A stretch of DNA of 32,893 bases from a virus (taxonomy: Duplodnaviria > Caudoviricetes), in the IMG/VR virus record IMGVR_UViG_3300023105_000106, positions 1-32,893 of that record; one strand, given 5' to 3'. Shown one piece after another: positions 1-32,893 of this stretch (within the stretch, counting starts at the first letter, position 1; every line of letters starts with the position of its first letter). Position numbers and translations under genes: made by a program. The notes under the pieces were generated by a model, which made no database searches, was not told where the DNA came from, and saw only the letters and a program-made list of their open reading frames with translations.

Positions 1-2022
1 GAAGCAGAAGGCGAACCAACACGAGTAATCGCGAGTAATATCGCGGATAACGCACCGTATACGAAGACTAGAGCAGACGAGCGCTTCATTAGCACCCGTC
101 AAGAAAACCTCGTCCTCGATTCTGGTGCGGAGTATGTGGTCCTTGACGAAATGGAATCGGGTGAACTTCAGTCGGTTCGTGTAGTCGTGGATAACCCATA
201 CGTCCAAGTGTTGCTCCAATTGGATGAGTACCGCAACAAAGACCCCGATGGGGAATCTGCGGCGGAAATCATTTACAACGGTAACAGCGATACCGCCAAC
301 CGTGGCTTCAAGGTCATGGATGGTCAAGGTTCTGGTAAAGGATACGTAATGGAATACCGGCCAGATGTGCCGGAGTCATACAAAGGTCGCGTACGTCTGG
401 TTATCCGCAACCAAATCAAGCCAAGTGCCAGTGTCTATGGAATGGGTTTGTCCTATACTAGCCGTGGTTCACTTGCGAACCCTGCGGTGCCTGCTCACAT
501 GGCCGGTGGAACATTCAGCCATCCCGCGCTTCGTTCAGCCGACCTTGCGCAGATTGCTCAAATCATGACGAAGCCCGTTGGTGTTGAAGGATACTCGTCG
601 AACCAAGTTTTCAACGAAGCAATCATCTTCAGCGACAATCCAATTGGTTCTGACCATCCGTATCAAGGAATCGCCGGTAAACCTACCTTCACGAAGGACG
701 TCACTTCAGAAAACATCTTTGAAATTGCATCATTTATCTCCGGTTCTCATAATCAATCAGTTATGGAAGGAGTACATGGCCATTATCGCCTTGTAGTACT
801 TGACGAACCTGACGCATTCCCCGGAACGTCGAATTCTCCAAGTACAATGAAAATCATGATTGAATTCCGAGCGTCTTGGTCTGGAAATGCTACTGCAAAT
901 GCTACTACAATGAATTCAGGTTTGGCTTCTGTACCATGGCATGTGAAATCCACAGTACGCACAACGGACCTCCAATCAAAGGGACCATTCAACGATACTT
1001 ACCCCGGTACAGATACATACACTCCATTTACAGGTGGAACATCACTAACAGGAGCAACACTACCATCAGCAGAAACTTGGATTGGTAAGCGCATGTTCTT
1101 CCGCCGTGGAGGTACAGTGTATTTCCCCGGTGTCATCAAGAGCATTACAAAGGCAATACCGGCACTTGCAGGGTTGAAACTTACGACAGGTAGCAATGAC
1201 TTCACCGTTCATGATAGCGCCGATGGTAGCACAGACCTTGGATTGGGATACAATCTAGACACAGATTTCGATGCCTCAACAAATGATGCTCCCGTAAAGA
1301 CTGGACTTTACACAACTGGTTCAGGGGCGGCACAACTCCCCTATGCAGTTTGCAACTACTTCCCCGGCTGGACAGATGCAATTCAAACTGAGTTGTCCGG
1401 CACTATTGACACAGTTACTGGTAGTGGAACCGATGCTGACCCTTGGACCGCACAAGTAACAGTAGCAAGTACAGCAGGACTAGTAGCAGGAATGTGTATT
1501 GTTCAACAAACAGCAGGTACAGGAACGTTCTGGGGCACTGCAAAACCATGGAGCCTCCTCATTACAAGTGTTGACGATGCAACCACGTTTACATTCAAGT
1601 CCGTTGCAGATACTGGAACAACAATTCCAGTAGCAGGGACTGTAACAGACTTTGACGTCGGGCTTAACTCCGGACTTCCCCGTACTGCTAACAGTGGCCA
1701 TCGGTTAGAGCAACACAATGACTCCGACTACAAATTCCTTGCAGGTACACCGTGGACCTACATCATCGAGTTTGAACCCGGTGTTACCAATTCCCCAATC
1801 GACTTCGGAGCAATACCAGAAGCATCAGACTTGCCCGGTGCAGATGGGTATGCAAGTTTTTCTGTACCATACCATTCCACAGGCGGTTTCAGCGACGGCG
1901 TTTCACCTGCTACGGACGAGAACTGTTGGGGATATGTTACGTCACAAGCAGACGATAACCCCCATGTATTGATAAAGGAGATTGAAGTCAAGCGAGCAAA
2001 GAAGGTGTCCTTCGACGGGTGA
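1..2022 (+). CDS. Large Gly/Thr-rich virion protein (spike/vertex-like), 5'-truncated by the window edge
   Basis: Frame +1 is open from base 1 (EAEGEPTRVIASNIAD...) into the 136..2022 ORF. The protein is beta-strand-like and rich in Gly/Thr/Asp. Function is inferred from composition and context only. Confidence 0.55.
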   Translation, partial: EAEGEPTRVIASNIADNAPYTKTRADERFISTRQENLVLDSGAEYVVLDEMESGELQSVRVVVDNPYVQVLLQLDEYRNKDPDGESAAEIIYNGNSDTANRGFKVMDGQGSGKGYVMEYRPDVPESYKGRVRLVIRNQIKPSASVYGMGLSYTSRGSLANPAVPAHMAGGTFSHPALRSADLAQIAQIMTKPVGVEGYSSNQVFNEAIIFSDNPIGSDHPYQGIAGKPTFTKDVTSENIFEIASFISGSHNQSVMEGVHGHYRLVVLDEPDAFPGTSNSPSTMKIMIEFRASWSGNATANATTMNSGLASVPWHVKSTVRTTDLQSKGPFNDTYPGTDTYTPFTGGTSLTGATLPSAETWIGKRMFFRRGGTVYFPGVIKSITKAIPALAGLKLTTGSNDFTVHDSADGSTDLGLGYNLDTDFDASTNDAPVKTGLYTTGSGAAQLPYAVCNYFPGWTDAIQTELSGTIDTVTGSGTDADPWTAQVTVASTAGLVAGMCIVQQTAGTGTFWGTAKPWSLLITSVDDATTFTFKSVADTGTTIPVAGTVTDFDVGLNSGLPRTANSGHRLEQHNDSDYKFLAGTPWTYIIEFEPGVTNSPIDFGAIPEASDLPGADGYASFSVPYHSTGGFSDGVSPATDENCWGYVTSQADDNPHVLIKEIEVKRAKKVSFDG

Positions 2023-2027
2023 TTAGT

Positions 2028-2618
2028 ATGGTATTTGGTGTAACAGAAGAAGAACGGTATGTTCCAAGAAAGATGTTCAAGAACGGTATTCTTGACTTTG
2101 CACATCGACGGCCTATCATTGCTTTCTTTGTAGTACCGATTCTTATTGACGGTGTTGCTAAGGTATTCCAAGGCGGATTCCGTACTGTACGCTATGGCGA
2201 TTACAAACTCGGTTCCGTTGCCGTAATGTCCGATGAGGAAGAAAACACTGCACTTTACGGTGGGGCTTCCCAAGACTACGACCTGTTTGGCTCCCTTACT
2301 AACAAGAACACCACTATCGGTGTCCCAGACCCAAACAGTGGTATCTTGAAAGGCGAGTTCTATCGGGACACTTCCCATCTTACTCCTGTTTCTCGTATTG
2401 GTGCTAATGGTGGGTCTGACCTTTACAGGGATACTCGTCATCGCACCCGTGCAAATTACAAACCCTATACTCCATCTGAATCCGGCTTTATTAGCCGTTC
2501 TACCGGGTCACGTCTTTCAGACGGCGCCATCAGTGGAAACAAAAAAGCCGACCAGAACCTCGTTGACCTTGTAGGCACAGGTTTGTTTGCCGGACTTAGC
2601 GGAGCAAGGAGGCTATAA
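2028..2618 (+). CDS. Putative virion membrane protein (N-terminal hydrophobic segment, LG motifs)
   Basis: ATG at 2028 within ORF 2019..2618. Hydrophobic stretch PIIAFFVVPILIDGV; internal repeat FYRDTSH/LYRDTRH. Confidence 0.6.
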   Translation: MVFGVTEEERYVPRKMFKNGILDFAHRRPIIAFFVVPILIDGVAKVFQGGFRTVRYGDYKLGSVAVMSDEEENTALYGGASQDYDLFGSLTNKNTTIGVPDPNSGILKGEFYRDTSHLTPVSRIGANGGSDLYRDTRHRTRANYKPYTPSESGFISRSTGSRLSDGAISGNKKADQNLVDLVGTGLFAGLSGARRL

Positions 2619-2619
2619 A

Positions 2620-2952
2620 ATGAGTAATTGTTACCACGGATATGCAGGATACTGTCCCCAATGTAGTTCACATATGGGTCAAGCAGTATGTCCTCAATGC
2701 GCAGGCAAGGGTTGTCCTCATTGTCAAGGAAAAGGATACCACCTAGGATTTGTTACCATTAACAAAAACACAGCAACAGGAATCAGTATTGGTTCTGGTA
2801 TTGCGGGTGCAATCCTTTATCCTATACTTACAGGACAGTTTTCGACAACTACTAACACTAATCGTAAAATGACGGCAATGGGAATTGGATTCATCATTGG
2901 CGGAGTAATCGGTGGCCTCGGTTCTTACGCAGGTTACCAAATCCAAAACTGA
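2620..2952 (+). CDS. Small membrane protein with DnaJ-type Cys-rich zinc motif
   Basis: ATG 2620 follows AGGAGG. Contains CPQCAGKGCPHCQGKG (CxxCxGxG) and two Gly-rich hydrophobic helices. Confidence 0.6.
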   Translation: MSNCYHGYAGYCPQCSSHMGQAVCPQCAGKGCPHCQGKGYHLGFVTINKNTATGISIGSGIAGAILYPILTGQFSTTTNTNRKMTAMGIGFIIGGVIGGLGSYAGYQIQN

Positions 2953-2955
2953 GGA

Positions 2956-3153
2956 ATGTACATGGCTATGAGCGGAGTACATGGCCAGACGTTTAATACC
3001 AACTTAGGGTATTCTGCGCCAGTACAAATTCGACGCAATCCATTAGGACTATCGACCCCAGCCATTTTGAATAACGTCGGTGTCCCCTTACTTGTAGCGG
3101 GGGGATTATTGGTTCTCGGACTTACGCTACTTACTTACAGAAAACGGAGATGA
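2956..3153 (+). CDS. Small membrane protein (C-terminal TM plus basic tail)
   Basis: VGVPLLVAGGLLVLGLTLLTY followed by RKRR; tightly packed in the operon. Confidence 0.6.
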   Translation: MYMAMSGVHGQTFNTNLGYSAPVQIRRNPLGLSTPAILNNVGVPLLVAGGLLVLGLTLLTYRKRR

Positions 3154-3157
3154 AAAC

Positions 3158-3832
3158 ATGGGCATAATTCCTTCAAGACAAGAACTTAGTAAATTCTTTG
3201 ACCATCATCCAATTCTTGGTACTTTCATTTTCATTAGTGCGGCATTTACTGGATTTGAAACCGTAAGGGCCATTACTGCACCAAAAGGACAAGGTCCGTT
3301 CTCGGGACTAGGTGGGTCTTATTCACCAAACTACATGACTCGTTCAACGCTATCTTCTATGGAGCAAGACGTTAAGTCTTTGCGAAATCGCATTGATACT
3401 AACGCAAAGGTACCAGATTGGGCCGAGTCTTACATCTATACCGCAGGCGACCGAATCAACAGTGTTGATGATTATATGACCCATCGTAGCGGACTAGGCG
3501 GGTCCACATCAACTACCACTTCCACTAGCACTTCACACAGGGGCTTTCGTCGTCCTATGACGCAAGACATTATGATTCCACGGCAGATTAACGCATCTGA
3601 TTTCTTTGGCGTTCCTACCCAAGCCCTTGCTAATCTAGGTTCCGCGAACCTGCCCCCCGCTATGCGTCGTCGGGTCAACCAGCGACAACGCGGAACTGCT
3701 TCGCTTGGCAATGCCGGTGTTCAGCCAATCGATGTAGCAGATAACATGGACCGTAGCGGCTACAACAGTATGTCCGACCTATACGGTCTAAACGGTATCG
3801 TTCCTCAGCCCGGTAGCGGGTGGACGGAATGA
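3158..3832 (+). CDS. Putative virion membrane protein with repeated GLGG/LG motifs
   Basis: N-terminal TM (PILGTFIFISAAF); SGLGGS twice; helical segment (M..TLSSMEQDVKSL...VPDWAESYI...SVDDYM) of a type I recall from phage hypothetical proteins. Confidence 0.6.
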   Translation: MGIIPSRQELSKFFDHHPILGTFIFISAAFTGFETVRAITAPKGQGPFSGLGGSYSPNYMTRSTLSSMEQDVKSLRNRIDTNAKVPDWAESYIYTAGDRINSVDDYMTHRSGLGGSTSTTTSTSTSHRGFRRPMTQDIMIPRQINASDFFGVPTQALANLGSANLPPAMRRRVNQRQRGTASLGNAGVQPIDVADNMDRSGYNSMSDLYGLNGIVPQPGSGWTE

Positions 3833-4206
3833 ATCATCCATACGCAAAGAAGATTCCACGGCACCATCCACAGGTGCAAGACAGGACAATGTCCGTTGAT
3901 GGATTTACCGACTTTGCGTACAAAGCATTTGACCCAAAGTACGAAAAGAGCGCGGCTCCGTTAAGTAAACGCAGAAATGGGATTGGACCGATTCATCACC
4001 AATTAGGAAATATCGTCATTGGCGAATCGGCAATGGCTACACGCTTTATTATTGCCGCAGGCGGTATCGCACTTGTTACTGCGTACTCTTCGAAAATATC
4101 TAAGGTTTCAAAGTCTGCAACTAAAGAAACAAAAATGCTCCTAAACCGTGCAGGACGCAAGGGCGTATTAGCCGCCGCTACTGTTCTAGCGTTTATTTAC
4201 AACTAG
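3829..4206 (+). CDS. Small membrane protein (two hydrophobic helices separated by a basic linker)
   Basis: ATG 3829 overlaps the upstream stop (ATGA). QLGNIV motif precedes the hydrophobic segments. Confidence 0.6.
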   Translation: MNHPYAKKIPRHHPQVQDRTMSVDGFTDFAYKAFDPKYEKSAAPLSKRRNGIGPIHHQLGNIVIGESAMATRFIIAAGGIALVTAYSSKISKVSKSATKETKMLLNRAGRKGVLAAATVLAFIYN

Positions 4207-4208
4207 AT

Positions 4209-4406
4209 TCAAACTACTACTGGGTCAAGACCAGCAGGAGCAACGCTATCGCCACCAAGGCCTTGTGCCTTGACGAGAAGGGCGTCAAACTCTTGCTCAA
4301 TAGCGTAGTCTGGTACCTCTTTGGTAAGGGTACCAACAACTACTCCATTATTCAGTACGTTCACAGTAATCAGTGTCATTTGCTTTTCTTTTGCCATGTC
4401 AATCAA
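4209..4406 (-). CDS. Hypothetical protein
   Basis: Last gene of the minus-strand cluster; overlaps the upstream gene end and converges on the + operon. Confidence 0.5.
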   Translation of the reverse strand: MIDMAKEKQMTLITVNVLNNGVVVGTLTKEVPDYAIEQEFDALLVKAQGLGGDSVAPAGLDPVVV

Positions 4407-4996
4407 TCCTTTTTCTTTTTTGATTTGCGGAACTTTGGAAGTTGTTTTTCCTCTTCTGTCAATTCAAACTCCAAGGTACGTTCGCCTTCTGTTGGTTCCT
4501 CATCCCACACCACTTTACGTCTTGACCTATAAGTTTTCGATGAAAGTTTAGCATTTGGGTCATACTTTTCCTTTGCACCGCGAAGACCTACGGCCTGTTC
4601 ATTACTCCATTGAATAGCGTGCTGTGTTTCTTTTGACTGTTTTTCTGGACGCTTGAATCCCATTACTTCATCCCAAGGATTACCCAAACACGGATAATTC
4701 GCACGAGGGCCGCCGAAGTTAAACTGACAGGACATGCAACGGACAATAATCAGATGTGTCCAAGGTTGCGTATCACCACGAGTCGAAGAGGCTTGACTTT
4801 CAACGCCCCCTACTTCATGGAAGATTCGAATATCAGTATGTCCACACTTAGGGCAAAACATAGGTTGGGTCTTTGCAGGGTCGTCAAATAGTTGTTCACC
4901 TTCAAGGTCAATATTACCATCAGCAATATCGGCGCAGATAGGACAACGCTTCTTTGCATCCCATTCTGAGTTTGTAATCTTCTCATCACTTGCCAT
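4403..4996 (-). CDS. Zinc-ribbon protein
   Basis: CPIC, CPKC and CMSC motifs; GAGGTG-like RBS region upstream; charged C-terminus. Confidence 0.6.
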   Translation of the reverse strand: MASDEKITNSEWDAKKRCPICADIADGNIDLEGEQLFDDPAKTQPMFCPKCGHTDIRIFHEVGGVESQASSTRGDTQPWTHLIIVRCMSCQFNFGGPRANYPCLGNPWDEVMGFKRPEKQSKETQHAIQWSNEQAVGLRGAKEKYDPNAKLSSKTYRSRRKVVWDEEPTEGERTLEFELTEEEKQLPKFRKSKKKKD

Positions 4997-5210
4997 TTAT
5001 TTCACCATCTAATACCGAGTTCTTTTCTTGCCATGTCATTACTTCCCACTGCACTTGTAGTGCTAGATAACCACATTGCTTGTAGTTTCCGAACATATGG
5101 ACACTTGTTATTCCTTCGCCACCAATAGCCATAACGAATTCTGTAACACCGACTTCCTTTAATCGTGCCATTGTATCTTCAAGGATAGCCATTACTTGTT
5201 GGTTAGTCAT
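4986..5210 (-). CDS. Hypothetical protein
   Basis: Translationally coupled ORF in the minus-strand cluster. Confidence 0.55.
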   Translation of the reverse strand: MTNQQVMAILEDTMARLKEVGVTEFVMAIGGEGITSVHMFGNYKQCGYLALQVQWEVMTWQEKNSVLDGEINGK

Positions 5211-5455
5211 TATTCTGCCTCCGGCACAACAACAATGTCATACTTCAAACCAGATAGTTTGATTTGTTCTTCAATTTCTTTTCCATTAAGAGGACCAGTA
5301 AGGTTGCTGTCAATATACCAATCATAGTGACCACAATCGCATTCACCAACATCAAACCCACAACCCTGTTCAAACAACTTACCAAGAAGAATAAACATTT
5401 TCTTCATATCGGTATCTTCAGGATAGAACTGGACAATTGTACAAAGTTTCGTCAT
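5210..5455 (-). CDS. Hypothetical protein
   Basis: Coupled ORF with GGAGG upstream; CDCGH motif. Confidence 0.55.
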   Translation of the reverse strand: MTKLCTIVQFYPEDTDMKKMFILLGKLFEQGCGFDVGECDCGHYDWYIDSNLTGPLNGKEIEEQIKLSGLKYDIVVVPEAE

Positions 5456-5553
5456 TCTTCTTCGCCTCCTCGGAATTGCCTACCACATTCGATACACAAA
5501 ATGTGATTTGTCGCTTCAAGTGGATATGTTCTCGCATTACATTTGCATTTCAT
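5452..5553 (-). CDS. 33-aa zinc-ribbon microprotein (not in ORF track)
   Basis: MKCKCNARTYPLEATNHILCIECGRQFRGGEEE; ATGA overlaps at both ends fill the gap exactly. Confidence 0.55.
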   Translation of the reverse strand: MKCKCNARTYPLEATNHILCIECGRQFRGGEEE

Positions 5554-6026
5554 TCTTCTTCACCTCGTTGTTCAGTAACAGCAATACGGGCAATTGAACG
5601 TAGGTCCGTTACCATAACACTTGCATCATCTGGTGGTGGTGGGTAATGCTTTTGTTTTTCAGAGAAGTCAAAGTAGTCCCAATCGGTAAGGAACTTACGA
5701 ATTACAGGCAGATTGCTAAGTGGGTCAACAGACCAATCGTTCATCTTCTTCGTAAGGTAGCCTACGGCTTTCTTACGATTGTCCACCCAACAAGCATGAC
5801 ACATAACAGTGGCTTCGTTAAGACGGCGATACTTGATGATGTATTCTGCATCTTCTTCGGGTTCTTCGCCTTTCTTGGCCGCTTGGTATTCCTCAAGGTC
5901 ACGGAATACCTGTTCTTCGTATTCTTCGTAGTCTGGAATTTTCAAAACATGGGACCTAGTACCTCTTCCACAGTCGGTACATTTTGCATAAGGAACATTG
6001 ACTTCTGGCCGCTTGACTATCTTCAT
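5550..6026 (-). CDS. Hypothetical zinc-binding protein
   Basis: CTDC...CHAC pair around an acidic insert; first gene after a TTTATG promoter. Confidence 0.6.
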   Translation of the reverse strand: MKIVKRPEVNVPYAKCTDCGRGTRSHVLKIPDYEEYEEQVFRDLEEYQAAKKGEEPEEDAEYIIKYRRLNEATVMCHACWVDNRKKAVGYLTKKMNDWSVDPLSNLPVIRKFLTDWDYFDFSEKQKHYPPPPDDASVMVTDLRSIARIAVTEQRGEEE

Positions 6027-6051
6027 TATCCATTGGACTTACCATCTCGAC

Positions 6052-6060
6052 CATAAAGTT
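6052..6060 (-). promoter_or_regulatory. Archaeal TATA-like promoter (AACTTTATG) for the minus-strand cluster
   Basis: TTTATG starts 31 nt before ATG 6026, the same spacing as four other promoters in the window. Confidence 0.55.
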
Positions 6061-6111
6061 CGACCTTCTTACAGCCAAAAGGAATAATACCAAGTACTTC
6101 ATCGCCAAACC

Positions 6112-6732
6112 ATGGCTAAGGATGAGAATGTCCCGCCGGTAGTACCGCACGTCCACACTGACCAGACTGGTGGTGCCGTATTACCGATTCGCGGAGTAAG
6201 TAACCCCGATTCACCAACCGCACGATTAGAAACAACAGATACAGGACGTAACGAGTTTGCATACGAAGGTCCATTCGTTCCTTTGGAAATCATTACAGCA
6301 ACACCAACGCCTACACTTTACGACTATGTAAAAGCGGCACTTCAAGAGTTTGTAGCATCTGGCGCAACCCAGTACAGTTCAGCAGATGAAGTAACCATTC
6401 GACGTGAAATCCAAGACGATATCCTTGCCCACCGTGGATTCCTTTTGAAAGCCGCCTTTACAAATACCGCGCCTATCTTCATTGGAAACAGGTTTACAGG
6501 AGCGGCGAATAATGGAGAAGTCAAAACCGCCGCCGAAACGCTACGACCACGAGGAAAACTAGATGCCACGGTACTCGCAAAAACTAGCCGCGCCGAGTTC
6601 GATTGGGGAAGTACGACCCCAATGGGCTTCGCTCTTGACCCCGGCGAATCACTTTTCATTGAAATTAACCGTGCGTCTAACATCTATTTGTACGCAGAAA
6701 CTGACCAGAAGATGTATTGGCTTGCAGTCTAA
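6112..6732 (+). CDS. Putative small beta-sandwich virion protein
   Basis: Pattern FLLKAAFTNTAPIFIG...GFALDPGESLFIEINRASNIYLYA...MYWLAV resembles small phage structural beta proteins; lies directly before the fibre gene. Confidence 0.5.
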   Translation: MAKDENVPPVVPHVHTDQTGGAVLPIRGVSNPDSPTARLETTDTGRNEFAYEGPFVPLEIITATPTPTLYDYVKAALQEFVASGATQYSSADEVTIRREIQDDILAHRGFLLKAAFTNTAPIFIGNRFTGAANNGEVKTAAETLRPRGKLDATVLAKTSRAEFDWGSTTPMGFALDPGESLFIEINRASNIYLYAETDQKMYWLAV

Positions 6733-6749
6733 GCCGGAGGTGGCTTAGG

Positions 6750-9179
6750 ATGCCTTACACCGCAAAAGTATCGAATGCCGGGGTCAGTGTTGACACCAAC
6801 AATGACGGCATTCCAGACGGTAGGGCCATTACGCTGAAGAACGCTGGAAACTTCAATACCTTCTCATTAAGTAATGGCGTACTTACATTGGAAGGTCCAA
6901 CAGGTGGCGCTGTGCCCGGTGGAAGCGATACACATGTTCAATTCAATGACGGAGGCAGTTCATTCGGAGGAGAATCAACCTTCGTATACAACAAGACAAG
7001 TAACACCCTTACGGTTTCAAATATTGTAGTCAGTGGCGACTTGACTGTAAGCGGTACCACAACCACAATCAATACGGCTACCCTTGATGTTGCTGATAAC
7101 ATCATTACACTCAACAGTGACTACTCTGGTTCTTCCCCGACAGAAAATGCCGGTATCAAAGTAAATCGCGGTGGCGGTAGCGAGCCCGATGCAGAATTAC
7201 TTTGGGATGAAACCAACGACCAATGGGATTTTGATACGTATGCACTTGGAAGCGTTGGCAAAGTGTATGCCGCCGGGTCTGGTGCAGTTTATACATTCAC
7301 AAGCGATACCGATACAGGTATTGAACATACAGGTCTTGACCAACTTGGATTGCTTGTCGGTAGTAATCGTGTACTGATGGTGAACGCCAATGGTGTTCAC
7401 ATTGACCCAACGGGTGCCAGTGGAGCAGGTTCAAATCAAGCACTCCTTGTGGACAACATTTCCATTGACACTAACACCATCGCATCTACCAACACCGACG
7501 GCAATATCGTTCTAGCACCGAATGGGTCAGGAGATGTACAACTAGATGCTGATACTGTTCGTGTTGGGGATTCTGGCGCTAATGCTACAATTACTACTAA
7601 TGGTGCAGGGGACCTTATCCTAAACACAAATGCCGGTACAAATAGCGGTTCAGTTACGATTGAAGATGGGGCGAACAATGATATTCTCATCATGCCCGAT
7701 GGTACAGGTAAAGTTGGTATCAACCAAGCCACACCAACCCACCGCCTTCACGTTGATGGCGATGCACTAATCACAGGTGGACTAACTGTACAAGGAACTA
7801 CAACAACTGCAAGTACAACAAACACATTAATTGCAGATTCTTTGATTACATTAAACGAAGGCGAATCTGGTACAGGTGTAACAGGAAACATCGCTGGATT
7901 TGAAATTGACCGCGGAGCGGCTGGAGAAATTGCACGGTTTGTCTGGGATGATAACGATGATTACTTCAAACCGCAAATCGAAACAGGTGCAGGAGCAGGG
8001 ACTTACAACACTGCCAATCTGAAAGTCAATATCTTTGATGCGGCAGGTGCAGTTACAATAGCAGGAAATCTGACCGTTGACACAAATGTTCTCTATGTTG
8101 ATACAACCAACAATCGAGTAGGTATCAACAAGACACCAACAGTAGCACTTGACGTTTCAGGTAGCGCATTAATCAGTACAGACTTAACAGTATCCGGCAA
8201 TACAGAACTAACCGGAAGAACCCTAGCACATCTCGTTGCAAAGGTTGAGAACGCAACCGTTAGTACAATTTCTAAAGGAACGCCTGTATATATCAGTGGT
8301 ACACATGCAAGCGGTCGTCCGCAGGTCGAAGAAGCCGATGCAAACGGTTCGGGGACATATCCGTCTATTGGAATCGTGTTTGCAGATATATCCGCAGGTA
8401 CCACAGGATATGTCCTCACATTCGGAACAATTGAAGATGTAGCCGCCGCACGCTTTGTAGGTAGCGACCCATCTGCCGGCGATACAGTATACTTGTCAGA
8501 AACTGTTGGTAAACTCACCGTTGACCGCCCAACCGCAACAGGCAGTGAAGTACAGAATGTCGGACGTATTGCAAAAACAAACATAAGCGTATCCGGTGGA
8601 ACGGGTACTGCTCACGTTCTCGTACAAGGACCCGGTCGTACCAACGACATCCCCAATGATATTGGAGATGAAGACATTATTGCCGCCGCGTCCGCTACAA
8701 ACTACACTCCTTCCGCATCAACGGTTGAAGGCCATCTTGCGGGCATTGACACCGCTCTTGGCTCGGTTGGTGGTGGTGGAGGAACACCATCCGGCGTGGC
8801 TGGTGCTATCCAATTTTCTGACGGTTCTGCCTTTGATGACGACGACGCAAACCTGCATTGGGATGATGGGAACAACCGCCTTGGTGTTGGGACAAACACG
8901 CCAAGCGAAACGCTTCATGTGAACGGAACCATTCGCCAAACAGTAACGAGTGCAGTTCTCGTCGCTAACGGTAATGGTAACCTCGTTGCCGCAACCAACC
9001 TTACTGACACCGCTTACTCTACGACAGATACGACAGACGCGGCGGTTGACGTTTATACCGCGAGCCCCGCCGCCGCCGCCGCTTGGCAAGCCCCTCCTCC
9101 CGCGACTGTCGCTGAGGCTCTTAACAGGCTTGCCCTCCATGTCGTCACGATTCCGGGTGCCCCGCCAACGATTCCTTGA
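6750..9179 (+). CDS. Long fibre/receptor-binding protein
   Basis: ATG 6750 follows GGAGGTG. Repeated fibre motifs: GDLTVSGTTTTINT..ADNIITLN / GGLTVQGTTTTAST..ADSLITLN; VGINQATPTHRLHVDG / VGINKTPTVALDVSG / LGVGTNTPSETLHVNG; VQFNDGG / IQFSDGS. Confidence 0.75.
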   Translation: MPYTAKVSNAGVSVDTNNDGIPDGRAITLKNAGNFNTFSLSNGVLTLEGPTGGAVPGGSDTHVQFNDGGSSFGGESTFVYNKTSNTLTVSNIVVSGDLTVSGTTTTINTATLDVADNIITLNSDYSGSSPTENAGIKVNRGGGSEPDAELLWDETNDQWDFDTYALGSVGKVYAAGSGAVYTFTSDTDTGIEHTGLDQLGLLVGSNRVLMVNANGVHIDPTGASGAGSNQALLVDNISIDTNTIASTNTDGNIVLAPNGSGDVQLDADTVRVGDSGANATITTNGAGDLILNTNAGTNSGSVTIEDGANNDILIMPDGTGKVGINQATPTHRLHVDGDALITGGLTVQGTTTTASTTNTLIADSLITLNEGESGTGVTGNIAGFEIDRGAAGEIARFVWDDNDDYFKPQIETGAGAGTYNTANLKVNIFDAAGAVTIAGNLTVDTNVLYVDTTNNRVGINKTPTVALDVSGSALISTDLTVSGNTELTGRTLAHLVAKVENATVSTISKGTPVYISGTHASGRPQVEEADANGSGTYPSIGIVFADISAGTTGYVLTFGTIEDVAAARFVGSDPSAGDTVYLSETVGKLTVDRPTATGSEVQNVGRIAKTNISVSGGTGTAHVLVQGPGRTNDIPNDIGDEDIIAAASATNYTPSASTVEGHLAGIDTALGSVGGGGGTPSGVAGAIQFSDGSAFDDDDANLHWDDGNNRLGVGTNTPSETLHVNGTIRQTVTSAVLVANGNGNLVAATNLTDTAYSTTDTTDAAVDVYTASPAAAAAWQAPPPATVAEALNRLALHVVTIPGAPPTIP

Positions 9180-9205
9180 TGACCTACCTGTAATCTCGCC
9201 AATAC

Positions 9206-9664
9206 ATGGACGAGGAAATTACACTAGGGTTCAAGGAATTGATTGTCGACTACGAAGAAGAAGCATATACGTCATCAGACCGTTTGGTACAATGGTTTGC
9301 ATGGGAGGACGACAATCCCGAAGACGAGGTAAGAGCGTTTCTTGCCGTAACGCTTACACCAACTGGCCGTATTCAAATTGGCGGCAAAGGACCGTTTATC
9401 GGATTCACTACAAGTAAGACCATACCGTTTGAACCTTCGTTGCAAGAGGTTGTCATTTCTGGCTCGGCTTTAGCCATTGGCGGCCCCAATGTTGGAATTG
9501 GTCCAGTTTTATTTGACAAAACAACTGGAATGCTTACGAAAAGAAAATTCCGGAGAAAGAAAGGCATTTCTATTCGATGTCTAGGGTTCCTCAAGGACCT
9601 CAAGGATTTACTGGTCAAACACCGGGGAGATGAAGAACTAGACCTGTATAGTGTGGTGATTTGA
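9206..9664 (+). CDS. Hypothetical protein
   Basis: 152-aa ORF with ATG start; no motif recognised. Confidence 0.55.
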   Translation: MDEEITLGFKELIVDYEEEAYTSSDRLVQWFAWEDDNPEDEVRAFLAVTLTPTGRIQIGGKGPFIGFTTSKTIPFEPSLQEVVISGSALAIGGPNVGIGPVLFDKTTGMLTKRKFRRKKGISIRCLGFLKDLKDLLVKHRGDEELDLYSVVI

Positions 9665-9670
9665 TTGGCC

Positions 9671-9961
9671 ATGGAAGGTAAATACGTAACCAAACACGGA
9701 ATTACTTTGGAAAAGGCTTACCTCAAAGTAAGCGAAGCAACACTTCGTTATGTTGAACAACGTCGAAGATGGTACATGGAATATACGGTATGCGTGTATG
9801 CAGACCGCGCTTCCAGACGGATGAAAATGCTACCTGTCTGCAAAGAAGTCTATGTGATGAAACTTGACCTTACTCGCGGTGATAACAAGAAAAACATCAT
9901 TGAAACTTGTTATGCTAATTTTCACGAGCAGAACCCCGATTACGAGTTCAAAGATATCTAG
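9671..9961 (+). CDS. Hypothetical protein (possible fibre-associated small protein)
   Basis: GGTGAT RBS then ATG 9671. Pattern GITLEKAYLKV...YTVCVYADR...CYANF resembles small proteins found near phage fibre genes (weak). Confidence 0.5.
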   Translation: MEGKYVTKHGITLEKAYLKVSEATLRYVEQRRRWYMEYTVCVYADRASRRMKMLPVCKEVYVMKLDLTRGDNKKNIIETCYANFHEQNPDYEFKDI

Positions 9962-9965
9962 CCAA

Positions 9966-9980
9966 CTTTATGTCCTACTT
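9966..9980 (+). promoter_or_regulatory. Promoter motif CTTTATGTCCTACTT upstream of the thermosome (leaderless-type spacing)
   Basis: TTTATG lies 30 nt before ATG 9997; the CCTACTT element is shared with two other promoters. Confidence 0.6.
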
Positions 9981-9996
9981 GTAAGGACCCAAAGGT

Positions 9997-11532
9997 ATGG
10001 CAAACGTAACCGATGCTAGCCAAAACAAAGTGAGAACCGCAGAAGAAGTGAATTTTGAAATTGCACGAGGAATGGCCGAAATTGTTCGCTCAACACTCGG
10101 ACCATTGGGTCGCGACAAGATGATGGTTGATTCATCCGGTCGTACCGTAATCACTAATGATGGCGCTACCATTCTCCGAGAAACAAACTTTGTACATCCA
10201 ACCGCTTCTTTGATTGTAGGCGTCGCTCGTACTCAAGAAAGCGAATCATACGATGGTACTACTTCAGCCATTATCTTGACAGGAGAACTAGTACAACAGG
10301 CAGAAGGCCTAATTCAGCGCGGAGTCCACACTACGCTTATCGAACGAGGATACAATATTGCATTGAAAGAAGCACTTAACCACCTTGATTCCCTTTCTGT
10401 TAATATCGAATCAGATGAACAACTACTACAAGTAGCAAACGTAGCAATGACTGGTAAGCAAGCAGAAGCGTACAAAGATACGCTTGGGCCTCTATGTGTT
10501 GAAGCCGCAAAGTCCACGCGTCCATCCAAGGTAAATATTCTCGTCCGACCCGGTGCAAGTGTTGAAGATTCACTGGCCACTACTGGACTAATGATTGACA
10601 AACAAATGATGAACCATGGTATGCCTAAGAAATTAGACAAAGGAAGCATTGCATTGTTTGATTGCGACCTAACACTACCTGCACATACCGCAGGGGTGAA
10701 TGTCAACTTTGACAGTGGTGAAGCCGCTGACCTTTACGCCCAGAAGCGCAAAGAAGACATTTTGAAAATCGGGCAACATATTGTTGACATGGGAATTAAT
10801 GTAGTGTTCTCAATGAAGGAAATTGACCCTGTACTGTCAGAATACTTTGCACGCAACAACGTAATTGCATTCCGACGAACTAACAATTCATTGTTAGAAC
10901 GAGTAGCAGAAACTACCAATGCAATGATTGTATCCAGTCTAGGCGACCTTGAAGCAGAAGACCTCGGAACCTGTGGAGAAGTCGTCGAAGTCAGTAATCC
11001 CGCATGGGACAAACCCATTATGCAATTGAATGATGTTGCAAACCCTGTCGGATATTCGATTCTTATTACTGGACCAACAGAACACGTTGCAAGTGAAATT
11101 GCTCGCGCTCTTGACGACGCAATCGGCGTTACATGGATTGCTCACAACGAAAAGGCCGTAGTCAATGGCGGGGGCTCAACACACGTAAACATGGCCATGC
11201 ATTTGAAACAGTTTGCAAACAGTGTTGGTGGGCTAGAACAGTTGGCCGTGGAATCCTTTGCAAACGCATTAGAAGTCATTCCTGCTACACTAGCACAAAA
11301 CAGTGGATTACAACCACTACCATCTATTATCGCACTACGCGCCGCTATTGCATCGGGAATTCCTCATGCATCACTTAATGTATTCAAAGGCGGAGTATGT
11401 ACAGAAGAACTAGCGGTCATTGAACCAAAGAAAGTAGTCACAGTAGCACTTGAATCCGCAACAACAGCGGCCTCGCAAATCCTACGTATTGACAATATTA
11501 TCCAAGCAAAAGAAGCAGAATTTATGGAGTGA
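9997..11532 (+). CDS. ths: Group II chaperonin (thermosome subunit)
   Basis: STLGPLGRDKMMVD, ITNDGATIL, DGTTSA, GGGSTH, FANALEVIPATLAQNSG, VIEPKKV, ILRIDNII; 511 aa. Confidence 0.93.
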   Translation: MANVTDASQNKVRTAEEVNFEIARGMAEIVRSTLGPLGRDKMMVDSSGRTVITNDGATILRETNFVHPTASLIVGVARTQESESYDGTTSAIILTGELVQQAEGLIQRGVHTTLIERGYNIALKEALNHLDSLSVNIESDEQLLQVANVAMTGKQAEAYKDTLGPLCVEAAKSTRPSKVNILVRPGASVEDSLATTGLMIDKQMMNHGMPKKLDKGSIALFDCDLTLPAHTAGVNVNFDSGEAADLYAQKRKEDILKIGQHIVDMGINVVFSMKEIDPVLSEYFARNNVIAFRRTNNSLLERVAETTNAMIVSSLGDLEAEDLGTCGEVVEVSNPAWDKPIMQLNDVANPVGYSILITGPTEHVASEIARALDDAIGVTWIAHNEKAVVNGGGSTHVNMAMHLKQFANSVGGLEQLAVESFANALEVIPATLAQNSGLQPLPSIIALRAAIASGIPHASLNVFKGGVCTEELAVIEPKKVVTVALESATTAASQILRIDNIIQAKEAEFME

Positions 11533-11537
11533 ACAGA

Positions 11538-11744
11538 ATGACAGAAGAAGAACAACCAATAGAAACAAACGGACTACCAGAAGACTTAGTCAACGGACTA
11601 GCCCTGCTACACAAAACAGGGCTTAGATTCGTAACTGTGGTAGTACAGCCAAACGGAGAATTAACCCTGCACACAGCAGAAAACTCCAATAGAATCGAGA
11701 TTGTCGGAATGCTTGAGGTGGCTCGCGATGCAGTTCGGTCCTGA
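11538..11744 (+). CDS. Hypothetical protein
   Basis: GGAGTGA RBS, ATG 11538. Confidence 0.55.
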   Translation: MTEEEQPIETNGLPEDLVNGLALLHKTGLRFVTVVVQPNGELTLHTAENSNRIEIVGMLEVARDAVRS

Positions 11745-11745
11745 T

Positions 11746-12420
11746 ATGCCAATTCCTATGAATAACAACCGCGTGTTGAAGGCCCTAATGGCCACAGCAC
11801 CGGACGACGAACCACCTGAATTGCAAGAATACCGCGAGCAAGTTCGTGAGAATGAATTGAACCTATTGGGTTCTATGTTGTTTCATGCCGTAGTGTTAGG
11901 AGCATGTATTCTTCTCTATACGAAGTGGGAATGGAGCCAGTTTGGTAGCGCATACGAATCTGCAACCTTCTATGCTCTTGCAGGATTCTTTGTACAGGCC
12001 GGCTTCTATTTCATGTGGCGAGCGGCGTTTGAAGATTCATCTGCACATCGACGCAAGATGCGTAAGATGCGATTGAAGAATCGCAAGCGTATTCAAGGAA
12101 TCAAGTATTCTGTTGAAGAAGCCCAACAAGCGGCGGCACTACAAGCACAAATGTATGATTTGGAACGTCTTCTCAACAATACGATGGAAGACGACGTTGT
12201 TACTACTGCGGAGGGAAACGAGTTGTTGGTCCAATTACAAAAACTATCGCAGATGATGGGCCAATCTGTAACCCGTGGGAATACTACAAAACAAGTACAG
12301 CCACAACAATCTCCACAGGCAGTTTCATCAACAGTACAACAAATTCCCGGTCAAGCAGTGCAATCACAAACACTACAACCGGAAGGAGCGAAAGGCCACG
12401 TCCACAATCAACAAGTGTGA
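11746..12420 (+). CDS. Two-TM membrane protein with cytoplasmic coiled coil and Gln-rich tail
   Basis: TM1 LLGSMLFHAVVLGACILLY, TM2 ATFYALAGFFVQAGFYFMW, then a basic helix, heptad-like region and Q-rich tail. Start 11746 or 11758 is uncertain. Confidence 0.65.
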   Translation: MPIPMNNNRVLKALMATAPDDEPPELQEYREQVRENELNLLGSMLFHAVVLGACILLYTKWEWSQFGSAYESATFYALAGFFVQAGFYFMWRAAFEDSSAHRRKMRKMRLKNRKRIQGIKYSVEEAQQAAALQAQMYDLERLLNNTMEDDVVTTAEGNELLVQLQKLSQMMGQSVTRGNTTKQVQPQQSPQAVSSTVQQIPGQAVQSQTLQPEGAKGHVHNQQV

Positions 12421-12504
12421 GGTGCGCCGGGATAACTAAAACCGGGGAACAGTGTATGAGGAGGGTAACCGAAGAAACGCACTGTTGGCAACACAGGTGA
12501 TAAC

Positions 12505-12744
12505 ATGATTCCCGGTTCTAATCTAATTTTCCGTGACGCAAAAGACGAACAACAAGAAGGGTTAATGGAAACCCTGTTTGTAGGTCAAACTTGGCAGATG
12601 CGTTATCTGAAAATCAAAGCCTACGTTTACGGTAGCATTGCTACTGCAACAGGAATGGCAACAACGGCAACAGTCGATTACTTACTTGCCCGTTGGACTG
12701 ATTACAATGGAATATTAGATTGGTTCTTTGCAGTGGTGATTTGA
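12505..12744 (+). CDS. Small membrane protein
   Basis: AGGTGA RBS; hydrophobic AYVYGSIATATGMATTATVDYLLA and an amphipathic C-terminus. Confidence 0.6.
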   Translation: MIPGSNLIFRDAKDEQQEGLMETLFVGQTWQMRYLKIKAYVYGSIATATGMATTATVDYLLARWTDYNGILDWFFAVVI

Positions 12745-13470
12745 ATGGGCTCGACTGAAATCGTATTTGCGCACACAGTAATTGCGCTAATCGATAAGAC
12801 AAAGGAGTTCATGCGCTACGACGTAGGAATATATGGCCCCAGTATGTCAGGGAAAACTACACTAGACAAACAATTGACTACGCCCGGAATGATTAGGCCA
12901 TTGGGAGAACAACAAAGAACACATCACAAAAAGATGTTCCTTAGTGAGAAATATCGAATGCCTCCCGAATCAGCAAAGCGAATCATTAGTGATGGTGGTC
13001 TGAAAAAGACGATTGTTTCTCGCGATATCGGTGGGCATACACAATACCAAAGTATGTGGCTACGCGACATGTACCTACGAAAAATTCGAACTGTTATCAT
13101 AGTGATTGACCATAGGCACTTAATCGAACCAATAAATACCGACAATCAAGTTGCCCTAGGGTATCTTGTCGAGGCGTTAAAGAAGAAAACTAAACCAAAA
13201 GGACTGGGAATAATCAAATCATTTACACGAAGAAAGTACCGTCCCCAGCGACTTATTTTGTTAGCAAACAAAGCAGACGAATGGATGGATGATGAATCGT
13301 TTGAAATGTTTGACACAGGGATGATAGCGAACCATCCTATCTTTGATGCTTTTCGTGAGCATTTGTTCGCACTACAAGAAATGGCTATTCCAGTGCATAT
13401 CGATGCAATTTCCGCAACGAAAAACTTCAACGTACAACAAGCACTGATGAAAGGAATGGGATTCCGATGA
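12745..13470 (+). CDS. Small Ras-superfamily GTPase, Arf/Sar1-like
   Basis: G1 GPSMSGKTT, G3 DIGGH followed by QYQSMW, beta4 VIIVID, G4 NKAD, G5 SAT; N-terminal MG-start helix. Confidence 0.85.
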   Translation: MGSTEIVFAHTVIALIDKTKEFMRYDVGIYGPSMSGKTTLDKQLTTPGMIRPLGEQQRTHHKKMFLSEKYRMPPESAKRIISDGGLKKTIVSRDIGGHTQYQSMWLRDMYLRKIRTVIIVIDHRHLIEPINTDNQVALGYLVEALKKKTKPKGLGIIKSFTRRKYRPQRLILLANKADEWMDDESFEMFDTGMIANHPIFDAFREHLFALQEMAIPVHIDAISATKNFNVQQALMKGMGFR

Positions 13471-14237
13471 CAGAAAACTACCGTGACCAAAGAATGCTAG
13501 AACTAATGAGCAACATGCCTCAGAATAGGGCGACTGAATTTAATGCAGTTGTACCCGTCGTTGAATTTAATTTTAGCGAACATGCTGACCCCGATAAAGC
13601 ACGCCGACAAAATATCAAGCGTGCAATCAAAGCCCTTCGTCCTACAAAGACATGGTATACACTACCGGGAACAGGTTGGCTACCATTTATTGGACGCGCT
13701 CGTTTCAAGTATTCAAATAGGCAAGAACCTTACATTTGCGTTATCGACGGTTGCGATTGTAGGCATTTAGATTATGGCGACTTATGGAGTACGTACTTTA
13801 TTGACGCAACATCAGGAAAAGTCAGACCATATATGCCTTGGTCGGGCGTACTACCTTCACGGGGAATAGAACTTTACGGAACATATTGTCCACAACATAT
13901 GCAACTATACCACCTACTTAGTGATTGGATTCAACAAGAAGAATCGAATGACCGCGGCTTCTTCAAGAGTATGAAAAAGCGGGGAGTAGCATTCATTCCA
14001 GTAGTAAAGAAGCAGAATACCGACAACCAACATCCCCTTATATCTAAATGGAATCCGGTGTTTGAGGAGGCCCTCAAAGACCCGGGCATTGAGGTGATTC
14101 ACTACAAAAATCCCACCACAGGAGAAAACGACATTACAACAATCGTCTTTGATAATAGAGTACTACAAACTACACCAATAAGAGGCAATTCACTAGATTC
14201 AGAATACATAATAGAACCACAGGAGGAAACACAATGA
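13467..14237 (+). CDS. Hypothetical protein with possible Zn site
   Basis: CVIDGCDC...YCPQH; ATGA-coupled to the GTPase gene. Confidence 0.6.
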   Translation: MTENYRDQRMLELMSNMPQNRATEFNAVVPVVEFNFSEHADPDKARRQNIKRAIKALRPTKTWYTLPGTGWLPFIGRARFKYSNRQEPYICVIDGCDCRHLDYGDLWSTYFIDATSGKVRPYMPWSGVLPSRGIELYGTYCPQHMQLYHLLSDWIQQEESNDRGFFKSMKKRGVAFIPVVKKQNTDNQHPLISKWNPVFEEALKDPGIEVIHYKNPTTGENDITTIVFDNRVLQTTPIRGNSLDSEYIIEPQEETQ

Positions 14238-15052
14238 CAAACAGATTTGGAACAAACTTAACACCACAAGGAACAGGCAATGCGGCGAATAGCCTTGCAT
14301 CAGTATTTGGAGAAACGATGGCAGTTGCACAAAAAACTGGTATCGCTGACCAAGCAATGAGCGCCGTACAGAATCAAATGGTGGGCGGTAATTTTGGTAA
14401 CGAGCAACAAATTGGTGCATTTTACCAACTACTTGCTAGCCACCCGAATGAAGTCGCGCTATTCTTGCTATCGTATACCAATGACAAAGGCCAACCTGCT
14501 ATTCTAGCCGGACTTGCAGAACTGATTGAAATTGTCATGAAAAAAACATTGTTTGAATGGTTCAACGGTGATGCATTCAAGGGCGACTACGTTGACCCTG
14601 CAAAGGCCGCAGAACTTGGATATTCAACTATTACACAGGAAAATATCGATGTTGTAATCAGTAATATGGTTCCACTACAAAAAATTGCTATGGACGTACA
14701 AGCAGACGACCAACGTGCCATGCAAATTGTACAACAGGCACAGTTCCATGCAATGAGCGCGGAACAGCGTATGCAACATCAAGAACAACAAAGACAACAA
14801 CAAATGCAACAATGGCAACAACAACAGGCCCAACAATTTTCACAACCACCTCAGCGCCCAAGTCTTGTAGGAAATATGCTACGACTTGGAGGGATTGTAG
14901 GCGCTGGAGCAGTTGGCGGTAGTGCCGCACAAAACATTGCATCAACCATGCTAGCACCACCATGTCAATACTGTAATGGAATGGGTTGTCAGATGTGTAG
15001 GCCACAACCTATGCAGAACACCTATATGCAGGGACAGGTTCCACCTCAATAA
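14234..15052 (+). CDS. Gln-rich protein with Gly-rich hydrophobic segment and C-terminal CxxCxGxGCxxC motif
   Basis: AGGAGG RBS; polyQ tract; LGGIVGAGAVGGSAA; CQYCNGMGCQMC. Confidence 0.65.
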   Translation: MTNRFGTNLTPQGTGNAANSLASVFGETMAVAQKTGIADQAMSAVQNQMVGGNFGNEQQIGAFYQLLASHPNEVALFLLSYTNDKGQPAILAGLAELIEIVMKKTLFEWFNGDAFKGDYVDPAKAAELGYSTITQENIDVVISNMVPLQKIAMDVQADDQRAMQIVQQAQFHAMSAEQRMQHQEQQRQQQMQQWQQQQAQQFSQPPQRPSLVGNMLRLGGIVGAGAVGGSAAQNIASTMLAPPCQYCNGMGCQMCRPQPMQNTYMQGQVPPQ

Positions 15053-15063
15053 GGTGAACCATT

Positions 15064-17490
15064 ATGAGCGAGTCATATCCACCAAAAGGATTTGACCCTC
15101 TTACTGCACCAAAGGTAAATCCATCACCTAGCCAAAGCCTTTGGCAAGCAGAATTGATTGCTTCTGCTACGGCTCGTAGGAATATGGAATCCGTAAAAAC
15201 GATGTTTCAGCAAACCTATGGACCGTACATACAGAAACTGCGCGGTCGATTTGGCGGTGATATTAGCACAGGCATTCTTAGAGAAACAGGATTACTTCCT
15301 TCGGATTCAGTAGGTTCTCCTCGATTTAGAAAGGCAGTAATGCTACTTACGAAAAAGACCCAGATTCCGCCAGAAACCTGTCAAGGAATTCTAGAGGCCG
15401 TTCTTACAATGTATACAGAAGAAAGGAAAGTAAAGGAATCCGAACGCCGTCTTCTTCGACACAATTTCAAATCTATATTTTCAGGGGACGTACCAATTCC
15501 CGGTCAATTTGAAAGTCTTCGCTTAATTATGAAGCATCCATTAGATATGGGGGCTACTTCAGATAACCCAGTAGCATGGGTAATGGATACCCGTATTAGT
15601 ACGGCCATTCCGCGTGCAATTGCATGGGACCCTCGATACGGATTGCGTGATAAAAATTGGTACAATCCATATATGCAATATCTGGAAAAGAATCCTCCAC
15701 TACAACCAGACCAAGATAAAATGGAACTTCTCAAAAACTTCCAAGGTGGGAAGTATTGGCAAGAATTTGGGTCGTTTGTAAAAGTAAAGCCAGATGAAAA
15801 AACCATGGAGTATAGTCTAAGCAAGCATCCAATGGGAATAGCCGCGTTAGACCATAATTTGTATCAACTAACAGGAACATTACCAGATGCAACAGCAGGA
15901 AGAGTAATTCCAAAGAATCGTAGTCAAGTCAGTATTCTTTCACTTGCAAAGCCAAATGTACACGAAGGCGCATTCCTACAACCACTAATTTTCTTTTATG
16001 CTAAAGCGTATGGAAGAAATGAACCAACAGGGAATTATTGGAAAGTCAATGCATCGTATAGGCTACAATCATTACAGGAATCTGAATTTGGTGTTTGTTA
16101 TCTTGTTCCTGTTAATCCTCTTACTGGTGGGGCTCTTGCTCCGGGTATTCCAGTAGTGCGCGTTAGGGGAACGGCTAGTGATGCTATACTGTATGCTCGC
16201 AAGTACTATCCGCATGTTATGTCAATCACCGAGGGTGAAAATCCAAATCTCCACCCAGAATTGCTAAAACAATTCGGGGGTAGTGGTGCTACCAATTTCA
16301 AACAAGATTGGGAGGTTGCACCAAGCGACTTCCGTACCAGCCAACGGTTTGCAGTTGTTGTACGCTCAACATGGGCATGGCCAGATACTACACTGTTCCG
16401 TGACCCACATTGGGAAGTATTCAGTCCTAATCACATAGCAAGCGGATTGAATAGCGAGCAAATGCGAATGCTACAAGTAGCCAGACTACAAGCAGAAGTA
16501 TCTGCAACCGAATCTCCCGGCAAAATCCCAAGGCGCACTTCTTCTATTGCAACATCATTACTTGATGGAAACCCAGTTCCATCAAATTCACACAGTACAA
16601 GTCTAGCCGAGGTATACATCGTCGACCAATCTGCTGAAATTTTCATGAAGAATGCAGTACGTGAAATTCAGAAGTATATGTTGAATGCGGCTAGAAATCT
16701 TGAAAAAATTCATCCCGAGGAAAGAAAGTTCCACATGAAACAATTCAATCATGCGCAAAACGTAGCACTATGCGCGTTTGGTATGCTAAATTCGTCGCTA
16801 TGGATTCAAACCGGTTCTTTAACAGGGCCATCAGCAATCCCAGAAGTGGAATCAACTTACGGAGTATACGGTGGCTTTACCAAGGAACAAGCCGCAGACG
16901 CTCACCGCCTTCTATCACCTGTTATGTCCGGAGTCCAGACAAGATTAGCACTGAAAGTACCGATTACCGACATAGAAGACATTGGTATTGTCATGAAGCA
17001 GTTCACCGGGCAATACGGTACAATGCCTGAATTGAAGATTCCAGACATGACACCTTACAAAATCGTGGACAAGACTGGTAGGTCTTGGAAACCTACTTCC
17101 GTGGGTGCTACTTTGATTACAGACCTACCGAGCAAAACCGGAGATGCAGATTTCTTCAATGTAAAAATGAAAGCGATTCGCCCATGCCATCCATACCATG
17201 TGTATTCACCCGGCATGACAGTTCCCGGAGAACAGGGCAATTTAGTCCAAATGAACAATGTATGGTCTACTAACGTATCACGAAGATTACCATTACAGGC
17301 AAGGGGATTATCAGGAAAAATGTACGGCAAAAAGCGAACAACTGCTAATACATTTGAATTCGTGGATGCAAACCTTGGCGGTTTCGGTAATGTAAGCCCC
17401 GCCGAAGGCTTTGAAACAGATAACAGCATCGGACTATCAAAGGCCAGCGTAGTTGCCGCTGTGGTAGGGATGCTTGCACTAAGGAATTGA
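15064..17490 (+). CDS. Large (808 aa) protein with C-terminal membrane anchor; putative virion core/membrane protein
   Basis: AAGGTGA RBS; C-terminal NLGGFG followed by ASVVAAVVGMLALRN; no catalytic motif recognised. Confidence 0.6.
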   Translation: MSESYPPKGFDPLTAPKVNPSPSQSLWQAELIASATARRNMESVKTMFQQTYGPYIQKLRGRFGGDISTGILRETGLLPSDSVGSPRFRKAVMLLTKKTQIPPETCQGILEAVLTMYTEERKVKESERRLLRHNFKSIFSGDVPIPGQFESLRLIMKHPLDMGATSDNPVAWVMDTRISTAIPRAIAWDPRYGLRDKNWYNPYMQYLEKNPPLQPDQDKMELLKNFQGGKYWQEFGSFVKVKPDEKTMEYSLSKHPMGIAALDHNLYQLTGTLPDATAGRVIPKNRSQVSILSLAKPNVHEGAFLQPLIFFYAKAYGRNEPTGNYWKVNASYRLQSLQESEFGVCYLVPVNPLTGGALAPGIPVVRVRGTASDAILYARKYYPHVMSITEGENPNLHPELLKQFGGSGATNFKQDWEVAPSDFRTSQRFAVVVRSTWAWPDTTLFRDPHWEVFSPNHIASGLNSEQMRMLQVARLQAEVSATESPGKIPRRTSSIATSLLDGNPVPSNSHSTSLAEVYIVDQSAEIFMKNAVREIQKYMLNAARNLEKIHPEERKFHMKQFNHAQNVALCAFGMLNSSLWIQTGSLTGPSAIPEVESTYGVYGGFTKEQAADAHRLLSPVMSGVQTRLALKVPITDIEDIGIVMKQFTGQYGTMPELKIPDMTPYKIVDKTGRSWKPTSVGATLITDLPSKTGDADFFNVKMKAIRPCHPYHVYSPGMTVPGEQGNLVQMNNVWSTNVSRRLPLQARGLSGKMYGKKRTTANTFEFVDANLGGFGNVSPAEGFETDNSIGLSKASVVAAVVGMLALRN

Positions 17491-17494
17491 TACC

Positions 17495-17980
17495 ATGCAC
17501 AATACTTCTTCTCAAAACCAATCCATGGTAATGCGTAGGCGAATGGGAAGCCATCTTAACGGTAGTATGCCCCCTTACCATCCATCATTGGGTAAAGCAT
17601 TCAGTGGTTCTGCAAACAGATTTAACTTAGGTAATATTGTAAATGAGTTCTATGCTGATGGCGTAGTCGAACCAATTGTACCTGCACCCGGCAAGTCGGG
17701 TTATCTTCGACAACCACATCTTGAAGACAATTACAATTTCATTGATTACACCGATATGCGTGCAAGTGATTTCGAAGGACTACTCCCTTCTTTTGAAAAA
17801 GCAAACCTACCCGTATTAATCGGAGCCGGATTAATCTATGTCGGTTCTGGTGCGCCCGGTTACAAAGCGGTAGTAAAACAAGCAAAGAAGATTATTAACA
17901 AACCAGAAAAGTATGTACGAACTGCGGCTATGGCGTCCGGCCTTGCAATTCTAGTAGCATACGGACAATTATACAGGTGA
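17495..17980 (+). CDS. Putative virion membrane protein (LG motifs, two hydrophobic helices)
   Basis: PSLGKA and FNLGNIV; VLIGAGLIYVG...basic linker...AAMASGLAILVAYG. Confidence 0.6.
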   Translation: MHNTSSQNQSMVMRRRMGSHLNGSMPPYHPSLGKAFSGSANRFNLGNIVNEFYADGVVEPIVPAPGKSGYLRQPHLEDNYNFIDYTDMRASDFEGLLPSFEKANLPVLIGAGLIYVGSGAPGYKAVVKQAKKIINKPEKYVRTAAMASGLAILVAYGQLYR

Positions 17981-17984
17981 TAAT

Positions 17985-18353
17985 ATGGTAACGCCACAAC
18001 AAAGAGGACAAGTAGTCGTCAAGTCTATTGGCGACATTCAACGAGAAACAACTGTACATGCCCGTAAGGCACGACCCGCTTCTGCGCCAAAAAGCAATCT
18101 TGGCCATAGTGCATATGTTCCTCCAATGATTGCAGGTCTTGGCTTACTCAACAAGTATTGGAAACTTGCACAACATCCAGCACATACAGCGCTTGCAGGT
18201 ATGTTTGTAGTAAATAGTAGTCCTGTTTCACTTAGTAAAGTAAGAACCTTTGGCGGTAAAACTGGCGCAGTAACTAAAATGGTTCTATACACACATCTTG
18301 GAGTTACCGCTGTTTCAACCGTTTGGAGTACATATAGAAGTTTGAGGAAGTGA
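17985..18353 (+). CDS. Putative virion membrane protein
   Basis: AGGTGA RBS; SNLGHS and AGLGLL; hydrophobic C-terminal segments; basic. Confidence 0.6.
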   Translation: MVTPQQRGQVVVKSIGDIQRETTVHARKARPASAPKSNLGHSAYVPPMIAGLGLLNKYWKLAQHPAHTALAGMFVVNSSPVSLSKVRTFGGKTGAVTKMVLYTHLGVTAVSTVWSTYRSLRK

Positions 18354-18357
18354 TATC

Positions 18358-19101
18358 GTGCGTCCAATGGCTCCTTCAACTAGCGAATTCCGTCAACTTC
18401 CTATGCGCCGTGAACCTACGGACATGGAAAAGACAATGCGCATTGGGCGCCGTAAGCGCAAGATGGCTTTAGACCGACTTGCTAACAAACAACCTGTTCC
18501 TACCTATGCTACCGATAGTTCGGAGCGAGTTAACAAAGTACAGATTGCTAAATTGCAAGGACTAGGTAGCACTTGGCCCTCCGCTAGCACAGTTGATAGT
18601 ACACCCGGCGATGACCCTGCATTCCGTATTAAAGATGGCAAAACCGTTGAAACTTGGGCACGGCCAGAACCATCGCCCCAATACCAAGCAAACTACTTTG
18701 CATTGATGACAGAAATCGATAACAAATCAGCAGAAGCCGCGTTGCTTGAACAGAAACTTCATCAAATCAACGGCGATATTATCGCTCTAGAAAACCAAGG
18801 ACAACCAGTTCCTCCGGCTTTGAAAAGTGAAGGAATTAGTACATTCAACCAACTAGATACTATTCGCAAACAACTAGATTCATTGGCTAGACAAATTGAT
18901 GACAAAGGATATGCACTTCGTAATCGCACCACATGGGGAAGTCGAATTGGTTACAGTAGCGGAGGCTTTGTCCTCGGCGCCGCCGCATTCTATGGACTAT
19001 ACCTTCTATACAACCGTCGTCTATCTGGTGGACGTCGAAGGTCCGGACGTGGTGCAGGAACAACTGACCCACTTGCCGCCTTCGGCAGAATCAACGGCTA
19101 G
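18358..19101 (+). CDS. Coiled-coil protein with C-terminal TM and Arg-rich tail
   Basis: LQGLGST; heptad region IDNKSAEAALLEQKL...LDSLARQIDD; GFVLGAAAFYGLYLLY followed by NRRLSGGRRR. Confidence 0.6.
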   Translation: MRPMAPSTSEFRQLPMRREPTDMEKTMRIGRRKRKMALDRLANKQPVPTYATDSSERVNKVQIAKLQGLGSTWPSASTVDSTPGDDPAFRIKDGKTVETWARPEPSPQYQANYFALMTEIDNKSAEAALLEQKLHQINGDIIALENQGQPVPPALKSEGISTFNQLDTIRKQLDSLARQIDDKGYALRNRTTWGSRIGYSSGGFVLGAAAFYGLYLLYNRRLSGGRRRSGRGAGTTDPLAAFGRING

Positions 19102-19115
19102 TTTATGACCTACTT
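19101..19115 (+). promoter_or_regulatory. Promoter motif GTTTATGACCTACTT upstream of the SWIB gene
   Basis: TTTATG lies 31 nt before ATG 19133; nearly identical to the thermosome upstream motif, including a downstream GGAC. Confidence 0.6.
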
Positions 19116-19132
19116 ATACGGACGGATAAAAC

Positions 19133-19429
19133 ATGGTACGCGCTATTGATATGAAATATTACGCCCTTGAACCCCTGAACGAAATCCTTGGTAACAAGAA
19201 GATTACCCGAGGCCAAGCAATGAAGAAAGTGTGGGCGCACATTGACAAGTACAATCTGAAGGGCGTTGAAGGCGACACGGCCAAGTACAAGGGGAAGACA
19301 TACAAAGGCGGTCAAGTCATTTTCGTCGGAGATGACCCAATTCTAAAGGAAATCTGCAAAGGCAAAAAGAAAATTGTCATGTTTGAATTAACCGCTTACA
19401 TGAACAACTACCTTGAAAGCGCTGAATGA
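19133..19429 (+). CDS. SWIB/MDM2-domain protein
   Basis: LNEILGNKKITRGQAMKKVWAHIDKYNLK...DDPILKEICKGKKKIVMFELTAYMNNYL matches the SWIB pattern (L..ivG....sR.evvk.lW.YIk.nnLq...D..L..if......mf...k.l..h). Confidence 0.8.
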   Translation: MVRAIDMKYYALEPLNEILGNKKITRGQAMKKVWAHIDKYNLKGVEGDTAKYKGKTYKGGQVIFVGDDPILKEICKGKKKIVMFELTAYMNNYLESAE

Positions 19430-19438
19430 GGGAACAAC

Positions 19439-19606
19439 ATGGCTAGGGTGAATACAGGCAAGGTAATGCACTTGCATGTACTCACGGGTGCTGAAAGAGA
19501 TGCCCTTACTCCAACCAAAGGAATGATAATTTACAACAGTACTACTAACAAGTTGAACTTTTACAACGGCTCGAATTGGAGAGCCGTTGATGATAGTGCT
19601 GTCTGA
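19439..19606 (+). CDS. 55-aa stand-alone fibre-type beta module (not in ORF track)
   Basis: MARVNTGKVMHLHVLTGAERDALTPTKGMIIYNSTTNKLNFYNGSNWRAVDDSAV; the RDAL..G.I.YNSTT.KL.FYNG..W pattern is typical of phage fibre/spike modules. Confidence 0.65.
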   Translation: MARVNTGKVMHLHVLTGAERDALTPTKGMIIYNSTTNKLNFYNGSNWRAVDDSAV

Positions 19607-19660
19607 GGAAAGTTCATAACCAGTAGCATTATCCGAGAATTGCCCTAAGTACTATGCACC

Positions 19661-19756
19661 GGGGCGAGGGTTAGCATCAAGTACGAAGGGTACGGGTTTT
19701 CGGTTGCTCGTGGACACCTCCTTTCTTCCAGTCCAAGCATTTCTCCCCCTCGCCCC
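19661..19756 (+). ncRNA. Candidate structured small RNA
   Basis: Perfect 10-bp terminal stem GGGGCGAGGG (19661-70) / CCCTCGCCCC (19747-56); internal TGGAC/GTCCA hairpin; upstream GAAAGTTCATAA BRE/TATA-like element; no credible ORF. Confidence 0.45.
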
Positions 19757-19763
19757 ACCTATT

Positions 19764-19778
19764 CTTTATGACCGACCT
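19764..19778 (+). promoter_or_regulatory. tRNA promoter CTTTATGACCGACCT
   Basis: TTTATG lies 31 nt before tRNA G1. Confidence 0.55.
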
Positions 19779-19795
19779 GAAGGTACCGTAAGGTT

Positions 19796-19872
19796 GGCCT
19801 TATAGTGTAATTTGGATATCACTCCGGCTTGCGGAGCCGGTAATCGGGGTTCAAATCCCCGTAGGGCCGCCA
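19796..19872 (+). tRNA. tRNA-Arg (anticodon GCG), CCA encoded, no intron
   Basis: Acceptor GGCCTTA/TAGGGCC; D loop with GGA (A20 Arg identity element); anticodon stem CCGGC/GCCGG with loop TT-GCG-GA; T arm CGGGG-TTCAAAT-CCCCG; discriminator G then CCA. Confidence 0.93.
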
Positions 19873-19916
19873 TATTCAACATGTAATTTGATAAACTAGT
19901 TTAACGAATAACAAAT

Positions 19917-19955
19917 TGCCCGGAAGCCTCCCGGGCCGGCGCGTACTTCCGGGTA
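19917..19955. other. GC-rich hairpin between convergent transcription units
   Basis: TGCCCGGAAG / CTTCCGGGTA 10-bp stem with one G-U pair. Confidence 0.35.
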
Positions 19956-19995
19956 GGTCATCTTTCAGCCTCTCTCACCTTGCGTGCCGGTCCAC

Positions 19996-20292
19996 CTAAT
20001 TCAAGAACACAGCGATAGCGCCGTTCACTACAAACCCGACTACTAACAGATATTGCGTTATTTTCCAGCGGTATTCGATTTTTCGAATTGAATCCTGAAC
20101 TAGGGGATTCAAATTATTTCTAAATTCTAAAAACCGCTTTTCTGTTATGGAATCTAGATTCTGTAAGATATTTTCCAAGTCTTCGCGCATCTCATCGGTC
20201 AAGGACACGTTCAGTGTAACTTCGGGTTTGAATGGCCCTGCGCCCTTCGTTGCACCTTTGGCGAACTCGCCCAGCAAGTCTTTCATGTCCAT
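19996..20292 (-). CDS. Coiled-coil protein with C-terminal TM
   Basis: AGGAGG RBS before ATG 20292 (MDMKDLLGEF...); C-terminus YLLVVGFVVNGAIAVFLN. Confidence 0.65.
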   Translation of the reverse strand: MDMKDLLGEFAKGATKGAGPFKPEVTLNVSLTDEMREDLENILQNLDSITEKRFLEFRNNLNPLVQDSIRKIEYRWKITQYLLVVGFVVNGAIAVFLN

Positions 20293-20383
20293 ACTTATCT
20301 TTCCTCCTGATTCAGAATATGGAAGGCAACGAATCCGATAATCGCAAGTCCAAACAAGAAGTACCAAAATTCTTCAGAAGTGA

Positions 20384-21247
20384 TTATTCATTCCCCCATT
20401 GCATATCTTTTGGGAAGTACTTGAGCATCTTATCCCCATCCAATTCATCCTCATATACAGCATGTGTTACAATACGCTTCACCTGTTGAGGATACCAACT
20501 ACCACCAGACCTAGTAGTATAACCACGAGCATTAAGATAAGTAGCAACACCAGCATAAGAAGGATTCCTAGCATACTCGCGTAGTATTTCTAATACGATT
20601 TCTAGTTCTTGTTGATGGTAATGTAATTTACCTTTCTCGGCGTCATCTTCTTTTCTAGCGGCATACATACCATAGGGTGTTCTTCCTACCCATTCGTGTT
20701 CTTGCTCTTGAAGCCGTTCCATCGCAGTCTTGACTTTGATGATAACCTGCTTGCGTTCCATGTCATCCATCATGGACTTCATACGGAACATGGCTTCTTG
20801 CGTAGGGTCGTCAAGGTCGAGGTCCGGCATAGTGACAAAATGCACATTGATGCCCAATGGCCCACGGATATGTTCCTCAACGAAATTGATAGCATCCACG
20901 AGGTTACGGCTTAGACGGCTTGGGTCATAGAAGATGACGTCCTTCACATCTGGGTTCTCCTTGAGGTAGGCCATCATTGCCTTGAACATAGGCCGTTCAA
21001 GGTTTTTGCCTGAAACGCCAAAATCACACCACATTGTCGGATATTGAATTGCCTTGTCAAATTCCTTTTTCGGAATAGCGTGGATTTCGGAAAACCCCTC
21101 TTTGTCAAATGGAGGAGGAATCAATTCGATTCCGTGCGTTTCGCATAACCTAGTAATTCCGAAAACTTGGGTGTCCAGTCCTTCTTCTTGCTTTTTTGTC
21201 GAAACCCTACCATATCCGATAGCGCGTGTGGGCCATGTCTTTGCCAT
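20384..21247 (-). CDS. Serine recombinase (resolvase catalytic domain plus recombinase DNA-binding domain)
   Basis: AIGYGRVST (catalytic Ser), DFGVSGKNLERP, YDPSRLSRN, GRTPYG, SYAGVATYLNARGYTTRSGGSWYPQQVKRI. Confidence 0.9.
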   Translation of the reverse strand: MAKTWPTRAIGYGRVSTKKQEEGLDTQVFGITRLCETHGIELIPPPFDKEGFSEIHAIPKKEFDKAIQYPTMWCDFGVSGKNLERPMFKAMMAYLKENPDVKDVIFYDPSRLSRNLVDAINFVEEHIRGPLGINVHFVTMPDLDLDDPTQEAMFRMKSMMDDMERKQVIIKVKTAMERLQEQEHEWVGRTPYGMYAARKEDDAEKGKLHYHQQELEIVLEILREYARNPSYAGVATYLNARGYTTRSGGSWYPQQVKRIVTHAVYEDELDGDKMLKYFPKDMQWGNE

Positions 21248-21263
21248 ACTATGGGCTTAACAC

Positions 21264-21278
21264 AAGTAGGAAATAAAG
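21264..21278 (-). promoter_or_regulatory. Promoter motif CTTTATTTCCTACTT upstream of the recombinase
   Basis: TTTATT lies 30 nt before ATG 21247; shares TCCTACTTGT with the thermosome promoter. Confidence 0.6.
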
Positions 21279-21726
21279 AAAGGGGTCTTTGTGTTAAGGG
21301 TATACGGGGTCAGATATACCTACAATCCTTGATTTGGGATTGTTATAAAGAAGGGACATACCTAGAAGCGCGTTCTAGGGCTTTCAGCGCATAAAGTGGG
21401 ATAGTTACCCCCCAGACCCCCTACAAGGCCGTACAGGGCGTTTCTCGCAGTTTTTCCTGATTTACCCCTTCAAGTAGGGGGTATTTGGGGTATTTTTGCC
21501 AAAAGGAGCCGTTTCTTTGGTACGAAGAACCAATCGTCATCGAGCCAAGAGGATTTTCCTATCTAGTTTTCTAGAATCTTCTTTCCATATTGAAATCCTA
21601 GGTTTTTGAAAAAACCGTTGTCGTAGTATGGTCGTAGTTCCATACTGTTGCTAAATGAGGGGTTTTCGGAAATGACTAAATACTAGGGCCATCACAGGTC
21701 ATTTTACCAAAGGGAGGATTACGAAA
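21279..21726. other. Long intergenic control region at a divergent strand switch (candidate origin or recombination site)
   Basis: The longest gene-free stretch; contains G/C runs, T runs and the hairpin TACCCCTT-caagt-AGGGGGTA (21463-21483). Confidence 0.35.
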
Positions 21727-21876
21727 ATGTATACTATCGAATGCTATCTAGAAAGAATAGGGGATTGGATTCCCTATGCAAAAGCAAAAACAGAACAAGA
21801 GGCAAGACAAAAGGCGGCAAATGCATTCCTTAAAACGCGTCATCTTTGTGTTAGAATCGTGGAGGCTTCACAATGA
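21727..21876 (+). CDS. 49-aa hypothetical protein (not in ORF track)
   Basis: GGGAGG RBS; MYTIECYLERIGDWIPYAKAKTEQEARQKAANAFLKTRHLCVRIVEASQ; ATGA overlap with the next gene. Confidence 0.55.
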   Translation: MYTIECYLERIGDWIPYAKAKTEQEARQKAANAFLKTRHLCVRIVEASQ

Positions 21877-22079
21877 GCGAGGAAATGAACCGCCTAAAGG
21901 CGGCAGACCGAACACTGAACGACATTTACAAAATGTGCGAAGCAGACGTAGGACTTCCACCGTGGGTCAAGAAATTCATTGACGACCGCTACAAGTGGTA
22001 TTCCATCAGTTGCCGTGAGTCTATGGACTCGTCGCATCCATGGACTGGCACTTCATACTCCGAGGAGGCTTCACAATGA
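21873..22079 (+). CDS. Hypothetical protein
   Basis: RBS plus ATGA coupling on both sides. Confidence 0.6.
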   Translation: MSEEMNRLKAADRTLNDIYKMCEADVGLPPWVKKFIDDRYKWYSISCRESMDSSHPWTGTSYSEEASQ

Positions 22080-22393
22080 CGACATGGATGGTTCGGGTAT
22101 GGTATAACGCCTATGACGATGAGGATTTCATTGATGAAATGCCCAGCACCGAGTATCATTTTCAAACAAAAGAAGAAGCCCTCGCTTTCAAGAAAGCCTT
22201 CAATGAGAAGTTTTGGAACCACGGTGGATGGGAACCCCGCTTGAGGGGAGGCGTCATTGTCGGGCACCAATACGTTGCCAGTTCACCTGCCGAGGGACCT
22301 TACGAATACATAATTCCAACGTTTTCTGTCGAAGAAACGCTCAACGCGGCATATGTAGGCGCAGAAATTTGGGGTATGGAGGAAGAGGAATGA
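22076..22393 (+). CDS. Hypothetical protein
   Basis: ATG 22076 lies in the junction motif; ends MEEEE. Confidence 0.6.
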   Translation: MTTWMVRVWYNAYDDEDFIDEMPSTEYHFQTKEEALAFKKAFNEKFWNHGGWEPRLRGGVIVGHQYVASSPAEGPYEYIIPTFSVEETLNAAYVGAEIWGMEEEE

Positions 22394-22545
22394 ATAACTG
22401 GATAATAATTGCTCAATCTTATAGTGATAGCCCCCCGGTTTCTTGGCTGGTGTTGCACTCAATCACCAAGCGCAGTCACACCTGCGAAACACTTGAAGAA
22501 GCAGAAGTGATTGCTAAAGCCCTAAATGAAATGGAGGAAGAATAA
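22390..22545 (+). CDS. 51-aa hypothetical protein
   Basis: ATG 22390 overlaps the upstream stop; ends MEEE. Confidence 0.55.
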   Translation: MNNWIIIAQSYSDSPPVSWLVLHSITKRSHTCETLEEAEVIAKALNEMEEE

Positions 22546-22961
22546 TGGCGATTTACGTATTTGAAGTAGGAGAATATGTCAAAGTAGGATTTACTGCAAG
22601 GGACAACATCTGGAAAAGAATCAACGAAATTTGCTATGGCCCAAAGCCAATTGGGAAGGACCTCAAAGGTACAGAACCGGAAGACTGTACTCCCTTATTG
22701 TGGATTCCAGCCGGTACGATAGAAGAAGAACAGCATTTTCATGCTCTTTTCAAGCGCAACGTCAAGATGGGCCGAGAATGGTATCCTGTATCAATGGCCG
22801 GTACTATTCTGTACATCCTTACATCGTGCTTTGGTCTTAATGGTTGTATGGTTGATTATGAAATCGAATCATGGATTGATTACTGCGTGCGAATGGAAAG
22901 AGAACGGTTTGCTAAAGAAGTGGAATCCAATTATGCCGATATACCGGAGGCTTTACAATGA
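22545..22961 (+). CDS. T5orf172/MUG113-type GIY-YIG-like protein
   Basis: IYVFEVGEYVKVGFT...KRINEI...EEQHFHALFK...GREWY. Confidence 0.7.
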   Translation: MAIYVFEVGEYVKVGFTARDNIWKRINEICYGPKPIGKDLKGTEPEDCTPLLWIPAGTIEEEQHFHALFKRNVKMGREWYPVSMAGTILYILTSCFGLNGCMVDYEIESWIDYCVRMERERFAKEVESNYADIPEALQ

Positions 22962-23191
22962 AAAAAGAAAATAAAGAATATACAGAAGAAGACATTGGAC
23001 AAACAGTATCGATTGTAAGTGAATTTGGGACCTATCATGAAGAACGCATCGTCATGACTTATTGCGATGTTTGCTCGGCTCGGTTCATCGGTCCTATTCG
23101 TGAAGCCGGTGGCTTCCTCGGTGGACACGCTATGTTCCACCAATGGCAGGCAAACCAAGAAGCGATGATTGCAGGGGGCTACGGAGCATGA
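22958..23191 (+). CDS. Small C2H2-like zinc protein
   Basis: YCDVCSARF...FLGGHAMFH. Confidence 0.55.
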   Translation: MKKENKEYTEEDIGQTVSIVSEFGTYHEERIVMTYCDVCSARFIGPIREAGGFLGGHAMFHQWQANQEAMIAGGYGA

Positions 23192-23436
23192 ACCTAAAGC
23201 GAGCGATATATCACTTCAAACATCCAACTGCTGATTACATTACGGCATGGTGGGCCTTTGCGGCTTTTATCCAGAAGGGCGGTGGCCCCGAAAATACTAA
23301 AGGCCTAACTGAATTCATTGAAGATACGGTCCGTGTAATGACTGATGCAGAAGGTAATTCGCTTCTGGTCATGACTACGCAAATAGACCAAAATACCGAC
23401 GTTTCCAAACTTTCATTGAAGGTATTGGGGGATTGA
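23188..23436 (+). CDS. Hypothetical protein
   Basis: ATG 23188 overlaps the upstream stop. Confidence 0.5.
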   Translation: MNLKRAIYHFKHPTADYITAWWAFAAFIQKGGGPENTKGLTEFIEDTVRVMTDAEGNSLLVMTTQIDQNTDVSKLSLKVLGD

Positions 23437-23438
23437 TT

Positions 23439-23756
23439 ATGAGCAAACATCATTGTAAAGGAATAGACGGACAACGAGTACGAAACGGTAGTGTACGAAT
23501 ATACAATCGTGCATACGAGTATTTGCAGAAGAATGGCGAAGGAACGATTCCAGAAATTATGGACTTCATCAACAACTACGTTGGCCACAGGGGACGCATT
23601 ACACAAACCAGTACTACAACACAAGAACTAGCAAACATTCTGGCAAAGTACCCTGCGTTTTATCAAGTAGGTACTACATATCGTTCCGCCATGAACAGTG
23701 GACGATACAAAATTGCACTATGGGCCTTGACTAATCCAGTAATGGAGGAAGAGTAA
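23439..23756 (+). CDS. Putative winged-helix DNA-binding protein
   Basis: AYEYLQKNGEGTIPEIMDFIN...TTQELANILAKYPAF...LWAL suggests a wHTH-like layout (weak). Confidence 0.45.
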   Translation: MSKHHCKGIDGQRVRNGSVRIYNRAYEYLQKNGEGTIPEIMDFINNYVGHRGRITQTSTTTQELANILAKYPAFYQVGTTYRSAMNSGRYKIALWALTNPVMEEE

Positions 23757-23911
23757 TGGCACCTTGGGTTATTGTGTATATTATTGCTATTCTTGCGATT
23801 GCAGTATGGCTATATGCTGTTGCTACGATTAGCAATTACAATCCCCACGTCCCCAAACAGGACGAATGGAGAATTTATCGAAAACGCACATTGCGTGGGG
23901 AAGAAGAATAG
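23756..23911 (+). CDS. 51-aa single-TM protein (not in ORF track)
   Basis: MAPWVIVYIIAILAIAVWLYAVATI...; TAATG coupling and GGAGG RBS. Confidence 0.6.
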   Translation: MAPWVIVYIIAILAIAVWLYAVATISNYNPHVPKQDEWRIYRKRTLRGEEE

Positions 23912-23940
23912 AACCTTCGTTTCGGAAAACTAGGTTTGGA

Positions 23941-23956
23941 GAAATACTATAAACCC
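23941..23956 (+). promoter_or_regulatory. BRE/TATA-like promoter GAAATACTATAAACCC
   Basis: Located in an intergenic gap ahead of a new run of coupled genes. Confidence 0.4.
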
Positions 23957-24005
23957 AACCCGATTATCACGGTTTACACGAAGGAATTGCTATGGAGGAA
24001 TTGAT

Positions 24006-24149
24006 TTGACTATACGTTGCCCGGAATGCTCTCAAAAGACGTTCACCTTAGAACGAATTGTAACCGCGAAGTGTTATTCTCGCGGTATTGACAGGGGAAT
24101 TTACCATTGTACCAACCCAGACTGTGATTATAAGGAGGTAATTGGATGA
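24006..24149 (+). CDS. 47-aa zinc-ribbon protein (TTG start; not in ORF track)
   Basis: GGAGG RBS; MTIRCPECSQK...YHCTNPDCDYKEVIG. Confidence 0.55.
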   Translation: MTIRCPECSQKTFTLERIVTAKCYSRGIDRGIYHCTNPDCDYKEVIG

Positions 24150-24292
24150 GCGATAACAGATTAGAAGAACTGAAAAAAGAAAGACAACTGATTGGACACC
24201 GTATGTCGAACGGAATCGCTGACAAATACGATATCCGAAGGCTACCGTATGTCCTTGAAGAAATTGCAGAATTGGAGGCTGAGGAAGAATGA
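24146..24292 (+). CDS. 48-aa helical hypothetical protein (not in ORF track)
   Basis: AAGGAGGT RBS; ATGA overlaps at both ends. Confidence 0.55.
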   Translation: MSDNRLEELKKERQLIGHRMSNGIADKYDIRRLPYVLEEIAELEAEEE

Positions 24293-24552
24293 ACAACTAC
24301 CCAGATAACATGGATTGGGGTGCATACGACGACTACCACGACCCTAAATTGCTTTGCGGTCATCATTCAAGTGATGGTTGCGGTTGTTGGTGCGAATCAT
24401 ACGCAGGCGACGGTAATCAACATACGATTGATGAATGTAATCCCGATAACTGCCTTGACTACCGGTGTAAGGAATGTCAAGATGTTCCTGTCGATTACGA
24501 CACCGACTTATGCCCAGAATGTCAAGAATATATGGACGAGGTGAGCGCATGA
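24289..24552 (+). CDS. Cys/Asp-rich small protein (multi-zinc)
   Basis: CGH..CGCWC..CNPDNC..CKEC..CPEC. Confidence 0.6.
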   Translation: MNNYPDNMDWGAYDDYHDPKLLCGHHSSDGCGCWCESYAGDGNQHTIDECNPDNCLDYRCKECQDVPVDYDTDLCPECQEYMDEVSA

Positions 24553-24929
24553 AGGAATGTCGTAAGTGCAATGCCGTATTGCCTCCCGAAGACTTCTATG
24601 CAAACGGTCGTGTTAGCGATGGACTGTCTTCCTATTGTAAGGAATGCACCAAAGCCGTCGCACGACACCATTACCAACAACAATGGTACAATGGTAACAA
24701 CAAATGGTATCAAGAAAGTCTTCGCAACAAAGAGGCTCGCGCTCGGCGTACTGCCGAACGAAAGGGTCTGATGAAGAAGTGTTCTAAGTGTGGTGAAGAA
24801 AAACCGGCTACCCGTGAGCATTTCTATACAGGTGCATCAAAGCACGGCCTCAAGTCGTATTGTAAGCCCTGCGACAATGCATTGAAGTCGGAGCGCCGAC
24901 GAGCAAAGAAGGAGGCGAAGAAGCAATGA
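24549..24929 (+). CDS. Tandem zinc-finger protein (HNH-associated Zn module twice, no nuclease domain)
   Basis: KECRKC...FY...GLSSYCKEC and KKCSKC...FY...GLKSYCKPC. Confidence 0.65.
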   Translation: MKECRKCNAVLPPEDFYANGRVSDGLSSYCKECTKAVARHHYQQQWYNGNNKWYQESLRNKEARARRTAERKGLMKKCSKCGEEKPATREHFYTGASKHGLKSYCKPCDNALKSERRRAKKEAKKQ

Positions 24930-25453
24930 CGGTCCGAAGAATCACAATAGAATACGAAGATGGAACCTCGGAGGTTCTTACACCGGCTGAATGGATGGGC
25001 GTTATGCTCGGTTCCCGAACACCTGCGTCGTCGGACAACACCACGAACTCATATTCAGCACTCCCACAAGAAACGTTCCAATCTGCACGGAATCTTGTTT
25101 CCGCAGTAGAAGAAGAGGAAATTGCGGTTCAAATCGAACCACTACCAGTTCCACCGCCCATAAGTGCCGAGGATACTGAAATGGTCAGCCCAGACGCCCC
25201 GGTTCACGCTTCCCCAGTAAGGGAAATCGAAGAACCTGTTAGTCGTCCTGTGGACGACCATGACAAAGCGTATCGCCAAGCAACGGTGCTACGCTTCCCA
25301 TTCGGTAAATACAAGGGTCGTACCATCCTTGAATTGGTTTTAGAGGATAGTGATTTTGCCCATAAATGCTTGAAACAATTAGGCAACAACGGCAAACATA
25401 GTGAATTGGCTAACGCCATCAAAATCGTTCTTGAGAAGAACCCCGGAATCTAG
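24926..25453 (+). CDS. Protein with C-terminal FGKYKG (DUF3820-like) domain
   Basis: LRFPFGKYKGRTILEL after an acidic Pro-rich linker. Confidence 0.6.
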   Translation: MTVRRITIEYEDGTSEVLTPAEWMGVMLGSRTPASSDNTTNSYSALPQETFQSARNLVSAVEEEEIAVQIEPLPVPPPISAEDTEMVSPDAPVHASPVREIEEPVSRPVDDHDKAYRQATVLRFPFGKYKGRTILELVLEDSDFAHKCLKQLGNNGKHSELANAIKIVLEKNPGI

Positions 25454-25482
25454 ATAAACGACTTGAAAGGAGGAAATATTGC

Positions 25483-25695
25483 ATGAAGAAATACGTACTG
25501 ATAGAGAAGAAATTGAAAGCGGGTAAAGAAACCTTGACACTGTCCAACATTGAAGTGTCAGTCCTTGGCTCGTTTAACCATGAGAACGAATTGCGCGCTC
25601 AATTGAAGGTGATGAAGAACCTTCAAGACGCTGGTCGCCTAGACCCAAAAATGAGCATGGAAGTACTTGAGGTGGACTTCGATGGAGAAGCCTGA
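25483..25695 (+). CDS. Hypothetical protein
   Basis: AGGAGG RBS, ATG start. Confidence 0.55.
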   Translation: MKKYVLIEKKLKAGKETLTLSNIEVSVLGSFNHENELRAQLKVMKNLQDAGRLDPKMSMEVLEVDFDGEA

Positions 25696-26653
25696 AATTG
25701 TAACAGGTGTTTATCTTCCTCACGAAGTAAGTCAAAGCAGAATCAAGCGCTACTTGACCTGCCCAAAGTTGTATGAATACAACGACGTACTTCGTGTCCG
25801 TCATGGTCGCGATTCCTGCGGGGCTTCGCTTCCTATGGGAACTACGTTTCACGCGGCGGCAGAAGTGTTCCATGAAACAATTCGTAAAGGGTTTGAACCT
25901 GATATGGACGTGTTGATGAATCTGATTGACAAAACATTTCGTGAAGAGTACGAAAAAATCATCACTCCAAAGAATCTAGACCATGCTCGTGGAGTACACT
26001 GTGATTCTAGTCTGGGATATGACTGGCGTCAAGTCCGTAGTGGTACGCTTATGTCTGAAGTCGAAGGGTCTGTTGAACGGGCAATCAAAAACGTTCAGTG
26101 GTGGTTTGAATGCTATACTGATGCTTACGAACGCGGAGAATTAGATATATTCAACAACATTGAAGTTGGCTGTGAAGTCGATTACCGTCGAGAAATCCCT
26201 CATATTGGTCTTGCACTTCGAGGTAAAATTGACGTAGCATTGAACCCAACGTTGTTAGCAGACTGGAAAACCGCTAATCCTAACAAGAAATGGAACTGGA
26301 GTCAAAACCGCGCAGACGGCGAATTACAGGCATCCTTTTACGCCGCTTTGATGAATGAAGAGGAAATAGAATTTGCTTACGTAGTAATCGATAAGCAGGT
26401 TCACCCAGACTTCGCTAAGACACCAAAGAAATGCGATGTGAAAGTAATCACAACTAAGCGTACACAGTCAGATATCAAAGAAGTAATTGCTATGGTTGAA
26501 TGGTTTGCAATTAGTAGTGATATTCGTAACAATCATCAAGAAGGATTCTTTCACCGTAAAACTGACCCCATAGGTGAGGAATACTGTGACAATTTCTGTG
26601 ATTTCAAAACACGATGCTATACTGATTTGCAAAAGGAGCGTAATGGAGAATGA
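25682..26653 (+). CDS. Cas4/RecB-AddB-like PD-(D/E)XK exonuclease
   Basis: SQSRIKRYLTCP, GTTFH, LRGKIDV, ADWKT, QASFY and C-terminal C..FC.F...C (Fe-S-type Cys arrangement); GAGGTGG RBS before ATG 25682. Confidence 0.8.
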   Translation: MEKPEIVTGVYLPHEVSQSRIKRYLTCPKLYEYNDVLRVRHGRDSCGASLPMGTTFHAAAEVFHETIRKGFEPDMDVLMNLIDKTFREEYEKIITPKNLDHARGVHCDSSLGYDWRQVRSGTLMSEVEGSVERAIKNVQWWFECYTDAYERGELDIFNNIEVGCEVDYRREIPHIGLALRGKIDVALNPTLLADWKTANPNKKWNWSQNRADGELQASFYAALMNEEEIEFAYVVIDKQVHPDFAKTPKKCDVKVITTKRTQSDIKEVIAMVEWFAISSDIRNNHQEGFFHRKTDPIGEEYCDNFCDFKTRCYTDLQKERNGE

Positions 26654-26731
26654 CGACAGTTATGGGAAGGGATTCCCGAGATAAAAGCGAGCGTTTGTCT
26701 TTGCTCGCACGTATTCGGAGGTGGCTTTCCC

Positions 26732-26965
26732 GTGTGGGATGATTATTTTGGATTTGACTGGTATCCTGTACAACAAGCGGCTATCTTTGGTACGCTTGGA
26801 ATGATTTTTCTTGGACTAATTGGTATGACCGAAGGATGGGGATTCTTTTGGATGTTTGAACGCATTGGAACTTTCGTTTCAGCACATGAGGAAGCCGTAA
26901 TCATTGGTGTTCTGGTTATTGCCATGGGAGTCTATCAATTCATTCGCTACAAAGGGGGTTATTGA
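26732..26965 (+). CDS. Small two-TM membrane protein
   Basis: GGAGGTGG RBS, GTG start; two hydrophobic helices. Confidence 0.6.
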   Translation: MWDDYFGFDWYPVQQAAIFGTLGMIFLGLIGMTEGWGFFWMFERIGTFVSAHEEAVIIGVLVIAMGVYQFIRYKGGY

Positions 26966-27409
26966 ATGGCTGATGAAGCCACACAAAACCTAGAACGCTG
27001 TGAAATCTGCGGCGTATTCCGTTGGGATGAAGACATTGGCGGAGTCCTAATCAAGAAGGGCCGGTTCTTAGAAGAACACCATTGGTCATACGAACCAGAA
27101 TTAACAATCATGTTGTGTGAAGTATGCCATTGGCGTGTACATAATGAAGATGGATTTCACGACCATTTGAAACCCGAACAGACTCGAATGAATTGGATGA
27201 TGAAGAAGCGTAGTAAACCGGGCTTCTTTGAAATCCGTAAGAAAATGGGGGAATTAGGAATTTACGACGACGACGACAATGTAGTCCGTATTATTCATTC
27301 CACCGCAGACCCATATCACACGCTAGCACGATTAGCGAATGAATTTCAAGGATTGATTGAACTAGAACATGTCTTTGAAATATTATACCCAAGTGAGGTG
27401 TCAGAATGA
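26966..27409 (+). CDS. HNH-like zinc-binding protein
   Basis: CEICG...EEHHWSY...MLCEVCHWRVH. Confidence 0.6.
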   Translation: MADEATQNLERCEICGVFRWDEDIGGVLIKKGRFLEEHHWSYEPELTIMLCEVCHWRVHNEDGFHDHLKPEQTRMNWMMKKRSKPGFFEIRKKMGELGIYDDDDNVVRIIHSTADPYHTLARLANEFQGLIELEHVFEILYPSEVSE

Positions 27410-28005
27410 AAGCAGTATACATTTACGCAAACCCTAGCAAGAACGCAAAAATTGAACCATATGTTGAGGTCATTAGCGAACGTTGTAATGACTTAGGCTG
27501 GGAAAGTCCAACGGTATTTGCCGATGGATTCCCCAGTGTAAAACAAGGCGGTATTGATGAACTGATGAAAAAGGTGGAGAATGATGTCGTCGATGGTGTG
27601 ATGCTATTCTCGCTTGAAGCGTGGGCGCATGAACGACATAAGTTTGTTCCCGTAGTCGGTAAAATGCTTCAGAAGGTAAATGTCCTTGTTGTAGCATGTG
27701 CGCCAACGCTTGGGCAATTGAAAGGTATGAAAGACCTAGCAAAACTCGAAGGCCTATTCCTTAGTGGAGAATATTTTTCTAACCTCAATAGCGTTGCTGT
27801 CAAGGTCGGTATGTCAAAGTCCACGAAAAAGAAAGGGCGTCCATCGCTGATGGATACTGACCGTGAATTCGTACGTCAAGTTGCAGTTCTGTACAATCAA
27901 AATCTAAGTACAAAGGGTATTGCACAAAGACTTGGTGCATCATACCATAAGGTGTATCGAGCCTTGAAGCATTTGCAAAAGGACGGTGGAGAAAGTGAAG
28001 CGTGA
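27406..28005 (+). CDS. Degenerate resolvase-like protein with C-terminal HTH
   Basis: Resolvase-like layout (AVYIY...VFAD...IDELMKKVE...DGVMLFSLE...KVGM...KKGRP...HTH STKGIAQRLGASYHKVYRAL) but lacks the YxRVS and DRLxR motifs. Confidence 0.6.
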   Translation: MKAVYIYANPSKNAKIEPYVEVISERCNDLGWESPTVFADGFPSVKQGGIDELMKKVENDVVDGVMLFSLEAWAHERHKFVPVVGKMLQKVNVLVVACAPTLGQLKGMKDLAKLEGLFLSGEYFSNLNSVAVKVGMSKSTKKKGRPSLMDTDREFVRQVAVLYNQNLSTKGIAQRLGASYHKVYRALKHLQKDGGESEA

Positions 28006-28129
28006 CTTTGTTGATGAAGTCTGGGACGCACTGAATACACCGATTGATGTTGGTGGTCCTGTTCAGAAAGCGCTTATCCTTACGTTCTGTTTTGTTGGTG
28101 GTGCAATTATGGGGGCTAATCTAGTATGA
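27995..28129 (+). CDS. 44-aa single-TM protein (GTG start; not in ORF track)
   Basis: MKRDFVDEVWDALNTPIDVGGPVQKALILTFCFVGGAIMGANLV; fills the gap and has an ATGA overlap with the next gene. Confidence 0.45.
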   Translation: MKRDFVDEVWDALNTPIDVGGPVQKALILTFCFVGGAIMGANLV

Positions 28130-28500
28130 AGTATCCTGCTAAAGTACAACAGGTGTTGAATGACTGGTGGCGTCAGCATGGCCACGATATGCACCGTCCT
28201 GATTGGGGCGTAATCAAACTATCCGCAGGAAACACCTATGAACATAATATGCGAGTTGCTGAAATTTGCATTTATCTGCTTCATAATGGTATTCCATTTG
28301 CAACCGAAGCAATTCTTCGATACGATGTTCGCCCCGACATTGTCTGCCCAACACATGTGCTTCCTATCATTGAAGTCCTTTGGAGTGAGTCAAAAGAAGA
28401 TTTCATAGAAAAGAAAGCAGGAAAATATCCAGACGCGCTAAACAAAAAGTGGATATTAAACGATGCTTCTTTGGAATTTGACCCGATAATGTTGGAGTAA
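28126..28500 (+). CDS. Small PD-(D/E)XK-fold nuclease-like protein
   Basis: EH...FATEA...RPDIV...IIEVLWSE. Confidence 0.5.
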   Translation: MKYPAKVQQVLNDWWRQHGHDMHRPDWGVIKLSAGNTYEHNMRVAEICIYLLHNGIPFATEAILRYDVRPDIVCPTHVLPIIEVLWSESKEDFIEKKAGKYPDALNKKWILNDASLEFDPIMLE

Positions 28501-28504
28501 TAGT

Positions 28505-28972
28505 ATGAGTTTGAATCGCGACATGGTCAACCACCGCTTAGACCATTGGGAAAAGGTGGCCGAGGAATTTGCCCGTGCTAAGTTTCGTGGTGAAAACCCA
28601 GAACACATATCCATTCTTCTAGAATTGCTATCAGATGGTAGTTATCCTTACTTACGTACTTTGGCGTCGCTAGGCGACCGTGATTTAATCAAACAACAAA
28701 TAGACCTTGATTTAGCCTCCATGCAAAGAGCAATTGAAATCATTCGTAATGTAGCGTACTTGTGCGCCCAAAAGGAATGGAAAGAGAAGGACTTTGCACA
28801 TGCAATGATGTTGTTATTTGGTGGTAGTCCTATCATAGAAGAATTGTTTGATGCTGAATTGTACAAAGACAAAGAAATAAGCAATGCCGATACGCAAAAT
28901 AGGGTCGAACAAGTCAGATACGTTGGCCAATATATTCAAGACCTAGATATACCGAGGGATGGTCATGAGTGA
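28505..28972 (+). CDS. Hypothetical helical protein
   Basis: Operon-packed ORF. Confidence 0.6.
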   Translation: MSLNRDMVNHRLDHWEKVAEEFARAKFRGENPEHISILLELLSDGSYPYLRTLASLGDRDLIKQQIDLDLASMQRAIEIIRNVAYLCAQKEWKEKDFAHAMMLLFGGSPIIEELFDAELYKDKEISNADTQNRVEQVRYVGQYIQDLDIPRDGHE

Positions 28973-29384
28973 TTTACACTTTACTTACGATGGCCGGCCT
29001 TGCGGAATGTTGCGAAAGATTGCATCCGAGGTTGTTAGTATTGAAGAAGAATGGATTTCATCCTGCGAAAAAGGACTTGCTACTGTTAGTTATCAAGCCT
29101 TTTTGAAACCCGTAAAAGAAGAAGTATTGCGGCTTCATGCTATCGAAATTACAGATTCTCAAGCATGGATGGTTGTTTCACAAATTTTTTCTAAAGCGGT
29201 TCCAGACTATCTTCGTGATGAAAAGAACGATGAAGATACAGAACGTAAAGGAATCGTACAGAAAGGGATTCGAGGAATTGCCGGCGTTCTTGACACAACT
29301 GTTGGTGTCGTAACGGCCCCTGTAAAAACTGTCGCGGGGGCAGTTAAATCCACTGAAAAGGCTTCATCTAGCGAAGACCAATAG
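28959..29384 (+). CDS. Hypothetical protein
   Basis: Operon-packed ORF; C-terminal amphipathic Gly/Val-rich helix. Confidence 0.55.
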   Translation: MVMSDLHFTYDGRPCGMLRKIASEVVSIEEEWISSCEKGLATVSYQAFLKPVKEEVLRLHAIEITDSQAWMVVSQIFSKAVPDYLRDEKNDEDTERKGIVQKGIRGIAGVLDTTVGVVTAPVKTVAGAVKSTEKASSSEDQ

Positions 29385-29396
29385 ATAAAGACCGTC

Positions 29397-29410
29397 GAAA
29401 TATATAAGAA
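29397..29410 (+). promoter_or_regulatory. BRE/TATA promoter GAAATATATAAGAA for the replication/transcription operon
   Basis: Canonical archaeal TATA about 31 nt before GTG 29434. Confidence 0.55.
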
Positions 29411-29433
29411 CCCCTTTCAACTAGATTCGCTTC

Positions 29434-30234
29434 GTGAAATGGGGAGTGCCTATTCCGCTTTATGCGGATTTGATTGACGGCTTGGGAAACCAAGATTCTA
29501 TGCAACTGTACAACCTTCCTATTCGGGAAGGCAAAGTGTGGTTCTATGGTCCGGGCGGTCGTAAGAAACTCAGTGCGATTCTCGACTACTACAACCACGG
29601 GAAGATTCCTCCCGGTAGTATGCTTCAAACTTTTACTGTAAAGGTCGGAGCGTTTAGTGTAGCCGACATTGAACGCACTGTGCAGAACCTTCGCGGTCCC
29701 AATGATGATGGGTATTACCACGGGCGTTGTCCTTCCTGTGAGGCTCGCGGTGGCGACACGGGCAAAGACCATTTCTATGCTAATCCAGAAACCGGTCACA
29801 TTGGTTGCTTCGCGGGTTGCAAGAAGAACGAACTGACTACCGCTGTAACCAAGATTCCAGAAGAAGAACCTGCTGTTGTATTACCGAACACCAGTGGGGT
29901 TTCACAGGTATCGGAACACCCTGTATTATTGGCCGCAGAAGTTCGTGCTAGAATCAGTGGAAACTACGTTCTGTGCGAATCCATGAACAAAGAAGGTGAA
30001 ACTGCGGCGCACTTCAAGGTGCCTGTTTCTGAAGTCCAACATTTTGCTCGTGCTATTGTAGCAATGTCCGTAAAGCGATTCACAATTCGTGAATTGGCCG
30101 AATCTATGGGATTCAATTGGACAGAAATCCAAGGTAATAGAAGTGTTACCAAACTAATCCATCCCCCTGTTAAGGCTTTATACGGACTCGGGGAAATCAA
30201 TTACTATAAGGATGGACAAATAGAATTAAGGTGA
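29434..30234 (+). CDS. Protein with primase-type zinc-binding domain and possible C-terminal wHTH
   Basis: YHGRCPSC...DHFYANPETGHIGCFAGC resembles primase Zn-binding domains; no catalytic primase motif recognised. Confidence 0.5.
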   Translation: MKWGVPIPLYADLIDGLGNQDSMQLYNLPIREGKVWFYGPGGRKKLSAILDYYNHGKIPPGSMLQTFTVKVGAFSVADIERTVQNLRGPNDDGYYHGRCPSCEARGGDTGKDHFYANPETGHIGCFAGCKKNELTTAVTKIPEEEPAVVLPNTSGVSQVSEHPVLLAAEVRARISGNYVLCESMNKEGETAAHFKVPVSEVQHFARAIVAMSVKRFTIRELAESMGFNWTEIQGNRSVTKLIHPPVKALYGLGEINYYKDGQIELR

Positions 30235-30239
30235 ACAAC

Positions 30240-31160
30240 ATGAAAGAAGAAACAATTGTAAAATGTACAGACTGCGCATCGAGGGACTTACTGCACGACA
30301 ATAAACGAGGAGAAATCGTTTGCAATGACTGTGGGCTAGTATTAGAAGAAAACATCATTGACCAAGGTGCTGAGTGGAGCGTATTTGCTCCAGAAGATGA
30401 AAACAGGGCTCGTGCTGGTGCGCCAGTTAACTTGATGCTACACGACAAAGGACTGTCGACAGACATTGATTGGCAGAACCGCGATTTTTCCGGTAAAGCA
30501 ATCTCTCCATCAACCCGTAGTCAACTACATCGTATGCGTAAATGGCAAGCACGCGCTCGTTCTAGCAATTCACGGGAACGTAACTTGCAAAATGCAATGC
30601 AAGAAATGAATACTATGGGCGGACGACTAGAATTGCCTAGAAGTATTCAATCAGAAGCCGCACTTATCTATCGTCGTGCATTGGAAGCAAACATTATCCG
30701 TGGCCGTAGTATTCCCGGTGTCGCCGCCGCCTGTCTTTACATTGCGTGTGAATTAGCCGGCGTTCCTCGCCCAATTGCTGACGTAAGTCACAAACTCCGT
30801 ATGGGCAAAAAAGAATTGGGCCGTACTATTCGTCAAGTAAAACTCAAACTTCGTATTCGTACTGCACCTAAAGAAGCGAGCCAATTCATCGGACAATTCT
30901 GCTCAAAACTTGACCTCAAGCCTGAAATTGAGAACGCGGCAAAAGAGATGTTTGCTAAAATCAAAGAATTGGAATTAGATAGTGGTCGTGGCCCAACAGG
31001 GCTAGCCGCCGCATTGATTTACATTGCGGCACTAAAAGGTGGTCAGCGCCGTACTCAGCGTGATATTGCTGATATCTCGGGTGTTACTGAAGTAACTATC
31101 CGTAACAGATACAAAGAATTGGCAAACGCATTAGAAATCAATATGGAGGAATTGATGTGA
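30240..31160 (+). CDS. tfb: Transcription initiation factor TFB (TFIIB)
   Basis: Zn ribbon CTDC...RGEIVCNDCGLV, IDQGAEW, RAGAP, HDKGLSTDID, RMRKWQ, ERNL, two cyclin repeats, RTQRDIADISGVTEVTIRNRYKEL. AAGGTGA RBS favours ATG 30240. Confidence 0.95.
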   Translation: MKEETIVKCTDCASRDLLHDNKRGEIVCNDCGLVLEENIIDQGAEWSVFAPEDENRARAGAPVNLMLHDKGLSTDIDWQNRDFSGKAISPSTRSQLHRMRKWQARARSSNSRERNLQNAMQEMNTMGGRLELPRSIQSEAALIYRRALEANIIRGRSIPGVAAACLYIACELAGVPRPIADVSHKLRMGKKELGRTIRQVKLKLRIRTAPKEASQFIGQFCSKLDLKPEIENAAKEMFAKIKELELDSGRGPTGLAAALIYIAALKGGQRRTQRDIADISGVTEVTIRNRYKELANALEINMEELM

Positions 31161-31348
31161 AGGTTTTACCTGAAAAGCAACCAGAATGGTGGTATAACAA
31201 AATGCGGGAAACCGCACGATATTTAGCCATGCGAATCGAAGAAATGGTTGAAGCAATGGAGAACGACGATAAAGAATATCAGGAATTTTTCCAAAACCAT
31301 TTTAGAGCGACTTTGCCCGACTTTTGGACAACGATTAGTCGTGAATGA
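31157..31348 (+). CDS. Hypothetical protein
   Basis: GGAGG RBS; GTG start overlapping the tfb stop. Confidence 0.55.
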   Translation: MKVLPEKQPEWWYNKMRETARYLAMRIEEMVEAMENDDKEYQEFFQNHFRATLPDFWTTISRE

Positions 31349-31360
31349 TGAGGTGGAAAA

Positions 31361-32893
31361 ATGGCCGTAATTACTCCTTCAAAGACTTCCTCATATCGCA
31401 TTGGCGATAGGGCTATCAAGACGGACAATTCTCGTGTTGTCGTCAAGGATAGGGATGAAGAAGGCGATGCGGTCTATTTGCAACCGGATGGGTCTTGGGC
31501 CTATTCTCCGGCTGAAGTGATTGTTCAGCAGGCGATTTGGTTTGACCCGAAAAACATCAATGAACGTGTTTACGACGAATACGAAGGCGGTTGGTCGCTA
31601 GAAAGCCATCCTATTACTACTGATGATTTACTACATGTGTGTAGTAAGTACATGGAACATCCACAATTCGTATATGATGGAGAAGGACCAGATGGGCAAA
31701 AATTAGTTCGTATTGATGTACCTAACCAATATGTTATGGGTCGTCTGATGAACAGAATTACACCTACTTACAATGGTGATGTAAAACTAGCACAACGATT
31801 TTGTATTGATAGTCCATTTTCTGTTTCGGAAACCATGCCGCGTATTTGTTATCTCGATATTGAAGCATGTAGGGCAAACGAATTCTCGAACAACAAGGGT
31901 TTCCGTGAACAAGAAATTACATTGATTGTTTGCATGGATTCGTATACTGGTGTTATGCACGCATTCGGTCAACATTCGTCATTTGTTGATAATACGACTG
32001 ACACCTATGGTATGATGAAGGATATTGATTCTGAGGTGCAATTGCATCACTTTTCAACTGAACGGGCTATGCTTGATGCTTGGCTTACTCACATGGATTC
32101 TATGAATTACGACATTATTACAGCATGGAACAGTCATGGATACGACTTTCCTCAACTTTACTTTCGTATTGAAAGTAATGGTCTTGATGTATCACGCTTA
32201 AGTCCTGTTGGCGGTGTGCGCGCACCAAGTAGCCGTAATCAAGATGGCGAAGGTATTGGCGATTACAATTTCTATCTCATCAAGGGCCGTGAACGTCAGC
32301 CATATATGCATACGCAACCTTGGGATGGAATCAACGTTATCGACTTGATGTGGGCCGCTGAGAAGAAGCACCATGCTACTACTAGCAACAACCTTCCTTC
32401 TCGCGCACTGGACAAAGTTACCAAAGATGAGTTTGGCGATGAGGGCGGTAAAGCAGAATGGAAACCCGACTTCTTCGATACGGAGTATCATTTAGAATGG
32501 GACAAGTACGTGTACTACTGTCTTCGTGACGTTGAACTGATGAAGATGCTCGACGAGCGTTGGGGTATTATCGAAGGATTCCACCGTCTTCAGGTTCAAA
32601 TGTGTGTACCTTGGTCTGACATCTTCTATACCTCCAAACTGTTTTCTGTCATGGGCCAACGTAAGGCCGACTTCGTTCAACGGTCTGGGCCATCCAAGGC
32701 CGAGCGTAAGAACATGGAGGATATGGAGAAAATTCCCGGCGCATGGGTGCTAAACCCAGAAACAGGTATCTGGGACTGGGTCTATCTGATTGACTTCAAG
32801 TCGCTATATCCAACCGCTGTCATGGCCGCAGACATTGGCTACGAAAACATGCAGTGGGAAGAACCCGAAGGCGATTACTTTGAAGGCGAATAT
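31361..32893 (+). CDS. polB: Family B DNA polymerase (exonuclease domain and start of polymerase domain), 3'-truncated; missing from the ORF track
   Basis: GAGGTGG RBS, ATG 31361, frame open to the window end; ExoI CYLDIEA, ExoII AWNSHGYDFP, ExoIII YCLRDV, IPGAWVLNP, motif A IDFKSLYPT. Confidence 0.93.
   Translation, partial: MAVITPSKTSSYRIGDRAIKTDNSRVVVKDRDEEGDAVYLQPDGSWAYSPAEVIVQQAIWFDPKNINERVYDEYEGGWSLESHPITTDDLLHVCSKYMEHPQFVYDGEGPDGQKLVRIDVPNQYVMGRLMNRITPTYNGDVKLAQRFCIDSPFSVSETMPRICYLDIEACRANEFSNNKGFREQEITLIVCMDSYTGVMHAFGQHSSFVDNTTDTYGMMKDIDSEVQLHHFSTERAMLDAWLTHMDSMNYDIITAWNSHGYDFPQLYFRIESNGLDVSRLSPVGGVRAPSSRNQDGEGIGDYNFYLIKGRERQPYMHTQPWDGINVIDLMWAAEKKHHATTSNNLPSRALDKVTKDEFGDEGGKAEWKPDFFDTEYHLEWDKYVYYCLRDVELMKMLDERWGIIEGFHRLQVQMCVPWSDIFYTSKLFSVMGQRKADFVQRSGPSKAERKNMEDMEKIPGAWVLNPETGIWDWVYLIDFKSLYPTAVMAADIGYENMQWEEPEGDYFEGEY

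Follow-up and report, generated by a model that had tools for sequence, protein, structure and literature searches.

The described RNAs closest to the locus reported here are of bacterial, archaeal and viral origin. S. aureus RsaE and RNAIII and Salmonella CyaR are small stable RNAs of about 110 nt that expose an unpaired C-rich word able to pair with Shine-Dalgarno (SD) sequences; in the portion of PMC2790875 that deals with them, the unpaired C-rich motifs of RsaE and the loop of CyaR bind SD sequences. In archaea, sRNA162 of Methanosarcina mazei is a cellular trans-acting RNA with a specific extended target, which, according to the part of PMC3510493 devoted to it, masks a ribosome-binding site (RBS) through a single-stranded linker. 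Among viral RNAs, plant-virus TLS ends are pseudoknotted, comprise 12 bp and are completed by the host CCA enzyme, and in the TYMV TLS (valine) a pseudoknotted terminal helix is followed by the discriminator and CC (PMC7749636, in its account of these ends). By their annotation, RNAC and RNAD of T4 (species 1 and 2 RNA) are stable viral RNAs of small size, about 120-140 nt, and directly adjoin a tRNA-Arg gene.

The DNA analysed here, referred to as the window, is a stretch of 32,893 nt, positions 1 to 32,893 of the Caudoviricetes record IMGVR_UViG_3300023105_000106, a virus record rated 24% complete. Between a 55-aa gene, which ends at 19606, and a tRNA-Arg(GCG) gene, it holds a predicted small RNA that we call E1, and behind the tRNA stands a shorter paralog, E2. 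Small size and an SD-pairing word, in E1 predicted to be unpaired, are traits that E1 shares with RsaE, RNAIII and CyaR, but those RNAs are bacterial and chromosomal and consist of hairpins with an intrinsic terminator, whereas E1 is viral and archaeal, has a pseudoknot of two helices, P1 and P2, and carries a wobble-rich word. The masking of RBSs in trans that is proposed below for E1 recalls sRNA162, although E1 has no Rfam sequence match and no extended common target was found in three viruses. E1 also ends as the TYMV TLS does, in a pseudoknotted terminal helix followed by a discriminator and CC; unlike that TLS, the E RNAs have no T-loop, no anticodon arm and a variable helix, and they are separate small RNAs and not a genome end. 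Like the two T4 RNAs, E1 adjoins a tRNA-Arg gene, but RNAC has a tRNA-type T arm and, by the helix list, neither T4 RNA has long crossing P1/P2 helices; the phage collection gave no E-RNA sequence match to RNAC or RNAD. When the window and four homolog loci were compared with Rfam 15, only the tRNA passed the gathering threshold, with no match between the E RNAs and the RsaE, RNAIII and CyaR families; the best non-tRNA match in the window was ncr1175 on E2, at 27 bits against a cut-off of 60. A search of the literature, mostly outside subscription journals, found nothing relevant on archaeal viral anti-SD RNAs. The E RNAs would likely work like RsaE, CyaR or sRNA162, but outside those families.

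Judged by sequence comparison, E1 and E2 are an uncatalogued family of knotted viral small RNAs in two size classes, from viruses of probably Poseidoniales; the fold is backed by covariation in 14 sequences, and the anti-SD feature is statistically supported, if unproven. The features of the locus are the following.

19613-19619, plus strand: promoter box TTCATAA, of the viral TTNATA/G class; the predicted E1 start follows 29 nt downstream, at conserved spacing
19642-19760, plus strand: E1, predicted 119-nt pseudoknotted small RNA, from nine distinct sequences and the fold
19642-19657, plus strand: P1 5' strand, pairing with 19674-19691, from the duplex and shuffles
19661-19670, plus strand: P2 5' strand, inside the P1 loop, from pair exchange
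19674-19691, plus strand: P1 3' strand, from the fold
19692-19711, plus strand: P3 hairpin with loop UUUCGGUU; five pairs, 100% paired in five sequences, two of the pairs with double changes
19712-19734, plus strand: P4 hairpin with pyrimidine loop ACCUCCUUUCUUCCA (19716-19730), the anti-SD loop of the first-pass annotation
19735-19746, plus strand: linker with CAUUUCU (19738-19744), predicted unpaired, holding the best-kept YAYYUYY word
19747-19756, plus strand: P2 3' strand, from pair exchange
19757-19767, plus strand: tail ACCU and U-rich tract, a predicted terminator (inferred role) that overlaps the tRNA promoter
19765-19771, plus strand: tRNA promoter box TTTATGA; a box stands 30-32 nt upstream of the tRNA in 9 of 10 loci examined
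19796-19872, plus strand: tRNA-Arg(GCG) with encoded CCA, from ARAGORN and Rfam tRNA; starts 36 nt 3' of E1
19888-19894, plus strand: E2 promoter box TTGATAA, from sequence comparison
19918-19997, plus strand: E2, 80-nt paralog with an E1-type knot, from five sequences
19918-19926 with 19946-19954, plus strand: P1 of E2, from the fold
19933-19945 with 19981-19993, plus strand: P2 of E2; folding z of the P2 region -4.5

Related loci were gathered by protein scans and tRNA-pattern scans; 12 of the 14 metagenome loci were examined, and 10 extend to the tRNA. Removal of identical copies left nine distinct E1 sequences (window, L144, L125, L126, L141, L149, L150, L133 and L165), which together with five E2 sequences (window, L125, L126, L140 and L141) make up the 14 RNAs considered below. 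They are 78-130 nt long, and each virus has one or two of them; no E2 was found in L144, L151, L173 (of the L133 type) or G005:C22. A strict scanner for the knot gave nine hits in the nine viral stretches scanned, all of them E1 or E2. The covariance model R1 recovered E1 in the close group and in L149-L151 but failed to find it in L133 and L165, for which reason its negative results count for little. The more distant relative G006, which is 79% complete and has an ATPase 50% identical, possesses the tRNA with its promoter, and no clear E RNA was found in it. At G006:C1 102652 (plus strand, in L188), a promoter box is followed by crossing perfect helices of 8 and 10 bp without the ACC tail; this could be a distant E-like RNA, but the relaxed knot scan behind it gives some 2 hits by chance in every 100 kb. 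Scanning viral contigs for an exact 14-mer returned 119 loci, and among the matches listed only the identical virus L014 agreed beyond the motif, many others being ordinary reverse-strand RBSs. The phage GenBank collection gave DNA matches at the tRNA level only and none for the SWIB protein, and the GTDB scans gave no relative of a neighbouring 247-aa protein and, via TFIIB, one related viral contig inside a bacterial MAG. Six sample numbers of the contigs were not found in four supplement files of Fremin et al. 2023 (PMC10690425), a study in which the family may still be listed.

The window encodes a thermosome, TFIIB, a family B polymerase, a serine recombinase and a SWIB-domain protein. 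Since one homolog of the 247-aa protein is labelled Candidatus Poseidoniales and viruses of Poseidoniales have been reported with thermosomes (PMC11706807, in its passage on such genes), the host is probably Marine Group II (Poseidoniales), an assignment that rests on that one label. No match to terminase, portal or HK97 capsid was obtained among the 52 window proteins. By its gene content the virus, of about 140 kb as estimated from the completeness figures, may belong to a non-tailed lineage unlike the described magroviruses. A 258-aa P-loop ATPase with HerA/FtsK-type matches and a very weak Pox_A32 match is encoded at L160:17194-17970 (G003, the same virus as the window) and is also kept in G001, G002, G004, G005:C22 and G006. 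The 101-kb contig G005:C22 of this virus group (L164, L165) lies within a genome titled Flavobacteriales MAG, where it is probably mis-binned. A leaderless SWIB/MDM2-domain gene (19133-19429) is kept upstream of the RNA cluster in seven aligned viruses and was not found in G006; the slot directly before E1 (19439-19606) holds differing tail-fibre-like genes of 55-223 aa in the relatives, and the RNA behind it is kept. Elsewhere, behind a 308-310-aa gene, there is a conserved structured intergenic segment (L161 about 3550-3730; G003 22550-22730), present at the same place in G001 and G002, in which GCAGUAGUCGG pairs with a downstream CC(A/G)ACUACCGC and GC-rich hairpins lie inside; a second structured stretch follows an Arg-rich gene. 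These segments are possibly further RNA elements.

The predicted topology of E1 is that of a pseudoknot, in which the P2 5' strand lies within the P1 loop and its partner is the 3' end of the RNA. The first-pass annotation had proposed a small RNA with a 96-nt segment closed by a perfect 10-bp GC stem. A small RNA is supported by the comparison, but those limits are too short, the predicted start at 19642 lying 19 nt before the stem, and the stem, although kept, is crossed by the pairing of the 5' segment with 19674-19691. In the window the P1 duplex has an energy of -17.7 kcal/mol, equalled by 0 of 1000 shuffles, and P1 beats its shuffles at p <= 0.006 in 14/14 RNAs. A structure-anchored alignment of the 14 RNAs keeps the outer four P1 pairs intact in 56/56 cells, with the exchanges GU/AU/GC, CG/UA and CG/UA/GC, and the outer six P2 pairs in 84/84 cells, with up to five pair types per column. 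A MAFFT alignment of five E1 sequences is 84% paired with three double changes, inner P1 being misaligned (25% paired). The alignment of five E2 sequences has 100/100 cells paired and three pairs with double changes, against 35-49% in slid controls. With only five sequences, such counts are modest by themselves, the paired fraction being attained by 15 of 500 shuffles.

What lies between P1 and P2 is variable. Seven E1 have two hairpins and a linker, with another arrangement in L133 and L165; in the inserts of these two, a loop CUUCGG or UCUUGG with a downstream CCGAGG makes a second possible pseudoknot. The P4 hairpin is present in 7/9 E1; its stem is built from another sequence in L149/L150, and the sequence of its loop varies. 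In E2, which stands behind the tRNA or a tiny ORF, the insert is one small U-rich hairpin and a linker with UCACCU, and the tail is ACCU. Across all 14 RNAs the unpaired segments consist of 66-88% pyrimidine, while their sequence drifts. Crossing helices of 9-13 bp inside a closed loop make these RNAs good candidates for a threaded topology. In HDV-like (theta) ribozymes, P3/L3 follows the P2 5' strand and precedes the P1 3' strand; such a ribozyme was considered and rejected, as the E RNAs have only 0-4 nt at that place and no Rfam match. Likewise rejected was a likeness to RNase P (GAGGAAAGUUC), for which GAAAG is present in only 2/9 E1.

The motifs to which the first-pass annotation had pointed are all present: GAAAGTTCATAA at 19608, GGGGCGAGGG at 19661 with CCCTCGCCCC at 19747, TGGAC at 19711 with GTCCA at 19731, and ACCTCCTTTCTTCCA at 19716. 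Perfect 10-bp inverted repeats within 150 nt number 5 in the window, where 30 shuffles average 4.1, the folding z is -1.74 for the 96-nt segment and -0.18 for 19608-19780, and ACCTCCT occurs once on the plus strand of the window. Within the window alone the motifs are at chance level, and it is their conservation, as read from the compared sequences, that establishes the element as real. We regard E1 as very probably a real RNA gene. The pseudoknot, the tRNA-Arg 36 nt downstream and the paralog at 19918-19997 are absent from that annotation.

The proposed BRE/TATA-like promoter stands in part: TTCATAA is its conserved part (a box of this class is present in 14/14 RNAs), but the BRE-like GAAAG occurs in 2/9 E1 only. 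A TTNATA/G box is located 28-30 nt upstream of the first paired base in all 14 RNAs, and 29-31 nt before leaderless ATGs; it is found at 0.6% of random positions. Because a box stands at a fixed distance before each of them, E1, the tRNA and E2 appear to have separate promoters of their own. The E1 transcript is predicted to start at G19642, exactly where P1 begins. With knot and box in 14/14 RNAs, the comparison bears out a predicted promoter-bearing viral small RNA of conserved structure. The accompanying view of translation in this virus also agrees with the gene starts, since 21 of the 42 listed window starts carry a GGAGG, GAGGT, AGGTG, GGTGA or GGTGG word and four starts have a promoter box 30-31 nt before the ATG and no SD (leaderless genes). 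Overlapping the E2 promoter is a near-palindromic (self-matching) AT-rich stretch at 19882-19913, a possible protein-binding site. Between tRNA and E2, L126 (7557-7664), L125, L140 and L141 have a leaderless Cys-rich ORF of about 35 codons. In L126 and L141 a promoter box stands 29 nt upstream of its ATG, and in the window the ORF is reduced to a short remnant at about 19877-19885.

The ACCUCCU loop of P4 had been taken for a displayed anti-SD sequence. As a conserved element it did not withstand comparison: exact ACCUCCU is found in 2/9 E1 (window and L144), CCUCCU occurs in the L125 loop, and the inserts of L126, L141, L149 and L150 have no CCUCCU. Because the loop varies among homologs, all heptamer targets were tested for pairing with the predicted-unpaired segments, G-U allowed, against shuffles of the segments; near-duplicates (L150 and E2 of L140, and from the set of 11 also E2 of L141) were left out. 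The capacity to pair with SD sequences was supported in this form. No heptamer can pair with more of the RNAs than GGAGGUG and its wobble twin GGGGGUG, at 10/11 against 2.96 expected; GGAGGUG ranks 4 of 1961 heptamers, the three above it being found in only 5-6 RNAs. It is pairable in 7/7 RNAs of one de-duplicated set (2.43 expected) and in 5/6 lineages other than the window (1.68 expected; p 0.003, or about 0.01 corrected for four SD heptamers), the last being close to an a-priori test, since the SD had been named before the homologs were seen. GGAGGUG does not pass the family-wide threshold in two de-duplicated sets (p 4e-4 and 3e-3, where the 5% points are 3.5e-5 and 7.4e-5), three neighbouring SD heptamers show no enrichment, and all of these p-values are optimistic because the RNAs are related.

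A YAYYUYY word is present in the insert of 14/14 RNAs, in some overlapping helix strands, and the best-kept site of anti-SD type is the linker before the P2 3' strand (CAUUUCU in the window). Exact words of the 16S tail occur in separate lineages, namely ACCUCCU (window), UCACCUCC (L165) and AUCACCU (E2 of L125); the 16S tail sequence used is that of the first-pass annotation and may not be the host's. Pairing energy to the SD complement is better than the shuffle mean in 13/14 RNAs, with p < 0.05 in five, and L133 pairs worse with the SD than its own shuffles do. The wobble-rich duplexes are weak, at -6 to -15 kcal/mol. In the three viruses scanned for targets (window, G001 and G002), no orthologous target reaches the first ten ranks throughout; the 70-aa gene at 25483 does so in the window (second) and in G001 (fifth) but not in G002. 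Genes led by SD words, among them candidate structural genes, lie on both sides of the genome, and this weakens the case for a simple early-to-late switch; with no common target gene found either, the clean switch envisaged in the first-pass annotation is not supported.

Our preferred reading, quite possible and held tentatively, is that E1 and its relatives are stable trans-acting RNAs that pair with SD sites of the GGAGGUG type and likely damp translation initiation. E1 would be transcribed from its own promoter as a free 119-nt RNA, late in infection, and the pseudoknot, by burying both RNA ends in helices, would make it stable. The knot is predicted to leave the C/U-rich YAYYUYY word unpaired, and this word would bind GGAGGUG-type RBSs of mRNA in trans; masking of the SD would then repress translation initiation on targets that may be host or viral. 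Sequence comparison shows the parts on which the scheme draws: the fixed-distance promoter box, the covarying crossing helices, the second copy in some viruses and the GGAGGUG pairing capacity. SD masking does not explain the invariant GG...CC-AC end.

Proteins that bind or cut the 16S 3' tail, Sm-like protein and the U-tract-reading terminator aCPSF1 are candidate partners in a second explanation, in which the knot serves as a stable scaffold for C/U-rich strands that titrate away a nuclease or RNA-binding protein of the host, so that translation is protected or read-through becomes possible. The persistently pyrimidine-rich unpaired segments in 14/14 RNAs despite sequence drift and the lack of a common mRNA target suit such a decoy, and a look-alike of the 16S tail that protects ribosomes would suit a largely SD-led virus. 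Against it, the word varies from C to U, a change tolerated in pairing to G, although the word was chosen by that very pattern, and the partners named above are candidates only. We consider a protein decoy unlikely on balance, while ranking it first among the alternatives.

A broader form of anti-SD action is somewhat less probable still: the threaded, end-protected RNAs would mimic the 3' tail of 16S rRNA and compete generally with the ribosome for SD sites, shifting translation to leaderless messages of the same promoter class. A global block of SD sites would affect the virus too, since SD-led genes, candidate structural ones among them, are numerous in it; this objection bears on the preferred reading as well.

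The invariant end that SD masking leaves aside would be explained if P2 and the ACC tail imitated an acceptor stem, the RNAs serving as substrates of the CCA-adding enzyme or RNase P, or as decoys for attackers of tRNA 3' ends. P2 ends in G-C, G-C and then G-C or G-U in 14/14 RNAs, the tail is ACC in 13/14 and ACU in one, the RNAs flank a tRNA gene, and P2 reaches 12-13 bp in E2, L133, L150 and L165, as in the 12-bp plant-virus ends. However, P2 has 9-10 bp in five E1, giving no fixed 12-bp acceptor/T stack; 10/14 sequences have no internal T-loop word, and in the other four the word lies in the E2 terminator region behind the tail (three) or in a P1 strand (one). There is no anticodon arm, ARAGORN calls only the tRNA-Arg, G3-U70 is found in only 4/14, and the fourth position of the tail always holds U or C and never A. 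Mimicry of a tRNA end is improbable in our view, and we turn to expression with the trans-acting SD-pairing RNA still as the preferred reading.

Words of the region were found in 21 salt-marsh RNA runs, which may represent one campaign. Among seven RNA runs compared, contigs that come from the upstream genes and enter E1 end at 19749 (X2), 19747 (X3), 19749 (X4) and 19750 (X20), as they would if E1 acted in cis on the late mRNA upstream, stabilising its 3' end or forming a terminator structure. X1, which may be DNA or source, covers the entire stretch; X21 covers 19562-19712, X19 misses E1, and X19, X21 and X22 stop short of the 3' end. The tRNA and E2 are covered by no RNA run except X1, a gap that proves nothing. 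As every RNA contig over E1 begins upstream of 19642 (the shortest contigs seen are 151 nt), the contigs show read-through and a possible 3' boundary, a weak hint, and not the free RNA. A role in cis is at odds with the box in 14/14 RNAs, the start of P1 exactly at the predicted transcript start and the tRNA or tiny ORF that precedes E2, and a strong stem may, through a library effect, cut contigs short by itself; we judge this role distinctly improbable.

The pRNA of phi29 has a size like that of E1 and its own promoter, and folds as a nested three-way junction with a short loop-loop pairing. A structural or packaging RNA, with an intermolecular P2 forming rings as in that pRNA, would fit the length of about 120 nt, the own promoter and the position at the end of the structural gene block, and a 9-13 bp helix in a closed loop would be topologically demanding within one molecule. 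The three-way junction differs from the E1 knot, however, and Rfam gives no match to a pRNA family; lengths range over 78-130 nt with one or two copies per virus, and G006, which has the ATPase and is 79% complete, has no clear copy, so that we regard packaging as very unlikely. A hairpin arisen by chance, or an RBS serving a small ORF on the reverse strand, has a negligible probability, for although the single-sequence statistics are unremarkable, the covarying knot and fixed promoter recur in 14 RNAs, the SD-like words on the reverse strand of the window E1 are followed by no start codon at a distance of 4-14 nt, and the reverse frames of the homologs are not common to them.

If the anti-SD role is true, an archaeal virus would control translation initiation by RNA, and the family would offer a direct test of the weight of SD pairing in marine archaea. 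If the general competition with the ribosome is true, it would be a virus-made, RNA-only translational switch in archaea, belonging to a lineage of large archaeal viruses.
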